From: a virus
Length of the DNA stretch: 64,000 nt
IMG/VR virus record: IMGVR_UViG_3300012964_000010
Location: 1-64,000 of that record
Strand: one strand, 5' to 3'
Below are positions 1-64,000 of this stretch, piece by piece (position 1 is the first letter of the stretch; every line of letters starts with the position of its first letter). The position numbers were made by a program, and so were the translations under genes. The notes under the pieces are model-generated. The model was not told where the DNA came from. It was given only the letters and a program-made list of their open reading frames with translations, and made no database searches.

Positions 1-122
1 ATAACGATATTGTGGGGTGGGTAATTGTTGTTTGTATGTTGGAAATCTCGGAAAATTGGTCCGAATCCGACAGCAAGTTGATTTAGACGATCAAACATAT
101 GATCAAAGTCGCTCTTAGGCAT
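1..122 (-). CDS. Small heat-shock protein (Hsp20/IbpA family), 5' part, runs off window edge
   Basis: Not in the ORF track; hand translation MPKSDFDHMFDRLNQLAVGFGPIFRDFQHTNNNYPPHNIV has the IbpA-like GF...NYPPxNI signature; AGGAG SD upstream. Confidence 0.85.
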   Translation of the reverse strand, partial: MPKSDFDHMFDRLNQLAVGFGPIFRDFQHTNNNYPPHNIV

Positions 123-212
123 AATTTACTCCTTTATTAAGCAAGTTTTGTGCTATTAACACAGTTTTGCGGATATTACCGCGGCGTAAGACCCCACCAT
201 GGGCATCTTACA
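123..212 (-). ncRNA. ROSE-like RNA thermometer in the Hsp20 5' UTR
   Basis: Four successive hairpins; the last (128-146) is ACUUGCUU-AAUA-AAGGAGU, pairing the ROSE U(U/C)GCU motif with the SD and leaving the G bulged. Confidence 0.75.
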
Positions 213-216
213 AAAT

Positions 217-225
217 TATTTATCA
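217..225 (-). promoter_or_regulatory. T4-like late promoter (TGATAAATA)
   Basis: Same motif recurs upstream of many structural genes in the window. Confidence 0.7.
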
Positions 226-250
226 TCGAACCAAACGACTTTAGAAGAAT

Positions 251-511
251 TTAATAATTTCGGTCTTTGTGCCAATGACCAGAAGTAATCATTTCTTCTA
301 CTTTTCTTTCCCAGCGCTTACGAGCCTGTTTCTTTAGTCGTTGACGAGCAACAGCCGGCTTCTCGTAGGCCATCTTTTCTTTAACTACCTGCAAGGTTCC
401 GAGATCCTGCACTTTTTTAGAAAATGTTCTAAGAGCTCTGCCAAAATCATCTCCGCGAACTTCCACTGTCATGCCCCTGGTTCTTCTTGAATCCCTATAT
501 CTATTACTCAT
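251..511 (-). CDS. rpsU: Phage-encoded 30S ribosomal protein bS21
   Basis: VEVRGDDFGRALRTFSKKV...YEKPAVARQRLKKQARKR matches the S21 family pattern. Confidence 0.9.
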   Translation of the reverse strand: MSNRYRDSRRTRGMTVEVRGDDFGRALRTFSKKVQDLGTLQVVKEKMAYEKPAVARQRLKKQARKRWERKVEEMITSGHWHKDRNY

Positions 512-1721
512 TATTTGCTCGTTTCTTTATCTTATAAATGTTTTTTGTATTACCATCACCATCGATTACAATTTTAGTTACACCAGCCTTAGCTAAAGAT
601 GGTAACACAAATTGTGTAGCCTGAAGATCCTTCTCCATGATCGTTCTTAAACCTCTTGCACCGACCTTCTGTTCCAGACATTTAGCCGATGTGTTTAATA
701 GGTATTTATCATCAAACTCGAGAGTTATGCCCTCGTATTTGAACAAAGCCTTAAATTGACTTACTAGGCTATTCTTCGGTTCTTTAAGAATTCTAACCAT
801 TATATCCGGTGTTAGATCATCAAATACAACAGTAACAGGACAACGACCCACAAACTCCGGAATAAGACCATATTTAATGAAATCTTCTGGTGTAACTGAT
901 TTAACTGTATCTGAGAACGATGATTTAACGCTTAATGTTGCACCTATACCCATGCTTGTCTTGGTGCGATTTTTTCTAATAATCTCATCTAATCCTACAA
1001 ATGCACCGCTAACAATAAACAATACATCCTTTGTATCAAAATCAATTGATTCTCCAAACTCATCAGATATTTTAACAACAGTACCTTCAATCATTTTTAA
1101 GAGGGCCTGCTGTACACCTTCGCCGGAAACATCTCTTATTACTGTAGATGTCTCACTCTTTCGACTCTTCTTATCAATTTCGTCGATAAAGATAATACCA
1201 TGCTGTGCAAGCTCGATATCGTCATCGGCATTTGAAATAAGACGTGCAATAAGATTTTCAGCATCTTCTCCGACATACCCTGCTTCGGTTAAAGTAGTAG
1301 CATCTGCAATAACATAAGGAAGATTAAATAACTTAGCAATAGTCTTAACTGTCAATGTCTTTCCAGAACCCGATGGCCCAACCATTAACACATTGGATTT
1401 CTCAATTTCAACATCTTTCGTCTTGTTATAAATGCGTTTGTAATGATTATAGATTGCAACCGAAAGTGCAATTTTAGCAGAATCCTGTCCGATAATATAA
1501 TCATCAAGGTGTGCCTTAATTTGTTCAGGAGTAAGAATCTTTTCTTTTTTCTTCTTTACATCTTTCTCTGGTTCTTCCTTGTGAAGAATCTCATAACTGA
1601 AGTCTACGCATTCATTGCAGATATATAGTGGTTTTCCATCTTGTATCGGTCCTTCGATCATATGTTCGACCTGGTTTCGATCTTTATTACAGAATGAACA
1701 CTTGATGTTTTTGTCTTCCAT
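504..1721 (-). CDS. clpX: ClpX AAA+ unfoldase
   Basis: C4 zinc-binding domain (CSFC..CNEC), GPSGSGKT, GYVG pore loop, FIDEIDK, RDVSGEGVQQALLK, GARGLR. Confidence 0.95.
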   Translation of the reverse strand: MEDKNIKCSFCNKDRNQVEHMIEGPIQDGKPLYICNECVDFSYEILHKEEPEKDVKKKKEKILTPEQIKAHLDDYIIGQDSAKIALSVAIYNHYKRIYNKTKDVEIEKSNVLMVGPSGSGKTLTVKTIAKLFNLPYVIADATTLTEAGYVGEDAENLIARLISNADDDIELAQHGIIFIDEIDKKSRKSETSTVIRDVSGEGVQQALLKMIEGTVVKISDEFGESIDFDTKDVLFIVSGAFVGLDEIIRKNRTKTSMGIGATLSVKSSFSDTVKSVTPEDFIKYGLIPEFVGRCPVTVVFDDLTPDIMVRILKEPKNSLVSQFKALFKYEGITLEFDDKYLLNTSAKCLEQKVGARGLRTIMEKDLQATQFVLPSLAKAGVTKIVIDGDGNTKNIYKIKKRANNE

Positions 1722-1722
1722 A

Positions 1723-3309
1723 TTATTTCCCATTAAATTCTCTGAGCCAACTTAAGGACTTGGGATATTTACCGGCTATAATGGATTTATTGCCATCCAT
1801 TATGATATGATCATTCTTTATGATATGATCATTCTTTTCATATAACGGTGGTACCTCTTCGGCAATCTTGTGACCCATGCTTTGGGGAATATGCAAGAAA
1901 TCGTTCTGCGAAGTGTTGTCCATTGTTTCTTTCTGCTTCTTTTCTTCATGTAGCTTCTGTGGTATAAAATGAGGGCTGCTGGCAGTTATTAATGTTTCGA
2001 CCTTTAATTCAGGCACCATTTTCTGAGAGTTATTACCAACTGAGACGGAATTTTCATGAATGTGTTCCACTCTCGTCGGGGATGGCGAACGCACGACAGG
2101 GAGCAGCGGATCGTTAGGCACAGGCCGAAATTTTTCTAATATCAAATTCTCTTTTTCACTCAATGTATCTCGGTCTACTGACAATACCTTAGTTGATACC
2201 GTTTCCATTTCGGATGTGGAGTCAATAACCCTTTCTTGGTTCCCTGTAGTTTGCGGAATGATGGCCTGAGGCCCATCCATCGCGTAGTGGTCTTCCGGTA
2301 CCAAATTGTTTTCTTCTTCATTTAGTTTATCCACCTTGCCCAGAGGTGTCGGAGATATCGCATCATATACCTCGGCATTTTGGTTGTCGGCAATGATCCG
2401 AGTATTACTGATGTCAGGTTCGGAGTCGAAAATAGTGTTGCCCGTTGGATTCTTTTTATTCGATGTTTCAGGCGTTTCCGATTCATAGGCTTCAGTTGTG
2501 GATACTCCAGATTCCCCCAGCGTGGTCTTCTGAATCTTCCCTTGTCTTTTCTTTTTCTCATTTTGTATTCGTATTATAGTTTGATTAGCCGCAATTAACA
2601 TTAGAATAGCAAGTGGATCAAGAGTAGACACAATTAATGAAGTGAAAAGTTTAACTGCTGATTCAATCTTCTTATCTTCATCGGTATTACTACTATAGAA
2701 TAATTCAGCAATGTATCGAATTGGACCAACTTCTAACTTTACCGCCCTAACTTCAGATGTTAACTTTAATTTTTCATCACTATAGGTATCAATTTTCTTC
2801 TGAGAATAGTCAATGTCTTCTCTTAATTGCTTACGCTGAGGGGCTTGTGTTCGACGTACAGCAAGTGCTCTATCGGCTCTGTCTTTTCCGATAAAAGAGT
2901 TAATAGCAGAATCAAGTTGAGCTATTACTTTTTCGTTGTCAGCGATAACTGATTTTTCTCTTGCAATTTGTTGATCAAGTCTTTCTATCTTTGCTGAATT
3001 GTCAACAGTAGCTGCACCTTGTTCCAGGTGCGCCTTTGTTAGAAATCCAAAAACTCCAATACTTGTCGAAATCATGAGCAAGATGGTAAAGAATATAAGT
3101 GGTATTTTTAATTTCCAGTCTGAAAATTTCCATTCTCGGTAAATCCAACTTGTATTTACAAGTTTAGCGAATGCTAAAACTATACCCATTACCAGCCCGG
3201 CGTGCATTGGTGCACCAGCATAAATGGACATAATTCCTACAACAGCAAACCAATCTGCAACCCCGGCCAGGGACAATGCAGAAATTAGAGTTAATAATGC
3301 AAATATCAT
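1723..3309 (-). CDS. Membrane protein with N-terminal TM helices, coiled coil and long disordered tail
   Basis: Hydrophobic N-terminus, GFLTKAH and EVGPIRYIAE motifs seen in T4-like phage membrane proteins. Confidence 0.7.
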   Translation of the reverse strand: MIFALLTLISALSLAGVADWFAVVGIMSIYAGAPMHAGLVMGIVLAFAKLVNTSWIYREWKFSDWKLKIPLIFFTILLMISTSIGVFGFLTKAHLEQGAATVDNSAKIERLDQQIAREKSVIADNEKVIAQLDSAINSFIGKDRADRALAVRRTQAPQRKQLREDIDYSQKKIDTYSDEKLKLTSEVRAVKLEVGPIRYIAELFYSSNTDEDKKIESAVKLFTSLIVSTLDPLAILMLIAANQTIIRIQNEKKKRQGKIQKTTLGESGVSTTEAYESETPETSNKKNPTGNTIFDSEPDISNTRIIADNQNAEVYDAISPTPLGKVDKLNEEENNLVPEDHYAMDGPQAIIPQTTGNQERVIDSTSEMETVSTKVLSVDRDTLSEKENLILEKFRPVPNDPLLPVVRSPSPTRVEHIHENSVSVGNNSQKMVPELKVETLITASSPHFIPQKLHEEKKQKETMDNTSQNDFLHIPQSMGHKIAEEVPPLYEKNDHIIKNDHIIMDGNKSIIAGKYPKSLSWLREFNGK

Positions 3310-3371
3310 TTATTATTTATTATTGGATTCTACCACACCTATTGCACGATAATGGTAGATAGTGTAAGGCA

Positions 3372-3638
3372 TTATATAAGGCCTTTTAGTTTTAACACAA
3401 GTGCATCAGGACCAGCAAGTTCGTAAATGTTTACATCACACCCAATAACCAATGCGGTTCTTCCCGCAGGAAGCATCTTTTTTACAGAATCCATTGCACC
3501 CTTCATATAAGTTTCACTTAGCATTCTTGTTTCGCGCGGAAGTTGAAACACTAAGACACTGTCGTTTGCTTCACATTTAACTTCGTGAAGCCATCCTACA
3601 AGCCCTTGTGTGGGAGATTCGATTCTGATTACTGGCAT
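3372..3638 (-). CDS. Hypothetical protein
   Basis: 88 aa ORF with GAGGA SD. Confidence 0.7.
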   Translation of the reverse strand: MPVIRIESPTQGLVGWLHEVKCEANDSVLVFQLPRETRMLSETYMKGAMDSVKKMLPAGRTALVIGCDVNIYELAGPDALVLKLKGLI

Positions 3639-3660
3639 GACATCCTCATTGAAATCAACA

Positions 3661-3825
3661 TTAAACTATCTCTTCGACAATACCGAGAACCTCTGCGATA
3701 ATGAAAAGAATACCTGCCGTGATTAACATACTGCTGCATAAAGCTCCACCTGCAGCAATTCTTAATGCACTCTTTGCAAAACTAATATTTCTGTGCCAGA
3801 TTGGGTCTGGTATTTTAATGCCCAT
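3661..3825 (-). CDS. Small membrane protein
   Basis: Hydrophobic ORF, probable start MGIKIPD after GGAG. Confidence 0.65.
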   Translation of the reverse strand: MGIKIPDPIWHRNISFAKSALRIAAGGALCSSMLITAGILFIIAEVLGIVEEIV

Positions 3826-4063
3826 ATTTAACTCCAAAATGATCGAAGATTTCAGCATCGACTAATTTATTTTCTATCTGTGCAGTTCTACCAATGAGCA
3901 TGCATTCCTTAATAATCGACTCAGCAAAGCCTTCGATAAAGATACTTGGAATTTCTACTCTGCCTGAACCAGTTTTGGATTGTGCTATTATTGATGGCTC
4001 TATCGGTTCAAAATGACATTGTAATAATGCCTGTTCGGCAAGTTCTTTAATTCGTTCATTCAT
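3815..4063 (-). CDS. Hypothetical protein (MNERIKELAEQ family)
   Basis: MNERIKELAEQA...FAESIIKEC...HFGV. Confidence 0.75.
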   Translation of the reverse strand: MNERIKELAEQALLQCHFEPIEPSIIAQSKTGSGRVEIPSIFIEGFAESIIKECMLIGRTAQIENKLVDAEIFDHFGVKYGH

Positions 4064-4302
4064 TATTTAACTCCAAAACGCGATTTAATCAATTCGCTGA
4101 ATGTAAGTTGAGCATTAACCCAGGCCTTGCCCTCGATATCATTCTCTGCCTTTACCTTATTTACAGATAAGTCTTCCTCTATAATATCTACACATTCCCG
4201 AATAATCAACTCAGCAAATCTTTCTTTGTTGAAAAACATACTATGTGACATATCACTGTACTCATAACATTGTTCAATGAGTTCTTCAATTCGACTGTTC
4301 AT
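4063..4302 (-). CDS. Hypothetical protein, paralog of the adjacent gene
   Basis: MNSRIEELIEQC...FAELIIREC...RFGVK. Confidence 0.75.
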   Translation of the reverse strand: MNSRIEELIEQCYEYSDMSHSMFFNKERFAELIIRECVDIIEEDLSVNKVKAENDIEGKAWVNAQLTFSELIKSRFGVK

Positions 4303-4303
4303 A

Positions 4304-4810
4304 TTACTCCGAAAATAAATCTTCGTTCCACTCTCTATGGCCTTCACGGAAAGCCATATTACTTTGTGTCTCCCGTACTTCTACGCGATAGCACCAAAGC
4401 CGTTCAGCTTCGCCTTGGCCGAGAAAATCCGGGATATAAACACCATTCATATATTTGTATAACATATCAGCAATCATTTCACAACCCATCCCCGGTAGAA
4501 TGGTTAACTTCAATATACCATCTTTCTCAAGTTGCTTGTATTTTTCTAAATCTGGGTCATCTGCGGCTATAATCGTTTTATGGTCGAATTGATCTTTAAG
4601 AACCTGTTTTAGTTCCTTTAGTCCGCCATAATCACAAACCCACCCTCTTTTATCAAGCTCGTTGGCACCAAAATAAAACTTAATGGAGAAAGAATAACCA
4701 TGGTTGAGGTTGCAATGAGTATCAGCCTTCCATTGCTTATATGCACACGGAAACTCATCTACATATTCTTTTGTTGATGTAAATCTATATGCTACTGGTT
4801 GGTATGTCAT
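4304..4810 (-). CDS. queD: 6-pyruvoyl-tetrahydropterin synthase / QueD-like protein
   Basis: HCNLNHGYS, WVCDYG, FDH, EVRET motifs of the T-fold QueD/PTPS family. Confidence 0.88.
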   Translation of the reverse strand: MTYQPVAYRFTSTKEYVDEFPCAYKQWKADTHCNLNHGYSFSIKFYFGANELDKRGWVCDYGGLKELKQVLKDQFDHKTIIAADDPDLEKYKQLEKDGILKLTILPGMGCEMIADMLYKYMNGVYIPDFLGQGEAERLWCYRVEVRETQSNMAFREGHREWNEDLFSE

Positions 4811-4812
4811 TC

Positions 4813-5664
4813 TTAATCCTTAATATAAAACCAATTATTTTCTTTTCTAATTTTACACTCTATGGCATAGCGTGTCAACTCTGTGGCTTTCATACATTCA
4901 GCCACACTTTCAAAAACCCCGTGAGGGGTAACTAACTTCTTCCCTGTAGTGGGCGGGAGGCCCACTACAAATCCCCCGGGAATCGGATCATCTTTATGAA
5001 TATACCTCTTCTCCAAAGTTATCGGGTTGTAGATCCCAATTCTCCCTTTGGTGGTACCTTCATAATGGACCCCGGGGACAAAGCCATCTGGAACTGGATC
5101 GCCGTGTTTAACATAAATCTTCTTCTCACCATTATGATATACTTTTGTTAATCCTTTCCTTGGACCATAAGAGAACTTTCCCTTTATCCCGCCATCTAAC
5201 CACCCAGTGGGTGTAATATCGGCAGGTGCTATCTTCTTAATTTCACCAGTCAACGGATTATGAATAACCCGTGTTTCTTTCTGTTTGTTATAAAAAGGTT
5301 CGTATCCGGTCGGGCACTCAGTTCTGTAGACAATATCACCCGATATAATATTCTGGAAAGGATGTGTACCTTTATGTGTTTCTCCACCATCGCCGGCTTC
5401 GGGTATTAAATTTGCCCATTCGGTCGATTCAACAATGTTATACAGATTGCTGTAATACAGACCATACTTTACCAGGTCATCCTTATCATACAACCCCAAT
5501 ACCGTTGTTTTTATGGTGTATTCTGGATGAGCATTCAATATACGCCTCCATAATTTACCCGATCCTTTATATTTTATATGGTCCAAAGGATCACTGTATT
5601 GTTTTCGTTTACACAGGTATCTTAAACCTGTTTGTTCAATCTCTTTTATCATAAGATAATACAT
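4813..5664 (-). mobile_element. Free-standing Seg-like (GIY-YIG-type) homing endonuclease
   Basis: N-terminal YLMIK..TGLRY..YKGSG pattern followed by three HN/YN..P.G(W/F)..G repeats and a C-terminal HTH-like segment. Confidence 0.7.
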
Positions 5665-5714
5665 TTAAAATCTCCATAGTCTAACTTTATTTATCAAACT
5701 ATGGTGGATTTAAA
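5664..5714 (-). promoter_or_regulatory. RBS-sequestering hairpin with late promoter (5688-5696) in its loop
   Basis: Arms TTTAAATCCACCATAGT / ACTATGGAGATTTTAAA flank TGATAAATA; the 3' arm contains the GGAGA SD. Confidence 0.8.
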
Positions 5715-5724
5715 ATATTAATCC

Positions 5725-6237
5725 TTATTGTGTTCTATTATCCCACCATTGTTCCCAGGGGAAAATAATCCATTGTGGTTCTTCATTCTTATTGATATCT
5801 GTCCCAGAATAATCTACTGAAGATTTGCTAACTACGTTATTAACAAGCACCGCAGTTCGAACATTATTTCCCCAAACATCGTCCCAGTGCGGGCACTTCG
5901 GCAAACAATTGGCGCGCCAATCTTCTTTAATCCAAGATAGTGTTTCTCCAGAATCGTTAATATCATCAACAATAAGTATTTTCTTTAGATCAGCTGTAAC
6001 ACCAAGGGCTTCCTCTGGCATCCAAAGATTACTTTCTGTATCTGGATTGTCTCTTAGGCTAACCTTGAGTGTATGCATAGGTATATCGAGATAATGGCTT
6101 AAAAATATCGCAGGTATTAATCCGCCACGTGCTAATCCTACAATATAATTTGGTTTCCAATTATCGAAAGCCATTTCTCTTATGATATTATGCAACCACG
6201 TATTAATAGTTGCCTGGTTATAAAATGTCTGCTTCAT
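5725..6237 (-). CDS. Type I phosphoribosyltransferase (xanthine/guanine PRT-like)
   Basis: IVGLARGG, ILIVDDINDSGETL PRPP-binding loop, WIIFPWE. Confidence 0.88.
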   Translation of the reverse strand: MKQTFYNQATINTWLHNIIREMAFDNWKPNYIVGLARGGLIPAIFLSHYLDIPMHTLKVSLRDNPDTESNLWMPEEALGVTADLKKILIVDDINDSGETLSWIKEDWRANCLPKCPHWDDVWGNNVRTAVLVNNVVSKSSVDYSGTDINKNEEPQWIIFPWEQWWDNRTQ

Positions 6238-6238
6238 A

Positions 6239-6586
6239 TTATTCAAGTTCAATCTTTGCTGGTATAAATTTTGCATTTGGAAAAGATCTGGTGATACGAT
6301 CAAGTAACTCCTGTGGGAATATCAATGAATTGTTATATTCTTTCACTATCTTTAGAATGCTTCTTTTTTCCAATTCAATATAGAAATCATCTATACCCCA
6401 TCCATTGTCTTTCAGCATTTTAATCTTTTCCAGTTCGAAGTTCATTTCGTTGTAGAAATCAGACCTCTCATATATTCTGGATCCGAGTGTGAAGAGTGGT
6501 GGAGGAAGGTTGGCATTACTTAATAATACCAGCATATCCTCCAGAGGAATCCTTCGTAATTTATTGAAGGTTTGTTCTTCGTCCAT
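6239..6586 (-). CDS. Hypothetical protein
   Basis: 115 aa ORF in operon. Confidence 0.7.
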   Translation of the reverse strand: MDEEQTFNKLRRIPLEDMLVLLSNANLPPPLFTLGSRIYERSDFYNEMNFELEKIKMLKDNGWGIDDFYIELEKRSILKIVKEYNNSLIFPQELLDRITRSFPNAKFIPAKIELE

Positions 6587-6588
6587 TT

Positions 6589-7305
6589 TTAGTGAGCTAA
6601 TCTAAAAAATTCTGCCCGGACGCTCGGATCTGACTTGAATACACCACCGAGCTTACTTGTTATAGTGTTCGAACCAGTATCTTCTACACCCCTGCTTTTC
6701 ACGCAATAGTGTTGAGCTGCGATAATAACACCGATATTATCTGTCTCCAGAATGTACTGCAATGCATGATAAACTTGCTCAGTAAGTCTTTCCTGAATCT
6801 GCGGACGTTTACTAAAGTATTCGACGATACGATTAATCTTGCTCAATCCAAGCACTTTCTGTTTTGGAATATAGGCAACTGTTGCAAGACCATCGATGAC
6901 AACAAAGTGATGTTCGCAATTTGATTGTACGCTGACATTTCTTTCAACTACCATCTCGTCATATTGCATTTTATTCTCAACTGTTGTGCATTTCGGAAAC
7001 GCCTCGTAATCGAGACCCCAGAATATTTCGTTAACATACATCTTGGCAACACGCTTTGGTGTTTCTGTAAGACTATCGTCGGACAGATCTAGACCCATAA
7101 TCAACATAATGTCCCTAAATTTCTTTTCGATAAGTTCGATTCGAATTTTTCTATCGAAATCAGATGAGACCATATGCTTCCATTGTGGGCCTTCCTGAAT
7201 GTTTATGGAATTAATTGCCATCGGGGTTTCTACACCGCAGGTGACCAAATGTTCGTGTACTTGTTGACCCAGAATGGGGTCGCATTTTGTTTTATTGTAT
7301 GACAT
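6589..7305 (-). CDS. folE: GTP cyclohydrolase I
   Basis: ETPKRVAKM, SNCEHH, GLSKINR, RPQIQERLT, HYCVKSRG. Confidence 0.96.
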   Translation of the reverse strand: MSYNKTKCDPILGQQVHEHLVTCGVETPMAINSINIQEGPQWKHMVSSDFDRKIRIELIEKKFRDIMLIMGLDLSDDSLTETPKRVAKMYVNEIFWGLDYEAFPKCTTVENKMQYDEMVVERNVSVQSNCEHHFVVIDGLATVAYIPKQKVLGLSKINRIVEYFSKRPQIQERLTEQVYHALQYILETDNIGVIIAAQHYCVKSRGVEDTGSNTITSKLGGVFKSDPSVRAEFFRLAH

Positions 7306-7392
7306 GATAACCTTCCTTTGTGATGGTTTTGTTTTGATATTTTGCTACCGTTGTGTAGCAAACATATTTAGCATCACCATATTTTTTCACCA

Positions 7393-7758
7393 TTAATACT
7401 GGTAAATTCCGTAACGACCCTTCATTGAATTAAAATCTGCCAATATATTTTGGTTTGGCAATAAAGTGCTTACAGTCCTTATAACTGTGTTAAGATCTGT
7501 CTGAAGTGTAGTCATTGTAGCCAATTTAGATTCCAGTGTAGAAATTCTTGTCTTTAAATCCTGGATATCAGTATGCATATGATGATTCGAATAATATAAA
7601 TCCTCCAGTATGCCATGGTTGGCAGATTCGCCTCTCAGTTTATCAACTACAACATCGGCTCCAAGTCTTTGTTGAAATTCTTCAAGTGTAATTGAAGAAA
7701 ATACCTTATCAAGGAACTTTAATTTTTCAATATCAGCGTTAGTTAGAATTTTTATCAT
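7393..7758 (-). CDS. Hypothetical coiled-coil protein
   Basis: 121 aa ORF with heptad pattern. Confidence 0.65.
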   Translation of the reverse strand: MIKILTNADIEKLKFLDKVFSSITLEEFQQRLGADVVVDKLRGESANHGILEDLYYSNHHMHTDIQDLKTRISTLESKLATMTTLQTDLNTVIRTVSTLLPNQNILADFNSMKGRYGIYQY

Positions 7759-8441
7759 GCTATGTTCACGTATTCTGCTGCCATTGGAAAGATTGCAGAA
7801 ATAGCTTTAGCACAAGCCAATGCAACCAACTGATGTTCTTTTTGTGTGCCATTTGCAGAACGTAATTCCAGGTAGTGAACCCAAGACCTCAGAGTGCCAT
7901 TCATATATAGGCGACTTACTGTGTTACCCTCTGGTAATACCGCACGGGCCTGCTCTTTAGCGATACCATGCTCAATTGCCCAAGCATAAGCCTCTTTTGC
8001 GGCATTGATTACTCTATTCTGCATCTGTTCCCACTGATATGTGAGCCTACGATGATCATCAGAATTCATATCTAATTCCACACTGTTTTGCCGATTTTTT
8101 GTATCTTGAAGTCTTGCTTCTCTAACCACAAAATCCAGATCCTTTGTTGGATCAGCATAGCGTTGACTGAATTCCTGAAAAGAAAAAGATCGATGGCGTA
8201 GGATCTGCCTTGCAATGTCACGGGTAGTTGTGATTTCGACACATGCAGACACCATTTCGAGTGGACTCCAATGTGCATGCTTGACAAGATACCGAATTAG
8301 CTTCTCAGAAGTTTCGGTATTGAGTTGATTTGATGGATTTGAAACCCTTGCACAAAATGCAATAAGTTCTTGCACGTCATCAATACCGTGCTGTTTAAAT
8401 TCTTCAGTTGGTTGGGAGTATGAAACTAATCTAACGTCCAT
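7755..8441 (-). CDS. thyX: Flavin-dependent thymidylate synthase
   Basis: HWSPLE, RHRSFSFQEFSQRY, EQARAVLP, TQKEH. Confidence 0.96.
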   Translation of the reverse strand: MDVRLVSYSQPTEEFKQHGIDDVQELIAFCARVSNPSNQLNTETSEKLIRYLVKHAHWSPLEMVSACVEITTTRDIARQILRHRSFSFQEFSQRYADPTKDLDFVVREARLQDTKNRQNSVELDMNSDDHRRLTYQWEQMQNRVINAAKEAYAWAIEHGIAKEQARAVLPEGNTVSRLYMNGTLRSWVHYLELRSANGTQKEHQLVALACAKAISAIFPMAAEYVNIA

Positions 8442-8490
8442 TGTATACCTTTCAAATAATTTGCAAGTATACACGAAACGTTAACGAAAG

Positions 8491-8751
8491 TCAAAACCCT
8501 TCAATAAGTTTTCTAATTAAGTATGTGTCTTCGGCTATATCTTCGATTTTATCCCTGTGAAGATAATTGTCACCATTGAATATCTTTCCATCGTTGGACC
8601 AGCCGTATATCTTATACATAGTATAGTAGGGTTTTAGCCAAACTCTTGTATTATCTGAACAGGTCGTTGGAAATAGAGCAAATTTCTTCTTATACTCTAT
8701 CTTAGATGCGATATTACTTTCAGTCTTCCAATTGTGTGCTTCTTGAGTCAT
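8491..8751 (-). CDS. Hypothetical protein
   Basis: 86 aa ORF. Confidence 0.6.
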   Translation of the reverse strand: MTQEAHNWKTESNIASKIEYKKKFALFPTTCSDNTRVWLKPYYTMYKIYGWSNDGKIFNGDNYLHRDKIEDIAEDTYLIRKLIEGF

Positions 8752-8753
8752 AT

Positions 8754-8771
8754 AAAAGGGGCCGAAGCCCC
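8754..8771 (-). terminator. Rho-independent terminator
   Basis: GGGGC-TTCG-GCCCC-TTTT on the minus strand. Confidence 0.85.
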
Positions 8772-8797
8772 ATCCTTATTCTAAGTGCAATTATCAC

Positions 8798-9319
8798 CTA
8801 CTTGTAAAAATCGTGATTACCGACACGCATCGTCTTCTGTAATTCAAATCTCCAACTCGGATGGCTGGTAAATGGATTATGGAAGTGAGTTGCACCTTTT
8901 GTGTTGTCATGGACTGCACCACTCATTGCTGTGATTGCTACAATACTGGCGACCTGAAATTGATCAACCACGTACTGGTTTATGGTTCCGTCCTTATTTC
9001 TTACCGGTATTTCTTTACCTCTCTTGTCATTTTCGCAATACCACGAAAACGCGCAAACAAGCTTATTTGTTATATGAGATCGTGCTTCAAATTTCACTAC
9101 CTCGCAAATAGTCTTCGGAAACCGTGGATCATGTACACGGTTGAGGGTGACAGAAGCAACCGCAAACTGTCCTCTAATATCTTCATTCCTCGCCTCATAG
9201 TAAACATTTTCTGCAAGACAATATGCTTCCTGCGGATCTATCTTCGATGTATCAATAGCTAATCCACTGATATCGGCGGATTGAAGAAGATATGCAAGCA
9301 ATAATTTTGCTGTTATCAT
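8798..9319 (-). CDS. SleB/CwlJ-family cell wall hydrolase
   Basis: CLAENVYYEAR, VTLNRV, FP.TICEVV, AFSW, GATHFH, GNHDFY. Confidence 0.92.
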   Translation of the reverse strand: MITAKLLLAYLLQSADISGLAIDTSKIDPQEAYCLAENVYYEARNEDIRGQFAVASVTLNRVHDPRFPKTICEVVKFEARSHITNKLVCAFSWYCENDKRGKEIPVRNKDGTINQYVVDQFQVASIVAITAMSGAVHDNTKGATHFHNPFTSHPSWRFELQKTMRVGNHDFYK

Positions 9320-9417
9320 CTTTCTCTCCTAAAATTCCCTCTAAACTCACAAGGGACAATTATTTAGCTCTGTTATTTTAGTATAAACTACATTGTGAAG
9401 TCAACTGGATTAATTTA

Positions 9418-9425
9418 GATAAATA
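9418..9425 (+). promoter_or_regulatory. Late promoter (GATAAATA)
   Basis: Motif upstream of the AAGGA SD of the plus-strand gene. Confidence 0.7.
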
Positions 9426-9443
9426 TAGTAAAGGAATTTATCT

Positions 9444-10055
9444 ATGAAAATTAATCAATTTGACCAAACAGACATATATGAGAGTCTTGCTCCGATGGGT
9501 GGATATTATATATGGACCGTACATTTTACCGATGGTACCGCCGATCAAATTGAAGTTAGAGACAATAATTTATCAGACAAAGAAATAGCAGATCATTTTG
9601 GTAAGGCTGTCTCTAAAGTGGATCGTGATTGGAAAGTTCGCATGAGAGGCGAACGCGGAACCAACGATGAATGGCATAGAGAACAAGATCGTCTCGAAAA
9701 AGAAAAAGCAAAAACTTTATTACCAACCGGCCAACTATACGAAGCTGGAATGAGCGGAATTAATCGCGCTGCACCAGCCTATGATGTTAGTTACGAAGAC
9801 ATTCTAAACGATGTTACAGATAAATGGAAAGGTCAAACTACTGTCGTGAATGAACTTAGTGTTGACAAACTTTCTGCATATAAAGATGCGGCTGCCAGTG
9901 AACAAAGTTTTAAGAAGCGACCGTTAAGGAAGCTTGCTAAGTCTGTGCAAGGTGTGTCCACAGCTACACGCAAAATCGACACAAAATCAACGAAAAAACG
10001 AGAACCAACTGCAGAAAACACATACGAGAGCAGGTTGCAACGATTTCTCAAATAA
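9444..10055 (+). CDS. Hypothetical protein, probable internal head protein
   Basis: Own late promoter and SD; IYE/LYE/VNE putative prohead-protease sites. Confidence 0.75.
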   Translation: MKINQFDQTDIYESLAPMGGYYIWTVHFTDGTADQIEVRDNNLSDKEIADHFGKAVSKVDRDWKVRMRGERGTNDEWHREQDRLEKEKAKTLLPTGQLYEAGMSGINRAAPAYDVSYEDILNDVTDKWKGQTTVVNELSVDKLSAYKDAAASEQSFKKRPLRKLAKSVQGVSTATRKIDTKSTKKREPTAENTYESRLQRFLK

Positions 10056-10061
10056 CAACAC

Positions 10062-10094
10062 AAAATAAAAGCCCTTTACGGGCTTTTATTTTTT
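10062..10094. terminator. Bidirectional terminator between convergent genes
   Basis: AAAAGCCC-TTTAC-GGGCTTTT with A/T tracts on both sides. Confidence 0.85.
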
Positions 10095-10283
10095 CAGAAC
10101 AGAATTAGTTAAGAGTGGAACACACTCATAATGCCAGTGCGGTATCTTTTCAGCGTCATGCTGAGCTCTTGCTATCATGCATTGCTCATACGCAGGATAT
10201 TCTTGCGCTTGTGTAGGTTCGAGACCATACTGGCCGGCGATAAGTGTAATGAGAACCCAGGTGTTCATCCTGCTACTACCCAA
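10086..10283 (-). CDS. Small hypothetical protein, possibly exported
   Basis: 65 aa, hydrophobic N-terminus, two Cys. Confidence 0.5.
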   Translation of the reverse strand: MGSSRMNTWVLITLIAGQYGLEPTQAQEYPAYEQCMIARAQHDAEKIPHWHYECVPLLTNSVLKK

Positions 10284-10350
10284 TTGAGTGCATGACCACT
10301 AAGGTTTGATACTTTAATCATATTTAATTATAACACATTAGTAATTGTAC

Positions 10351-10908
10351 TCAGAGTGTGTCCAAATACTTCACTACATCATCAACCATGGAAACAGTTA
10401 ATGTTATTCTCGGGAATACATTTTTATCACAATATACCGTATGAGGTGATGAGGTCCTTAAGATAGTAGGTCTATCCACCACAACTTCTGTAACTGGTAT
10501 TAGTGTCTTTCTGTATTCCAACGGCCAGGCTCGTGTGCCACCAGAATTCACGGTATGATTTTTATATTGTTCTTCCGTCATCTCAAAAAATGCTGTACGA
10601 CTACCTTCAGTGTTTAAAACAGGTACATTAATTCTTGCCTTAACACCAGCATTTTTGCCAATGGTGTGATCAATGTGTAATGTGCTTGAGTCATAGTTTA
10701 GGACAAGCAATGCAACTTGATTTATCTTTCCGAAGGCAGAGAATCCATCTACAAGCTCCGGAATTTTATCCTCAATCAATGAAAGAGGTATGGGATTCCA
10801 GAAAGGATAGGCATTCAAATCAATGGATCGCTCACGAAGGTATATTGTAAGCAATTTTCTTGTATAAGTTTTGTAGTCACCTACCTCGACATACTTCCAA
10901 TATTGCAT
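10351..10908 (-). CDS. Cupin / 2OG-Fe(II) oxygenase-like protein
   Basis: HID...RINVP...PH.V...R.TL pattern of double-stranded beta-helix enzymes. Confidence 0.6.
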   Translation of the reverse strand: MQYWKYVEVGDYKTYTRKLLTIYLRERSIDLNAYPFWNPIPLSLIEDKIPELVDGFSAFGKINQVALLVLNYDSSTLHIDHTIGKNAGVKARINVPVLNTEGSRTAFFEMTEEQYKNHTVNSGGTRAWPLEYRKTLIPVTEVVVDRPTILRTSSPHTVYCDKNVFPRITLTVSMVDDVVKYLDTL

Positions 10909-10939
10909 TATACTTTTTCTTAGAGTAAAATTGATTCAG

Positions 10940-10967
10940 AATAATAGGGTCTCTCGACCCTATTATT
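10940..10967. terminator. Terminator-like hairpin after NAMPT
   Basis: AATAATAGGGTC-TCTC-GACCCTATTATT. Confidence 0.75.
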
Positions 10968-10975
10968 GACATTGC

Positions 10976-12382
10976 TTACAGGTTGCTGTTAGCACGCACT
11001 TCTTCGAAAGTAATCTCGTTCAGCAGTTTGCCGTCCTTAAACACTTCACGTAGCGCCGATTGCATCCAATCTTCGACACCGGTGGTGTACACACCATTAC
11101 GGTCCTTGTACAGAGTCACTCGGCCTTTCTTGGATACCTTACCTTGGTCGGTAATCGGATCCTTAAACACATCTACCCACTTGCCGTTGATGCGTGCCGC
11201 ACTCGCCTTCATTGCGAACTTTTGCGTGTCGCGGTTAACGATTTGCAGCAATGCGCCGCCCATACCAAAGGCAAAGTTGTCAGCGGACCAGCCACCAAGA
11301 TCGACCATGCGACGCAGGATTGCTTCAATGGATTGCTGATTAATACCGTCGCCCCAGATGATTCGCACGTTATTCAACACTTTAAACCCTTTGTCGTTCA
11401 CTGCATAACCGAAACCTTCATAAACAGTCCCATCGGCGTCGGTAAACCCCTCGGCCAGGATTCTCATCATCTTAGGCACAACTTCAACCGGGTCACCAGA
11501 ATCCGGGCGGATGACCACAGTTGCACCAGATGCAATAATTGCATTCTTCAGCTTCACCCAAATCTTGCAGGCATTGAAGATGTTGTAGCTATCGCTAACA
11601 ACTGCAAGGATTGCACCGGGTTTGCCGAATTGTTTAATCATGTTGCGATATGCAATCTCTTCACCATCACGCAACCAGGCAGTGATAGTGCTGTGTTCTG
11701 CGGCCGGAATACTGAAGCCAGTTGCGTTCAGCGGCGAACCATAGTAACGGTTGGCTGCAATGATGCTCACTGCGGTATCAGTGCCCATGAAGTTCACGAG
11801 GTGTGCCATACCGCCCAGCATTGCGGATTCGTTCGTGCTCACACCTCGTGCACCGAAGTCATGCAGCTTGAACGGAAGTCCTGTTACATCGCCGGACACT
11901 TCCAGGTACTTCTTGATTACCTGCTTGATTTCCCAACTCTGGGTTGCCACAGTAGTCGGGTACCAGATTGCGCGCAGCAGCGGAGTCTCAACCCAGGTGG
12001 TCAACCACGGCACCTTCGGGTCGGTGTTTTCGATAGTAGCAAGAACATTTTTTACAGGAATCACAAGACCTTCGGGCGCGGCCTTAATGACCAGCGGCAG
12101 GTAACCTTTGTGTTCTTTCAGGATATATTCCCAGCCTTCGCGATTGAAAGGCTCGCCGTGACCAGTCCAGAACATTTCTGCGAAGTCGATTTCTTCTTGG
12201 GTAATGGGACGAAGCAGGTATTCCTTGATGAATGCTTGGACACCCAGTAACAGGGTTGCATCGTAGAGACCACCGCGGGATTCGATATATGAGTAGACGT
12301 ACTCAGTACCCTCGGGGTATTGTTTCCACATACTGACCTTATACGAGTCAGTATTGATTAAAATTGAATTTTCCATTTTCAT
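10976..12382 (-). CDS. nadV: Nicotinamide phosphoribosyltransferase (NAMPT)
   Basis: TDSYK, LHDFGARG, PAAEHS, VSDSY, IRPDSG, GDG, FGMGG, RDT.KFAMK. Confidence 0.96.
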   Translation of the reverse strand: MKMENSILINTDSYKVSMWKQYPEGTEYVYSYIESRGGLYDATLLLGVQAFIKEYLLRPITQEEIDFAEMFWTGHGEPFNREGWEYILKEHKGYLPLVIKAAPEGLVIPVKNVLATIENTDPKVPWLTTWVETPLLRAIWYPTTVATQSWEIKQVIKKYLEVSGDVTGLPFKLHDFGARGVSTNESAMLGGMAHLVNFMGTDTAVSIIAANRYYGSPLNATGFSIPAAEHSTITAWLRDGEEIAYRNMIKQFGKPGAILAVVSDSYNIFNACKIWVKLKNAIIASGATVVIRPDSGDPVEVVPKMMRILAEGFTDADGTVYEGFGYAVNDKGFKVLNNVRIIWGDGINQQSIEAILRRMVDLGGWSADNFAFGMGGALLQIVNRDTQKFAMKASAARINGKWVDVFKDPITDQGKVSKKGRVTLYKDRNGVYTTGVEDWMQSALREVFKDGKLLNEITFEEVRANSNL

Positions 12383-12423
12383 AATAAGCTCCTTATTAAA
12401 TAATGCCTCGCTCTATTGCAAGG
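12382..12423 (-). promoter_or_regulatory. Structured 5' leader of nadV (AUAGA-loop hairpin plus SD-loop hairpin)
   Basis: CCUUGC-AAUAGA-GCGAGG followed by UAAUAAG-GAG-CUUAUUA(UG). Confidence 0.6.
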
Positions 12424-12431
12424 ACTTGCCA

Positions 12432-12674
12432 CTATAATAACACAGCTCTTAGTGCAAGAGCAACTGCATCCTCCGAAGAATATTGATAGTTTGTGTTATC
12501 GCGATCCTTTAAATATACTGTCTTTCCATCCTTAAAGGCAAAGATATAAGATGCACAATATCGCATCCTTATTGGAATATAATTAAAATTATTAAAATTA
12601 CGTTCATTAATTGCAACTATCTCAGAATATCCATATGCTTCCTGTGCGTATTCTTCGAACTTAAGGTAGATCAT
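12432..12674 (-). CDS. Hypothetical protein
   Basis: 80 aa ORF ending in EDAVALAL. Confidence 0.65.
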   Translation of the reverse strand: MIYLKFEEYAQEAYGYSEIVAINERNFNNFNYIPIRMRYCASYIFAFKDGKTVYLKDRDNTNYQYSSEDAVALALRAVLL

Positions 12675-12931
12675 TCTCTTGTCTCTGCATCGATAATATG
12701 CCGATGAAGAACTGGTACACCCTTTACAATATCTCCACCATATGTTAAGGAGTATGCAGTAGCATCCTCTTCCCTATTAAAACGGAGATGTGACAAAATC
12801 ATATCTCTATTTGGTAACACAGAAATGGGGTGATATTCAACATTGTCGTATCCTCTCTCATTAAGATTTGATACCAACTCGTAGAATTCTCTTCTACCAT
12901 TAAGAGGATTAACCTGGATATAATAAGTCAT
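12671..12931 (-). CDS. Hypothetical protein (F..EDA..[FY].L family)
   Basis: LRFNREEDATAYSLTY. Confidence 0.65.
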   Translation of the reverse strand: MTYYIQVNPLNGRREFYELVSNLNERGYDNVEYHPISVLPNRDMILSHLRFNREEDATAYSLTYGGDIVKGVPVLHRHIIDAETRE

Positions 12932-13389
12932 TTCAAATTTCGAATTTTCACGATCACTTCTTCGAGTGTATCTACTACAGGAATCCAATGACGCTTACAT
13001 ACAATCTCTACGTTACCTTTTCTCCAATAACCATCGGGGCAACATACGATAACCAATTTCTGTGCAGTTTTAGCCATTAGCCCGAGTTCCATTAGTGTAA
13101 TCGGCGATTTGGTATTAGGATCAAAATAAAACACAACCAAATCAGCATAATTCAACGCATCCAATTCCCAATTCACTTGTTCGGCGAATTCGGGATTATC
13201 TGCCACCTGAGGAACACTATTGTTCCAGTTGTCACGGCGTGGATTAAGGAAAGTAATATCGGTATCTGCACATTCACGGATTATATGCTTTTGCCATTCC
13301 TCGGCACTATTCATTTCGATACTACCACCCAGAAATACCGTAATAGCATCTAAGTGTTGGTATGCGTTAGGTGCTTGAATCTCAATCAT
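12928..13389 (-). CDS. Nucleoside 2-deoxyribosyltransferase-like protein
   Basis: VFLGGSI, NPRR, QVNWE, SPITLMELG, GYWRKGNV. Confidence 0.85.
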   Translation of the reverse strand: MIEIQAPNAYQHLDAITVFLGGSIEMNSAEEWQKHIIRECADTDITFLNPRRDNWNNSVPQVADNPEFAEQVNWELDALNYADLVVFYFDPNTKSPITLMELGLMAKTAQKLVIVCCPDGYWRKGNVEIVCKRHWIPVVDTLEEVIVKIRNLK

Positions 13390-13643
13390 TATCGATCTCC
13401 ACTACCTGGGTAATCACGTTCACTGTGGCCAGTACCGGTGGATACTGTTTCTTTGAAATGAACTGTAGCACCAGCGAATGCCTTCTCGTCACGTTCACTG
13501 TAGCCATAACCGACACTCTGAGTTACCAGATTGAGTTCAACACTCTTAACTTTCATACCAGTCTCATCCTCAACTGCTTTACAAATTATCTCTTTAACCG
13601 TATCGGCTGAGATAGTCATTGATGTTGCAAATTTAAATTTCAT
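13389..13643 (-). CDS. Hypothetical protein
   Basis: ORF in operon. Confidence 0.6.
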   Translation of the reverse strand: MKFKFATSMTISADTVKEIICKAVEDETGMKVKSVELNLVTQSVGYGYSERDEKAFAGATVHFKETVSTGTGHSERDYPGSGDR

Positions 13644-13644
13644 A

Positions 13645-13902
13645 TCATAACCCCAGTGCTGCACGTTCAGCAGCGGTTAATTTGGCCAATGCTTGTGCTC
13701 GAAGCGCCTGTTCCTTGGCTTCCTTATATTCTTGTATCGACTCGTATATAGTAATTGATTTTTGATATCGACTATAACCCATATAGCCATTACCATTTAC
13801 AAGTTCTTTGGCCAGGGATTCAGTGGATACAAATGCAACATGGTTATGAGTGTAACCATCGGTATCCCAAACTTCATAACAATCCATATCAAATTGTTTC
13901 AT
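13645..13902 (-). CDS. Hypothetical protein
   Basis: Ends in ALAKLT.AERAALGL, a common phage C-terminal motif. Confidence 0.7.
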   Translation of the reverse strand: MKQFDMDCYEVWDTDGYTHNHVAFVSTESLAKELVNGNGYMGYSRYQKSITIYESIQEYKEAKEQALRAQALAKLTAAERAALGL

Positions 13903-14117
13903 CTTAAACCTTTCCCTCTTCCGAGTCTTGTATTTTTCATCTTATCCCTTAATGAGAGAAGATAATCACGATCCTTTATGTATGCTTCTTTCAGAGTTGT
14001 ATCACCTGCAGCAATCGCATCTAATATTTTCTTATCAGACCGTGACGCTTCGTTTGTAATGCAGTTTATGATATTCTCAGCATCTACATCGTTGACAATG
14101 AAATCGAAATGTATCAT
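13899..14117 (-). CDS. Hypothetical protein
   Basis: Probable start MIHFDF after GGAGG SD. Confidence 0.65.
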   Translation of the reverse strand: MIHFDFIVNDVDAENIINCITNEASRSDKKILDAIAAGDTTLKEAYIKDRDYLLSLRDKMKNTRLGRGKGLR

Positions 14118-14118
14118 A

Positions 14119-15165
14119 TCAACCTCCCACTGCCCAGGTAATAATGTCATAGTGATCATCAAAACATTCATCTGGCCGGATGCTTGCAATCTGACGCCAC
14201 ATCTGACGCCACGGTACATCCTCGGCATCGTCCATACCCTTAACCTTATCTAAAGGCCCATCAGGGAGCACAATCTTGAAAGCATGTGTAATAGTGCGGC
14301 CGCGTGCACTGCGGTCAATCGCATCAAACACACGAGAATCCATGATGCTACCGATTAAGACTGGCACCGGAACCTTAAGGCCAGTTTCTTCACGAAGTTC
14401 GCGAATTGCCGCATCTTGCACGCTCTTATCGGTATTAGCATTTACAAATCCACCGGGCAGCGCCCACAGGCCCTTACCGGGTTCGGAGCGACGCTTAACC
14501 ATCAATACATGACCCGATTTAATTACCACGGAATCAGCAGTGCTGAAGATAGGTGGATAAGCCATACCTTCGAACTGTTTCTTGTACTTTGCAATAAATT
14601 CGCGTTCACGAATAATCTGTGCATATTCGGGAGTTTTCTGAAACATTTCCAGAAAGGTTAAAGTCTGGTGCGGGATTACAGTTTGGATAAACTTAAAGTT
14701 CATCCTATCACGGAAGTACAGATCACGAATATCACTTGCGTTAAGCTGTTCCAGGAGTTCTACTTCTTCGTGTTCCCATTGTGGGAACATGCGGAGATAG
14801 AAGCTCGATGCATCCTTACTATGGCCAATAATACCAATCTTGTCATCGGTATTACTGTATTTTGCCACAATGGATTGCACACGCGCTGCCCAGGCCTGGT
14901 CATTGTAAAGACTGTCTCGAACAGGTTCGATGTGCACTTCATTCAGTGACATGTTATTAGTTACGGTCGATCGCAGAAGCGAAGTGCGCTCTGCGACAGT
15001 GAACGGATTCTTGAAGGTGCGGGGCGTATCTGCGCTGCCCAGGATGATGACCAGTTTCTTGGCCATTGCGCCAGCACGATGAATAATCTCCGCGTGGGCA
15101 TTGTGTAGGGGTTGGAAACGACCGATGTAGACCATCAGGTCATATTTCTTTTTATATTGTTCCAT
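14119..15165 (-). CDS. nadM: Bifunctional NMN adenylyltransferase / Nudix ADP-ribose pyrophosphatase (NadM-Nudix, NatV-like)
   Basis: IGRFQPLHNAH, KNPFT..ER, Nudix box GGF...AAIRELREETG. Confidence 0.95.
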   Translation of the reverse strand: MEQYKKKYDLMVYIGRFQPLHNAHAEIIHRAGAMAKKLVIILGSADTPRTFKNPFTVAERTSLLRSTVTNNMSLNEVHIEPVRDSLYNDQAWAARVQSIVAKYSNTDDKIGIIGHSKDASSFYLRMFPQWEHEEVELLEQLNASDIRDLYFRDRMNFKFIQTVIPHQTLTFLEMFQKTPEYAQIIREREFIAKYKKQFEGMAYPPIFSTADSVVIKSGHVLMVKRRSEPGKGLWALPGGFVNANTDKSVQDAAIRELREETGLKVPVPVLIGSIMDSRVFDAIDRSARGRTITHAFKIVLPDGPLDKVKGMDDAEDVPWRQMWRQIASIRPDECFDDHYDIITWAVGG

Positions 15166-15223
15166 TCTAAACTCCTTAGAATTGTTGATATGCGGTAGAG
15201 TCTATCTCTACAACATATTTATA
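15164..15223 (-). promoter_or_regulatory. Late promoter TATAAATA plus structured 5' leader of nadM
   Basis: TATAAATA at 15216-15223, GUAGAG-AUAGA-CUCUAC, then AUUCUAAG-GAG-UUUAGAAU(G). Confidence 0.65.
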
Positions 15224-15257
15224 CTTTAACAGTATTTTATCAAAAGATCAAGAACTA

Positions 15258-15728
15258 TCAGTTGTCGAAACCGCGGCAGTATTCGTCATTACTGTCGCCG
15301 CATACTTCTTGAATATCGGCACCTGATGCAGACTTACCAACGCAAGAGTTATTGAAACGATTAACACGTTCATTGTATTGATCGGATCGATCATTAAAAA
15401 TTTTCTTATCACGCTTATATTGGCGTAGAAGAGAATTATATTCTTCGGCATCGCGTCTAAACTCTTCTCGCACACTATAATTATATTCTGGTGTTCCACC
15501 ATTGAAACTATTAATCATTGCTAATCGCGTTTCAAGGAAAGGTCGTTTGATATCTAGTGTACGACGCTCACTATCTACATCGTCACCAAAACTATCAAGT
15601 TGTTCTTTTTGACGATCGAGTGATAATGAATCAAAACGGCATGTCCGAAGTTGGTCAATTGTTAGATCCGCTGCAAAGGCACCTGTTGCAGCAATAGAAA
15701 AAAGCCCTGCGATAATAATTGTTTTCAT
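15258..15728 (-). CDS. Exported coiled-coil protein
   Basis: Sec signal MKTIIIAGLFSIAATGAFA/AD, four Cys. Confidence 0.75.
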   Translation of the reverse strand: MKTIIIAGLFSIAATGAFAADLTIDQLRTCRFDSLSLDRQKEQLDSFGDDVDSERRTLDIKRPFLETRLAMINSFNGGTPEYNYSVREEFRRDAEEYNSLLRQYKRDKKIFNDRSDQYNERVNRFNNSCVGKSASGADIQEVCGDSNDEYCRGFDN

Positions 15729-15736
15729 CTTAATCC

Positions 15737-16015
15737 TTAACCATTGCGAAGTTTTTGCATAATTCTTTTAGCTTCATCTTCTCGTTCTTTTTGAAATTGA
15801 TCCCATCGTTTTTTCACCTCAAGGCAGAAAAGGTATAGAAGATAAAGAAAGAACATGGACACAAGGCCCACAGCCCAAATTACAAATGCGTTAAATACAC
15901 CGAGTATACAAGCAGGAATAATTCCCAGGCCGGTATAGAATAGGAATAGTAAAGAAATTTTTTCATCAATACTAAGTCTATTCCACCACCATTTAACAAA
16001 TCGCAATACATCCAT
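15737..16015 (-). CDS. Membrane protein
   Basis: Two TM segments. Confidence 0.7.
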   Translation of the reverse strand: MDVLRFVKWWWNRLSIDEKISLLFLFYTGLGIIPACILGVFNAFVIWAVGLVSMFFLYLLYLFCLEVKKRWDQFQKEREDEAKRIMQKLRNG

Positions 16016-16308
16016 TATTCACTACTCCCTTTATCAAGGTCCCCAAACAGCCTAAGAAACTCTTCCTCTTCCTCAACCGTCCATTCAATGATATCAGTAT
16101 AGTCATCATCAAGGATTGGAATCACCGAGGATGCGTCGATTTCAGCCAGTTGACCAATCATCGGATGATGAATATTGTTAGTGTTGGCCCAGGTCATGGC
16201 CATCTCTCTTGCCTTGTTAGCTGATACGGCCTCTACTATTATGTAATGTATATCAGCTGCAACCGGGCCGGACTCAATACTAACTTTCCATTTTGATAAT
16301 TTTGGCAT
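16015..16308 (-). CDS. Hypothetical protein
   Basis: 97 aa ORF, acidic C-terminus. Confidence 0.65.
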   Translation of the reverse strand: MPKLSKWKVSIESGPVAADIHYIIVEAVSANKAREMAMTWANTNNIHHPMIGQLAEIDASSVIPILDDDYTDIIEWTVEEEEEFLRLFGDLDKGSSE

Positions 16309-16744
16309 ATTCAGCCTTGTAAACTCGATTCCTTAAACTACTTGTCGAGAATCCGTGATTTCTAGAATTAAAGACGACCTTCTCACTCATACACGGGATA
16401 TCATGTCCTGTGTATGGTTTTCCTTGCCAATCAGCTCCAATAAATCTTTTATCAAATTTGATTGAACAAAAGAGATTATACAAGTCTTGTTCGGTTTCGT
16501 AAACCACAACCTCGTCGATGTACTTGCATGCACGCACTTGGAGATATCGTTCATGTACACTTTGAATGGGCACATTCTTCTCAGCCCTATCAATATTCGG
16601 ATTAGTCTGTAACAGTACGATAAGATAATCGCACTGTCCCTTACATTCCTCGAACATCAAAAAATGTCCAGCGTGAGTCAAATCAAATGACCCAGCTGTT
16701 ACACCAATGATGCCTTTACTATTACTACTCCTGTTCTGAATCAT
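16280..16744 (-). CDS. Cytidylyltransferase (TagD/RfaE-like HxGH family)
   Basis: GSFDLTHAGH, ER, IDEV, GADW, STSSLR. Confidence 0.9.
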   Translation of the reverse strand: MIQNRSSNSKGIIGVTAGSFDLTHAGHFLMFEECKGQCDYLIVLLQTNPNIDRAEKNVPIQSVHERYLQVRACKYIDEVVVYETEQDLYNLFCSIKFDKRFIGADWQGKPYTGHDIPCMSEKVVFNSRNHGFSTSSLRNRVYKAEYAKIIKMES

Positions 16745-16746
16745 TA

Positions 16747-17073
16747 TCAGACAGGAAAAGGCCATGCGCCGGCACTAATAAGTTGTGCCTTACGTGCCGG
16801 GGTGATTCCATTAGATGGAGAAGCAAATGCTTCTTCAGCCATTTGCTTCTCCATCTTCGAACCATTCACTACTTCAGCAAGATATTTGTCCTTAACATGG
16901 GATAAGAAATACTTACCGACAGAGGATGAATTCTGCATCTCCTCAACCACAAAGGCAGGAACACCTGAATAACGATAGAAACTACCGTTATTAAATTTGA
17001 CTGTGAGATTTGTGCGGCGTGGGTTGTAAGCAAATGCTTCAATCATGCTGCTTTTTACTTTAATAATATCCAT
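16747..17073 (-). CDS. KTSC-domain protein
   Basis: SSMI...Y....L.VKF.NG..Y.YSGVP.......SVGKYF. Confidence 0.88.
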   Translation of the reverse strand: MDIIKVKSSMIEAFAYNPRRTNLTVKFNNGSFYRYSGVPAFVVEEMQNSSSVGKYFLSHVKDKYLAEVVNGSKMEKQMAEEAFASPSNGITPARKAQLISAGAWPFPV

Positions 17074-17099
17074 ATTTTTACCTCTTTAATTAAATTTAC

Positions 17100-17882
17100 T
17101 TATTTGAAGTTGACAAATTCTACAACTTCAAATTTCTTCTTCTTATCTAACATGACTACTGCCCCAGATAAGAATCCACCTTTACCACAACCGGTATCTA
17201 AGAAAATAACCTTACCGCCATGGCTGTTTGGAACAACCATAGGTTCAGTAATCGGAATATTGTTGATAGGCTGTTTATCATGTCCCACGATAAGAGTCTT
17301 CCCATTCGGAACTTCGTTGATCCAATTGTATAAGCGAACTGGATAACCATCATCGTATTTTTCACCATTTGTTTCACCGACGATAAACCTCGATCTTTCA
17401 GTCTTACCAATATTTGGATTTTCTTCCCAGAGTGCGGGATGACTTGCTGCGTGTACCAATGCAATATCATCAAAATGGTGATATAATCCCGAGAAATATT
17501 TGTCAGAAATTAAACGAGTATACGCCTGCATAAAATCTTCATACCGTGCTTCCCCGACATCTTCTAAAGTCTGCTTAGAATCCCTGGAGAATACAACCTG
17601 GGCACCACGTGTGTAATAACGATGAAATTTATCATCGTGATTACCCAAAGTGAAACCGCCGAGTCCTTCGTAAATGATTTCATCCATTGCCCTAATAGTT
17701 TCGTAAGGTTTGCGACCACGATCAACTAAATCCCCGAGTGACATGAAGAAAAAGTTTTCGCTGACTGCATAGTCGTGAGCACGCTTGAAGGAATCGTAAT
17801 CTCCGTGTACATCTCCGAAGACTAACATTCCATCAAAATTTCCCCTAACATGATCAGCTAACTTAAACATTTCTACTTTCAC
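17100..17882 (-). CDS. Calcineurin-like metallophosphoesterase (PrpE/Pnkp-like)
   Basis: GDVHG, GDLVDRG, GNHD, VGH, DTGC. Confidence 0.9.
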   Translation of the reverse strand: MKVEMFKLADHVRGNFDGMLVFGDVHGDYDSFKRAHDYAVSENFFFMSLGDLVDRGRKPYETIRAMDEIIYEGLGGFTLGNHDDKFHRYYTRGAQVVFSRDSKQTLEDVGEARYEDFMQAYTRLISDKYFSGLYHHFDDIALVHAASHPALWEENPNIGKTERSRFIVGETNGEKYDDGYPVRLYNWINEVPNGKTLIVGHDKQPINNIPITEPMVVPNSHGGKVIFLDTGCGKGGFLSGAVVMLDKKKKFEVVEFVNFK

Positions 17883-18232
17883 GGTTTATGATACCAGCCT
17901 ATATTTTTAAAACACTCTTCGACTAAAGAGCTTACACGACCCTCATCACCAGAGCAATAATAATCCATGTAAGTCTCGTTAGTATTATAATGCTTATTTC
18001 TTATATCTGCAATGATAAAACCGGCGCCACGCCAACTGCAGGACCAGACATATTCATCTGTGCCTTGCAGTCTGCGTATAACTCGATCCTCATTGGTAAT
18101 ATCCTCGATTTTATACCAGTCCATATTACATAGAGCACTATAAAATTCTCTTGCAATTACTGCATCGCGGAGGTATGTTACGGTTACAGAATCGACGCTC
18201 ATATCCTGAGATAAACTCGGTGTTAAGTCCAT
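17879..18232 (-). CDS. Hypothetical protein
   Basis: FYSALCN, CSWRGAG, YMDYYCSG. Confidence 0.75.
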   Translation of the reverse strand: MDLTPSLSQDMSVDSVTVTYLRDAVIAREFYSALCNMDWYKIEDITNEDRVIRRLQGTDEYVWSCSWRGAGFIIADIRNKHYNTNETYMDYYCSGDEGRVSSLVEECFKNIGWYHKP

Positions 18233-18993
18233 AATCCATCTCGTGTCTTTATTAAACGAATAAGCATTTCGTTATCTTCTTTATGCCACTCATCCTGTTG
18301 TGCACTGGCCATATCGAGTTCAGCTTCATATTCTTTATATTCATCTGAATTATAATCATAATTAACGAAAAGGCCGACATTATCGACATCAATGGGCTGA
18401 GGGCGCACTGGCCTCAACCTTACCCTGCCCGGTCGGCCATCGACCCACCACTTGTATAGAATATGAACTTCTCTTGCGTATTCGGCCTGCGCCGGGCTTT
18501 GTTCATATGTCGGTAAAGTAGGATCGTCTAAGGTCGATGCCCATTCGAGGTATTTTATTCCCAAGTCTGGTCTACGAAATGGAAAAAATAAGTGATAGGA
18601 TGGTACATATTTAGAATACCAACTCTGTTTTTCTTCGTCAGTGTGTAACCAGCGTCTTGCTAGATCTACCTCAACATAATCTTTTAAAAGAGTGAAATTA
18701 ACGTAAAGCATAATTTCACTCTTTTCTGCATAACCGGGTTCTAATCCAGTCTTTACAACGTGATATCGATCAGTGGTACGATATCGAATCCAATCTACTA
18801 ATTTACGGTATTTCCATCTTACTGGATTAACATATCTACGTCTAAAATCGTTATGAATCCAATAGCGTATAGCCGCCTTTTCTTTAAATTCTCTGTTAAA
18901 GGAATCCCACCCTTCAGCGCTAAGTGCATATGGTGGATTAAATGCCATCCATGCACTAAATTTTTTATAGATTTCTATTGTACGTTTTAACAT
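18223..18993 (-). CDS. Hypothetical protein
   Basis: Long ORF with LYKWW...R and MLIRLIK.R..LW motifs typical of T4-like phages. Confidence 0.75.
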   Translation of the reverse strand: MLKRTIEIYKKFSAWMAFNPPYALSAEGWDSFNREFKEKAAIRYWIHNDFRRRYVNPVRWKYRKLVDWIRYRTTDRYHVVKTGLEPGYAEKSEIMLYVNFTLLKDYVEVDLARRWLHTDEEKQSWYSKYVPSYHLFFPFRRPDLGIKYLEWASTLDDPTLPTYEQSPAQAEYAREVHILYKWWVDGRPGRVRLRPVRPQPIDVDNVGLFVNYDYNSDEYKEYEAELDMASAQQDEWHKEDNEMLIRLIKTRDGLWT

Positions 18994-19015
18994 CTGACAG
19001 GCTGATAAAAAGTAT

Positions 19016-19044
19016 ATACTACAATACAATTATCAGCCCGTCAA
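19016..19044 (-). promoter_or_regulatory. Sigma70-type early promoter
   Basis: TTGACG-17nt-TAGTAT. Confidence 0.55.
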
Positions 19045-19047
19045 CAC

Positions 19048-19266
19048 TCAATGCGGTGGATTAGCCTTAGAGATAAAACTGTTGAGCTTTTCGGCTTCGG
19101 CAATCACCTCTTCGGTTGTGGTCGCAGTCTCTACATACATTGATCCGCCATTTTGGTGATGTGCAGCGCTTGCGGCCTTAGCAAAATGCTGCTCAGATAG
19201 GATTTTCTGGGCAAGTTGAAGCAATTCAAGACGAATCTCATACGGGGTTTTACTGATAGGTTTCAT
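19048..19266 (-). CDS. Hypothetical protein
   Basis: KTPYEIRLELLQLA...EEVIAEAEKLNSFIS. Confidence 0.75.
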   Translation of the reverse strand: MKPISKTPYEIRLELLQLAQKILSEQHFAKAASAAHHQNGGSMYVETATTTEEVIAEAEKLNSFISKANPPH

Positions 19267-19295
19267 TGTGTTTCCTTTTGTGTTTTGATTATATG

Positions 19296-19598
19296 TCATG
19301 AAATAATTGAACTTTTCTGTGGTAATGCAATACCAGTGATGTTTGTTTCATATGCGGACGACCATGCTGGTGCCGGTGTTGAATGAATTACTGGTTTTGG
19401 AATATTTACATTTGCACCCTGATCTGCCAACATCATAAATGGTGCAAACTGGAGACCCTGCTGAGTAGGTACCAAGCAACGAGGCTTCTCAATTGTATAA
19501 GATATTGCGGTTTCTTCGACTACCCTTCCGATGAATTCTTCACCACTGCCCAGTTTGAAAACTCCAATGTAAGGTGTATTTGTTTTTTGGTATAACAT
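19296..19598 (-). CDS. Small Sm-like-fold hypothetical protein
   Basis: FKL.SGEE.IG pattern common in T4-like phages. Confidence 0.65.
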   Translation of the reverse strand: MLYQKTNTPYIGVFKLGSGEEFIGRVVEETAISYTIEKPRCLVPTQQGLQFAPFMMLADQGANVNIPKPVIHSTPAPAWSSAYETNITGIALPQKSSIIS

Positions 19599-19611
19599 AT
19601 TATTCTTTCAA

Positions 19612-20628
19612 TTAAAAATCATCCCAACCGTCGACTGCTTCCGATCGGCTGTATTCAGTAACCTTTGTTTCAAAGAAGTTTTCACGCTTCTCTGTATTCA
19701 GATATTCATATGGATTCTTCGTGTATCCTTTGAACGGAACACCCAACCCGAGTAGTTTGCATCGTTGGTTAGTTAGATACTTAACATAACCCTCTGTACT
19801 CTGCGCAGAGATGCCTAGGATTCTATCGCCATAGATGTCAATACCCCATTCGATCTCTTGCTCGGCTGCCCGGATGATATTATCAAGTAAAATCTTTCGA
19901 TCAGCACTATCAGAAAGGTCAAACACTTCTCGAATAATATTCGCAAACATATTAACATGAGTTACTTCATCATTCTCGATATATTTGATCATCTTTGCTA
20001 CATTGGCAACCTTATTGCGTGCTGCCAATTGATAGAAGAATTGAAATCCATTATAGAAGTAAATTGCTTCAAGTGCAAAGTCTGCTGCTAATGCATGCTT
20101 AAAGTTTTCTACACTCTTCTCGTCAACAAATTTTTGGTATTGCCCAGCAATAAACTTATTTCTCTTAAGAAGTAACGGATTGTTTCTCCAATAGTTATAA
20201 ATTTCCTCACGCTCGATACTTGGAAAAAGTTCAAGAAGAAGATATTGATAAGACTGCGAATGAATCAATTCCTGGAAGGCTTGTATTGTAAATAAGCCGT
20301 TGACTTCGGGTGCGGTGATATAATCCGCAAGATTTGGCAGATTGTTAACCTGCATACTATCAAGTGCAATTAAGAAAGATAGGGTATTCTTAAATGCATC
20401 CATTTCGTGTTTTGTAAGTTCCTTGATAGTAACTTTATCATCAACAAGTGAAATCTTCTGAGGAATCCAAAAGTTGTTTACCATAATGGTATACAATTTA
20501 GGTGCCCATTGATACTTCACACTGTTTAAGTTCATAATGCCGGTAGCGGCACCATTGATGATGCTACGGGCGTTTACTGTATCGTCTCCGAGTTCGTCAA
20601 ATATTTTCTTTTGTATTAGTTCTGTCAT
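19612..20628 (-). CDS. nrdB: Class I ribonucleotide reductase beta subunit
   Basis: FW.P, ALDS, E..HSQSY, LE..YFYNGF, DEVTH, NFFE. Confidence 0.95.
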   Translation of the reverse strand: MTELIQKKIFDELGDDTVNARSIINGAATGIMNLNSVKYQWAPKLYTIMVNNFWIPQKISLVDDKVTIKELTKHEMDAFKNTLSFLIALDSMQVNNLPNLADYITAPEVNGLFTIQAFQELIHSQSYQYLLLELFPSIEREEIYNYWRNNPLLLKRNKFIAGQYQKFVDEKSVENFKHALAADFALEAIYFYNGFQFFYQLAARNKVANVAKMIKYIENDEVTHVNMFANIIREVFDLSDSADRKILLDNIIRAAEQEIEWGIDIYGDRILGISAQSTEGYVKYLTNQRCKLLGLGVPFKGYTKNPYEYLNTEKRENFFETKVTEYSRSEAVDGWDDF

Positions 20629-21479
20629 TTTATTATTCTTTCTCTTTTATTATTGAAAATCCAAAATTCAAAGTTGTATCCGGCGGTGATGCAGCCAATC
20701 TCTTTCGCCTTATTTTTTGTAATATCTTTATTGAATGTGTATTCGCTCTTTACCTCTATTATAAGATTTTCGGATTTTATAAAAATATCAGGTATATATC
20801 TTTTCTTCTTATGTTCATAATTATACCATATTGCCGGTACATCATAATTTACAAGAATATCATTTTCCGGGTGTGTTTCTAACAATATATCTAATGCTGT
20901 ATTTTCATATCCCTGAATTTTTATTATGTTTCCAGAAGGTAATTTATATTCTTTCCATTTACCGCGCTGTTGGTCTATAAAAATTTCTATATTTTGGACG
21001 GCATATTCTACACCATATCTCTCAATCATTGTGTCTTTTGCTTTTCGATTTACATCCTTATTATGTAATGAACAAACAGTTCCGTATTTTTCTAAATTAG
21101 TGTTACCTATCTTTTCCATAATAGAAGATGACATGGCTGGATTTTCGACGCCATATTTTTCTAAATTGGTTTCTCTAACCTGTTTTCTAAATTCTTCCGA
21201 TTGTAATGGATATTCTACTCCATATCTTTCAATCATTACATTTAGTGCTTTATCCTTTATTTCTTTATTCAATAAAGGTGTAATACCACCATATTTTTCT
21301 GTACACGAATCTTCTCTTTTCTTCCTTGTCGACAATGAATTAGCAGAACATTTAGCTGAGCAAAACCTGTTATAAATTCCAATCCTTGTTGGTTTATTTA
21401 ATTTTGAATTATTATCGCATCCATCTCTTCCACACTTAGGAGCTATATCGGAATATATAAACATATAATTAGCCAGCAC
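20625..21479 (-). mobile_element. Putative homing endonuclease with KYG/RYG repeats and C-terminal PD-(D/E)XK domain
   Basis: FCSAKC, five (K/R)YG repeats, QGYE, YIPDIF..IIEVKS; located between nrdA and nrdB. Confidence 0.75.
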
Positions 21480-23670
21480 AGGCTGAACAATTTTCTTCTT
21501 TCACAGATATTTCCGCATTCTTTTTCAGAGTACGAATATAATAGATTGTTTTGATGCCTTTACTATGTGCATAATGAATCGCATCATAGAGTTCTTTAGC
21601 ATTAAAGTTCTCTTTACGCTGGTCAAATATTAACTCCATAGAACAGCCTGTGTCAATGAATTTCTGCAATTCAGCCACTACATCAATAATTTCAGTTGCA
21701 GTATGTTTAGGGAATGTTTTTCCATAACCGAGTGGATTATCTTTTAGAAATTTAGCGACCACTACAAGTTTGCCATTCTTATTATCTTCGGAAAAGAATG
21801 CATCAAATACTGGCAACACACTCGCACTTGAATCCATATAGATAGATGTACTGGTATTAGGTGCCGGACTTGTCAATTGACTATTTCGCATCCCAAACAA
21901 ATCAATTTCGGCCTGCAACTTTGCCCAATCGTACTTACCAGATGCGTGTTTAGCAAATTGTGCGATACGATTTCCGTTCTTCCATTCAGAGTTATCAAAG
22001 GCGCTAAAAGAACCAAACCGCGCTGCCAGTCGAGTACTTTCCATGGCTGCATGATATTCAACACATTCAGCAATCTCACGAATGTAATCTAAATCGCGAA
22101 AGTTCATCCATTCACGAGCCAAGTGGTCATGTAACCCTTGCATACCAATACCGATTGTACGATAACGATTGTTATGGTCGGCAGTAATCTTATCCGGTGC
22201 GTTAGTCAAGCTGATACCGTAATCTAAAACTCTGCAAGTTAAGGCAGCAATTTTGCCTAATTCCGTGAAGTTTTTAATGTTACCCAGCACAATAGAGGCA
22301 AGATTACACACGTGACCAAGTTGGTCTGGCATTACATTGGAGAATGACTCTGTACATAAATTCACACACGGAATACCAATGTTATCGGTGTCATTCTTAT
22401 TAGGGTTGTATTCGTTAATGGTATCAGTAAATGCAAGATATGGCAAACCAGTTTCGAATTGAGTACGCATAATAATCTTCATAAGATCTCTTGCATTATC
22501 AATCTTACGTGCAACCTCAAGTTTACCTTCATAGAATGCCCGTTCAATTTTAAGATATGCTTCTGTAAATGCCTTACCGTGGAGACCACGTATATCAATG
22601 CCAAGTTTTTTCTTAACTTCGTATGACGAGAAAGTAATCCATGGTTCTTTGTTCTTATCTCGTTCCATAAAAATGTCCGGGATAGTAACCTGAGGGAAAA
22701 TATCATACGCCTTTGCACGAAGATCCCCGTGTTCCGTCTGCATATCAAGAAAGTCTAAAATATCATTATGCCAGATTGGTAACGCAATTGTACCAGCACC
22801 GGCACGCTTACCGCCTTGATTAACCGCAACCAGAGTATCATTTAAGATTTTTACCCACTGAACGACACTACCAGCAGCATTTTGATAACCATTGACTTCA
22901 TCGCCTTTTGCACGAATGTATCCAAGGAAAATACCAAGGCCGCCACCATTCTTAGAGATTTTCGATACACGCTTAACGTTGTCAAAAATACTATCGAGAT
23001 CATCCTCGACCGCAATAATAAAGCATGATGCTACATTGCCGCCCTTTCGAAGATTAGATAAAAAAGGTGTTGCTAAAGAAATTTTACGTTGAGAAAGAGC
23101 ATTATAAACTTCTTTAACAAACTTAAGGCGAGTTTCTTTTGGCTCAAACTGGCCGAAGCGCATGGCATTAACCATATGCATATGTTGGTTTAATTCGTAT
23201 TTGCCTAAATATTTTTTCTTAGCAGTAATTAAGCTGGCATAACTATAATCCAAGTCTCGATTCATTTTTACTGAGGATGCAAGTTCATCGAGATCATCAT
23301 CGGTGTAAAATTCAAGAAGAGACTTGCTATATTCGCCCTTTTTAATATTGTAATGAACAATCTCCCTAAAGGACTTTCCGCGTAATGGAAAAGCTGACCA
23401 TTCATCCATTGCAAGGGCGCGACCTGCAACATTCACCCAATCAGGCGCCTGTGGTGTAGCCAGTTGAACAGCATGTTGAATGACATTAAGTTGAATGTCT
23501 TTAGTTTTAATTCCAGGCTTCAGGATTTGATCAACTTTTGATTCAAGCTCAAGTGGATTTACATCCTGCCCCTCTGCTGCCATGTGAATAGATTTTTTAA
23601 TTTTAGAAACGTCATATGGTTCTTTTGTTCCATCGCGTTTCTCTACCATAATTTCTTTAGATGATGCCAT
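21469..23670 (-). CDS. nrdA: Class I ribonucleotide reductase alpha subunit with ATP cone
   Basis: VEKRDG ATP cone, ATP..SN, SCF, NLCTE, CNL, APN.STS, KTIYY, terminal CSAC. Confidence 0.95.
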   Translation of the reverse strand: MASSKEIMVEKRDGTKEPYDVSKIKKSIHMAAEGQDVNPLELESKVDQILKPGIKTKDIQLNVIQHAVQLATPQAPDWVNVAGRALAMDEWSAFPLRGKSFREIVHYNIKKGEYSKSLLEFYTDDDLDELASSVKMNRDLDYSYASLITAKKKYLGKYELNQHMHMVNAMRFGQFEPKETRLKFVKEVYNALSQRKISLATPFLSNLRKGGNVASCFIIAVEDDLDSIFDNVKRVSKISKNGGGLGIFLGYIRAKGDEVNGYQNAAGSVVQWVKILNDTLVAVNQGGKRAGAGTIALPIWHNDILDFLDMQTEHGDLRAKAYDIFPQVTIPDIFMERDKNKEPWITFSSYEVKKKLGIDIRGLHGKAFTEAYLKIERAFYEGKLEVARKIDNARDLMKIIMRTQFETGLPYLAFTDTINEYNPNKNDTDNIGIPCVNLCTESFSNVMPDQLGHVCNLASIVLGNIKNFTELGKIAALTCRVLDYGISLTNAPDKITADHNNRYRTIGIGMQGLHDHLAREWMNFRDLDYIREIAECVEYHAAMESTRLAARFGSFSAFDNSEWKNGNRIAQFAKHASGKYDWAKLQAEIDLFGMRNSQLTSPAPNTSTSIYMDSSASVLPVFDAFFSEDNKNGKLVVVAKFLKDNPLGYGKTFPKHTATEIIDVVAELQKFIDTGCSMELIFDQRKENFNAKELYDAIHYAHSKGIKTIYYIRTLKKNAEISVKEENCSACAG

Positions 23671-23692
23671 AATTTCTCTCTTTATATTTGTT

Positions 23693-24343
23693 TTATTTAT
23701 TTTTACATCTGCCGAAGTGATAACGATACATCAGTGGGCCGTGACCAATTTTATTGCACACAGGACATACCAATTCGTACTTATTGTTACCTTTATTCGC
23801 TTCGCTGATCTTTTTTCTTGCATTGTCTGTTAACGGCCCTCTTATTTGTCCAGTAAGCGTTTCGGAAATCTTCTTCTTTCTTTCCTCCGAACAAGGCCCA
23901 TATACATGTCCTGCCAGGGACTCAGATATCTTTTTCTTATGTTCCTCAGAAAGGCAGCTACCCTTCTTCGCTTCAGATATCTTTTTCTTATGTTCCTCAG
24001 TCTTCCTCTTACCTGCATTAGATCTAGAAATTCTGTCTCGATGTTCTTCCGACATCATTGTAGTCGACAAACGGCGGCGTATCCATCCATATAGTTTATT
24101 ATTCCTGTATCTGCCTATGGTCATCATCCTTACGGCATATAATAATTTTTGATTATGTGGATATATCTTAACAAGCAGCTGATGTGCGACATAATGTTCT
24201 TCTGGTGTCAATCTGGCTAAATTAGAAATATCATCATTTCCACCCAAACACCGAGGAACAATATGATGTACCTCGTAATATCCAGTTAAATACCTACAGA
24301 GTGATTTATCAATCAACAATTCATAATGTCTACTATAATTCAT
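23693..24343 (-). mobile_element. HNH homing endonuclease with NUMOD3 repeats
   Basis: EVHHIVPRCLGG..NL..LT.EEHYVAH.LL; repeated EEHKKKISE. Confidence 0.88.
23922..24000. repeat. 28-bp exact direct repeat (23922-23949, 23973-24000) encoding NUMOD3 units
   Basis: tcagatatctttttcttatgttcctcag twice. Confidence 0.85.
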
Positions 24344-24780
24344 TAAGAAACCATTTTAATTTCATCTACTGTGAATTGTTTAATAACTGTTAAATCAGCT
24401 TGTATATCTTCCCAGTTATTTACCGTGCCAAGCTCGTAGTTCAAAACAAACTGATAATCGATCACCGGCACCAAATACATATCTTCATTATCATCAATTA
24501 AATATAATTCAATGGTATGACCTGTTTGCAATAAGGCAAATGTGTAAAACATCAGCAGACTGATTGAACTCTTGCAGAAGGATCCATGAAATAGAATCTC
24601 CCATGGTGTTGGCCAGTCATTTGGACTATAATAATCCAATGATCGTGATCCATATGGCATATTCGCAAAAAATTTCGCGATAGCCGACATTTGTTCTTCA
24701 AAGGGTGCGAATTCGAGTTCAACCCTTAAATTTTTCCAGAGGCGAAGACGCTCCTCATTAGGGATATTATTCCAGCTCAT
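24343..24780 (-). CDS. Conserved hypothetical protein
   Basis: WPTPWEIL motif. Confidence 0.75.
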   Translation of the reverse strand: MSWNNIPNEERLRLWKNLRVELEFAPFEEQMSAIAKFFANMPYGSRSLDYYSPNDWPTPWEILFHGSFCKSSISLLMFYTFALLQTGHTIELYLIDDNEDMYLVPVIDYQFVLNYELGTVNNWEDIQADLTVIKQFTVDEIKMVS

Positions 24781-24788
24781 ATTTTATA

Positions 24789-25715
24789 TTAAATTGGTGC
24801 CCAGATTACCGATCCGGTACTAAGTGTTAAGTTACCAGGAAAGTTATGCATATATGAAATAATAATATTGGTACCGGATGGGTCATAGTCTGCTTTAAAA
24901 TTAATATCAAAAGCAGTAGTATTAACCTCAGTTCCAAAATCTGTTAGCGTTACAGGCATAAGTGCCGGAAAAGGTGGAATAGGTGGTGCAGGTGTAAACT
25001 TTGTAACAGCAGTAATTCTTAATTCACCATTCTTTGAAAAGGTTGTACCCACAAGGTTTGGATTTGCAGAAATAGTATCTGTGATACTATATAATAGGTT
25101 AAAGAATGGTGTTTTTGGGTAAGGCGTGTAGGTTATACTCGGTATTGGTGTAAAAACCACCTGTGGAGGTAATGTAATTACTACGGGTGCCAATACAAGA
25201 TCTGGTGAGTGACCGATATTGGTGGCAACTTCGGTATAGGTTCCGTTGGAGGCGCCGGCGCCGTTGCCACCACCAATAAATATCTGTTGTGTATCGACGC
25301 AAAGTGCGAGTTCACCGGCCTGGAGTGATGATCCGGCGTTATCAGCTGTAAAAGGTTTAAAAATAGTACCAGCAACTAATTGAGGGCCAACGGCAGAACA
25401 TGTAAACGAAATACTTGTTGTGCTAACCGCGGTAACAGTATAGGTACCGTTATAACCGCTCGGCGAGACACCTGTTACGGTAATTGATGCACCAATAACT
25501 GGTAAAGCAGATAATGGCACTGATGCAAAAGTAATAGTTGCAACCGTCCCAGTACCGAATGCTGTAAGTGTCGGTATTGCTGTATAGGAGTGGTCTAAAG
25601 GTGTTAATGGATTGTATCCACTAATGCCCGTATAACCAAGTGGATACAATGCATCTAATTGCGATTTTGTACCTCGTCTATTCTGAATTCTTGAAATTAC
25701 TACTGGTGTCGTCAT
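24789..25715 (-). CDS. Virion structural protein (ISRIQ.RRG...L..GE N-terminal module)
   Basis: Tail-fibre-type N-terminal motif split by a Thr-rich beta insert; late-promoter variant at 25736-25743. Confidence 0.7.
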   Translation of the reverse strand: MTTPVVISRIQNRRGTKSQLDALYPLGYTGISGYNPLTPLDHSYTAIPTLTAFGTGTVATITFASVPLSALPVIGASITVTGVSPSGYNGTYTVTAVSTTSISFTCSAVGPQLVAGTIFKPFTADNAGSSLQAGELALCVDTQQIFIGGGNGAGASNGTYTEVATNIGHSPDLVLAPVVITLPPQVVFTPIPSITYTPYPKTPFFNLLYSITDTISANPNLVGTTFSKNGELRITAVTKFTPAPPIPPFPALMPVTLTDFGTEVNTTAFDINFKADYDPSGTNIIISYMHNFPGNLTLSTGSVIWAPI

Positions 25716-25738
25716 TGTTTATTCCCTGTGTACTATAT

Positions 25739-26404
25739 TTAGTCCTGTCCGAAGCGATCATAATACGAGCACACTTTGTTTGCCCACATTAATTCATAAT
25801 GTGTAAATTCATCACCTTCAATGATAAATTCTTGATATTTTCCATCCCTGGTAGCAATCATAACTACACCTCGGTGAATATCGGTTCCGTACATTTCATT
25901 GTGTGCTAATGAATAGGCACACAATTGCATAAAGTAATCTTCAATCCATTCTTTTTTCTTATCTTTTAGACTATTCTTAAAGTCCATAATTGACGGAATT
26001 CCCGTGTGTACACCGATAAGATCAGTGGTTCCGGCGTACAGTCCAGTAGAAAATAAACTAACCTCAGTGCCCCATACTTCATCTACCTTGCACAAACCAT
26101 TCTTAATAATGACATTAGCAAGCGCCTTCGACATATATTGTCCTGTCATTTCTTTACCGAGAATATATTTTTCAAGATTATTATGCATACCACTGCCGAG
26201 ACTGCTTGCCTCAGTCTTGATACGATTGGCTTCTTCTTCACCGACGCGATTAACCCATTCTTTTAGGTTAGTTAGGTCCTTGGTTTTAGATAGAATTGTT
26301 GTGACTGACGGGAGTGGTCTACCTTCACCGACTATGTATCGGCGACCGTTAGGGCTATCTACACGTTCTAATGGTTTATAATCGTATCGATGTTGTATAA
26401 GCAT
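25739..26404 (-). CDS. PD-(D/E)XK exonuclease
   Basis: PSVTTIL, G..MH, E, AGTTD, IMDFKNS, Q..AY. Confidence 0.9.
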   Translation of the reverse strand: MLIQHRYDYKPLERVDSPNGRRYIVGEGRPLPSVTTILSKTKDLTNLKEWVNRVGEEEANRIKTEASSLGSGMHNNLEKYILGKEMTGQYMSKALANVIIKNGLCKVDEVWGTEVSLFSTGLYAGTTDLIGVHTGIPSIMDFKNSLKDKKKEWIEDYFMQLCAYSLAHNEMYGTDIHRGVVMIATRDGKYQEFIIEGDEFTHYELMWANKVCSYYDRFGQD

Positions 26405-26410
26405 AAACGA

Positions 26411-26440
26411 ATTGTAACACTAAAGAGTATCACGAGTCAA
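26411..26440 (-). promoter_or_regulatory. Sigma70-type promoter giving a probably leaderless mRNA
   Basis: TTGACT-18nt-TACAAT ending 6 nt before the ATG; no SD. Confidence 0.6.
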
Positions 26441-26444
26441 TGCT

Positions 26445-27617
26445 TTACCAGCTGATATACCACTGAATTGTATTTGTTGTGGCTGGATTTGACTGAATCT
26501 GAATTGTATATCCGAGATTGCCGAAGTATGACAGAACAGCATTAAGTTGTGTCGAGATAGCCTTGTTTGTTGCCAATCCTGCCCACACCTGATAATATAG
26601 AAGTGGTGTAGTACCATAAGTATTATTTCCTACGTGGATTGCAACTATAGCAGGCACTGCTGGTGGATTTGGTAATGCTGCTGTTGGTGGATTGAATATT
26701 GTACCGGTTGCCAACTGCGTATAATTCGAACCAGGTGTTAGAACTGTAACCGAACCAACAGATGTGCCGGCTAAATTTACTTGTGTGGTCGCACCTGTTC
26801 CCGGATCAGTAATAACAAGGTAAGGTCTGTAGGTCGAATAACCGTACCCGGTATTGGTAACAACTACTCCTGTGATCACACCTAAATTATTTGTTAAAAC
26901 AGTAGCTGCAAATCCTGTTCCTAATGGATAAGGCGTTGCCGAATTAAGTGTTGATACAATCTTAACGGTTGTAACGCTATCCTGATAACCAGATCCGGGA
27001 TTGGTAACTATAACTGAAAGAATTTCGCCAAGAGCGCCTACGGCTGCAATTTGAAATGTTGCATTAACATATGCTGGATTTGCAGCCACGGCACGATGTG
27101 GAATAATGCTATCTGCTGTGGTATATCCCGTGCCCGGAGTAACAATATTTACAGATACAATTCGTCCTGCAGCATCTACAAGAGGTGTCAGAACCGCATT
27201 AATACCGGCAACAGTGGAAATAGTTAATGTAGCAGGAACAGGTTGATATCCTGTTCCTGCGGTACCAATGTTAACACCTAAGATATTGCCACCATTGGTG
27301 GTAAGTGTGCCTGTGGCAACTATGCTGGGAGTAATACCAAGCGGCGGAACAAAAACCATTGCAGGTGTATCTTGAAAATATCCAATGCCGCCACTGGTTA
27401 CAGAAACACTGGTAACACCGCTAACAAATGTCATTGGAGTAGTACCACCAACCGTAACAGACATTTTGCCGCCGCCGATTTGAGATTGGCTTGAGGCAGC
27501 AAGAATAGCTTGTTGTAATGCACAAATTTCTTCCCAGACTATAGGAAGGTTAGTTGCCAATTGCTCCATTGAAGAAGCAGAAGGAAAACCAGTGCCAGTT
27601 GTGCAAGAATCAGCCAT
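26445..27617 (-). CDS. Virion structural protein with V.V...G.GY beta repeats
   Basis: Six repeats such as VIVTNPGSGY and VVVTNTGYGY. Confidence 0.75.
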   Translation of the reverse strand: MADSCTTGTGFPSASSMEQLATNLPIVWEEICALQQAILAASSQSQIGGGKMSVTVGGTTPMTFVSGVTSVSVTSGGIGYFQDTPAMVFVPPLGITPSIVATGTLTTNGGNILGVNIGTAGTGYQPVPATLTISTVAGINAVLTPLVDAAGRIVSVNIVTPGTGYTTADSIIPHRAVAANPAYVNATFQIAAVGALGEILSVIVTNPGSGYQDSVTTVKIVSTLNSATPYPLGTGFAATVLTNNLGVITGVVVTNTGYGYSTYRPYLVITDPGTGATTQVNLAGTSVGSVTVLTPGSNYTQLATGTIFNPPTAALPNPPAVPAIVAIHVGNNTYGTTPLLYYQVWAGLATNKAISTQLNAVLSYFGNLGYTIQIQSNPATTNTIQWYISW

Positions 27618-27623
27618 TATATC

Positions 27624-27938
27624 TTATCCTATCTTTGTCGCTTTAGCAGCCATATCACTAACACGGGCAGCACTATCCTGGGCCTGCCCGGCACCGGCAT
27701 TCTCTGGACCGGTGAGTTTGATGCTCTGTGGTGTTACATTCATAATAGTTGGATTATTCTGTAATAGATTCATTAAACTATTCACATCAATTGAATAACC
27801 CATTCCTTGTAATTGATCTACAATGTTCTGCGGATTAATATCCTGTGCTCCAGAACCTTTAGCGCCTATAAGCAAATTGTTAAGGTCTGATTCTAGGCGC
27901 TGATTGTAGTCCTCATAGAGAATTTCTTTTGCTCTCAT
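27624..27938 (-). CDS. Hypothetical protein, probable head-associated
   Basis: N-terminus MRAKEILYE. Confidence 0.7.
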   Translation of the reverse strand: MRAKEILYEDYNQRLESDLNNLLIGAKGSGAQDINPQNIVDQLQGMGYSIDVNSLMNLLQNNPTIMNVTPQSIKLTGPENAGAGQAQDSAARVSDMAAKATKIG

Positions 27939-27942
27939 GCAC

Positions 27943-29403
27943 TTATTTTTTAATTTCTTTTAACTTACGTGCCTTTTCGACAAGCTTTCTCATTTCAAAA
28001 ACTTTTCTTTGTAATGATTCTGTCTTCATTGCGCGACCAAGTGGTTCTTCGCCTTCGGCACCGCCGAATTCATCTTCGGCGCCAAGTTCACCTTCGATGT
28101 TGTCAATATCTAAGTCAGCTGTATCGGCACCTAAATCGTCGACTGGCATCTCTTCATCGCCGAGTTCCTTGTCCATATCGACTGCTGCACTAACTTGACC
28201 AGTTGAGGCCATATTGCCAACTGCATCATCCACTTGGCCCTTAGCAGTGTATAAAGAATCCATAACACTTTGAAGAGCACCATAAATTTGTGTTTGAAAT
28301 GCTGAGGCAGATTCCATACCGTATGTTTCGCGCATTTGATCAGTGACCGGCGGAAGATCTTCGTTTTGTAAACGACCAATCTTTTCTACCATTTCCTGTA
28401 ACTCTTGTGCAAAACCTTTTGCGGCCATCATAACTTCGGCCTGACTTACTTCAGTCTCAAGTAAGGCACGTAAATGCTTTACTAGATTCTTGTTTTCTCC
28501 CAGCGATGTTCCTCGTTGTCTTGCTAATTTTTGTGCAGCAAATGGATCCGGTTGTAATTGTCCTGTTTTCGGATTTCTTACCATCGGGACATTCTTATCG
28601 GCAGGAGTAACACCAGCTTGTCCCGGACGACGAGACATTGCCCAATCCTGTGAATATTCTTGTCCTCGTTCTCTTCCGCCAACGGTCTCTTCAACTTCGC
28701 CCTCAGTAGGCATGACAGGTTTATTTGTACCGCTTAATCTGCTCACAGCACGCGCCATGCCGGGGTTACGATCTTTCTTTCCACTAAGTGTATCTTGCAT
28801 AGCACCTCCTAAATATCTTTTTGTTAAATCGGAACTAATTTCGTTCACAACTTCTCCATCTGTTTCGTTAATACCGCTCATTTCGGCATCTTCTTCAGCA
28901 ACTCCAGTTTCATCTTCTTCCATTACTGCGTCATCTGAAGAAGCACGGTTGATCTGTTCCATGGCAGCATGACGAACACGTTGTTCAATGTAATCATCAG
29001 GGAATCGAAATTCGCTCGAACGATATGCTTTCATGGCGTCCTTAATAGCTTCATTAAAATCAGCTTCGTTTGTGCCAAATCGCTGAAATTCCTTGACTAC
29101 TGCATCGCTTAGACTTCTAATTACTGGCTCAAGTTTTGGAGACTGTAATTGCAGAATAGCAAATTCTCGCAAGGTTTTAAGGCCTTCAAGTACTAATAAT
29201 CTCTTAGAAATCTCCGGAGAACCTTTAGCATCGTCTCCCTTGATTTTTAATTCAGTGATTTCATCCTGAATTGTTTCCATAATAGCAACCAAGTCTTTAT
29301 CTTGGACATTTTCAGTAATCTTAAATCCATAATTTGATTCAAGATGCTGATTTATCTTCCTAAGTGTAGTAGTTGGTGCACTACCGATATCATTCAAAAG
29401 CAT
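27943..29403 (-). CDS. Probable prohead core/scaffold-like protein
   Basis: Acidic helical protein with many [LIV]xE sites; late promoter at 29435-29443. Confidence 0.65.
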   Translation of the reverse strand: MLLNDIGSAPTTTLRKINQHLESNYGFKITENVQDKDLVAIMETIQDEITELKIKGDDAKGSPEISKRLLVLEGLKTLREFAILQLQSPKLEPVIRSLSDAVVKEFQRFGTNEADFNEAIKDAMKAYRSSEFRFPDDYIEQRVRHAAMEQINRASSDDAVMEEDETGVAEEDAEMSGINETDGEVVNEISSDLTKRYLGGAMQDTLSGKKDRNPGMARAVSRLSGTNKPVMPTEGEVEETVGGRERGQEYSQDWAMSRRPGQAGVTPADKNVPMVRNPKTGQLQPDPFAAQKLARQRGTSLGENKNLVKHLRALLETEVSQAEVMMAAKGFAQELQEMVEKIGRLQNEDLPPVTDQMRETYGMESASAFQTQIYGALQSVMDSLYTAKGQVDDAVGNMASTGQVSAAVDMDKELGDEEMPVDDLGADTADLDIDNIEGELGAEDEFGGAEGEEPLGRAMKTESLQRKVFEMRKLVEKARKLKEIKK

Positions 29404-29453
29404 ATAAACCGTTCCTGTTAAGTTTTATTTTTAGTATTTATCATTCTGCGCGA

Positions 29454-29903
29454 CTATTTAACTCTTTTGAAAATAAAGATATTATCCTTAACTCGACGAG
29501 CACGTATCTCCGCAACTTGAAATTTATCTTCTAGAATAGCTATAACATCATATTCACGACGGCTTTTTGCAGCTCTCATACAATGTAGATAATGAATCAT
29601 GTCGGTGTGATGTTTCGAAAAGATATTTTCTAAGGTCAGAACTTTTTCTATTACTTTAAATTCACCGGCGGTATATCTCTGAGCAATAATAGTAGCAACA
29701 TCAAATACAGAAATATTTTCAAATAGTAAACGATTATCTAATGAAAATATATCATAAAAACCGTTTGAATTTTTCTTAATAAGAGTGTTACCTACCCAGG
29801 TACCAGATTTCTTATTAGAAATTGGCATTCCGTGTTGTATAGCAAATGACGCGGCCTTGTCGGTTGCCTCATTTAATCTCTTAAGAAGTGCTGGTTTATC
29901 CAT
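29454..29903 (-). CDS. Hypothetical protein
   Basis: 149 aa ORF. Confidence 0.7.
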   Translation of the reverse strand: MDKPALLKRLNEATDKAASFAIQHGMPISNKKSGTWVGNTLIKKNSNGFYDIFSLDNRLLFENISVFDVATIIAQRYTAGEFKVIEKVLTLENIFSKHHTDMIHYLHCMRAAKSRREYDVIAILEDKFQVAEIRARRVKDNIFIFKRVK

Positions 29904-30673
29904 TATTTCTTAAATCCGTTATTAATCCTTGATGCTGTCTTTTTTCCACGGGCTGCCAAATTGGCAGATAATTCACCAGAGGCTTGATTGGGTTTTGTAT
30001 CACCAACAATCGTCTTGGCAGGTTCCTTTGGTGTATATTCCTTTGGTGGAGATTCTTCCATCGGCTGGCGCTTTTTCATCTTACCTATTGCTGCAGGTGC
30101 TACCGCAATGGCGCCGGCACCGGTTGCACCAGCGCTGGCATTTTCTGCGATTCCAGCTAAATGCTTCATTCTTGCTAAATCTTCTGCCATCTGTTGTTGT
30201 TGAGGTGCCCCAGGTGTGGAGCTTTGTGCCATAAATGGCTGTAATTCATCATTACTATGCCATTCTTCTTGCCCAGTTGTTGGGTTACGGACCTTTACGC
30301 CTTTTGCGGCCTGATCTACCTGTGTAATTTCTCCCGGAACAGGTGTTCCACTTGGACCTTTAAGCCCAACTGTCATGCCTTGTTCAACCGGTGCACCTTT
30401 ACCGGGCCAAATAGCCTTTACCTTCGACGGCGCAGTTTGTGCACCTGGTGCTACTGATGTACCTGTTGTGCCTGTCGGGCCCGAAGGACTGATAGTTTGT
30501 CCCGATGGTGGTGTAATATTGGCGCCTGCTTCTAATAGTTGTAGATATTGCGAAAAAGACATTTGCGAAATTTTTTCTCTAGACTCTTGAAGTGTAATCC
30601 CTTTCAAAGTAGAAAGTTTTTTAATTGCACTTTCGTACATAAGGTCGATAATTTTTGGATTATTTGTTAACAT
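29903..30673 (-). CDS. Hypothetical protein, probable internal head protein
   Basis: LARMKHLAGIAENASAGAT motif, low-complexity linkers. Confidence 0.7.
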   Translation of the reverse strand: MLTNNPKIIDLMYESAIKKLSTLKGITLQESREKISQMSFSQYLQLLEAGANITPPSGQTISPSGPTGTTGTSVAPGAQTAPSKVKAIWPGKGAPVEQGMTVGLKGPSGTPVPGEITQVDQAAKGVKVRNPTTGQEEWHSNDELQPFMAQSSTPGAPQQQQMAEDLARMKHLAGIAENASAGATGAGAIAVAPAAIGKMKKRQPMEESPPKEYTPKEPAKTIVGDTKPNQASGELSANLAARGKKTASRINNGFKK

Positions 30674-31173
30674 TAGATTGACTCCATTCTAGAAAATGCC
30701 ATATTCTTTGCCCAGCCATTTAAGTTACCATTAACAGTTGTTACTCTAACACCACTCGGTAAAATTATTCCATCGAGGTCATCAGTTAATAAACCAACTG
30801 GACCGGGGGTACCATAGGGTGTAAAATTGTAAAACTGGACACCTCGTTCAACTGCAAACTTCCAAACATACCCTTCACCCGATAATTCTATCGTATAGAC
30901 CGAAAGATCTAAAACTGGTGCCGGATCAGTAAGAACCGCAGGCATGGCCCTTAATCCAATGCTCATTAATAATACTTCAAAATTCTTTTGACTTTCATCA
31001 AGCGGATTACCGGTTACTTGAATATTAATTAATCGTGTAAGTTCTTGCGAGGTAGGTGGGTTCGGATTTGGGTCAGTGAAAGCACCAGGTGACGATGCAT
31101 AGCAGACATAATATTGTAAATCTGCTGATAAATTCTGCATTGATGACGCCGCACCGTTAATTCTTTGTGTCAT
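30673..31173 (-). CDS. Virion structural protein, RING-motif paralog 1
   Basis: Starts MTQRINGA. Confidence 0.7.
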   Translation of the reverse strand: MTQRINGAASSMQNLSADLQYYVCYASSPGAFTDPNPNPPTSQELTRLINIQVTGNPLDESQKNFEVLLMSIGLRAMPAVLTDPAPVLDLSVYTIELSGEGYVWKFAVERGVQFYNFTPYGTPGPVGLLTDDLDGIILPSGVRVTTVNGNLNGWAKNMAFSRMESI

Positions 31174-31207
31174 TCTTTATCCTTATACGCTATTTACCTG
31201 GGTTTTA

Positions 31208-31972
31208 TTAAAGCCTTGATCCAATTTGGAGGTTCCAAATTGACACACCATCTGTGACAAAAACCAATTCCTGAGATGCATTGAATATTATAGAATCTGT
31301 ATTTCCCAAATCAGTGGCAATAACATCACCGATATATCCGAGATTGATAGTTACTGTCGCACCAACTGCTTTAGCTATTGTTATAGCCTGACCGGCATTA
31401 AATCCAGCACCCAGGATTCCTGGAAGAGTAATTGAACCAGTTGCGGTAACAAAATATTCTCTGCTGATTGAAAGTAAAGCGCCGGGACCTACCGGTATAT
31501 AGTTTGCAGCACCCGGAGTAAAGATTAATCCTGTTTCGGCTTGATTTACAGTAACTTGATATCCGGCGGCACCTGCATATGTTTTTGGTGTATCGGTTAG
31601 ACTTATAAAACCATAAAGGACAGGTGCACCCCATTCATATGACACACTTTCGACTGTACATAGTGAACAATCCACATGATCGACACCGACATTGGTACCC
31701 AATGATCTTACCATTACTGTTAATGTATTTTCATCCCATATTGAACGATCGGATTCTAATGCGAAAGAAATATTATTTTTATTTGGGTTCATGATGTCAA
31801 TATAAGCACCAGCTTCGACCTTAGTAAAAATAATTTCAGCTGCGCTACCTGGAACAGGTTGACCATTTGCATTAAGTGCTCCGCTAAAATCAGCACCATA
31901 AAGAATGTAATGCGATAATGAGCCTGTTAATACTTGTTGATTAAAGACACCCCCGTTGATTCTAATTGGCAT
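31208..31972 (-). CDS. Virion structural protein, paralog 2
   Basis: Starts MPIRINGG..Q.LTGSL; PVPGSAAE; late promoter at 31998-32006. Confidence 0.7.
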   Translation of the reverse strand: MPIRINGGVFNQQVLTGSLSHYILYGADFSGALNANGQPVPGSAAEIIFTKVEAGAYIDIMNPNKNNISFALESDRSIWDENTLTVMVRSLGTNVGVDHVDCSLCTVESVSYEWGAPVLYGFISLTDTPKTYAGAAGYQVTVNQAETGLIFTPGAANYIPVGPGALLSISREYFVTATGSITLPGILGAGFNAGQAITIAKAVGATVTINLGYIGDVIATDLGNTDSIIFNASQELVFVTDGVSIWNLQIGSRL

Positions 31973-32031
31973 GTTAGGTATTCCTTGATATTTTGTATAT
32001 TTATCAAGAAATCCAGATCATGAGACCAAAG

Positions 32032-32055
32032 GAAAAGGGTCTTAAGACCCTTTTC
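32032..32055. terminator. Terminator (perfect 24-bp palindrome)
   Basis: GAAAAGGGTCTTAAGACCCTTTTC. Confidence 0.85.
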
Positions 32056-32072
32056 GCTGAATAGTTATTTCT

Positions 32073-32846
32073 TTAGACTAATTTAAACGGTACTTCAGTT
32101 ATTGTCACGGTTTCAAGGTGTGCTGTAGCAGTGACTGGTGTCTTTGTTGAATTAGTCACGGCACCGATTGAAGCATATACAGTCTGAGCACCGAGGACAT
32201 TTACCGCCACTTGCATTGCAGGTGCGGCAGCAGTCAAATCTTCGCCTGTGTTTGCAGGTGGTGTGCTGTAATCAGGTGTATTAGAACCCCATCCAAATGC
32301 AGTTGCTGAACAGGCGAAATAGATAGTAGTTGTAGATCCATAGGACGCATCCGTACCAATCATGACGATATCAGCTTGTTTAGAAATTTCCTTCAATGCA
32401 ATATCCGCCGCACTATTTGGAACTGGTCGATTATTTCCGACTACAAAGAAATTTACGGTAACACCAGTGAGATACCCGACTGCACCTAATGTTGCTGGAA
32501 CATTTTCGTTTACTGTCACAGTCGTGTTCGGTGCTACATAAACAGAAGAACTAATTGTATAAACACCGTCGTTGACACCAGTGCCCGAAATTATAACACC
32601 GGTACCTGCTATAAGAGTTGTTGTATGATCGCCGGAAATAACAAATTGATTTGTCGGATGTATAGTTGACGAAATTAAGGCCGACTTAAGGCTTGCACCA
32701 CCGACAACACTAACTGGTAAATTGACTGTACCATCAGAGACGGTCCACGCAAATGTTGTTCCTACACCTACCATTTTAAAAAAACGCAGGCTACCGGTTA
32801 TCGTCTGTCCATTGATAATACCGCCATCTACTCTGAATTGTGTCAT
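32073..32846 (-). CDS. Virion structural protein, paralog 3 (with inserted domain)
   Basis: Near-duplicate of 32859-33407 plus a roughly 75-aa insert. Confidence 0.75.
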   Translation of the reverse strand: MTQFRVDGGIINGQTITGSLRFFKMVGVGTTFAWTVSDGTVNLPVSVVGGASLKSALISSTIHPTNQFVISGDHTTTLIAGTGVIISGTGVNDGVYTISSSVYVAPNTTVTVNENVPATLGAVGYLTGVTVNFFVVGNNRPVPNSAADIALKEISKQADIVMIGTDASYGSTTTIYFACSATAFGWGSNTPDYSTPPANTGEDLTAAAPAMQVAVNVLGAQTVYASIGAVTNSTKTPVTATAHLETVTITEVPFKLV

Positions 32847-33113
32847 CTTATTCTCTCTTTAGACCAACTTGAATGGAACTTCGGTGATTGTTATACCCGC
32901 AAAGCTGACTACGGCAGTCACCGGGGCTTGTTGATTAAGTGGTGCTGTTGAACCTGCTGTGATATACACTGTTGCATTCGGAAGTGCTCTTACTGCCACT
33001 TGCATTGCAGGTGCGGCAGCAGTCAAATCTTCGCCTGTGTTTGCAGGTGGTGTGCTGTAATCAGGTGTGTTAGATCCCCATCCAAATGCAGTTGCTGAAC
33101 AGGCGAAATAGAT
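32206..33113. repeat. 119-bp near-identical direct repeat (32206-32324 and 32995-33113)
   Basis: Two mismatches by manual comparison. Confidence 0.85.
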
Positions 33114-33407
33114 GATAGCGGTAGATCCATACGATGCATCCATGCCAATCATAACAATATCTGCTTGCTTGGCAATTTCTTTTAAAGCAAGATCTGCTGC
33201 ACTATTTGGAACTGGTCGATTATTACCGACTTCAAAATAAGTTGTGATACCTACGCCCGGACCACCAAGCACACTAACTGGTAAATTGACTGTACCATCG
33301 GAAACAGTCCAGTGAAACTCTGTAGTGGCTGCTGCCATCTTGAAGAAACGAAGACTTCCGGTGAGTGTCTGACTATTGATAATACCGCCGTTGACTTTAA
33401 CTGTCAT
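32859..33407 (-). CDS. Virion structural protein, paralog 4
   Basis: Starts MTVKVNGG; late promoter at 33432-33440; AGGAG SD. Confidence 0.75.
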   Translation of the reverse strand: MTVKVNGGIINSQTLTGSLRFFKMAAATTEFHWTVSDGTVNLPVSVLGGPGVGITTYFEVGNNRPVPNSAADLALKEIAKQADIVMIGMDASYGSTAIIYFACSATAFGWGSNTPDYSTPPANTGEDLTAAAPAMQVAVRALPNATVYITAGSTAPLNQQAPVTAVVSFAGITITEVPFKLV

Positions 33408-33462
33408 TTTGTAATCTCCTACAATTTTATGTATTTATCAGATTGTAGATAATTTCGGAAAT

Positions 33463-33490
33463 AAAAAAAGGGCTCCAAAGAGCCCTTTTT
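33463..33490. terminator. Rho-independent terminator
   Basis: AAAAAGGGCTC-CAAA-GAGCCCTTTTT. Confidence 0.85.
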
Positions 33491-33503
33491 GTCAATACAC
33501 CAA

Positions 33504-34136
33504 TTAAGCTGTATATGGATTGACTGGATACCAACCAGAAGCACCCATTGGGTTTGCTGCGGAACCAGGTGTTGTACCATCAGTAATTGCTTCAAGTGCA
33601 CCATTGGCAACTGTAGCTGCTGGCATCGAACCGTCCATTGTAACAAATTCGAAACCATATGTAATTGCTGCTGTTGTGGTGACGTTGACAAGTTGACCAA
33701 GAACAACGTTTGTAGAATCACCGACTGCCTTAATAGTAGCATTAACAGTGTTGATTGCTCCGGCAACTGGAACAGAGTAACCTGTTGATGCAGTTGCAGT
33801 AATGAGACCGGCATTTGTAGTAGCAAAGAAACCATCTGAAAAACCAACCATAACGTCAACAGAGTGTGTTGAGGTGTTATATGTACTTACTGCAAGAACA
33901 GTAGCTTGTGTTTCAAGTGTCTTAAGAGCCTGCACAAGTACGCTTTCAACAATGCCGAAAGTCGAATCAGCTGTTGCTGTTGTGCCATTAACCGCTGTTG
34001 TTGTGCCATTAAGAACAACACTGCCACCAGTAGCAGCAATAGTCGAAATGTCAGAACTGAATGTAATTTTGATAAAGGTGACTTGTTTTTCAACCCAGAC
34101 TCCTGGATATGCTGCACCATTAATTTTTGTTGTCAT
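33504..34136 (-). CDS. Virion structural protein, paralog 5 (probably abundant, head-decoration-like)
   Basis: Starts MTTKINGA; Thr/Ala-rich; own late promoter (34182-34190), AAGGAG SD and terminator. Confidence 0.75.
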   Translation of the reverse strand: MTTKINGAAYPGVWVEKQVTFIKITFSSDISTIAATGGSVVLNGTTTAVNGTTATADSTFGIVESVLVQALKTLETQATVLAVSTYNTSTHSVDVMVGFSDGFFATTNAGLITATASTGYSVPVAGAINTVNATIKAVGDSTNVVLGQLVNVTTTAAITYGFEFVTMDGSMPAATVANGALEAITDGTTPGSAANPMGASGWYPVNPYTA

Positions 34137-34210
34137 AAAATAACTCCTTAATTTGTGATAGGATTGTCCTATTCATACTTTTATTTATCATTTAGATGAA
34201 ATTTTGAGTC

Positions 34211-34429
34211 TTAATCTATTAAATCCTTAAGGCTAAGATGAATAGGTTGAAGAAGAGAATCATAATGTTTACGGGATTTCATACCCTTTTTCCAGGATTG
34301 AATAACCTTGTTCTTGATACGTGTTAAATTAATATCATCCTTAACATTAGATTTTAACTGGCGTAGGAGTGTTACATACTGGTCAGCATCCAATACATCG
34401 TGGATTTTCATAACTTCATCAATTCTCAT
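34211..34429 (-). CDS. Hypothetical protein
   Basis: 72 aa, N-terminus MRIDEV. Confidence 0.65.
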   Translation of the reverse strand: MRIDEVMKIHDVLDADQYVTLLRQLKSNVKDDINLTRIKNKVIQSWKKGMKSRKHYDSLLQPIHLSLKDLID

Positions 34430-34431
34430 TA

Positions 34432-34962
34432 TTATTTCCTATTTCGTCCTAATTGTTTTTGTTCAGCAGCACGAATTAATTCAGGCAATGCAGTTCTTTC
34501 TTCTCGAACAATTTCTGTAAAGATTTTTCTAACATCTTCGATCATTGCCTTGCCTTGATACGCATGTGATTCCTTGAACCCATATTCCTTCTGCATAAAG
34601 GCAATAATATCTTTGTCAATGCCAGCTTTCTTCGCGTATTGTGCTATCTTTAGAATTGCAGGGCTGGCAGTGGGTTCAATGTATTCATCCTCATCAGACT
34701 TTCCGAAGGCACCAGCAAATACCTTATTAATTTCTTTCTTGTCAAATCCAAAATCTTTTAGTATATTTTCGATGTCTCTAATATCATCGGGATAACCAGA
34801 CTCTTGCCATGCTTTTTGTAAATCGCCAACATCTACCTTATCTTTACGAAGAGATTTAAACACAGAACCGAGACCGGTGGGTTTGCCCCTTAAATCAGAG
34901 GCAACGTTAAAAACTGCCCTGATATCACCTGGATTAACTTGTGACTCAACTATCTTACGCAT
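34432..34962 (-). CDS. Hypothetical protein
   Basis: 176 aa, GGAGG SD. Confidence 0.7.
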   Translation of the reverse strand: MRKIVESQVNPGDIRAVFNVASDLRGKPTGLGSVFKSLRKDKVDVGDLQKAWQESGYPDDIRDIENILKDFGFDKKEINKVFAGAFGKSDEDEYIEPTASPAILKIAQYAKKAGIDKDIIAFMQKEYGFKESHAYQGKAMIEDVRKIFTEIVREERTALPELIRAAEQKQLGRNRK

Positions 34963-35662
34963 TTGTCAAAGCCCTCCATAATGCCATTCTTTGTTGTTCA
35001 TTCATAGAATCCCGAATAAGACGTTTAATCTTATTCACCTCTTCGCGCCTTACCTCTTGTGGATCACGCTGTGGCATCTGAGCTTCAGCACCTTTTTTAG
35101 CTTTAGCCTTTGGTTGCGAAAGCATTGAAAAAATCTGTTCAATATCTTTTTCACTCATTTCTGCCGCAGGTTCATCCTGCATAGCTTCCTTGACTGTTTT
35201 GTAACGGTATTTGAATCTTGGTTTTCTCTTTGGCTCTTCTGGTGCCGCCGGTGTTGGCGGAACACTTGTTCCAATTCTTGCCTGAGGTCTAATGTCTCTA
35301 TATTCAACATCAGTTGCATCATCAGTTGAAAACTTTTTAGGTTTTGCGGATGGTGCTTTTGGTGGTTCACCACTGGGTGGTACTTGTTGTGTAGGAGCAC
35401 CGGGTGGTACTTGTTGTTGTGTAGCAGGTAAATCGGGTGTGGGTGCGGCTGGGCGAGGTTTGCTTGCCACAGACTGAATTGCATTTTCGATAGACTTGTC
35501 GTCAAAGTCAGTCTTAGACTGTAAAAAAGTTCTAACATCATCTGTTGTGACTTTTCTATTGTATTTAAGCTGGCCAGTCTCTGGATCGGATTGCATACCT
35601 ACAATCCGATTATTCTTAAGAAATTGAATCCACTCTCTTGTAAGTTCTGGATTAGATGCCAT
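34955..35662 (-). CDS. Hypothetical Pro/Gln-rich protein
   Basis: Probable start MASNPEL; TQQ(Q)VPP repeat. Confidence 0.7.
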   Translation of the reverse strand: MASNPELTREWIQFLKNNRIVGMQSDPETGQLKYNRKVTTDDVRTFLQSKTDFDDKSIENAIQSVASKPRPAAPTPDLPATQQQVPPGAPTQQVPPSGEPPKAPSAKPKKFSTDDATDVEYRDIRPQARIGTSVPPTPAAPEEPKRKPRFKYRYKTVKEAMQDEPAAEMSEKDIEQIFSMLSQPKAKAKKGAEAQMPQRDPQEVRREEVNKIKRLIRDSMNEQQRMALWRALTNA

Positions 35663-35936
35663 TTCCGTCATCATCCTCATCACATTCACCGGATTTAATT
35701 CTCTTCACCATACGAGTAAATCTGTTGGGATCTGATCCTTTTATACTGGAGATAAATCGTTTCTTCAGCATATCAGCATCAGAAGATGTGAAACTTTCAT
35801 CTATAGATTCGAGCAGGTTAATGGCCGAAACTATAATATGTTGTGCCCGGGCTTCAATGAGATCTTCTTTGCTTTTTTGGGGAACATAGGTACTAATTTC
35901 CTCAAGAATGGATCTGCTTTTACGATTAATGGACAA
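35652..35936 (-). CDS. Conserved hypothetical protein
   Basis: RSILEE..I.SAINLLE..D..RF.R; late promoter at 35961-35969. Confidence 0.7.
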   Translation of the reverse strand: MSINRKSRSILEEISTYVPQKSKEDLIEARAQHIIVSAINLLESIDESFTSSDADMLKKRFISSIKGSDPNRFTRMVKRIKSGECDEDDDGNGI

Positions 35937-35973
35937 TTCATTATCTCCAGTGTATTCAACTATTTATCAACTT

Positions 35974-37440
35974 TTATCGTTTCTTAAGAAAAGCCCGGAG
36001 GCCGGCGGCGCCTTCTAATGGATTTACTTTTGTAGAAGCAACGTTGGATCCCGGAGTACCTGTGACCTTTGTTACTTCACCAGTAGTTGGATCAATTTTT
36101 TCACCAGATCTAATTACACTTTTCTTCTGCAACTGTTCATAAATGCTCTTCGAAGATGCCTTAATCGCATCATCGTCGCCTTCTTCGAGGTCACTAATTC
36201 TTAGACTCTTATTGTTGAATGCTAAATCGACTTTGGAACCGACACCAGAACTCGAGCGAGTTTTCATAAATTGAATTTGGTATCGGCCACCTTCCTTCAT
36301 AGCTGCACTTGTAAAAATACCAATCACGTTATCTGCTGTGTTGACTTTAGAAATACCGCCGGCAATGTGACTTGGATCAAATTCAATTTCCTCATAAGAG
36401 CCACGATTTAACTGCGAAGCCGAGACAGTAACAATTTGCAATTCGACTGCCAAGTTACGCAATTCTTCAGTTACATATTTGTCCTTGACAAATAGATTTT
36501 CTGCAGAAATCTTCTTGCTCATTGGCATCATTAAATCTAAATAATCAACAAGAATTGCATCAACTTTAATGCCGGCTTGTATTTCATATTCTTTAATATA
36601 TGCTCGAACATCATTAGAGGTACAGCCATTTGGCAATTGCTTGATTCTTAAAGAGCCCCTATGCTTCATTTGAGAAGCTCGAAGTTTCATATGAACATCA
36701 TCAATATTGCGCATCACTTCGCGTGTTTCGTAACCTGTGTGCATTGCATCAATACGCATTGCACATAAATTTTCACTAAGTTCAAGCGAAAGATAAACCA
36801 CATTTAAACCAGATAAGGCCCAATTTACTGCAAGGTTCTGCAAGAACAAGGATTTACCTGCACCGGACTGTCCAGCAAAGATAGTAATTTCACCTTTGTT
36901 TAGACCACCATATAGCTTTTCATCTACTGTTTTCCATCCTGTCGATACCTGACCTTTTCCTTCGCGGATAGATTCAAGTCGTTCTTTTGGATTGGCGTAG
37001 TAATCTGTTCCAAGATCCTTGACCAGTGCAATCTGAACTGCTGCCTTAATAGTCGCTTCAACTTCACCGTAACGTCCCTCGTCAAGATATTCTGGTGAAG
37101 CTAAAATTGCATCACGCAGCGCTTTGTGACGACAAAATCTTTCAAATTCCCGAAGAAACCAATTATCGTGCTTTGCAGCCTCGACTTCCATTAAAAAAAT
37201 GTCTTTATCGGTTACTGCCTTAATCTGTTGCAATGACGGAATATTTGAATAATCTGTGCTGTAAGATTCGATGAAAGCAATTGTGTCTTTATTTTGCTTA
37301 TTATCAAAATATTGCGGCTTGATAATACCTTTACAACGAATAAACAGGTCGGGTTTACTCACCATAAAGCTAATAAACAAATCCTCTATTTCCTTGCTAT
37401 AATTTGTAATTTCGCTTGTGTTTTCTTCTTCTTTCATCAT
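35974..37440 (-). CDS. 41: DnaB-like replicative helicase (T4 gp41-like)
   Basis: GQSGAGKS, SLELSE, VDYLDL, ASQLNR, MKTR. Confidence 0.93.
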   Translation of the reverse strand: MMKEEENTSEITNYSKEIEDLFISFMVSKPDLFIRCKGIIKPQYFDNKQNKDTIAFIESYSTDYSNIPSLQQIKAVTDKDIFLMEVEAAKHDNWFLREFERFCRHKALRDAILASPEYLDEGRYGEVEATIKAAVQIALVKDLGTDYYANPKERLESIREGKGQVSTGWKTVDEKLYGGLNKGEITIFAGQSGAGKSLFLQNLAVNWALSGLNVVYLSLELSENLCAMRIDAMHTGYETREVMRNIDDVHMKLRASQMKHRGSLRIKQLPNGCTSNDVRAYIKEYEIQAGIKVDAILVDYLDLMMPMSKKISAENLFVKDKYVTEELRNLAVELQIVTVSASQLNRGSYEEIEFDPSHIAGGISKVNTADNVIGIFTSAAMKEGGRYQIQFMKTRSSSGVGSKVDLAFNNKSLRISDLEEGDDDAIKASSKSIYEQLQKKSVIRSGEKIDPTTGEVTKVTGTPGSNVASTKVNPLEGAAGLRAFLKKR

Positions 37441-38504
37441 CGCATCTTACGCTCCCGTTCTGCCTGTTCTATCTTCCATTTTAATTCTATACGTTCTTTT
37501 CCCGAAACAGCTGATGCAATTATCGAATGAATTGTGAGTAATCTTCCATACTTTTCAACTGCTTTCGAAGCATCCTTGATACCGGGTTCCCATTTAGGAA
37601 AGGATACTGGCCAATTATTATCAATTGCTGCCTTAACCAGATCCCATCCTTTCCTGTCCTTGTCTGGACAAACAATGGGTTGTTTCTGTAATCGATTAAT
37701 AATATCGATTTTTGTTTGGTTGATTTCGCCTAATATGCCTACACCATCTGTAATGTATGCATCAAGAACACCTTCATTAACAATGACATATTTACGTGCC
37801 CAATCTTGTTGGTGATCGAGATTATAGACAAAATCCGTGGGTGATTGCTGATAGTATTTGGGTATTTCTTTACCATCGGTATCATAGCATAGTCTTGATG
37901 TAAATCCTACTATTTTCTGCTTATAATAGTATGGAATAATCAGTCTCTGATTTAGATTATGTGTCTTAGTTGGCGACCAATAAAAATGATCTAAATCATA
38001 TATATTTCTGCTTAATGCATAATCTATAACACGCAAGAAATCTGGATCCTCTAATCCTGCTTCCAACCACTCTGCGATTGATAAAGAATCCTGTGGAAGG
38101 TCTGTTGATTTCCATCGGTTAAACAAGTTTCTAAACTTACTCTCAACATCAACCAACTTTTCTCCTGTCTCACCTTCCCTGATATTTTGAATGCTATTCC
38201 TCTGTTTAAATATCTCAAACTCAATCTGTTTGATAAGCTCTGGATCAATATTAATCTGTCCCATGAAGAATTTAAATGATTTTGATAATTCCTTACCGTC
38301 TGTGTAACCAGCAGAAAACCCGCAATTAAAACAATTTAATGCAATTGATGTAGGATTAAATTGTATGCCAAATCTGTGGCGAGTATCGCGATTATGCCCC
38401 TGGGTGTGGCATAGCATACAATTTCGTTTTTGCCAATTCTTTGGTGCCTGTTTTAATGGCCCAATATTTGATAATATGGCATCTTTTAATATATCGATAA
38501 TCAT
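37437..38504 (-). CDS. 61: DNA primase (T4 gp61-like)
   Basis: Zn finger CMLC..CFNC, RLIIP, EG..D and D.D TOPRIM motifs. Confidence 0.88.
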   Translation of the reverse strand: MIIDILKDAILSNIGPLKQAPKNWQKRNCMLCHTQGHNRDTRHRFGIQFNPTSIALNCFNCGFSAGYTDGKELSKSFKFFMGQINIDPELIKQIEFEIFKQRNSIQNIREGETGEKLVDVESKFRNLFNRWKSTDLPQDSLSIAEWLEAGLEDPDFLRVIDYALSRNIYDLDHFYWSPTKTHNLNQRLIIPYYYKQKIVGFTSRLCYDTDGKEIPKYYQQSPTDFVYNLDHQQDWARKYVIVNEGVLDAYITDGVGILGEINQTKIDIINRLQKQPIVCPDKDRKGWDLVKAAIDNNWPVSFPKWEPGIKDASKAVEKYGRLLTIHSIIASAVSGKERIELKWKIEQAERERKMR

Positions 38505-38510
38505 TTAGTA

Positions 38511-38539
38511 AGTATAGCATGACCTGTCACGAAAATCAA
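38511..38539 (-). promoter_or_regulatory. Sigma70-type promoter giving a probably leaderless primase mRNA
   Basis: TTGATT-17nt-TATACT with extended TG, 6 nt before the ATG; no SD. Confidence 0.6.
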
Positions 38540-38558
38540 CTACATTATACCACGGTAC

Positions 38559-39182
38559 TCAGATATATAAATCTTTTTCGTTCTTGAATTTTGTAACGTA
38601 CTTGGGATTAAGGTCGCCGCGGCGGAATGCTCTTAAGCCAACATTATATGCATGAACAGTATCTTCGATATTCTTTAGTCGACTGCTGTATTTTGAGAGT
38701 ATATCTGATGCTGCTGCAATTTGCTGTTCAATATCGCCTTTAAGTTCGTTTGCATCGAGTCCCCATACTCCTGGACGAATTTGTGTAAGTCCCACTGCTG
38801 GATCAGACTTCAAACCAGAAACTGCCTGTGGATTAAAACTACTTTCGATTCCAATAATTGCTAACAAATCCTCTGCTTTCGGAAATATTGGTTTTTCATA
38901 TTTTTTAGCAAGTGTTACAATCTTCTTTGCTAATTCGGAATCAACATTATATTTACTGGTGACAATATCAACAAGTTTTGATATTTCAGGATCTTCTTGT
39001 TTTGCCGAAACCTCGCCCTTCTGGTATGTTTGTGATACTGCAGGCGTAGGCTCTTGTGGCTTTTGTGTGGTAGGTGCGGGACTGCCCGCTGTGGCCAATG
39101 CTAAAGAACCGGCTGCAATTGCACGTTTAAGATTAATTTCATCCAGTTGCTGTTCGGACAACACCATTTCATATAATCGCAT
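38559..39182 (-). CDS. Lytic transglycosylase (SLT domain), probably virion-associated
   Basis: IESSFNP.A.S, A.GLTQI, AYN.G; N-terminus MRLYE..LDE. Confidence 0.88.
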   Translation of the reverse strand: MRLYEMVLSEQQLDEINLKRAIAAGSLALATAGSPAPTTQKPQEPTPAVSQTYQKGEVSAKQEDPEISKLVDIVTSKYNVDSELAKKIVTLAKKYEKPIFPKAEDLLAIIGIESSFNPQAVSGLKSDPAVGLTQIRPGVWGLDANELKGDIEQQIAAASDILSKYSSRLKNIEDTVHAYNVGLRAFRRGDLNPKYVTKFKNEKDLYI

Positions 39183-39183
39183 A

Positions 39184-40053
39184 TTAAATCCTAACTATAA
39201 GTTTTTCAAATGTGCCTGGATCAAGAACCTGTGTGCTTGGAATATATCTGAACTTTACCCACATAAAGTTTGCAGAGAATGCCCAGGCTTGTGTACCAGT
39301 ATATCCAACGTATTGAATATCCTGGGACATCGCGGATGGATAGATCTTGAACCAACGCGATGGCGATAGATACGGGTTTGGTGTTTCTTCTAAACTTCCC
39401 CAAATTTCGAGTGTACCCGTGAAATTCTTTGTATAGGTCGAGAATGTGTGAACAGAGTTAACATGGTTCAACACTCTTGCACCCGGAATACGTGGTGTAT
39501 AAAAAGACGGAAGAAGAGGTCCAGTTGCCGGAAGATTTATATCTGGTGTCCAATCCGCTGGTAAGAAAGTAAAACTGTCAAGTGGTGCCTTAAATGCTTG
39601 TTCTGTGATTTCTATTTCCATTTCGACGTTGTTATTCATATCACTATATAGCGGCTTTTCAACATAGTAATCTGTAACGTTAGCAACAAAATTCTCAGTT
39701 CTAACTAAGACCATTGTATACAAACCTGGTGCAATTAGCGCAATATCGCCACCATCTATTTCGAGAGTGATAACACCCTTGGCTGGGCCAACACGACATA
39801 ATTTTTCTAAGACAACAGTGTTATTATCTGAATTAATGATGCGTGCATATACCTGCTGGTTATCGGGAATATTGTAAGGTATTCTATCAGGCCCGAGTGC
39901 TCTGAAAATTATTTTATTGTCGAGCCCTTTATGAGCCAGAATTGGATTCTTATTCATTGGACCATTATCCTTAAATGGACAGAAGGTGTCGCCAACTGCA
40001 AGAAGTTGCCTAACGTGGTCATATAAATATACCTTGTGAAATGTGACGTCCAT
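39184..40053 (-). CDS. Probable virion structural protein
   Basis: Beta-rich ORF, late promoter at 40073-40081. Confidence 0.65.
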   Translation of the reverse strand: MDVTFHKVYLYDHVRQLLAVGDTFCPFKDNGPMNKNPILAHKGLDNKIIFRALGPDRIPYNIPDNQQVYARIINSDNNTVVLEKLCRVGPAKGVITLEIDGGDIALIAPGLYTMVLVRTENFVANVTDYYVEKPLYSDMNNNVEMEIEITEQAFKAPLDSFTFLPADWTPDINLPATGPLLPSFYTPRIPGARVLNHVNSVHTFSTYTKNFTGTLEIWGSLEETPNPYLSPSRWFKIYPSAMSQDIQYVGYTGTQAWAFSANFMWVKFRYIPSTQVLDPGTFEKLIVRI

Positions 40054-40135
40054 CTGTGATTGCCTTTTCTTATATTTATCACAAACATCACCAAAAAAAG
40101 TTTCATTCGATTAGAAACTATATAAATAAAGCAAT

Positions 40136-40507
40136 ATGATAAATCTTGACGAAATTAAAGAAAAGTTCCCGTTTTTAAGCGGACTGAGGTGCCAAACAAC
40201 CGAATACATTGGCATTATTCAGAATTCTGATGACAAAATCATAAGTTTCTACGACTACGAATCTATTCGCTCTCCAGAAGAAAAGGCGCTCTTTCTTGAA
40301 CTCGGGGATACTTGGTGGTGGGAGAGCAATCGTTTGCTTCCTATTAACATATTCTTGCAAGGACAGATGCAAGATTTCCGCTATTGTCTTAAAACTGTTG
40401 TGAATAAAGATGTAGAGATAATGTTCGGATCTGTAACAAGCTTGAACAATATTATGCGTAAGAGAATTAAGAAACGTCAGATTCAACTTATTCGACGAGC
40501 GGATTAA
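40136..40507 (+). CDS. Conserved hypothetical protein
   Basis: FPFLS, EYIGIIQN, WWWESNR.LPINIFL; TATAAATA at 40121-40128. Confidence 0.8.
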   Translation: MINLDEIKEKFPFLSGLRCQTTEYIGIIQNSDDKIISFYDYESIRSPEEKALFLELGDTWWWESNRLLPINIFLQGQMQDFRYCLKTVVNKDVEIMFGSVTSLNNIMRKRIKKRQIQLIRRAD

Positions 40508-41004
40508 AATATCTCTGCTGTTATCCACGTGTCGCCGACATCAGCAACCAGTTGTCGGCGTCTAAGCCACTGGCGAAGATTTCCTAACGACTTGAGTTGT
40601 TGACCATAAACATAATCAAATCCTAAATTTCGTGGAATAGATTTCAGTTTATCGCCGAATCCTCGTCGGCGATACTCCGGTAAAACTACCAAGGCTATAC
40701 CTTCAACGCCGCGTTTGTTGGCAAAGTTTTCAAGATCGACAAAAACCTTTGCATTTGGTTCTTCTTGTATTGTATCAATAATATTGCCAGGCCGTAATAG
40801 ATAGATACCTGCCAACTTGCCATTAACTACTAATTTCTTGGATATATTCCAATCAGTGTTTTTATTTATGTGTGAAGCTACCTGGTCGGAACCACCCTCC
40901 TCGTATCCACCAAACTCATTAACAGCTAAATTAAGGGAATCCTCAATGTCATTGCTGCCGATTGGTAAAATTCCATCTGTGTTCTCAATTTCAAATAATT
41001 TCAT
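40504..41004 (-). CDS. GNAT-family acetyltransferase
   Basis: Acetyl-CoA motif A: LVVLPEYRRRGFG..L. Confidence 0.8.
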   Translation of the reverse strand: MKLFEIENTDGILPIGSNDIEDSLNLAVNEFGGYEEGGSDQVASHINKNTDWNISKKLVVNGKLAGIYLLRPGNIIDTIQEEPNAKVFVDLENFANKRGVEGIALVVLPEYRRRGFGDKLKSIPRNLGFDYVYGQQLKSLGNLRQWLRRRQLVADVGDTWITAEIF

Positions 41005-41028
41005 ACCTATATTTATCTTATTTTTATC

Positions 41029-41235
41029 CTATTCACCCAATCTATAGACATAATTATAGATATTAATACCTTTTAATTTAAGGTATACTATATCCTCATT
41101 GGTAAAATCTTCTTCATCCATCCTGCGTATAGTATTCATAAGGATTCAGTAATCTTCATCGAGATTACCCCTTAATTTAATCTTGCTATCCGTATCTATC
41201 ACAAGACCGCAAATTCTTCTGGTCGGTTTAATCAT
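41029..41235 (-). pseudogene. Small ORF interrupted by an in-frame TGA (41146-41148)
   Basis: Hand translation MIKPTRR...DEDY*ILMNTIRR...EDIVYLKLKG...LGE; fills the gap between neighbours and overlaps the upstream stop. Confidence 0.5.
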
Positions 41236-41821
41236 GTTCTGCAGACATCTGCTCAATCAACAAATGAAGATTTACGATAATTGCAATTGCATAAGAAATT
41301 CCGTGCGCTCTTTTAAATTGATAACCTTCATCATCGTTCTTTACCCATACTTCTCTTCTAATCCTGTCCCATCCCTCTTTTTGTAGATAGGCTTTTGATG
41401 GACGAATAATTGCAAGAATCATAGCTAAGTCTTCAACCGATATTGGTTTAAACTTCTTTAATAGATGACTATGCCCTTTTAAATGAAATAGTTTGTCAGT
41501 AATCTCTTCATACTGAAAAAAGTCCCACGGTGGTTCTCTATTAATTAACTCTAAAAGGTGTTCCTCGTTTCTGACATTTTCGTACATATTGACGTTTAAA
41601 AAGTCAATCTTAAAGTAACCATAATCGTTGGCAATTCTATGATCTAATGTGGAAATATTAGTTGTAGGATCTCGCGGAATATTTTGAAAATAAACACCAG
41701 TTGGATGTTTTTCAAACTTATCATCGATGCGATCAATGCGACCATAAACACATTCGATGCCCTCTAAGATTTTATCTCTTCCAACTACATCGATATCAAC
41801 ATCTGTTGTAACTACTCGCAT
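41228..41821 (-). CDS. Minimal DNA polymerase III alpha (DnaE)-like catalytic core
   Basis: DVDID, H.TGV, GYFKIDFL, A..RP, Y.FKRAH...Y in 197 aa. Confidence 0.8.
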   Translation of the reverse strand: MRVVTTDVDIDVVGRDKILEGIECVYGRIDRIDDKFEKHPTGVYFQNIPRDPTTNISTLDHRIANDYGYFKIDFLNVNMYENVRNEEHLLELINREPPWDFFQYEEITDKLFHLKGHSHLLKKFKPISVEDLAMILAIIRPSKAYLQKEGWDRIRREVWVKNDDEGYQFKRAHGISYAIAIIVNLHLLIEQMSAEHD

Positions 41822-41822
41822 A

Positions 41823-42095
41823 TTATTTCCAAATCTTACCCTGCCAATACATTTTAAAGAATAATCGATGTTCCGGATCTGCTATTCTCCAGGCACTTAT
41901 GTCATGAAAACCTTCGTTACTATCCGACCATTTTGTTATCAAATCAACATCAATTCCATTATCGTTACACCATTCAAACACTTTATTGCCGAAAAGAGTG
42001 AATACTCCGGTTAGGCCAGATTCACTCTTTATAGTAACATCATCTGGTTCAACAAGAAACGTTGATTGAATATTAGAGGTAATTCTTACTGTCAT
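41823..42095 (-). CDS. Small hypothetical protein
   Basis: EWC.....PEHRLFFKMYW. Confidence 0.7.
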   Translation of the reverse strand: MTVRITSNIQSTFLVEPDDVTIKSESGLTGVFTLFGNKVFEWCNDNGIDVDLITKWSDSNEGFHDISAWRIADPEHRLFFKMYWQGKIWK

Positions 42096-42358
42096 TTCAA
42101 ATACCCATTCTTAAATTTATCAATTGGTATAATCACAGAATCAATGCCTATTAACGGAATATATGAACTGTAGGAGTATGATCTTAATTCAGGAATTTCT
42201 TTGTCAGGGAACATTAATACAAATACGGTTGCATCTTCGCTATTCTCAAACGAGATATATGGATAGGCAAGTTCATATTTTCCGATGGGCCCAGTCTTTA
42301 ACCACTCCACAACACTTCCTGCGCAATATATTTTATTTCTAAGTGATATTACATTCAT
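42092..42358 (-). CDS. Small hypothetical protein (F..EDA..F.L family)
   Basis: ISFENSEDATVFVLMF. Confidence 0.7.
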   Translation of the reverse strand: MNVISLRNKIYCAGSVVEWLKTGPIGKYELAYPYISFENSEDATVFVLMFPDKEIPELRSYSYSSYIPLIGIDSVIIPIDKFKNGYLK

Positions 42359-42513
42359 AGTGAAAATTTTAATCTAAATGTTATTGCATCTTCGTCGTTT
42401 AGAAACTCTAATGTTTCTATATCGGAATCATACTTGATATTCTCTATACCCACATTCTCGATAATCCACTGGGCAACACCGGGCATACTAAATAACTCCG
42501 TTGTGATTTTCAT
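42355..42513 (-). CDS. 52-aa hypothetical protein (F..EDA..F.L family), below ORF-track cutoff
   Basis: Hand translation MKITTELF...QWIIEN...LEFLNDEDAITFRLKFSL; ATGA overlaps at both ends. Confidence 0.75.
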   Translation of the reverse strand: MKITTELFSMPGVAQWIIENVGIENIKYDSDIETLEFLNDEDAITFRLKFSL

Positions 42514-42722
42514 TCAGCATCCTTAATTAATAGTTCAACTTTAGTATATTTTCGTTGACCATTAAATTTAAACATGAATGCTATTGCATCTTCGTCGTAG
42601 AAAAACGTAACTTCATGGCTTGGCCAAATGTATACATATTCTCCTGGATTAATATTTTTCAACCAATCGAGTAATTCTGTATATAATACGTCTTTACCAA
42701 TAGTTACGGTTATTGGCATCAT
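42510..42722 (-). CDS. Small hypothetical protein (F..EDA..F family)
   Basis: VTFFYDEDAIAFMFKF. Confidence 0.7.
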   Translation of the reverse strand: MMPITVTIGKDVLYTELLDWLKNINPGEYVYIWPSHEVTFFYDEDAIAFMFKFNGQRKYTKVELLIKDAE

Positions 42723-43396
42723 AGTCTAGCTTGCTCTAATATCGATCTGATATAATCAACATCATCGCTCTTCTTAAGCTTTCTCATCCAAAATCCCGGA
42801 TCAATAATGTTTCCGATAATCTTTGCATGATCTTCGTTGAATCTTTCAATTAAATCGCCGCCAGAATTACACAAATATAAAACCCACGGGCTGACCTTGC
42901 CAGTGCGGATCATATGAGATGCTTCATTAGCGGATACATCGCGGAAAAAGGTATTAAAAGCAGTGCCATTGGCTGTTGTCCATTCTATGATCTCTGTAAT
43001 AGTTCTGTCTACAGCAGCAGTTGCTGGCTCCTTCTTAACCAAATCCTCGATATAGGTGTCGTAGACAAAGTCCTTTGTCCAATCTTTTAACTTTATACTA
43101 TTCTTGATTACGAAATCAATAAAAGCTTCTGGATATACTGGCTTAAGATTTGCAAGATGATTTCCGAATTTTACGAAATCAATATAATACGGACTATCGA
43201 TAAATTCTTGTGTAGTCTTTGGTTTCTTTGATGTAGCCGTGAGATCATAGAATCGCTGAAAAGTTCTAAAGCCAAATCGTGAGGCAACACTATCAATCTC
43301 CATATGTCGTCTCTTCTTAACACATAGATGAGTTGACAATGTGATTTCTTTGTGGAATTTTTTTCCGCAATACTTACATTCAAAGTTCTGAAGCAT
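42719..43396 (-). CDS. Conserved hypothetical protein with N-terminal zinc finger
   Basis: FECKYCGKKF......HLC; GKVSPW. Confidence 0.75.
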   Translation of the reverse strand: MLQNFECKYCGKKFHKEITLSTHLCVKKRRHMEIDSVASRFGFRTFQRFYDLTATSKKPKTTQEFIDSPYYIDFVKFGNHLANLKPVYPEAFIDFVIKNSIKLKDWTKDFVYDTYIEDLVKKEPATAAVDRTITEIIEWTTANGTAFNTFFRDVSANEASHMIRTGKVSPWVLYLCNSGGDLIERFNEDHAKIIGNIIDPGFWMRKLKKSDDVDYIRSILEQARL

Positions 43397-43403
43397 TATT
43401 TTG

Positions 43404-44006
43404 CTACTTTCCTTTAGTTTCGCCTTTGAAGATTTCTTTAATGGTTTTATCATCGAATGCATTGTCTTTAAAATATCTTTCGAGTTCTTCTCTTGAATTT
43501 ATCTGTTGCAGTAATTCAAGTTCATCATCTTTTAACATAGGGTTGATCTTCAACAACGCTTCTTCTACTGGGTTCTTTTTTATACCCTTTGGTGCGGCAG
43601 GCCATACATGCTTTTCTCGCTTGCCAGTACCGGTAATAGCAAGTAACATCCATTCTAACTCCTTGTGGCTGTTAGACCCAAAAGAGTTTTCAGATTTTTG
43701 GGATCCGAGTGCGAGAGAATTTTCATTTACTATTGTATTTACAGTGATTATTTGATCTTCTGCACCTCGTTCAATAGAACTCATCCATCTTGTCAGTGTC
43801 CAGATAGAGATATCCTTTTTCTGTTCATCTGTGAGCATACTGTAATATTTTATGTCGCGTCGGTCAAGCGCTGGTAGAATATCTCCAAAAAGATCATTTT
43901 TAAATGCTTTCTTTCCAGTATCTTCCACTTGCTGTATTGTACTCGGATTCAATGCATGAAATTCATCGAGCCAATTTTCTAATTCATTACTCAAAGAGTG
44001 CTCCAA
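43404..44006 (-). CDS. Clamp-loader small subunit-like protein (T4 gp62-like)
   Basis: W...RWMS, H.EL.W.LL, H.W pattern; start codon uncertain. Confidence 0.55.
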   Translation of the reverse strand: MEHSLSNELENWLDEFHALNPSTIQQVEDTGKKAFKNDLFGDILPALDRRDIKYYSMLTDEQKKDISIWTLTRWMSSIERGAEDQIITVNTIVNENSLALGSQKSENSFGSNSHKELEWMLLAITGTGKREKHVWPAAPKGIKKNPVEEALLKINPMLKDDELELLQQINSREELERYFKDNAFDDKTIKEIFKGETKGK

Positions 44007-44490
44007 TATCGATAACTTCGGGTAACTTATTTACATCTTTAACAAATAGTGCGCAATTTGGATATGGTTTATCTTCTAATGGCACAACTAAGATATTACC
44101 GTGTTTCAGTTTAGGAAAAAACCATTTAACTTCAGAATACACGTTTGTAATCGTAACTTCTTTCGGCCTTGGTACCATATGCCTCAATGGGTTGAACACC
44201 ATTGTACAAAATCCTCTATCATTAAGACTCGTTAATGGCATGATTTCTAAATCGCTATATTCATTATCACACACCAGAATAGACCAGTCTAATGGCATCT
44301 GAATCTTATAATTGTCGATTTCAAGCACAACAGCTGGTGCATGAAAACTTTCAAGAAAAATTAATGGTATAAAAAAATAATCTGGATTCTTTGGATCAGA
44401 ATAATCGAGGACGCAGTAGCGAATGTCTTCTATCTCATTTGGTACCTTGTCGAGATTGTATGCCCTGTTTTCGTTTGTTAAAATATTCAT
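43987..44490 (-). CDS. Conserved hypothetical protein
   Basis: DYFFIPLIFLESF, MPLDWSI, KWFFPKLK. Confidence 0.75.
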   Translation of the reverse strand: MNILTNENRAYNLDKVPNEIEDIRYCVLDYSDPKNPDYFFIPLIFLESFHAPAVVLEIDNYKIQMPLDWSILVCDNEYSDLEIMPLTSLNDRGFCTMVFNPLRHMVPRPKEVTITNVYSEVKWFFPKLKHGNILVVPLEDKPYPNCALFVKDVNKLPEVIDIGALFE

Positions 44491-44833
44491 CGAATTCCTT
44501 GTCTTTCTGTTTGTCTTTTTCTATACGTTTCTGTGTATCTTCTGCCAGTTGTTGTTCTCTTATAGTAGCTGGTTGTAATTCCCATGGACTGACGCCGCAT
44601 TTTAGGAGATAATCATCGAGCATATTCTTAAATCCCGAATGTCTCATCGACATATAGATAATAGCAGAAGAGGTGTCATCATCATTGTATTCTATTTCGA
44701 TTACCTTATGATAGAATAGTCCCATCTGTTTGTCACTTTCTCTTACAATTACATTCGGTAATTCGTTTGCTTGAAAGAATATTTTTATTAATTCTATATG
44801 AACTATTGATAAATCTGTCTGTATTACTGTCAT
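44435..44833 (-). CDS. Hypothetical protein
   Basis: 132 aa ORF. Confidence 0.65.
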   Translation of the reverse strand: MTVIQTDLSIVHIELIKIFFQANELPNVIVRESDKQMGLFYHKVIEIEYNDDDTSSAIIYMSMRHSGFKNMLDDYLLKCGVSPWELQPATIREQQLAEDTQKRIEKDKQKDKEFDEYFNKRKQGIQSRQGTK

Positions 44834-45120
44834 ATTATATTTCCATATACTGTACCTGCTGAGATTTCTCGTAAAGTATTTCTGTAATGCCTGAATGCGT
44901 TTTCTAGACTGCCATGCTTTAGTGTTATATATGTTAAATTGGATACAATATCTTCATTTGTATCAGTATAGGCATAACATATAAAATGCTCCAATTGAAA
45001 ATTATTTCGACGTATATCATAAGAACCGACATTTACATCTTTCATATCGTTTGCCTCAAGGAAGAATTTAAATTCTCTTGTCTCAATTACAGATATGTTA
45101 GTTCTGATACTATGCATCAT
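44830..45120 (-). CDS. Hypothetical protein, resembles the adjacent gene
   Basis: I.T..S......K.F..AN shared with 44435-44833. Confidence 0.65.
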   Translation of the reverse strand: MMHSIRTNISVIETREFKFFLEANDMKDVNVGSYDIRRNNFQLEHFICYAYTDTNEDIVSNLTYITLKHGSLENAFRHYRNTLREISAGTVYGNII

Positions 45121-45122
45121 GA

Positions 45123-46583
45123 TTAGTAATTTATTTTGTCGATCGTAAACGGATATTCGGCTTCTTTGTAAAACTTTTTTCGTTTGGTTAGGTGACTCTT
45201 ACTATATTTGCAATTTGAACAAACATCATAGACATTTACAAAATCTTTGTCTGGTGCAACACGAATTCCACGACCAATACTCTGAATTACCCTTACGAAA
45301 CTCTTGCCTGCTTCGAACAAAATTAAATTAAAGATACGAACAATGTTGATACCCGTTGATGCTACACCGTATGTAGCAATAATAACCTTACCATCAACTT
45401 CCTGAACTTCCTTATATTCTTCTTTTCTGTCTTTTGATTTCATTTTGCCAGATACAAATATCGAATCTGGTATAAGTGATTGTAGCATTTCTCCAGTCTC
45501 AACACGATCAACCAAAATAAGAGTATTGCCAGATTCGGAAATCGTTATAGCCTCCTTTGCGAGATACTCTAATCGTTTCTTATTTGTAGTTAACCATTTT
45601 AATTCAGTCTGATAATTACCGGATGCTGCCGAACCCACATCCTGCAATTGCCAGACATTAATATGCAATTTAGCCAGAATACCCTTCTCTTGCAATTCTT
45701 TTGTATTAATCTTTCCAAGCATTGGACCAATACAAGCTCTTACACCGACCTTATCAGCTTCCTCTTCGGGCATTGTTCCGGTTAGTCCCCACCTAATAGG
45801 TGCATTCGATAAGTAAGTCGACAAGAGTTTTCGTAAAACGTCGGCTTTGGCCTTGTGCACTTCGTCCACGATAACGCAAACTACGCCCTCGAAGAAATCG
45901 GTTATACTTACTTCCAATTCTTCCTCTTTTGAACGTTTTGATAGACTTTCTAAACTTTGCCATGTGCATATGGTATGGGTTTTGCCATACTCCTTTCTGT
46001 CTCCGAAAAATACACCCACATCTAAGCCCATGTTGATGTAATCTTCTTCGGTTTGTGTAACCAAATCCTTAGTAGGCACAATTACGATACTGCGGCCATA
46101 TGGTTCTATCTTATGACTTAAAATCGCTGTAATTATGGTCTTTCCTGCACCTGTAGGGGCAATATTAATACCGGTAATGTTCTCTAAGTAAGAATTAATA
46201 ACATCGATTTGATGATCTTTAATTTTAATAGATTGCCCGGCAAGTGGATGACCCTCGGGCCATTTAATATGGCTATAGCTATCTTCATCGACTAAATCAA
46301 ACTCAAAATTCTGCGCAGATTGACGACGATCATCAATTTCGACTTCGTATCCGTGTTGCTGAACAATGGGTAGAAGAATATCAAGGAGGTTTAAATAAGA
46401 ACGAGCGCCAACATCACAGAAGCTCATGGTGCCATCCCATCGTCCCAACCGAAATGCCGGCGTGTGACGGGCATATGGTAACACAAACTTCAAGGAATCA
46501 ACCATCTTACGCCTGCACGCCGGGTCGAGCCCATCTATCTTGATATTTACTTCATCTTGAATAATTAATTTTGCTATTGCCAT
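45123..46583 (-). CDS. uvsW: SF2 DNA helicase UvsW
   Basis: WDG, APTGAGKT, DEVH, GLTGT, STGINI, QSIGRG.R. Confidence 0.93.
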   Translation of the reverse strand: MAIAKLIIQDEVNIKIDGLDPACRRKMVDSLKFVLPYARHTPAFRLGRWDGTMSFCDVGARSYLNLLDILLPIVQQHGYEVEIDDRRQSAQNFEFDLVDEDSYSHIKWPEGHPLAGQSIKIKDHQIDVINSYLENITGINIAPTGAGKTIITAILSHKIEPYGRSIVIVPTKDLVTQTEEDYINMGLDVGVFFGDRKEYGKTHTICTWQSLESLSKRSKEEELEVSITDFFEGVVCVIVDEVHKAKADVLRKLLSTYLSNAPIRWGLTGTMPEEEADKVGVRACIGPMLGKINTKELQEKGILAKLHINVWQLQDVGSAASGNYQTELKWLTTNKKRLEYLAKEAITISESGNTLILVDRVETGEMLQSLIPDSIFVSGKMKSKDRKEEYKEVQEVDGKVIIATYGVASTGINIVRIFNLILFEAGKSFVRVIQSIGRGIRVAPDKDFVNVYDVCSNCKYSKSHLTKRKKFYKEAEYPFTIDKINY

Positions 46584-46600
46584 TTTACATCTATCTTATT

Positions 46601-46906
46601 TTATTTTCGAACCTTAGTCTCTTTATGCATACGAATATCAATCTTTGTTTTGCCCTTATAGATATGAATTCTATCATGCAATATCTCAACAGAACGATCC
46701 TTGTCAGCAAAGACTGAATCGGTGTAGATATAACTTGTTTCATATTCTCCATCGGCACAGCCATCGATTACCGGATCTGTCTCAAACCCGTGTTTATCCA
46801 AACCTGCGGTTCTTATATGATCTGGTATCCCAACAAAGGTGCGATTACCATAAACAATTTCATATAAACTATTGTTAATCTTTTTAACTTTTATTTTCAT
46901 AAACAC
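46601..46906 (-). CDS. Hypothetical protein
   Basis: 101 aa ORF. Confidence 0.6.
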   Translation of the reverse strand: MFMKIKVKKINNSLYEIVYGNRTFVGIPDHIRTAGLDKHGFETDPVIDGCADGEYETSYIYTDSVFADKDRSVEILHDRIHIYKGKTKIDIRMHKETKVRK

Positions 46907-46948
46907 GCTATCCAGAATATAATACAGATTCCAATGAATCTTTAAAAT

Positions 46949-47410
46949 TTACAAACTCGCATCATCCAAACCTGCTGCACGCAGTTTAATAATATGCCCA
47001 GTCATGAAATTTTTTGTTTCAAGGGCCTTACTAATTGCAAGGTACTTGTTTCTTAACAAAGCTACCTCATTTACGAGTATCGTGAAATCAACAATGCTCT
47101 TAACACCGTCGACGTACTTTTCAGCATCTCGTGAACTAAGTGTCTTATTGTATGCTTCTAAGAATTTCTTAAATTCAATAGACCTGTCCTTGCGTAGTCG
47201 AATATTAAGATATTCAAGAATTGCCTCAATCTCTTGCAATTGAGAAAACCGTTGTTCAACAATACCGGGTAATTCTGCGGCATGTTTCTCTAAGCTTTTT
47301 CCCTTCAAAGATAACTCCCGGCGAGCTGTTATAAGCTCGCCTTCGAAGTAATCTATAAAGTCGGGTATTAAGCTAATGTCACCTGTTACTTTGTAGTACC
47401 AAGAACTCAC
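46949..47410 (-). CDS. uvsY: UvsY-like recombination mediator
   Basis: Helical protein, Y...LSSRDAEKYVDG, I.KLR.AG; located between uvsW and uvsX. Confidence 0.7.
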   Translation of the reverse strand: MSSWYYKVTGDISLIPDFIDYFEGELITARRELSLKGKSLEKHAAELPGIVEQRFSQLQEIEAILEYLNIRLRKDRSIEFKKFLEAYNKTLSSRDAEKYVDGVKSIVDFTILVNEVALLRNKYLAISKALETKNFMTGHIIKLRAAGLDDASL

Positions 47411-47424
47411 TTATTCACCTTACA

Positions 47425-47577
47425 TCATTCAGCAGTTTTCTGCTCTTTTAGAGCATCTGCTACAATCTGTTCAATGATATCTACTAATCTATGTGTGGTA
47501 CCATCTTCAAGTTTTACGAATACTTCGTAACCCCGTTCTTTGTCAAATATACTTAGACCGATATCAGTAAATTTCAT
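47425..47577 (-). CDS. 50-aa hypothetical protein, below ORF-track cutoff
   Basis: Hand translation MKFTDIGLSIFDKERGYEVFVKLEDGTTHRLVDIIEQIVADALKEQKTAE. Confidence 0.6.
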   Translation of the reverse strand: MKFTDIGLSIFDKERGYEVFVKLEDGTTHRLVDIIEQIVADALKEQKTAE

Positions 47578-47882
47578 AAATTATGTACTCTTTTAATTGC
47601 CATCTCAATTGCATGAATTAATAAAACTGCCTTCTGAGTTCTATTCATCGTTGCTACTCTTCTAATTGTGAGTAAACGAGGAGGGACACTTAGGTCTTCT
47701 GCCAGGGCCTTATGTACCTTGGTCAGATTTACTGGCTCAGTAATCCACAGAACGTAGTCGACACCCACAGTCACATCTTTCATACTTTCTCTGAACTGTT
47801 GGACTTGCGCAAGTGATTGTTGAGCATCCTTACTCTTAATAGTGTTAAGTAACAATGATCCGATATCAGAAAGACTCGTCAT
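47574..47882 (-). CDS. Hypothetical protein
   Basis: Probable start MTSLSD after GAGGA. Confidence 0.65.
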   Translation of the reverse strand: MTSLSDIGSLLLNTIKSKDAQQSLAQVQQFRESMKDVTVGVDYVLWITEPVNLTKVHKALAEDLSVPPRLLTIRRVATMNRTQKAVLLIHAIEMAIKRVHNL

Positions 47883-48105
47883 CGAAATCCTCTTCTTCAT
47901 AATCAAGTGGATCACCAATGTGGCTTCTGACAGCAGCACGAAGTTCTTTGTCTAAGTCTTCGTCCATGAGGTCGTCATCAACCTTGCCGAATTCGTCAAA
48001 GACAACAACAAGGATGTCTGCCACTTCTAATCTTTCTTTTGGTGGAATATGAGATTTAATTCTTGCCCATAATTCAATGATTAATTCATTATTTTCATTT
48101 ACCAT
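47866..48105 (-). CDS. Small acidic hypothetical protein
   Basis: ELW..IK..IP.KER..A; typical uvsX neighbour. Confidence 0.75.
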   Translation of the reverse strand: MVNENNELIIELWARIKSHIPPKERLEVADILVVVFDEFGKVDDDLMDEDLDKELRAAVRSHIGDPLDYEEEDFDDESF

Positions 48106-49192
48106 CGTATGTCTCCTCTACTACCACAGGCTTCTCTACATCATCAACAAGCACAACCTTGAAATCATCATGTGTGAATTCATCCATAACAACTTTCATT
48201 TTTTCAATATCATTCCATTCTTTGCGGAAATACTTCATTTCTTCCCCTGTGCGCTTAGAGATGTATTTATAACGATTGCCTTCTTTTGTTAAGACTCCTG
48301 ATTTTTCAAACAAGTCAAACAAACCCGAGATTGGGTTCATTCCAGTTTCCCATGGAATGTCAATCTTAATGGATTCGAAAGGTTTTGCATAACGCGTTTT
48401 TACAACCTTACAGGTTGCTCGAATGCCATTAACTTCACTGGTCTTGTTACCATCCTCGTCCTCTTTTAGCTTATATTTGCGCATTGCAACAACAATACTC
48501 GAAGCAAAAATGAAACCAGATCCGCCAGAGATCTTATCATCGGGATCAAACATATCCTGACTGGCATATGTGTGATTTGTAACTACCATACCGATATTTA
48601 GATCACCGAACATATTTACACAGTTCGAGACAAAAGCCTTTAATTGCTTTGCTTTTCGACCCATGTCGCCCTTCATGTCACCGGCCTGAAACTGATTGAC
48701 CTCAGTTGGTGTTAATAACATACCAATCGAATCAATAATGAATAAGATTTTGGGACGCTGCTCTCTCGGTATGTCCAAGTAATTGGCTTTGTATTCAGTA
48801 ACAAAATCGCTAACAATCTTAGCCACATCATCTATCATGGAGGCAGTAATGCGAAGCATTTTATCTTCCTCAGTAGATACATCTAAGTTTGCAAGCCATG
48901 CTTCATCGAGCGCATTTTCTGTATCAATCATGACAACAAAAATGCCTTGTTCCTGCGCTGCTTTTGCAATATTTCCGGACACAATATAAGATTTGCCGGC
49001 GCCGGATTCGCCTGCAAATACCGTTACCTTACCCATCGGGATTCCTCTATTAAAATCACCGCTAATAAGATAATTTAATCCATAAGATCCTGTACTAACC
49101 CATGTGTCTGGGTCATTGAATCCTGTGGAGATACCTGTAATGTTTTTTGTTAAGTTCTTACGGAACTTACTTATGTCAAATGCTTTGGCCAT
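48095..49192 (-). CDS. uvsX: RecA-like recombinase UvsX
   Basis: GESGAGKS, IDTENA, IDS.GML, TNHTY, SGG.G, KTR. Confidence 0.95.
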   Translation of the reverse strand: MAKAFDISKFRKNLTKNITGISTGFNDPDTWVSTGSYGLNYLISGDFNRGIPMGKVTVFAGESGAGKSYIVSGNIAKAAQEQGIFVVMIDTENALDEAWLANLDVSTEEDKMLRITASMIDDVAKIVSDFVTEYKANYLDIPREQRPKILFIIDSIGMLLTPTEVNQFQAGDMKGDMGRKAKQLKAFVSNCVNMFGDLNIGMVVTNHTYASQDMFDPDDKISGGSGFIFASSIVVAMRKYKLKEDEDGNKTSEVNGIRATCKVVKTRYAKPFESIKIDIPWETGMNPISGLFDLFEKSGVLTKEGNRYKYISKRTGEEMKYFRKEWNDIEKMKVVMDEFTHDDFKVVLVDDVEKPVVVEETYDGK

Positions 49193-49210
49193 AGGTTTTC
49201 CTTAGAGTAG

Positions 49211-49237
49211 ATAGGGCAGGTGTTTGACCTGCCCTAT
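49211..49237. terminator. Stable hairpin between gp32 and uvsX
   Basis: ATAGGGCAGGT-GTTTG-ACCTGCCCTAT; weak U tract. Confidence 0.65.
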
Positions 49238-49246
49238 AGTTGCTTA

Positions 49247-50296
49247 TTACTTGTTTCGATTGCGAAGCATTGCAAGAATTTCTTGCGGAGACTTACCAGC
49301 TGGTGCTGTTGTCTGACCTACAAGTTCCTTGGTAACAGTTTCTTTAATCGGATGAAATGTTTCTTCAGCTTCCTCGACGTCAGCTTCCTGTACAGGGGCT
49401 GGTCTTGCAACTGGTGCAGCTACCGGACGTGGAACAGGTACCGAACGTGTAACACGACGGCCTTCCCCACCTTCTCCATCATCACTGCTGGATGACGAAT
49501 CAAATCCAAATGGCTTGTAATATTGACTCCATTGTTTCGGGTCATATAACTCGCCCTCAAGAGACGCCTGGAACATCTCAAACATTGCTGTCATCTGCTC
49601 ATCTGTGGGTCTCTTTGGCAGGTATGTAGAAAGATCTACTAAACCGTGCTGGTCAATTGCTGCAAGCTGGTCTTCCGTAAGACTGGATTCCTTACGTGCC
49701 CACTTTGATGTACCATAATCAGCAAAACCGCCTTTGCTTGTCTTTGCAACAATAAAGTCAGTGCCATTGATGTAATCAACTGGGTTGTAGACCATATCTG
49801 GATCCATCAAGGCAGCTTGAATAATCTTAAAGATTTGTGGGCCAATGATAAATTTACGGATTGGATTTTCAGGCGGATCTTGTTCGCCCATTGCATCTTG
49901 TTTCACAAAACCTTGTGCATAGTAGGTTTTCTTGACCCAATATTTACGTGCAATATCTTCCAGTGCTTTGTCCTTCCACATTGGACGGACTTCGTTTAAG
50001 ATAGGGCAGGTATTCTTACCGTCCCACATTTCGATACAAGGAACTTGTACAACCACTGGCTTATTTTCGTCGTGTCCTTTAATACCGGGAAATGGTAATT
50101 TAATAAGTTGACGTTCTGCCCAGAAAAAAGTATTATCTTTATTTCCGTCAGGTAAGAGTCTAAGGATTGATTGTGTGCCTTCCGGGATGTTCCAGTGTGC
50201 ATAAGTTGTCTTATCGTTACTGAATCCACCTGAACCACCTCTGCGTGATTCCATAGCTTGAAGTTTCTTTCTGATTTCGTCTAGGGTTTTCGACAT
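49247..50296 (-). CDS. 32: Single-stranded DNA-binding protein (T4 gp32-like)
   Basis: LRLLPD, C....CP, G.DF...K, ADY.TSKW, acidic/Pro-rich tail. Confidence 0.88.
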   Translation of the reverse strand: MSKTLDEIRKKLQAMESRRGGSGGFSNDKTTYAHWNIPEGTQSILRLLPDGNKDNTFFWAERQLIKLPFPGIKGHDENKPVVVQVPCIEMWDGKNTCPILNEVRPMWKDKALEDIARKYWVKKTYYAQGFVKQDAMGEQDPPENPIRKFIIGPQIFKIIQAALMDPDMVYNPVDYINGTDFIVAKTSKGGFADYGTSKWARKESSLTEDQLAAIDQHGLVDLSTYLPKRPTDEQMTAMFEMFQASLEGELYDPKQWSQYYKPFGFDSSSSSDDGEGGEGRRVTRSVPVPRPVAAPVARPAPVQEADVEEAEETFHPIKETVTKELVGQTTAPAGKSPQEILAMLRNRNK

Positions 50297-50409
50297 GATA
50301 TATTTTCCTTTAATTTGATATAATTCAAACGCTATTATTTGAGCTGCGATCTACTCGGGTCACGTTAGTCCCTTTCGCATCTTACCTGCTAAGGTCTTCG
50401 TATGCAGCT

Positions 50410-50438
50410 ATTGTACGAAAACCATCTGTGTATGTCAA
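50410..50438 (-). promoter_or_regulatory. Sigma70-type early promoter for gp32
   Basis: TTGACA-17nt-TACAAT. Confidence 0.75.
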
Positions 50439-50445
50439 GAACTTC

Positions 50446-51945
50446 TTAGAAGAAGTTCATTGTATATTTATCAAAAAACGATTCAAGATCGGATGATTCC
50501 TTGATATCTTTTCGATTGCCTTCGGCAGAATCTTCTATCTTAACATTCTCAAATACCTGTGAAAGAACAGCACGTTCAAATTGGTTGACTGCCCCTTCTT
50601 TGCACAATTTTGTGCCAATTTTGTTAATGAATCCAGCAAGCTCATCATTTTCGACAATACGCAATGCAAGTTCGCTGATCTTAAATCCTAAACGAGCATT
50701 ATCGCTCGCGAATTCAAACATCGGTGTTGTATTTATTGATTCACGACGTAGAGTAATTACATTTCCGGCAGCTTCTTCAATGCGCTTGAAGTATGTATCT
50801 TTCTCTAAAACCAATTGTTTAACAATAGGTAGAACTTCTTCAAACTTCTCATCAAAACGGCGAATAGTAAAAAGATCTTTTAATTGGCTTGTATCATCCT
50901 CAGATAGTGGTTCACGCTCAAATGTTTCCAATCGTGCTTTTACTGTTTCGTATGTTCTTGAACCAGAAATCTTCTTTAATTCAGTCTTAAGTGTTTGAAT
51001 ATTCTCTTTAACTGTTTCAACGATACCAGAACTATCTTCATTAATGAGCTTATTGGTTGTTACATAACGGTTGAACGATTGGAGCTTTAATAGTTGATCA
51101 GTGCTTTCGGCAATGTAGGCACCGACCTTGTCGCCCATTGTTCCACCGTGAGCTAAGTGTTGAGCCATTGCTCTCGCGCCTGGCAGATAGTTGTGTGGGA
51201 AACGGAATCGTTCGCCGTTGCATTCAAGGAAAATCGCACTAATATGTCGTGTGCGTGAACCACGCACACTCTCGTCTACTGGTGTTTTGTGACGAACTAA
51301 AATTCTTACATTTTCCAATGTTTGTTGCGATGTCTTTAAAGAGCCAAACATCTTGCTGAAGCTTTCCATAATTGCCTCATCGATAGAAACAATATACATA
51401 GGACTTCCGGAAGGATCGGTACCCTGAACTGTAAGTTTGCCATCCTGAACTAATTTATTTAATGACTTTTGCAAATCAACTCTATTGCTGCCCGGCACTT
51501 CTTGCAATAATTCTTCGATTGTGCTTGTATCTCCATGCTTGGTCATTACATACATGATTTGGCCCATTAAGTGGCTGTTTACATTTACATTCTCGTTCAT
51601 TGCGGGTTCCTTTTGCATTTTTGCCTGATATGCATAATCTCGTGGTTGAATAGATTTTCCAAACACCTTAATGTTTGAGTTCATCAGGAATTCATCGGCA
51701 AGCTTGCGCACATTTTTCTGCAATCCTGCAACATCTGTTTCATCAACGGTTGCACCCTTACTGAACTCGATACAATTATCATCTTCGTTAACTGTAACCA
51801 TAATATTTGGACTGGTAACAAAAAATCTGCGACCAATAGACGGATCAGTGACCTCATTGCCGTCAACATCAAAGATCTTAATTTTTAAACCATTACCCTT
51901 TAATAGTGAAAATATTTTCTCAGCAAGGGTGTCCATTTCTACCAT
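50446..51945 (-). CDS. Conserved head-associated hypothetical protein
   Basis: R.R.I.AIF.E..GERF..P...L.GARAMA.H; late promoter at 51967-51975. Confidence 0.7.
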   Translation of the reverse strand: MVEMDTLAEKIFSLLKGNGLKIKIFDVDGNEVTDPSIGRRFFVTSPNIMVTVNEDDNCIEFSKGATVDETDVAGLQKNVRKLADEFLMNSNIKVFGKSIQPRDYAYQAKMQKEPAMNENVNVNSHLMGQIMYVMTKHGDTSTIEELLQEVPGSNRVDLQKSLNKLVQDGKLTVQGTDPSGSPMYIVSIDEAIMESFSKMFGSLKTSQQTLENVRILVRHKTPVDESVRGSRTRHISAIFLECNGERFRFPHNYLPGARAMAQHLAHGGTMGDKVGAYIAESTDQLLKLQSFNRYVTTNKLINEDSSGIVETVKENIQTLKTELKKISGSRTYETVKARLETFEREPLSEDDTSQLKDLFTIRRFDEKFEEVLPIVKQLVLEKDTYFKRIEEAAGNVITLRRESINTTPMFEFASDNARLGFKISELALRIVENDELAGFINKIGTKLCKEGAVNQFERAVLSQVFENVKIEDSAEGNRKDIKESSDLESFFDKYTMNFF

Positions 51946-51989
51946 GATTAAATTCCTTATTATGCTTATTTATCTAATTTTGATGAAAA

Positions 51990-53564
51990 TTAGATACAGA
52001 TTGGCATCGGTGAATCAAAAGAATTGTCATCGGAATCGGACACATTACTGTTGATTGCTGCCTGCGATCTGTCATCCCATGTAGAAATATAATCTAACAT
52101 ACGAACTGCTAAGATTAATGCCATAATAAGATCGTCGGTTTGCCCAATTCGAGCTTCAAATGTATTACCCCTGGAAACAAATACCTTCAATTCTGACAAA
52201 AGCCCCCTTGAATTAATCTTCATTCTTCCAGATTCGATTAAGAATTTCAATTTAGCGCAAGATTCGAGTTTGGATTTATTTGTTGTGACAAATCCTGCAC
52301 GTCTGCCGGTACGACCTTGTAGCCGATTTTTCGGATCATGCAGCATAGTGCCTGCAAAATTTTCTTCGCCGGTATCACGAATAACAACCAATGCAGCTTC
52401 ACCAAGTGTATTACTTTCTACCGACCAATAGATTTCGGGGTTGCATTCATCGCGCAGATCTTGCAATATTTTCTTAAGAGTTTTAACTTGTTCCTCAATC
52501 GGTGCCTTATTACTGCTCCATTCTGCAACCTGTATAAGTGATGGTAATTCAATTACCTGAATAGCTGCATTATCACCGCCTGTTCCCATAGACGGATCTA
52601 AACCAACCACATAAGTGCAATCATGACGAACAGGTGAATACCAACGTACTTGACCAGTTTTCTTAATTGGCTGGATTGATTCGAGCATAGAAAGTTTAAT
52701 CGGATTAATAAGCGTTTCTTCAAAGGTAATGAATTGACACTTATGTTCTCGCAAGAATCTGTCTTCTCCGAGTGCAGCAAGTTCTTTATCGGCCCAGGCC
52801 TGGTCTCGTTCTGGGTGTGCTTCCCAAGTAGCCATGTAAGGTTTGAAACCATTGCGACCAACTGTTGTTTCATTACCATTATCGTCGACTAATTTATTTG
52901 CACCCCACCAGATTTCAGCAAACTGATCTTCGTCGGTGTTTGGTGTAGATGTTATAATACATTTACCACCAGTTGATAATGTAGGAGATAGAGAAGTCCA
53001 AAATTCTTTAGCAATACCGGGTTCAACGAATGCAAATTCGTCAAGATAAACAAGCGACAAAGACATACCACGACCAGTGTTTTCAGTTGTAGTAGTTGCA
53101 ACAATACGCGAACCATTATCAAAGTCGATAGAACGTTTATTATAGGTTTTCACACCGGCTCTGATATGATCGGGCACGGATTCATATGCATAGCGAACAC
53201 GATGCATAATTTCTTGTGCACCATCATATTTGTTTGATGCAATCAGAATAGTTGAATCATCGTTGAACATGGCATACCAAAGGAGATATCCAGCTGCAAC
53301 AGTGGTTTTTCCCATCTGTCGTGACACCATATTAACAGAACGACGAGAGGTATGATAATTATTAATCAAGTCATACTGAAAATCAAAAAGCTGCAATTTT
53401 TCGCGGCCTCGCATAGTATGCTGAATATACATGAAGTTCTTAATGAAATATAAAGGGCCTGTATCTGGGTCGAGACAGGCCCTTAATTCATCTATCTGCT
53501 CTTTAGAGTAAGAGACCTTTGTATAAGCACGTTTTACAAGTTTATCATCTTGATAAATTGCCAT
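51990..53564 (-). CDS. 17: Terminase large subunit
   Basis: SRQMGKTT, YLDEFAF, STPN, GLDPS.G, VESN, DDL.MA. Confidence 0.95.
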   Translation of the reverse strand: MAIYQDDKLVKRAYTKVSYSKEQIDELRACLDPDTGPLYFIKNFMYIQHTMRGREKLQLFDFQYDLINNYHTSRRSVNMVSRQMGKTTVAAGYLLWYAMFNDDSTILIASNKYDGAQEIMHRVRYAYESVPDHIRAGVKTYNKRSIDFDNGSRIVATTTTENTGRGMSLSLVYLDEFAFVEPGIAKEFWTSLSPTLSTGGKCIITSTPNTDEDQFAEIWWGANKLVDDNGNETTVGRNGFKPYMATWEAHPERDQAWADKELAALGEDRFLREHKCQFITFEETLINPIKLSMLESIQPIKKTGQVRWYSPVRHDCTYVVGLDPSMGTGGDNAAIQVIELPSLIQVAEWSSNKAPIEEQVKTLKKILQDLRDECNPEIYWSVESNTLGEAALVVIRDTGEENFAGTMLHDPKNRLQGRTGRRAGFVTTNKSKLESCAKLKFLIESGRMKINSRGLLSELKVFVSRGNTFEARIGQTDDLIMALILAVRMLDYISTWDDRSQAAINSNVSDSDDNSFDSPMPICI

Positions 53565-53567
53565 TTC

Positions 53568-54734
53568 TTATTTACTTTCTGATTCTTTTAGATATTTTCT
53601 GTAGTTATAAACAAGCTCTCTATGAGTTTCTGCCACTGCTATCTTTTTCTGTTCTGGATTATCGCCTTGGCGAGCACCTGATGCTCCTGTTCTCGAAACC
53701 ACTGGGCTATCGGCACCATCTGGGAAATAATCATTTTTATCTGCATAATGAACTTCATCATATCCATTATTTAGGTCAAAGTCTTCTTCGACTTTTTTAT
53801 CAGATTTTTCGTCTTTTTTGCTACCTTCTTTTTCTTTTTCTTTTTCGTAATCTTTACGGTGCATTTCCCATTTACGATCACTAACTTCTTTGTTTAATCT
53901 ATCGATTGTTCTCTTATCGAGTCCGGGTGTAGCTTCAAATACATCGTCGACACCGTAATCTTCATCGGAACCGTGACCGGCACTTGCAAGTGCATCAGCA
54001 TCGTCACTCATGTCATTGATACCACCTGTCGGTTCATCGTTCCATAATTCTGCATCCACTGCTGACATAATAGATTGAATTTGGTCTGGTGTATAACCAA
54101 AATCAGTAAATTCTTTCTCGATTTGTTCTAAGGCTTGATCCAATGGTACAAATGCATCACTTAATTGTTGCAGTCTGTTAATAGCATTTTTTACATCTTC
54201 GTTCTGATCTTCATTCATTGCGCATGCTTCATCGGCAGTTGCCGGATTTGATTGTTGACAAGAATCTACGGCAGGAACAGACTCATCTGTCTTGCCATGT
54301 TTCTTATTGTAAATAGACCATGCTGTCGCAAAGGCCTTTTCGGGTTCACCTGGATATTGTTTCTTAAGTTTCATAACCATGTCTTCCATACCGGGCGGAG
54401 CCTTTTCATCGAGGCCAGGAAAACCTTGCCCATATCCCGATGCATCAAATTCGTCGTCTTGATCGCGACCACCCGACATTTGATCTCTGATATCTGGGAA
54501 ATCATCTGTATTTTCCTCAACACTTTCCTCCTTGTGACTCTTATACCCCTTACCTTTCATGTAATGTGCAAGTGCCCATGGATTCTCAATTTCGGGATGT
54601 TTCTTCATACTCTTGACAGTACCTTCCCAACCTTTAGGTGCTTTTTCATCGATCTTTTCACCCACACCCGGTATTGCCATAACACTCTCAGTGAGTATAC
54701 CAGCAAGTTTCTTCATTCTGTTTAAATCGTTCAT
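53568..54734 (-). CDS. Acidic modular protein, probable internal head protein
   Basis: RMKKLAGILTE, two DEKAP.G modules, many xxE sites. Confidence 0.7.
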   Translation of the reverse strand: MNDLNRMKKLAGILTESVMAIPGVGEKIDEKAPKGWEGTVKSMKKHPEIENPWALAHYMKGKGYKSHKEESVEENTDDFPDIRDQMSGGRDQDDEFDASGYGQGFPGLDEKAPPGMEDMVMKLKKQYPGEPEKAFATAWSIYNKKHGKTDESVPAVDSCQQSNPATADEACAMNEDQNEDVKNAINRLQQLSDAFVPLDQALEQIEKEFTDFGYTPDQIQSIMSAVDAELWNDEPTGGINDMSDDADALASAGHGSDEDYGVDDVFEATPGLDKRTIDRLNKEVSDRKWEMHRKDYEKEKEKEGSKKDEKSDKKVEEDFDLNNGYDEVHYADKNDYFPDGADSPVVSRTGASGARQGDNPEQKKIAVAETHRELVYNYRKYLKESESK

Positions 54735-55399
54735 CTTATAGCTCCCGTCTTTATGAGATTAGGCTTTTTGACCCTACCAAACAGGCCTACATCGTCTTTC
54801 TTTAAATTCTTTGGATCATTGAAAGTATCATATCCCTTAGTTAGAGTCGAATGGTCGATTGTCTCTTTCGGACTCAGTGGATTGTCAACAACACAGACCT
54901 CACGTTCTTTACGAACTTTCTCAAGTTCCTTCAAGAAACTGATGTTATATTTCTCACCGTAGGGTATAGTTTCAGTTGCTTCGTGATCAGTACCAAGACG
55001 AGCCTTGTACTTCTCTTTATATTCCGGCGAAGATCTATCAACAAATAAATCAGTCTCGATCTGACGAGGATCATTGTCCGAATATACTGCAAGCAAAGCA
55101 GGTGAAATATCTAAACTATTAGAAATATATATTCTAAGAAAGTCTAATGATGCTGGATATCCCATGGTAATATTGCAAATAAATACCGGTGTATTTCTTA
55201 CATTGGGAAAATCTAACGGACTTTCTTGAATTGGGGTTTTTCTAAATGCCGATGCTGCTTTAAGATCATATTTCTTAAGACTCGACTCAAGAAGATCAAT
55301 CATATCATCGGTCATGTCGTGTACGGCAAACTTCAAGACATAATTGTATTCTGTCTTGGTTTCTGCTACATACCGAACAAATGTTTTCTTTTCTGCCAT
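54731..55399 (-). CDS. Conserved hypothetical protein, probable head-associated
   Basis: KTF..Y.AE N-terminus; KTPIQESPLDFP; late promoter at 55422-55430. Confidence 0.7.
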   Translation of the reverse strand: MAEKKTFVRYVAETKTEYNYVLKFAVHDMTDDMIDLLESSLKKYDLKAASAFRKTPIQESPLDFPNVRNTPVFICNITMGYPASLDFLRIYISNSLDISPALLAVYSDNDPRQIETDLFVDRSSPEYKEKYKARLGTDHEATETIPYGEKYNISFLKELEKVRKEREVCVVDNPLSPKETIDHSTLTKGYDTFNDPKNLKKDDVGLFGRVKKPNLIKTGAIR

Positions 55400-55420
55400 A
55401 CTATGACTCCGTTAATACGA

Positions 55421-55933
55421 CTATTTATCAGAATTTTCTGATTTCTTTGAACTAACAAAATACTTGAGTAATTCATTTCTATCAAATTCGCCACCAGATG
55501 AATTCTTTGATTGACCTGTACCGAGATCGAAATCAATCTGTTCAGCTCTAACCTTCTTAAGTTGCAATTCAATCATCTTGAGTTTCTTTTCGGCCTTAGC
55601 ATTTTTAGCTTCAAGTGCTGTCTTGAGCATTTGTCCAGCAACTTCGTAAATCTTGCCTGCATGCATGTCGGGAACATTACCGCCCAATGCAACAAGATCT
55701 TCAAATGTTTGAACAGCTTTTCTTGCGATTGAATCCATTTCTTCATCGTGGGAATCCAACCCGACAACCGTCGGTAATGCATAATCAACTTTCTCAGCTG
55801 TTGTCAGAGAAGAATAAATGGCATTCGCTTCTACCATTAATTCTTCTTTTGTTTTGGTAGGTGCAATTTCTTCTTCTGTTTCTGCTTTTTCAGCTGGCGG
55901 AAGGTTGAAGAAATCTTCCATTTTCTTAGTCAC
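55421..55933 (-). CDS. Terminase small subunit-like protein (T4 gp16-like)
   Basis: YEVAGQML...coiled coil...RNELLK. Confidence 0.6.
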   Translation of the reverse strand: MTKKMEDFFNLPPAEKAETEEEIAPTKTKEELMVEANAIYSSLTTAEKVDYALPTVVGLDSHDEEMDSIARKAVQTFEDLVALGGNVPDMHAGKIYEVAGQMLKTALEAKNAKAEKKLKMIELQLKKVRAEQIDFDLGTGQSKNSSGGEFDRNELLKYFVSSKKSENSDK

Positions 55934-56373
55934 TATGCTTTCCTTTTTGGATTATTAAAAATGTTCTCTTCATTCATTACACGAAACTGCATTCCGTGAT
56001 TTTTTGCAAATTCGTGTGCTGCGGCCCATTTATATGTATTCAACGCAACAGCAGCCTTGGCTCTCTGCGATTTAGCTTGTTCTAAGAATGTTTCTTTAGC
56101 TGGCTTAACTTCAATAATCTCAGTCTTTGTCTTACCATCAGCATCTGTATATGTAACAACAAAATCGGGTATATATACGGTATATTTACCGGTAAACGGA
56201 TTTATATAGGGTATTTTAAGGGACTCGCTTGCCCAGCTCGTAATATTCGGATGTGTGTCAAACTTCTCCATAACCTTAAATTCCCAAGATGAACGAAAAT
56301 ATATAGGATAGGTACCTACATATTTGTTAGGATTTGTCGGATTATATTGTCCTTGTACGTATTTATTAGCCAT
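55933..56373 (-). CDS. 4: Head completion nuclease (T4 gp4-like)
   Basis: NP.KY.G, RSSWE, WASE, Y.PDF, IEVKP. Confidence 0.9.
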   Translation of the reverse strand: MANKYVQGQYNPTNPNKYVGTYPIYFRSSWEFKVMEKFDTHPNITSWASESLKIPYINPFTGKYTVYIPDFVVTYTDADGKTKTEIIEVKPAKETFLEQAKSQRAKAAVALNTYKWAAAHEFAKNHGMQFRVMNEENIFNNPKRKA

Positions 56374-56377
56374 GATA

Positions 56378-57064
56378 TTATACTATTGGATCTAAGATAA
56401 CCAATTGTGGCATTGTTCCAGTTATACGCCACATGACATTATTACTATGCAAATCAAGTCTAAAATCTGAATTCGTCTTTATAACTGAATTAACTAATTT
56501 TATCGAGTCAAGAAGATCAGGGTCCTTGACAGTAGACGGAACACTAAAGGCATGATTCAGTACTACAAGAATAACATTTGCAACGGCTTCGCCAGTACGA
56601 TAGTCCTCACGCTCTAATTCACCAAACATATGTTCATATAAAGAAGCCATTAAGTCGAGATTGCCGACCAACTTCGCAGAATAAAATGGTACCAGTTTTT
56701 CAAGCTTAATATTATAATGCAATTTCTTGTCAGGCCCTCTCATTATATCAAGATCATGGATTACTGGAAAATATGGGTTTCCATGTCCCTTCTGTTCTCT
56801 GTCATATACTGCTGATAGATAGGATAGGTACCCATCTTCACTAACATTCTCCACAGGAACAGCTTTTACCAAATCTGATTTCGCAGCTTTTCCTAATTTT
56901 GTAATCTGACCCAATCGTTTACCAGATTCTATATCAAACGCTGCCCCGAGGGAACCTGAACCAGCATATTTTGCCTTAGATCCAGCACGAAGTCTTTTAG
57001 CATACTCGCCGGCGGTGGTTTTAGTTTGTCTCGGTGTAAAACTTATTAACTCAAATAGTTTCAT
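56378..57064 (-). CDS. Protein-kinase-like (ePK/APH fold) enzyme
   Basis: GSGSLG P-loop, FPVIH, LEKL, DLH.NN.M catalytic loop, ILDP. Confidence 0.75.
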   Translation of the reverse strand: MKLFELISFTPRQTKTTAGEYAKRLRAGSKAKYAGSGSLGAAFDIESGKRLGQITKLGKAAKSDLVKAVPVENVSEDGYLSYLSAVYDREQKGHGNPYFPVIHDLDIMRGPDKKLHYNIKLEKLVPFYSAKLVGNLDLMASLYEHMFGELEREDYRTGEAVANVILVVLNHAFSVPSTVKDPDLLDSIKLVNSVIKTNSDFRLDLHSNNVMWRITGTMPQLVILDPIV

Positions 57065-57531
57065 GACCTTATTTCCCTTGCCTGTAAACTATTTTTGTTT
57101 GAGGTTGATGTAACAATCCCGACCTGATGACTAGGATCTCTCAATTCATTGAAAACTCTGTAAGCATCTGGTGATAATAGTAATTGCGAAGCTGAAGATT
57201 GTTCCAACAGGGCCTGTGGTGAAATTCCTAATGTGTTTGCAATATCAATCGCCAGCGAGGTCATTGCATCTGCATACATTGCACTTGCACCACGAGACAA
57301 AAAGTATGATCTTGTTGAATCATAAGAAGATGCCGAAAAATTGCCAACAACACCAACACCTAGAGCAGATTGTTGCAATGAGCTGGGGTCAGGGAACACC
57401 GTGGTGCCGGATGCATATTTAAAGGTATTTGCATATGTACCACCGACATTTTTAACAGTTTTTTGTGTTCCCAGATATGTAAGCATCTGCGAACTAAAAC
57501 GACCAATGGAAGCAATATTTGAATTAGCCAT
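57061..57531 (-). CDS. Hypothetical protein, probable baseplate-associated
   Basis: 156 aa ORF in the tail cluster. Confidence 0.6.
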   Translation of the reverse strand: MANSNIASIGRFSSQMLTYLGTQKTVKNVGGTYANTFKYASGTTVFPDPSSLQQSALGVGVVGNFSASSYDSTRSYFLSRGASAMYADAMTSLAIDIANTLGISPQALLEQSSASQLLLSPDAYRVFNELRDPSHQVGIVTSTSNKNSLQAREIRS

Positions 57532-58786
57532 TTCCTGAGACCCTATTCATGTCGAGATATCCACCGGCTGCCGGTGGAGGTGCAGTTGATGTAAAGGAAC
57601 GGGCCTGCACCGGTGGCGAACCACCACCAACATACGGCTTTGGTGAAATCTGTGCAAGACCATTTAGGGCACTTGCACTCACTCGTCTTACAACCTGATC
57701 CGATATAAAGGCACCGGTAACGCTTCCGAGAGCTGATTGTGTATTCTTACCAATTCTCTGAAGTATTGGATTGTCAGAATGTAACAATGGGTTATTAGAT
57801 TCAACAAAATCAAGCAATGTGGCATTAAATGCAAGTGAGGGTAATTCTAAGAATTCACCATGTTCAAATGGTTCCGTAGATGAATTGTTATTTGTTTCCC
57901 CACCACCCAATTTCATATTTTGAATTGTATAATAGGCATATTCGTAATCAAAGGTAAAGGTGAGCTCTAAAGTTTTATCACCTGCTGCATAATTTAGAAC
58001 ATCATGTGTAAATGCTGCTATTCTTGGATTAACAAGCGTGACTTGGTTAAATCTTCCAGCATGTACCTGATAAATGTCAATTGATTGTATTAAATTCCTA
58101 ATATTTTGTACTGTGGCTAAATTGAATCCGAAATTGTGATTATCTAATTTATCACTGACAATATTCTGTAATGCACTCTTGTCACCATTTGTGCTGATAG
58201 GTGAATTAAATCCTGTCGGTGAATTACTTTGAAATAAATTAGTAACACTCGATGGAAGATTTGCAATATTGGGATTTACTGCTGGTGTTATATTATGCAA
58301 TAAGGTCTCAACACTCATGGGTTGATTATTCTGTTGTGATTGTTTCGGTGTATTCTTGCCTGGCTCATTTCCATCTGCAAAATAATACCTATAATACATA
58401 TCCCAGAATTTTAGTGTCTTACCATCCGCTACATCATGAAAAACCATCTTAACGGGCTCAAACTTAATACCGGTTTGACTTAACCTTTTTCTGTTATATT
58501 GGTTTAACGGTGTAGTTTCAATCTTCATAGATGGCATATCAACCGTCTTTACAAGTGGCATAACCTGTACAAGATCGGCACCATTAAAGAATTGCGAAAC
58601 ATAGTCTTTAGCAGTACCTACCTGATTAAGATTGATATTAATATAATATTCAAACGGGAATCGTGGCTGATTCCTGTAAAGAGCTCGCGAATCTTGATTA
58701 AAATTATATGTAGCGTGGCGCGAATTCTTTTCGTAAAAGAAACCAGCACCAGTTAATGAGGTAAGAAGGCTTGAGAATGATGGCAT
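57524..58786 (-). CDS. Tail-tube-like / baseplate tube-initiator protein
   Basis: K.VDMP, NQYNRKR, F.PV...FHD, L.NP.I..F.HD, F.YE. Confidence 0.7.
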   Translation of the reverse strand: MPSFSSLLTSLTGAGFFYEKNSRHATYNFNQDSRALYRNQPRFPFEYYININLNQVGTAKDYVSQFFNGADLVQVMPLVKTVDMPSMKIETTPLNQYNRKRLSQTGIKFEPVKMVFHDVADGKTLKFWDMYYRYYFADGNEPGKNTPKQSQQNNQPMSVETLLHNITPAVNPNIANLPSSVTNLFQSNSPTGFNSPISTNGDKSALQNIVSDKLDNHNFGFNLATVQNIRNLIQSIDIYQVHAGRFNQVTLVNPRIAAFTHDVLNYAAGDKTLELTFTFDYEYAYYTIQNMKLGGGETNNNSSTEPFEHGEFLELPSLAFNATLLDFVESNNPLLHSDNPILQRIGKNTQSALGSVTGAFISDQVVRRVSASALNGLAQISPKPYVGGGSPPVQARSFTSTAPPPAAGGYLDMNRVSGNG

Positions 58787-58827
58787 ATTATTATTTATCT
58801 TTTCTTCTAGACTGATATTTTTCTAAA

Positions 58828-58854
58828 AATATAGGGGCAAAAAGCCCCTATATT
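58828..58854. terminator. Terminator after tail tube
   Basis: AATATAGGGGC-AAAAA-GCCCCTATATT. Confidence 0.8.
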
Positions 58855-58874
58855 GATTAGTATTAAATAATTCA

Positions 58875-59489
58875 TTAACCGAATGTTGTACCACCGGCAG
58901 GACTTGCGATGTTCGGATATGGATTTCCGCCAACAGTTGTACCATTGTTTGTGTTTGGACCAGAAACGTTTGTAGCGTTATCGTAGCGAATTGTTAATGT
59001 CACTGTCTGTGGATCGCCGCTGGCATAATCACCCTCGCCATATTGTGCACCTGTAATCCAGCAACCTTCAAGTACCCACGATTCAAGTTGTTCATTATCA
59101 GTACCATCAAGTGAATGAATTTCCATTGCAAATTTATAGTTGATACCTGCGACTGCGCTAGTCTGCTCAAAATGGTTCATTTGTTTCTGAACCTGCGCTC
59201 CAACAGTTGATATTACTGCATTGGTAATATCATCTCGTAATACAACTTCCACTGTTTCAAAGGAATGCTTACCTTGAATCCATGCAACAGAATTGTAGGA
59301 ATCAAGTTTTACCTCTTCATAATTGACTTTCGGTCTTGTGCATGTGACCACATTTTGCGTCATTTCGCGCAAGCCGTTATTCTCACCGAAATTCTGCCAG
59401 ACAATTCTGAAACGATATTTCTGCTTCGGGTGTAATATACCAAGCTTGTTCCCATCAAGCGGAACACCGAATTTGGATAAAGTTGCCAT
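58875..59489 (-). CDS. 19: Tail tube protein
   Basis: PK.KYRFR, YNS...GKH, LRDD, W.L.GC, IRYDNA; late promoter at 59516-59524. Confidence 0.88.
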   Translation of the reverse strand: MATLSKFGVPLDGNKLGILHPKQKYRFRIVWQNFGENNGLREMTQNVVTCTRPKVNYEEVKLDSYNSVAWIQGKHSFETVEVVLRDDITNAVISTVGAQVQKQMNHFEQTSAVAGINYKFAMEIHSLDGTDNEQLESWVLEGCWITGAQYGEGDYASGDPQTVTLTIRYDNATNVSGPNTNNGTTVGGNPYPNIASPAGGTTFG

Positions 59490-59514
59490 TTATTTCTCCT
59501 GCTTTTAGCTAATA

Positions 59515-60228
59515 CTATTTATCAATTTCGTGAAAATTTTTTATCGCCGATATTCCGTTGAAATTATTAATTGTATATGCCTCTCCAGCATCGACAATAC
59601 ATTCATATGGAAAAATTCCATAGCCATTAGATCCCCATGTTGGCCCGAGAGAATTGGCTATAATAAATGATCCATTATTTAGATTATCATCGTACCCGAT
59701 TATTGTTGAGGCATGACCTCGTAAATAAGTATTATCAAATCTGTTGAGTGGTTTATATATTTGTTCCGTGATCGGACCTTTTATTTTCCAAAATAATTGT
59801 CCAGCTAGAAATCCGATTATAACTGGTTTCCCATTTGCTAATTGTTCCTTAATGTTTTGTATGTTGATTGGCACAGTTTCGTAATCGATAAGTTTTCTGT
59901 GAATGGCAGCATCTATGGCAGCCGTTGATGGCATAATATTTTCAGATCTGTATCTGTATGGCCAAAGATTTTCTGGAGGTACGCCATATTGTTGTAGTGC
60001 GGAAAGAGTATCTTTAAGACTCGCACCATGACAATCGAGCCTACCAGCAAGCTTTCTGGTCATGTAATATACAAATAACCGAGACAGAAATTCATGCTTT
60101 CCTGCTCTCGCCAATATAATTTCAATTGCGAGTATAGAAGCACATGCAGTACAAGAACTTATATTTCCTTGTGTATGTATTAATTGTACGTGCTCGTGTA
60201 AATCAACCGATGCAGGTAATGAGTGCAT
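59515..60228 (-). CDS. Papain-like (C1A) cysteine protease
   Basis: QG..SSC, LSRLFVYY, GHA, NS.G..WG.NGY. Confidence 0.88.
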   Translation of the reverse strand: MHSLPASVDLHEHVQLIHTQGNISSCTACASILAIEIILARAGKHEFLSRLFVYYMTRKLAGRLDCHGASLKDTLSALQQYGVPPENLWPYRYRSENIMPSTAAIDAAIHRKLIDYETVPINIQNIKEQLANGKPVIIGFLAGQLFWKIKGPITEQIYKPLNRFDNTYLRGHASTIIGYDDNLNNGSFIIANSLGPTWGSNGYGIFPYECIVDAGEAYTINNFNGISAIKNFHEIDK

Positions 60229-60245
60229 ATCTTATTTATACAGAC

Positions 60246-60276
60246 AAAAAAATACCCCCCTAGTGGGAGGTATTTT
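60246..60276 (-). terminator. Terminator after tail sheath
   Basis: AAAATACC..CCC-TAGT-GGG..GGTATTTT with a long U tract on the minus strand. Confidence 0.75.
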
Positions 60277-60289
60277 GAACAGATTTAAA

Positions 60290-62848
60290 TTAAGCTGTTA
60301 AGCTAGAACCAGTATTCTTGATACGAATTGGAATATAAATAAATTCAATTGCCTTAACTGGCTGAATTGCAATATCAATCCAAAGTTCGTTTCTGTCGAT
60401 TCGAGCCGGTGTATTATTGCTCAAATCACAAACAACCAAGAAATCATATAAACCGCGTAGTGTGATAAGTTCGGATAAGAAACGATCAAACGCATCTTTA
60501 ACTGCCTTACGTGTTGTTGTATCATTTGGCTCAAACAAGAATGGTTGAGAAAGATTGTTCAACTGATAACGCAAATAATTTTCTAAACGAACTACATTAA
60601 TACGGTCTGTGGCACTTGCATAAGACTGGCGTGTTTTTTGACCAAATACAACAATACCACCTGTGGGCATAGTACGGATCGGATTAATACCATTCTGATA
60701 CAATATGTCACGTTGACCTTCATTTAACTTGGTAGGAATATATTGTCCGCTGGCATTAACATAACCAACCGATGCTGCATTGTTGACAACGCCGCGTTGT
60801 AGACCAGCAGGTGCAAACCATGGATATGAAACCTGGTCATTATATGCAATTGTACGAAGTGCCATATGCGATGGAGGAACAACAACATCAGTTCCATCAA
60901 CATTGGTACTTAAACCACTTGGATACCATGCAGCAAAATATTTGCTTGCAGATACAAGTCCGTCGGTCCCGTTATCGTATGCTAGATTTGCATTGGTTGA
61001 CCAACTCTGTAGTGCTGTACCTGTCGGGCTTAATGTAAACGGCGTATCACCGACAACGAATGCAGTTTGTTTGCGATCTTCATTTAAGATAAGCATTTCA
61101 TCGATTGCTTCAACAAATCCTGGTGCTGCAATTAAATTAAAATACATATCTTCTGCACGAATTTCGTCATTAGATGTGATCAATGATTGGATTGCACGAA
61201 CAATGGTAATCTGTTGAGCTGCTGCACCCATATAAGGTACTCCACCCGGATTATTACCAGATGTTGTAACCCAACGACCTGTTGATCCATTGTTTGTATT
61301 ATCTCCAGATGCAGTTACGTTATTATAAACATATGGAGATTCCCATACCTTGACATTATTTGTTGAGAAACGACTATTCCATAATAGGAATCCCTTTGGA
61401 TACAATGCTGCTGACGGTGCGTCTGGATCTAAGTCCGGATGATCTCCACCACCATTGTTTGCACCAGTACCAATTGTGCCGCCGAGTTTAAATCCCGGAT
61501 TTGGACGAGCATCTTCAAAGATAATACCATTTGGTGTAGTTTGATCAGTATTATTTACTAATACCCATGCTGTGCCATTCCACCGCTTAATAACTGGATA
61601 TGGTGTAAGATCTGTATCAACCCATATATCGCCCGCTATTAGTGTCGGTGCTGGCACATTATCTCTTGGGTCGGCAGTCTGTGCATATAATGTTGGATTA
61701 CCTGTTGTGCCAGGTAATGTGAAACCAGGTAATGTACAATTCATCCAGTGATTAGCACCATCGTTGACAAGAATGTCAACGGTGGATTTACCTGTACTAT
61801 CAAGTCCAAGTAATGCATTAAACCAAAGTTGACCATTTGTTGGACCTTGAGTCGGCACTGTAGGGGAACCAACAATTGTGGTCATCGCTGCCCATGGGCC
61901 AGTTGCACCCGATGATAATTTAAATTCTAAGCTGTTTGCAGAGCCGAATGGAACAGGTTGAGCATAAATCTGACCTGCAGAAAGTGTAGCACCTGTGCTA
62001 TAATAGGTATTGGCTGCTGTATCATCTGTTAAAATTGGAGTCTCAACTTGAACAAATTGTGCAAGTGTAGCATCCATTCTACGTAATACAAGGTTTGCAC
62101 CCTGTGCTGGAGATGTTGTCTTAACCCAATACTGGGCTGTAGTTGCAACATTTGTTAGATCAGGCCATACAGATTGTACTATAATACTGGATGCACCTAA
62201 AGCACCAGTTAATTGAGCCCAGACACCAGCTGCTTTAACCCAGTACGAAAGAATGCCTGATGCAGTCTGGAAAACAACAGCGTGATTACCATTTATACCA
62301 TCGCCGGGAACTGGTACATTTGATGTACCAGTTGCAAAATTATATTTGAAATCAATTGTTACAGGTGTCCATACTTCATTGGGAAACGTTCCTGCCCGTA
62401 CAAATAATCCGTATGCGGTGCCGGTTGAAGACTCGTCAAGCCAATATGTTCCGACTGCTGCTGGACTTGTTGGTTGAACTGGTGTTGCTTCAAGTTGTGC
62501 TGTATCAATATCGGCACGGATAACGCGAGCTAAATTAGAAATACCGAGATAAGAATATGCTGCCAAAAGACCATATTCGTTTAACGGATATCCATTTATT
62601 GAAGTTCCACTAACACTATAGAAAACTGGGTCACCAAAAGTTTGAACAAGATCACGTTGAGAAGTAATCGAATATACTGTGCCTGCGGTTGCTTTGGTTG
62701 TACCAACAGCAACTGTCGTGCCAGTCGGATCCATCTTGTCTTGTTGTGTAGCGATAAAAATTAGAGGTACTGTTCCTGGACCGGCGCCGACATTGATCGA
62801 TTGATCAATAACCGAGATACTTACGCCTGGTGATACTAATGTTGCCAT
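60290..62848 (-). CDS. 18: Contractile tail sheath protein
   Basis: LVSPGV, FG.P, WFAPAG..RG, INPI, DRINV.RL, FEPND, NNTP..IDRNEL..DI..P.K..EFI; late promoter at 62889-62897. Confidence 0.95.
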   Translation of the reverse strand: MATLVSPGVSISVIDQSINVGAGPGTVPLIFIATQQDKMDPTGTTVAVGTTKATAGTVYSITSQRDLVQTFGDPVFYSVSGTSINGYPLNEYGLLAAYSYLGISNLARVIRADIDTAQLEATPVQPTSPAAVGTYWLDESSTGTAYGLFVRAGTFPNEVWTPVTIDFKYNFATGTSNVPVPGDGINGNHAVVFQTASGILSYWVKAAGVWAQLTGALGASSIIVQSVWPDLTNVATTAQYWVKTTSPAQGANLVLRRMDATLAQFVQVETPILTDDTAANTYYSTGATLSAGQIYAQPVPFGSANSLEFKLSSGATGPWAAMTTIVGSPTVPTQGPTNGQLWFNALLGLDSTGKSTVDILVNDGANHWMNCTLPGFTLPGTTGNPTLYAQTADPRDNVPAPTLIAGDIWVDTDLTPYPVIKRWNGTAWVLVNNTDQTTPNGIIFEDARPNPGFKLGGTIGTGANNGGGDHPDLDPDAPSAALYPKGFLLWNSRFSTNNVKVWESPYVYNNVTASGDNTNNGSTGRWVTTSGNNPGGVPYMGAAAQQITIVRAIQSLITSNDEIRAEDMYFNLIAAPGFVEAIDEMLILNEDRKQTAFVVGDTPFTLSPTGTALQSWSTNANLAYDNGTDGLVSASKYFAAWYPSGLSTNVDGTDVVVPPSHMALRTIAYNDQVSYPWFAPAGLQRGVVNNAASVGYVNASGQYIPTKLNEGQRDILYQNGINPIRTMPTGGIVVFGQKTRQSYASATDRINVVRLENYLRYQLNNLSQPFLFEPNDTTTRKAVKDAFDRFLSELITLRGLYDFLVVCDLSNNTPARIDRNELWIDIAIQPVKAIEFIYIPIRIKNTGSSLTA

Positions 62849-62937
62849 TGTTGATAAACTCCTATGAAGGTTTTGCTTCTGTTATGAGTATTTATCAACT
62901 TTAGTATTAAAGACGCTGCAAACGAAACTTCAATAAA

Positions 62938-63570
62938 TTATAGTAGTCTGGATACTATTTCACTAACCTGCGCCTGGAGAATATCAACAGTATCATCGTT
63001 ATTTAGTTCATAATTAAATTTTGAACCAATCCACGCCCATTCACTAAAATGTGCATCAGAATAAGTCTTAGTCATGATTTCTTTAGCAATGGAGTTACCC
63101 TTATTTGCCATTAAAGCAGTTTCATACCACACCGGGCTCGGACCACGATTTACCCTAATCATAATTCCGCCCTGATCTTGAATAAATTTAATCTCGTTAG
63201 GAAATCTTACATCACTGATAACAACATGCTGATCGGGATTTTTACGAATTCGATTCTCTAATGTTAGAAACCAAATTCCTTCGTTGAAATGATTACGTAA
63301 AGAATCAGTGCCCACCAATTGCAAAGCAAGCCGTGGACTAAAGCCCGGAATATTCAGTTTTGCTTCCCACCACGGATCAACTATTTCTCTCCATTCGCGT
63401 GATTCTGTTGTGTCTCCCTCGAGCATATCTCGTGGCCAATCAAATATCATTGCACAAGCATCTTTAAGGCTTGCTGCGAAACTATCTTGTCTAAATTTGT
63501 ATTGTTCTGTTAGATATGTGGCTACCGTACCTTTGCCACTATTAATAAAACCGCTCACTCCAACTATCAT
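62938..63570 (-). CDS. 1: Deoxynucleoside monophosphate kinase (T4 gp1-like)
   Basis: G...SGK.T, FA..LK, PR..LQ..GT, DVRFPNE, H.SE. Confidence 0.92.
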   Translation of the reverse strand: MIVGVSGFINSGKGTVATYLTEQYKFRQDSFAASLKDACAMIFDWPRDMLEGDTTESREWREIVDPWWEAKLNIPGFSPRLALQLVGTDSLRNHFNEGIWFLTLENRIRKNPDQHVVISDVRFPNEIKFIQDQGGIMIRVNRGPSPVWYETALMANKGNSIAKEIMTKTYSDAHFSEWAWIGSKFNYELNNDDTVDILQAQVSEIVSRLL

Positions 63571-63682
63571 AAAAAGCCCTTAAACTAAGTTTTATGTAGT
63601 TATACAAAAACTTATTTGATGGCTAATGATTTTGTTAGAAACTAATTGCATGACCCGATGGCGGCTTTAATCCCCGATAATA

Positions 63683-64000
63683 TTATCCGATTATAAATCC
63701 ATATCCATCTGAAGAAGCAACCATATTGAGTAACTCTTTCTCGAGTTTATCAATTTCGGCCTGAGCTTCTTGTTTTATGGTAGCACCATTGAGCATAACA
63801 TTTCCATTGGGGCCGGGAAATCCAGAAGGAAATTTATCACGTGCTTCACCGAGGGCATATTTTGCTTTGGCCGTAGAATAAGAACGCAACCAGGGACCTG
63901 TATAAGGATCTCTAATAATGTCATCATCTGATTTTCTGATATAGACTCTAACTGAAACTGATTCATCGGCTGTAGGACGACGAATAATTGTTAGCTTATG
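63683..64000 (-). CDS. Neck protein (T4 gp13-like), C-terminal part
   Basis: PW.RSY..A.AK..LG.AR.KF..PGP.G...LNG..IK.EA...IG; continues past the window. Confidence 0.8.
   Translation of the reverse strand, partial: HKLTIIRRPTADESVSVRVYIRKSDDDIIRDPYTGPWLRSYSTAKAKYALGEARDKFPSGFPGPNGNVMLNGATIKQEAQAEIDKLEKELLNMVASSDGYGFIIG

Follow-up and report, generated by a model that had tools for sequence, protein, structure and literature searches.

The question raised by this locus is whether two NAD-salvage genes of an uncultured phage are controlled by one and the same RNA element in their 5′ leaders. Both genes lie on the minus strand of the window, a 64,000-nt stretch (positions 1 to 64,000) of the 127,320-nt viral record IMGVR_UViG_3300012964_000010. 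The gene nadV (10976..12382, 468 aa) encodes a nicotinamide phosphoribosyltransferase (Pfam NAPRTase, 1.7e-49; NAMPT_N, 3.4e-25), and nadM-Nudix (14119..15165, 348 aa) encodes a fusion of an NMN adenylyltransferase and a Nudix hydrolase (CTP_transf_like, 1.1e-11; NUDIX, 1.5e-17). These Pfam matches uphold the identities originally assigned to the two genes.

Direct reading of the minus strand revealed the same order, hairpin 1 followed by hairpin 2, in the leaders of nadV (12427-12381) and nadM-Nudix (15216-15164), with the letters given by the original prediction. In both leaders hairpin 1 has a pentaloop of the type A-N-D-G-A, and hairpin 2 carries the SD sequence in its apical loop and the AUG at its 3′ base. 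The nadV leader begins with a 5′ tail AAGU, which together with hairpin 1 occupies 12406..12427 (strand reading, RNAfold and a match to the covariance model R1 described below). Its hairpin 1 (CCUUGC-AAUAGA-GCGAGG, 12423-12406) includes one U.G pair and has an energy of −7.6 kcal/mol. An A/U-rich linker, CAUUAUU (12399..12405), leads to hairpin 2 (UAAUAAG-GAG-CUUAUUA, 12382..12398; −1.7 kcal/mol), in which the SD GGAG is located at 12392-12389 and the final stem base is the A of the AUG (12382). In the nadM-Nudix leader hairpin 1 is GUAGAG-AUAGA-CUCUAC (15195..15211; −5.5 kcal/mol), the stem of which can be extended by the flanks AUGU/GCAU. The linker CGCAUAUCAACA (15183..15194) is CA-rich as in many nadM leaders, and hairpin 2 is AUUCUAAG-GAG-UUUAGAAU (15164..15182; −3.0 kcal/mol) with the SD GGAG at 15175-15172 and the AU of the AUG (15165-15163) within its 3′ arm.

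The minimum-energy fold of each window leader as calculated by RNAfold contains both hairpins, and the single-sequence z-scores are modest (−1.45 to −2.91). A hairpin 1 on its own (at least 6 bp, 5-nt loop A-N-D-G-A) occurs at chance level, with 10 copies observed against 11.8 ± 2.7 in Markov shuffles of the record. Hairpins of at least 6 bp that end at a start codon precede 21 of 221 crude ORFs of the record, about five of them, including nadV and nadM, with SD-like purines in the loop. Since either hairpin is common when taken singly, the special feature is their combination and its conservation.

The covariance model R1 was built from relatives and the two window leaders, and a second model, R2, is more general. 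Over the whole record R1 gave two matches at E ≤ 1, which are the two leaders (nadV, 12381-12427, 57.8 bits; nadM, 38 bits), and R2 found the same two places (nadM, 15164-15213, 50.1 bits; nadV, 29.6 bits). Over 841,057 bases, searched on both strands, R1 matched 69 times at E ≤ 1, always on the nadV strand and twice in its own record; of 17 ORFs behind secondary matches that were sent to Pfam, 13 were CTP_transf_like+NUDIX proteins. In ten large phage records per model (for R2, G000-G010 less G009; about 2 Mb) every match of at least 29 bits was a leader of nadV or of a nadM operon. In the nine large phage records other than this one, too, the matches were confined to the nadV and nadM loci, which agrees with the original prediction, where the layout was not seen on other genes.

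Relatives retrieved by protein, at 68 loci on viral contigs, supplied 59 distinct nadV leaders; hairpin 2 is present in 51 of these and an uninterrupted hairpin 1 in 32. Furthermore, three pattern scans that took no account of genes were run on viral contigs. The hairpin 1 pattern with nadV-type flanks was found in 106 stretches; of 81 matches inspected, 76 stood directly before NadV homologues (33-70% identity), one was an identical leader cut by the contig end and four were unpaired chance matches. A second loop class gave 43 matches, among which all 20 fully paired ones preceded NadV, while the other 23 lacked NadV and were poorly paired in 21 cases. The flank-free scan returned 87 matches, comprising 37 before NadV, 19 before NadM and two before a small ORF heading a nadM operon, among others. 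In metagenome contigs NadV lay downstream of 47 of 80 inspected pattern matches, and in 596 Gb of cellular genomes the same pattern gave 55 stretches with a chance-like pairing distribution, and one NadV leader. Hundreds of uncultured phages carry the conserved leader, with compensating changes in its stems, and outside them it is all but absent.

Among 148 loci the leader has only two constant neighbours, NadV in 143 and NadM in 119; the next best neighbour reaches 16. Identical 50-nt leaders precede a NadM ORF in locus L102 and a 108-aa ORF in locus L138. The leader is absent from close cultured relatives as judged by NadV (ACP17, RTH11, Mx1), so it is dispensable for the pathway.

The original prediction had proposed that the structure is under selection, and the relatives agree: the stems covary and loop bases are kept. 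Alignment A5 (72 distinct rows) is 94.5% paired with changes on both sides in 12 of 12 pairs; none of 500 shuffles was as good, and slid controls were 24-51% paired. Alignment A7 is 92.2% paired with changes on both sides in 15 of 15 pairs. The presence of hairpins decided which rows entered A3 and A7, and A4 and A5 had been fitted to the model, so that these pairing percentages lean upward; moreover, many rows are related and the counts represent non-independent events. Support free of this bias comes from the pattern-derived sets, in which the N positions and hairpin 2 are paired. G.U pairs outnumber A.C pairs by 29 to 8 when the one recurrent mismatch is left out, which points to RNA and not DNA.

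Across the family hairpin 1 has 6-9 bp, frequently a single mismatch (A.A or A.C, in 26 of the 68 cells of the pair concerned) and the pentaloop A-N-D-G-A. Its loop region reads GAUAGAC in 66 of 72 distinct rows, and above freely changing stems only three loop bases (A1, G4, A5) are invariant. The stem of hairpin 2 comprises 6-9 A/U-rich bp, the SD purines lie in its apical loop, and its mean energy is weak at about −1.6 kcal/mol; the linker measures 0-27 nt in parsed nadV leaders and 6-13 nt in 69 pattern-derived leaders. Taken together, a conserved, structure-selected cis-regulatory RNA common to both NAD-salvage genes is supported.

Hairpin 1 probably lies at the 5′ end of the mRNA, judging from promoter geometry. 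The nadV transcript likely starts at the first A of AAGUCC (12427), a position that fits consensus promoters of relatives: counted from this A, 35 of their 69 distinct upstream regions have TTGAC at −35, and 37 have the hexamer TAYAHT at −12. In the window an extended −10-like element, TGtTATTAT (12434..12442), lies upstream of nadV; the −35 element is weak and a consensus promoter scan does not call this promoter. Hairpin 1 of nadM is preceded at a distance of 4 nt by the phage promoter-like box TATAAATA (15216..15223). In the record [GT]ATAAATA occurs 51 times, 26 copies lying within 80 nt upstream of a same-strand crude gene start, and the zones scored make up 6.9% of sequence space.

No Rfam family matches the leaders at E ≤ 10, even with stretches of about 110 nt, and our literature search found no description of this leader. 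The 4227 Rfam models presumably include both NAD+ riboswitch classes, neither of which, NAD+-I or NAD+-II, the original prediction had recognised in the element.

We propose that the leaders form a previously undescribed, phage-specific family of NAD-salvage (NARP2-type) 5′-leader RNAs that works as a dual-hairpin translational operator, a reading to which we give about even credence. The parts would follow each other as promoter, about 4 unpaired nt, hairpin 1, A/U- or CA-rich linker, and hairpin 2 with the AUG at its 3′ base. At the 5′ end of the mRNA, hairpin 1 would confer specificity. Hairpin 2, alone too weak against ribosomes, would be locked shut upon binding of a trans-acting factor, so that NadV and NadM-Nudix would be made under a single control. 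With its low mean energy hairpin 2 would need stabilising for repression, and because the SD purines are displayed unpaired in its loop, it could aid translation as easily as hinder it. That no more than three loop bases are invariant and that hairpin 2 is weak speaks for a bound factor rather than a pocket for a small molecule.

Which factor binds, in which direction it regulates and what it responds to are matters of speculation. Most probably, we speculate, the factor is a protein, and since NadV and NadM are the sole constant companions across unrelated phage lineages, autogenous feedback by one of them would be the most economical version, e.g. by NadM-Nudix responding to ADP-ribose or NAD. 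The constant company of these two proteins leaves binding by NadM-Nudix, as put forward in the original prediction, a candidate mechanism. We know of no RNA-binding domain in NadV or NadM-Nudix. In the operators of T4 gene 43, gene 32 and the RegA targets and in the MS2 coat-protein operator a small hairpin adjoins or encloses the RBS and is bound by a phage protein, which turns translation off. Their layout is our working model, but they share no sequence or loop similarity with the leader. RegA was present in one of five phage records tested; a T4-like record with RegA has the leader, and so do jumbo records without RegA. The leader probably sets the amount of counter-defence NAD-rebuilding enzymes made. 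According to the NARP2 preprint (10.1101/2024.02.11.579819), the pathway is costly and the KVP40 operon was toxic in E. coli, which would be a reason for tight control.

Alternatively, the leader may be a constitutive expression cassette in which hairpin 1 protects against 5′-end-dependent decay, hairpin 2 tunes or limits initiation and nothing is sensed. The position of hairpin 1 within a few nt of the presumed transcript start behind two different promoter types, the weakness of hairpin 2 and the movement of the leader with its genes as a module (L102, L138) suit this explanation. Nevertheless, we consider it unlikely: a general cassette should be reused, yet across the large phage records (about 2 Mb) nadV and nadM alone carry it, and simple stability does not require three invariant loop bases above varying stems.

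A very small new riboswitch is slightly less probable still. Here the hairpins, alone or docked, would bind NAD+, NMN, nicotinamide, ADP-ribose or PRPP and thereby govern access to SD and AUG. In its favour are the strictly NAD-specific regulon, which unites two unrelated enzymes of the same pathway with differing promoter types, the occurrence in unrelated phage lineages without a shared third gene, which fits a self-contained sensor, and the lack of a match to known families. However, besides the SD nadV and nadM leaders have only about three invariant unpaired bases in common, the linker varies in length, no junction or internal loop is common to all members and the recurrent mismatch is confined to a minority of cells. 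NAD+ riboswitch classes I (nadA motif) and II (pnuC motif) are likewise cis-regulatory leaders of NAD metabolism, class II also at the SD, but the present leader has far fewer conserved bases and stands in phages before nadV and nadM, not nadA or pnuC. Guanidine-II (mini-ykkC) shares two tiny hairpins, conserved loops, covarying stems, a variable linker and translational action; both of its loops are of the same kind (ACGR) and base-pair with one another, whereas the purine-rich loops here are unlike and, by eye, not complementary.

It is improbable that a global regulator from the host, of CsrA/RsmA type, or an ANTAR-type dimer bridges both loops. As in CsrA/RsmA sites, the consensus of which contains GGA, the hairpin 2 loop displays a GGA over the SD, another purine-rich loop lies upstream at bridging distance, and some hairpin 1 loops are A-N-G-G-A (AGGGA, AAGGA, ACGGA, AUGGA). 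But the dominant loop AUAGA (66 of 72 rows) lacks GGA, the motif is restricted to one pair of NAD genes although a global regulator would be expected on further phage genes, and no CsrA gene was found in five phage records, the search control having worked. The CsrA/RsmA option raised in the original prediction is weakened accordingly. The dual hairpins, 2-25-nt linker, RBS overlap and retained A1 and G4 also resemble ANTAR targets, which are described in PMC8164766 as two short hairpins with a variable linker, each weak alone and recognised via loop bases (A1 and G4 conserved, like in hairpin 1), the second of which may overlap the RBS or AUG and repress translation. In contrast to the leader, however, both hairpins of ANTAR targets carry a hexaloop with A1 and G4, which the pentaloop A-N-D-G-A and the GGAG of hairpin 2 do not fit, and the leader is strictly tied to NAD salvage in phages. 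A search of the phage records for ANTAR proteins found none, its control giving no signal either.

A switch linked to NAD capping is more doubtful again: an A-started mRNA (AAGUC) would be capped at plentiful NAD+ and decapped by a Nudix enzyme (the NadM domain or host NudC) for decay, and triphosphate mRNA without a cap, which hairpin 1 protects, would accumulate only at NAD+ depletion. With a start at the second A, AAG fits −1, +1, +2 and +3 of the capping consensus (H−3 R−2 R−1 A+1 S+2 W+3 W+4, as given in 10.1101/239426), one of the two regulated proteins has a Nudix domain, and some homologues show sub-threshold Nudt16-like decapping-family matches. But the consensus promoter sets +1 at the first A, so that +2 is an anti-consensus A, the AAGUC start is missing from nadM leaders, and this purely inferential scheme leaves the conserved loop and hairpin 2 unexplained.

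The idea that the site is a DNA operator bound by an NrtR-like repressor, or that hairpin 1 is an intrinsic terminator or attenuator, is close to refuted: the site at about +5 to +25 is a frequent operator position, NrtR controls nadV and nadM in bacteria, along with prs and pnuC under one signal, ADP-ribose, and nadV hairpin 1 with its CAUUAUUUAA tail is flagged terminator-like, but NrtR, a Nudix-derived repressor, binds 21-bp DNA palindromes with conserved half-sites (core GT-N7-AC; PMC2330246), whereas here the half-sites vary freely and are compensated, what is conserved is an asymmetric loop, G.U exceeds A.C, every R1 match is strand-specific, and nadM leaders have no U-tract and no terminator called.

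Two further observations concern the promoter regions. In nadM leaders of relatives the box seen in the window precedes hairpin 1 in most cases, as judged by eye. Upstream of nadV a hairpin H0 (GCUCUU-GCACU-AAGAGC, 12445..12461), flagged terminator-like, lies in the promoter spacer region. At this position relatives have a covarying inverted repeat of at least 5 bp in 34 of 35 cases, and the best stem has a mean of 7.03 compared to 4.37 ± 0.18 when shuffled.

The leaders of nadV and nadM-Nudix very probably contain a genuine, selected cis-regulatory RNA that is specific for NAD salvage. Almost all genes of the window are oriented on the minus strand, and tail sheath, large terminase, ribonucleotide reductase and helicases are also encoded there, which indicates a large myovirus-type phage. 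CheckV rates the 127,320-nt record, of which the window forms the first 64 kb, as 32% complete. The salvage genes are nadV (10976-12382, minus strand, with NAPRTase and NAMPT_N domains) and the gene for an NMN adenylyltransferase-Nudix fusion (nadM-Nudix, 14119-15165, minus strand). Between them lies a nucleoside 2-deoxyribosyltransferase-like gene (12928-13389, minus strand; PF15891, 5.3e-33), which was matched by tblastn in 11 of the 148 related loci. Reading of the minus strand reproduced base for base all four hairpins that the original prediction had placed in the two leaders. The nadV leader comprises hairpin 1 (12423-12406, minus strand, CCUUGC-AAUAGA-GCGAGG) and hairpin 2 (12398-12382, minus strand, UAAUAAG-GAG-CUUAUUA), the last base of which is the A of the AUG. 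The nadM leader comprises hairpin 1 (15211-15195, minus strand, GUAGAG-AUAGA-CUCUAC) and hairpin 2 (15182-15164, minus strand, AUUCUAAG-GAG-UUUAGAAU), which overlaps the AUG. These hairpins are also the minimum-energy fold of the leaders (RNAfold, z between -1.45 and -2.91). An intrinsic terminator or attenuator consists of a G+C-rich hairpin and a U-tract behind it; hairpin 1 of nadV was flagged as terminator-like, with the tail CAUUAUUUAA, and the nadM leader was not flagged; nadM leaders of relatives have CA-rich linkers.

DNA similarity searches of the region against 50,697 phage records gave no match in either the near or the distant mode, so that no close cultured relatives were available for comparison. 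The closest cultured NadV shares 62% identity. A covariance model of the leader had no match in ACP17, RTH11 and Mx1, which carry the best cultured NadV relatives, and in RsoM2USA gave only a 16.6-bit match, mostly to hairpin 2. The sequencing runs of this phage are wetland metagenome DNA only, with no RNA run listed. A protein search of viral contigs yielded 68 nadV loci, and the 90 nt 5′ of nadV were read in each. The two-hairpin layout recurs across these loci with differing stem sequences: a hairpin of at least 5 bp ending at the start codon is present in 51 of 59 distinct nadV leaders. Of the same 59, 32 have a hairpin 1 that is free of interruptions and closes an A..GA loop, and several more have it with one mismatch. 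The seed of the covariance model R1 consisted of 19 leaders picked for having hairpins, and its own pairing statistics are therefore biased. A search of the phage's own record and the 68 loci (841,057 bases, both strands) gave 69 matches at E ≤1, every one on the nadV strand. In the own record only the nadV and nadM leaders were matched at this threshold, in agreement with the claim that the layout is confined there to these two genes. Secondary matches 1.1-1.3 kb upstream of nadV head ORFs of 337-374 aa. For 21 such matches listed, 17 ORFs were compared with Pfam, and 13 of them carry CTP_transf_like and NUDIX domains; the other four are a PnuC-type NMN transporter, a KTSC protein and two ORFs without family. 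The PnuC-type gene (1987-2621 in locus L007, adjoining nadV) has an SD hairpin like hairpin 2 and no recognisable hairpin 1, and the KTSC gene of locus L030 is likewise preceded by such an SD hairpin alone. Both were left out of the membership because hairpin 2 alone matched.

Among 78 distinct nadM leaders, hairpin 2 was found in 58, a strict hairpin 1 in 46 and both in 39. Where neither hairpin was present, another ORF mostly stands in front of nadM and the leader is then on that ORF. Small ORFs of this kind (L004:626-952; L138:7794-8120; L096:3223-3582 and L151:5172-5546, both minus strand) have no assigned function and belong to phrog_12218, phrog_37251 and phrog_33851; in these phages they would come under the same control as nadM. 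Loci L102 and L138 share an identical 50-nt leader in front of different first genes. Furthermore, loci L088 (4133, 6066), L129, L143 and L135 contain two NadV-like ORFs of 233-249 aa, each with its own full leader; splitting, duplication or breakage of nadV may account for them. Ten more large phage records (G001-G010) were searched with R1, and the whole own record and nine of the ten (G001-G008 and G010) with R2, a second, more general model with a seed of mainly nadM leaders; about 2 Mb were covered, with six records rated complete. All matches of at least 29 bits were a nadV leader or the leader of nadM or its operon. Three of five weak R2 matches (15-25 bits; G002, G003, G006) were examined and none had the layout.

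Gene-blind pattern scans pointed to the same genes. The pattern AAGTCC-N4-GATAGAC-N4-GGCA retrieved 106 stretches from viral contigs, and of 81 matches inspected in 80 loci, 76 lie directly 5′ of a NadV homologue (33-70% identity). One of the other five is this leader truncated where its contig ends, and four have one of the four N-pairs formed. When bacterial and archaeal genomes (596 Gb) were scanned, the pattern gave 55 stretches, of which 10, 26, 14, 3 and 2 form 0, 1, 2, 3 and 4 pairs, the distribution expected by chance. The lone full leader in cellular genomes (L191, 60.2 bits, 5′ of NadV) is on a 5.6-kb MAG contig labelled Bacillaceae, probably a phage contig binned into the MAG. For a second loop class, C-A-N-N-G-A-G, 43 matches were obtained: 20 are fully paired, all of them 5′ of NadV, and the remaining 23 have no NadV and, in 21 cases, are poorly paired. 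A flank-free pattern (GATAGAC, a gap of 14-34 nt, TAAGGAGTTTA) gave 87 matches in 80 loci, 37 before NadV, 19 before NadM and two before a 108-aa ORF heading a nadM operon. A set of 12 matches 5′ of terminase was rejected, as these are one lineage's copies, which lack hairpin 2 and have a stem of 4 bp, and the last 17 look like chance. In metagenome contigs, 80 loci of at least 119 stretches were inspected; 47 matches precede NadV, six are paired yet truncated or variant, and 27 are unpaired.

That the structure is under selection, with stems different yet still paired, was borne out by the alignments. In A5, 72 distinct rows of the pattern set aligned by model, 94.5% of cells are paired and each of the 12 pairs has changed on both sides, and in A7, with a nadM-centred seed, the values are 92.2% and 15 of 15 pairs; both alignments lean towards structure, which biases the pairing percentages upward. 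None of 500 shuffles of A5 reached the observed values, and sliding the partner left 24-51% of cells paired. The cleaner evidence of selection is that the N positions of the pattern and hairpin 2, which was outside the first two search patterns, pair in NadV-linked matches and not in others. Outside one special position, G.U combinations outnumber A.C (29 vs 8), indicating pairing of RNA on this strand rather than a DNA palindrome. The special position is the fourth pair of hairpin 1 from its base (A5 columns 8/56), with A.A 13 and A.C 13 times in 68 cells of nadV leaders; this recurrent mismatch could serve in recognition. At the corresponding height, many nadM leaders contain a purine-rich internal loop of 2x2 or 3x3. 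The loop of hairpin 1 is A-N-D-G-A, occurring as AUAGA, AGAGA, AGUGA, AGGGA, ACGGA, AAGGA, ACAGA, AAAGA and AUGGA. Its positions 2 and 3 are free, since the near-identical leaders of loci L035 and L039 have AGAGA and AUAGA. Across nadV and nadM leaders only loop A1, G4 and A5 and the SD are invariant, and hairpin 1 by itself occurs genome-wide at chance frequency. Loop-loop kissing, a pseudoknot between the hairpin 1 loop and a hairpin 2 arm, and anti-sequestor pairing were checked by eye; all were dropped because the complementarity seen in some leaders (AAUAGAGGAGUUCUAUU type) does not track loop changes.

Two different types of promoter seem to lie directly upstream of hairpin 1, which would place it at the start of the mRNA. 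In the 69 distinct regions upstream of pattern matches, distances were counted from the first A of AAGUCC: 35 regions have a TTGAC that begins exactly 35 nt 5′ of it, and 37 a TAYAHT hexamer that begins exactly 12 nt 5′ of it. The nadV promoter of relatives is thus predicted to be near-consensus, TTGACA-N17-TGnTATACT, with +1 at the first A of AAGUCC; in such consensus promoters +1 is about 4 nt before hairpin 1. The nadV promoter of the window keeps the extended -10 and has a poor -35. The nadM leaders, judged by eye, have a [GT]ATAAATA box a few nt before hairpin 1 (window copy 15216-15223, minus strand). Such boxes are strongly enriched 5′ of genes: of the 51 copies in the own record, 26 are within 80 nt upstream of a crude same-strand gene start, mostly 26-39 nt before it, and the box is probably the phage's own (late-type) promoter, judging from this placement. 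With a host-type promoter on nadV and a phage box on nadM, the two genes may be timed differently.

The mean energy is -6.2 kcal/mol for hairpin 1 and -1.6 kcal/mol for hairpin 2, and the window copies of hairpin 2 have -1.7 and -3.0 kcal/mol. Since hairpin 2 covaries but is weak and displays the SD purines in its loop (apex AAGGAG, AAGGAA or AAGGAU in nearly all leaders), it is unlikely to block ribosomes by itself, and it appears to be a shape that is recognised or locked by some factor. There are four candidates for it: an enzyme of the pathway, a component present in all hosts, a metabolite, or no factor at all. NadV and NadM alone are conserved near the leader, in 143 and 119 of 148 loci, respectively; any other window neighbour is found in at most 16. 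The complete 172-kb record G007, to which locus L018 belongs, contains the leader together with a T4 RegA-type translational repressor (141.9 bits), so the motif spans more than one phage lineage; besides this T4-like record, jumbo records that lack RegA also have the leader. A search for the RegB family gave no matches, the control being silent too. As only three loop bases are invariant, the linker varies and an internal loop common to all is lacking, a protein is favoured over a small-molecule pocket, which in a metabolite riboswitch would comprise many invariant unpaired bases. We give about an even chance to a protein-locked operator, the most economical version of which would be autogenous, with a pathway enzyme binding the leader.

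It is rather improbable that the leader instead senses the NAD pool on its own, either as a tiny riboswitch for a breakdown or precursor product of NAD such as ADP-ribose, nicotinamide or NMN or as a reader of NAD+ via the 5′ cap; the cap reading is possible but thin. Were such a sensor present, the NAD-rebuilding enzymes would be switched on only once host defence has begun destroying NAD+; it would be the first sensor made of RNA with a dedicated role in counter-defence and, in the riboswitch version, among the smallest riboswitches known. Rfam 15, which we take to include the NAD+ riboswitch classes, matched neither leader in positions 9000-19000 of the window at E ≤10. With 12360-12470, 15145-15260 and L004:4900-5020 it gave noise only (11-13 bits, snoRNA or sRNA models), and the claim that the leader is not a known NAD+ riboswitch stands. 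Binding of CsrA/RsmA, proposed earlier as an alternative, retains the GGA in the hairpin 2 loop at the SD. It does not find its second, upstream GGA, as the dominant hairpin 1 loop lacks it (GAUAGAC in 66 of 72 distinct rows, GGA loops being a minority), and none of five phage records encodes CsrA. A 5′-terminal stabiliser of the ompA type is a hairpin within a few nt of the mRNA 5′ end, where the predicted promoters would put hairpin 1; a mere stability-and-tuning cassette is argued against by the strict limitation of the leader to NAD genes.

The nearest known architecture is the ANTAR target, in which a linker of 2-25 nt joins two stem-loops, both with hexanucleotide loops that carry A1 and G4 (PMC8164766). 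Shared with it are the dual hairpins, the linker range (the window's linkers have 7 and 12 nt, those of 69 relatives 6-13 nt), the RBS overlap and A1/G4 of hairpin 1. Nevertheless the hairpin 1 loop has 5 nt and keeps A5 as well, and the hairpin 2 loop is GAG or GGAGN; owing to these differences the leader is not regarded as a member. A search with PF03861 (ANTAR) gave no matches in five phage records, where control genomes were silent too. NrtR regulates the same genes in bacteria through a 21-bp DNA palindrome with conserved half-sites and the core GT-N7-AC (PMC2330246), and was rejected because the stems vary with compensation, the asymmetric loop is the conserved part and G.U exceeds A.C.

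The observation of the original prediction is thus confirmed and its interpretation partly supported. Translational operators in leader RNAs are a known kind, and we rate this leader as a new family among them, a new sensor class having a real minority chance. Literature searches brought up no paper on RNA elements of the phage genes nadV and nadM. The main text of a catalogue of viral structured RNAs mentions no nicotinamide, NAD, Nudix or riboswitch, and its supplement may list the motif unnamed (PMC10690425). NadV and NadM-Nudix form NARP2, by which phages rebuild NAD+ and escape NAD depletion by defences such as Thoeris, DSR and SEFIR. The NARP2 preprint (10.1101/2024.02.11.579819) describes the pathway as costly owing to its use of PRPP, and the words promoter and UTR are absent from its main text. 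As the leader is common to both genes and kept across proteins of 33-70% identity and different lineages, expression of this counter-defence is likely controlled post-transcriptionally, and the 45-50-nt leader offers an element for direct tests. Should the effector be a pathway enzyme, autogenous control through RNA by metabolic enzymes would gain a new example; should it be a metabolite, the leader would represent a new class of riboswitch, found in viruses. In addition, the motif is a compact, highly specific marker of nadV/nadM-Nudix in metagenomes.

The strongest SD-apex hairpin of the whole record lies beyond the window, where a 132-aa ORF (G000:C1:118664-119062, minus strand) follows a 9-bp hairpin, auauaguau-GGAG-auacuauau, with GGAG in the loop and its end at the start codon; this gene has neither hairpin 1 nor a model match. 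Furthermore, the 17-nt spacer of the sigma70-type nadV promoter contains a covarying inverted repeat, ACAnnnn-loop-nnnnTGT, seen in the window at 12445-12461 (minus strand) and upstream of nadV in L003 and L075-L151. It reaches at least 5 bp in 34 of 35 promoters, with G.T wobbles on the sense strand, and its mean best stem is 7.03 compared to 4.37 ± 0.18 after shuffling.
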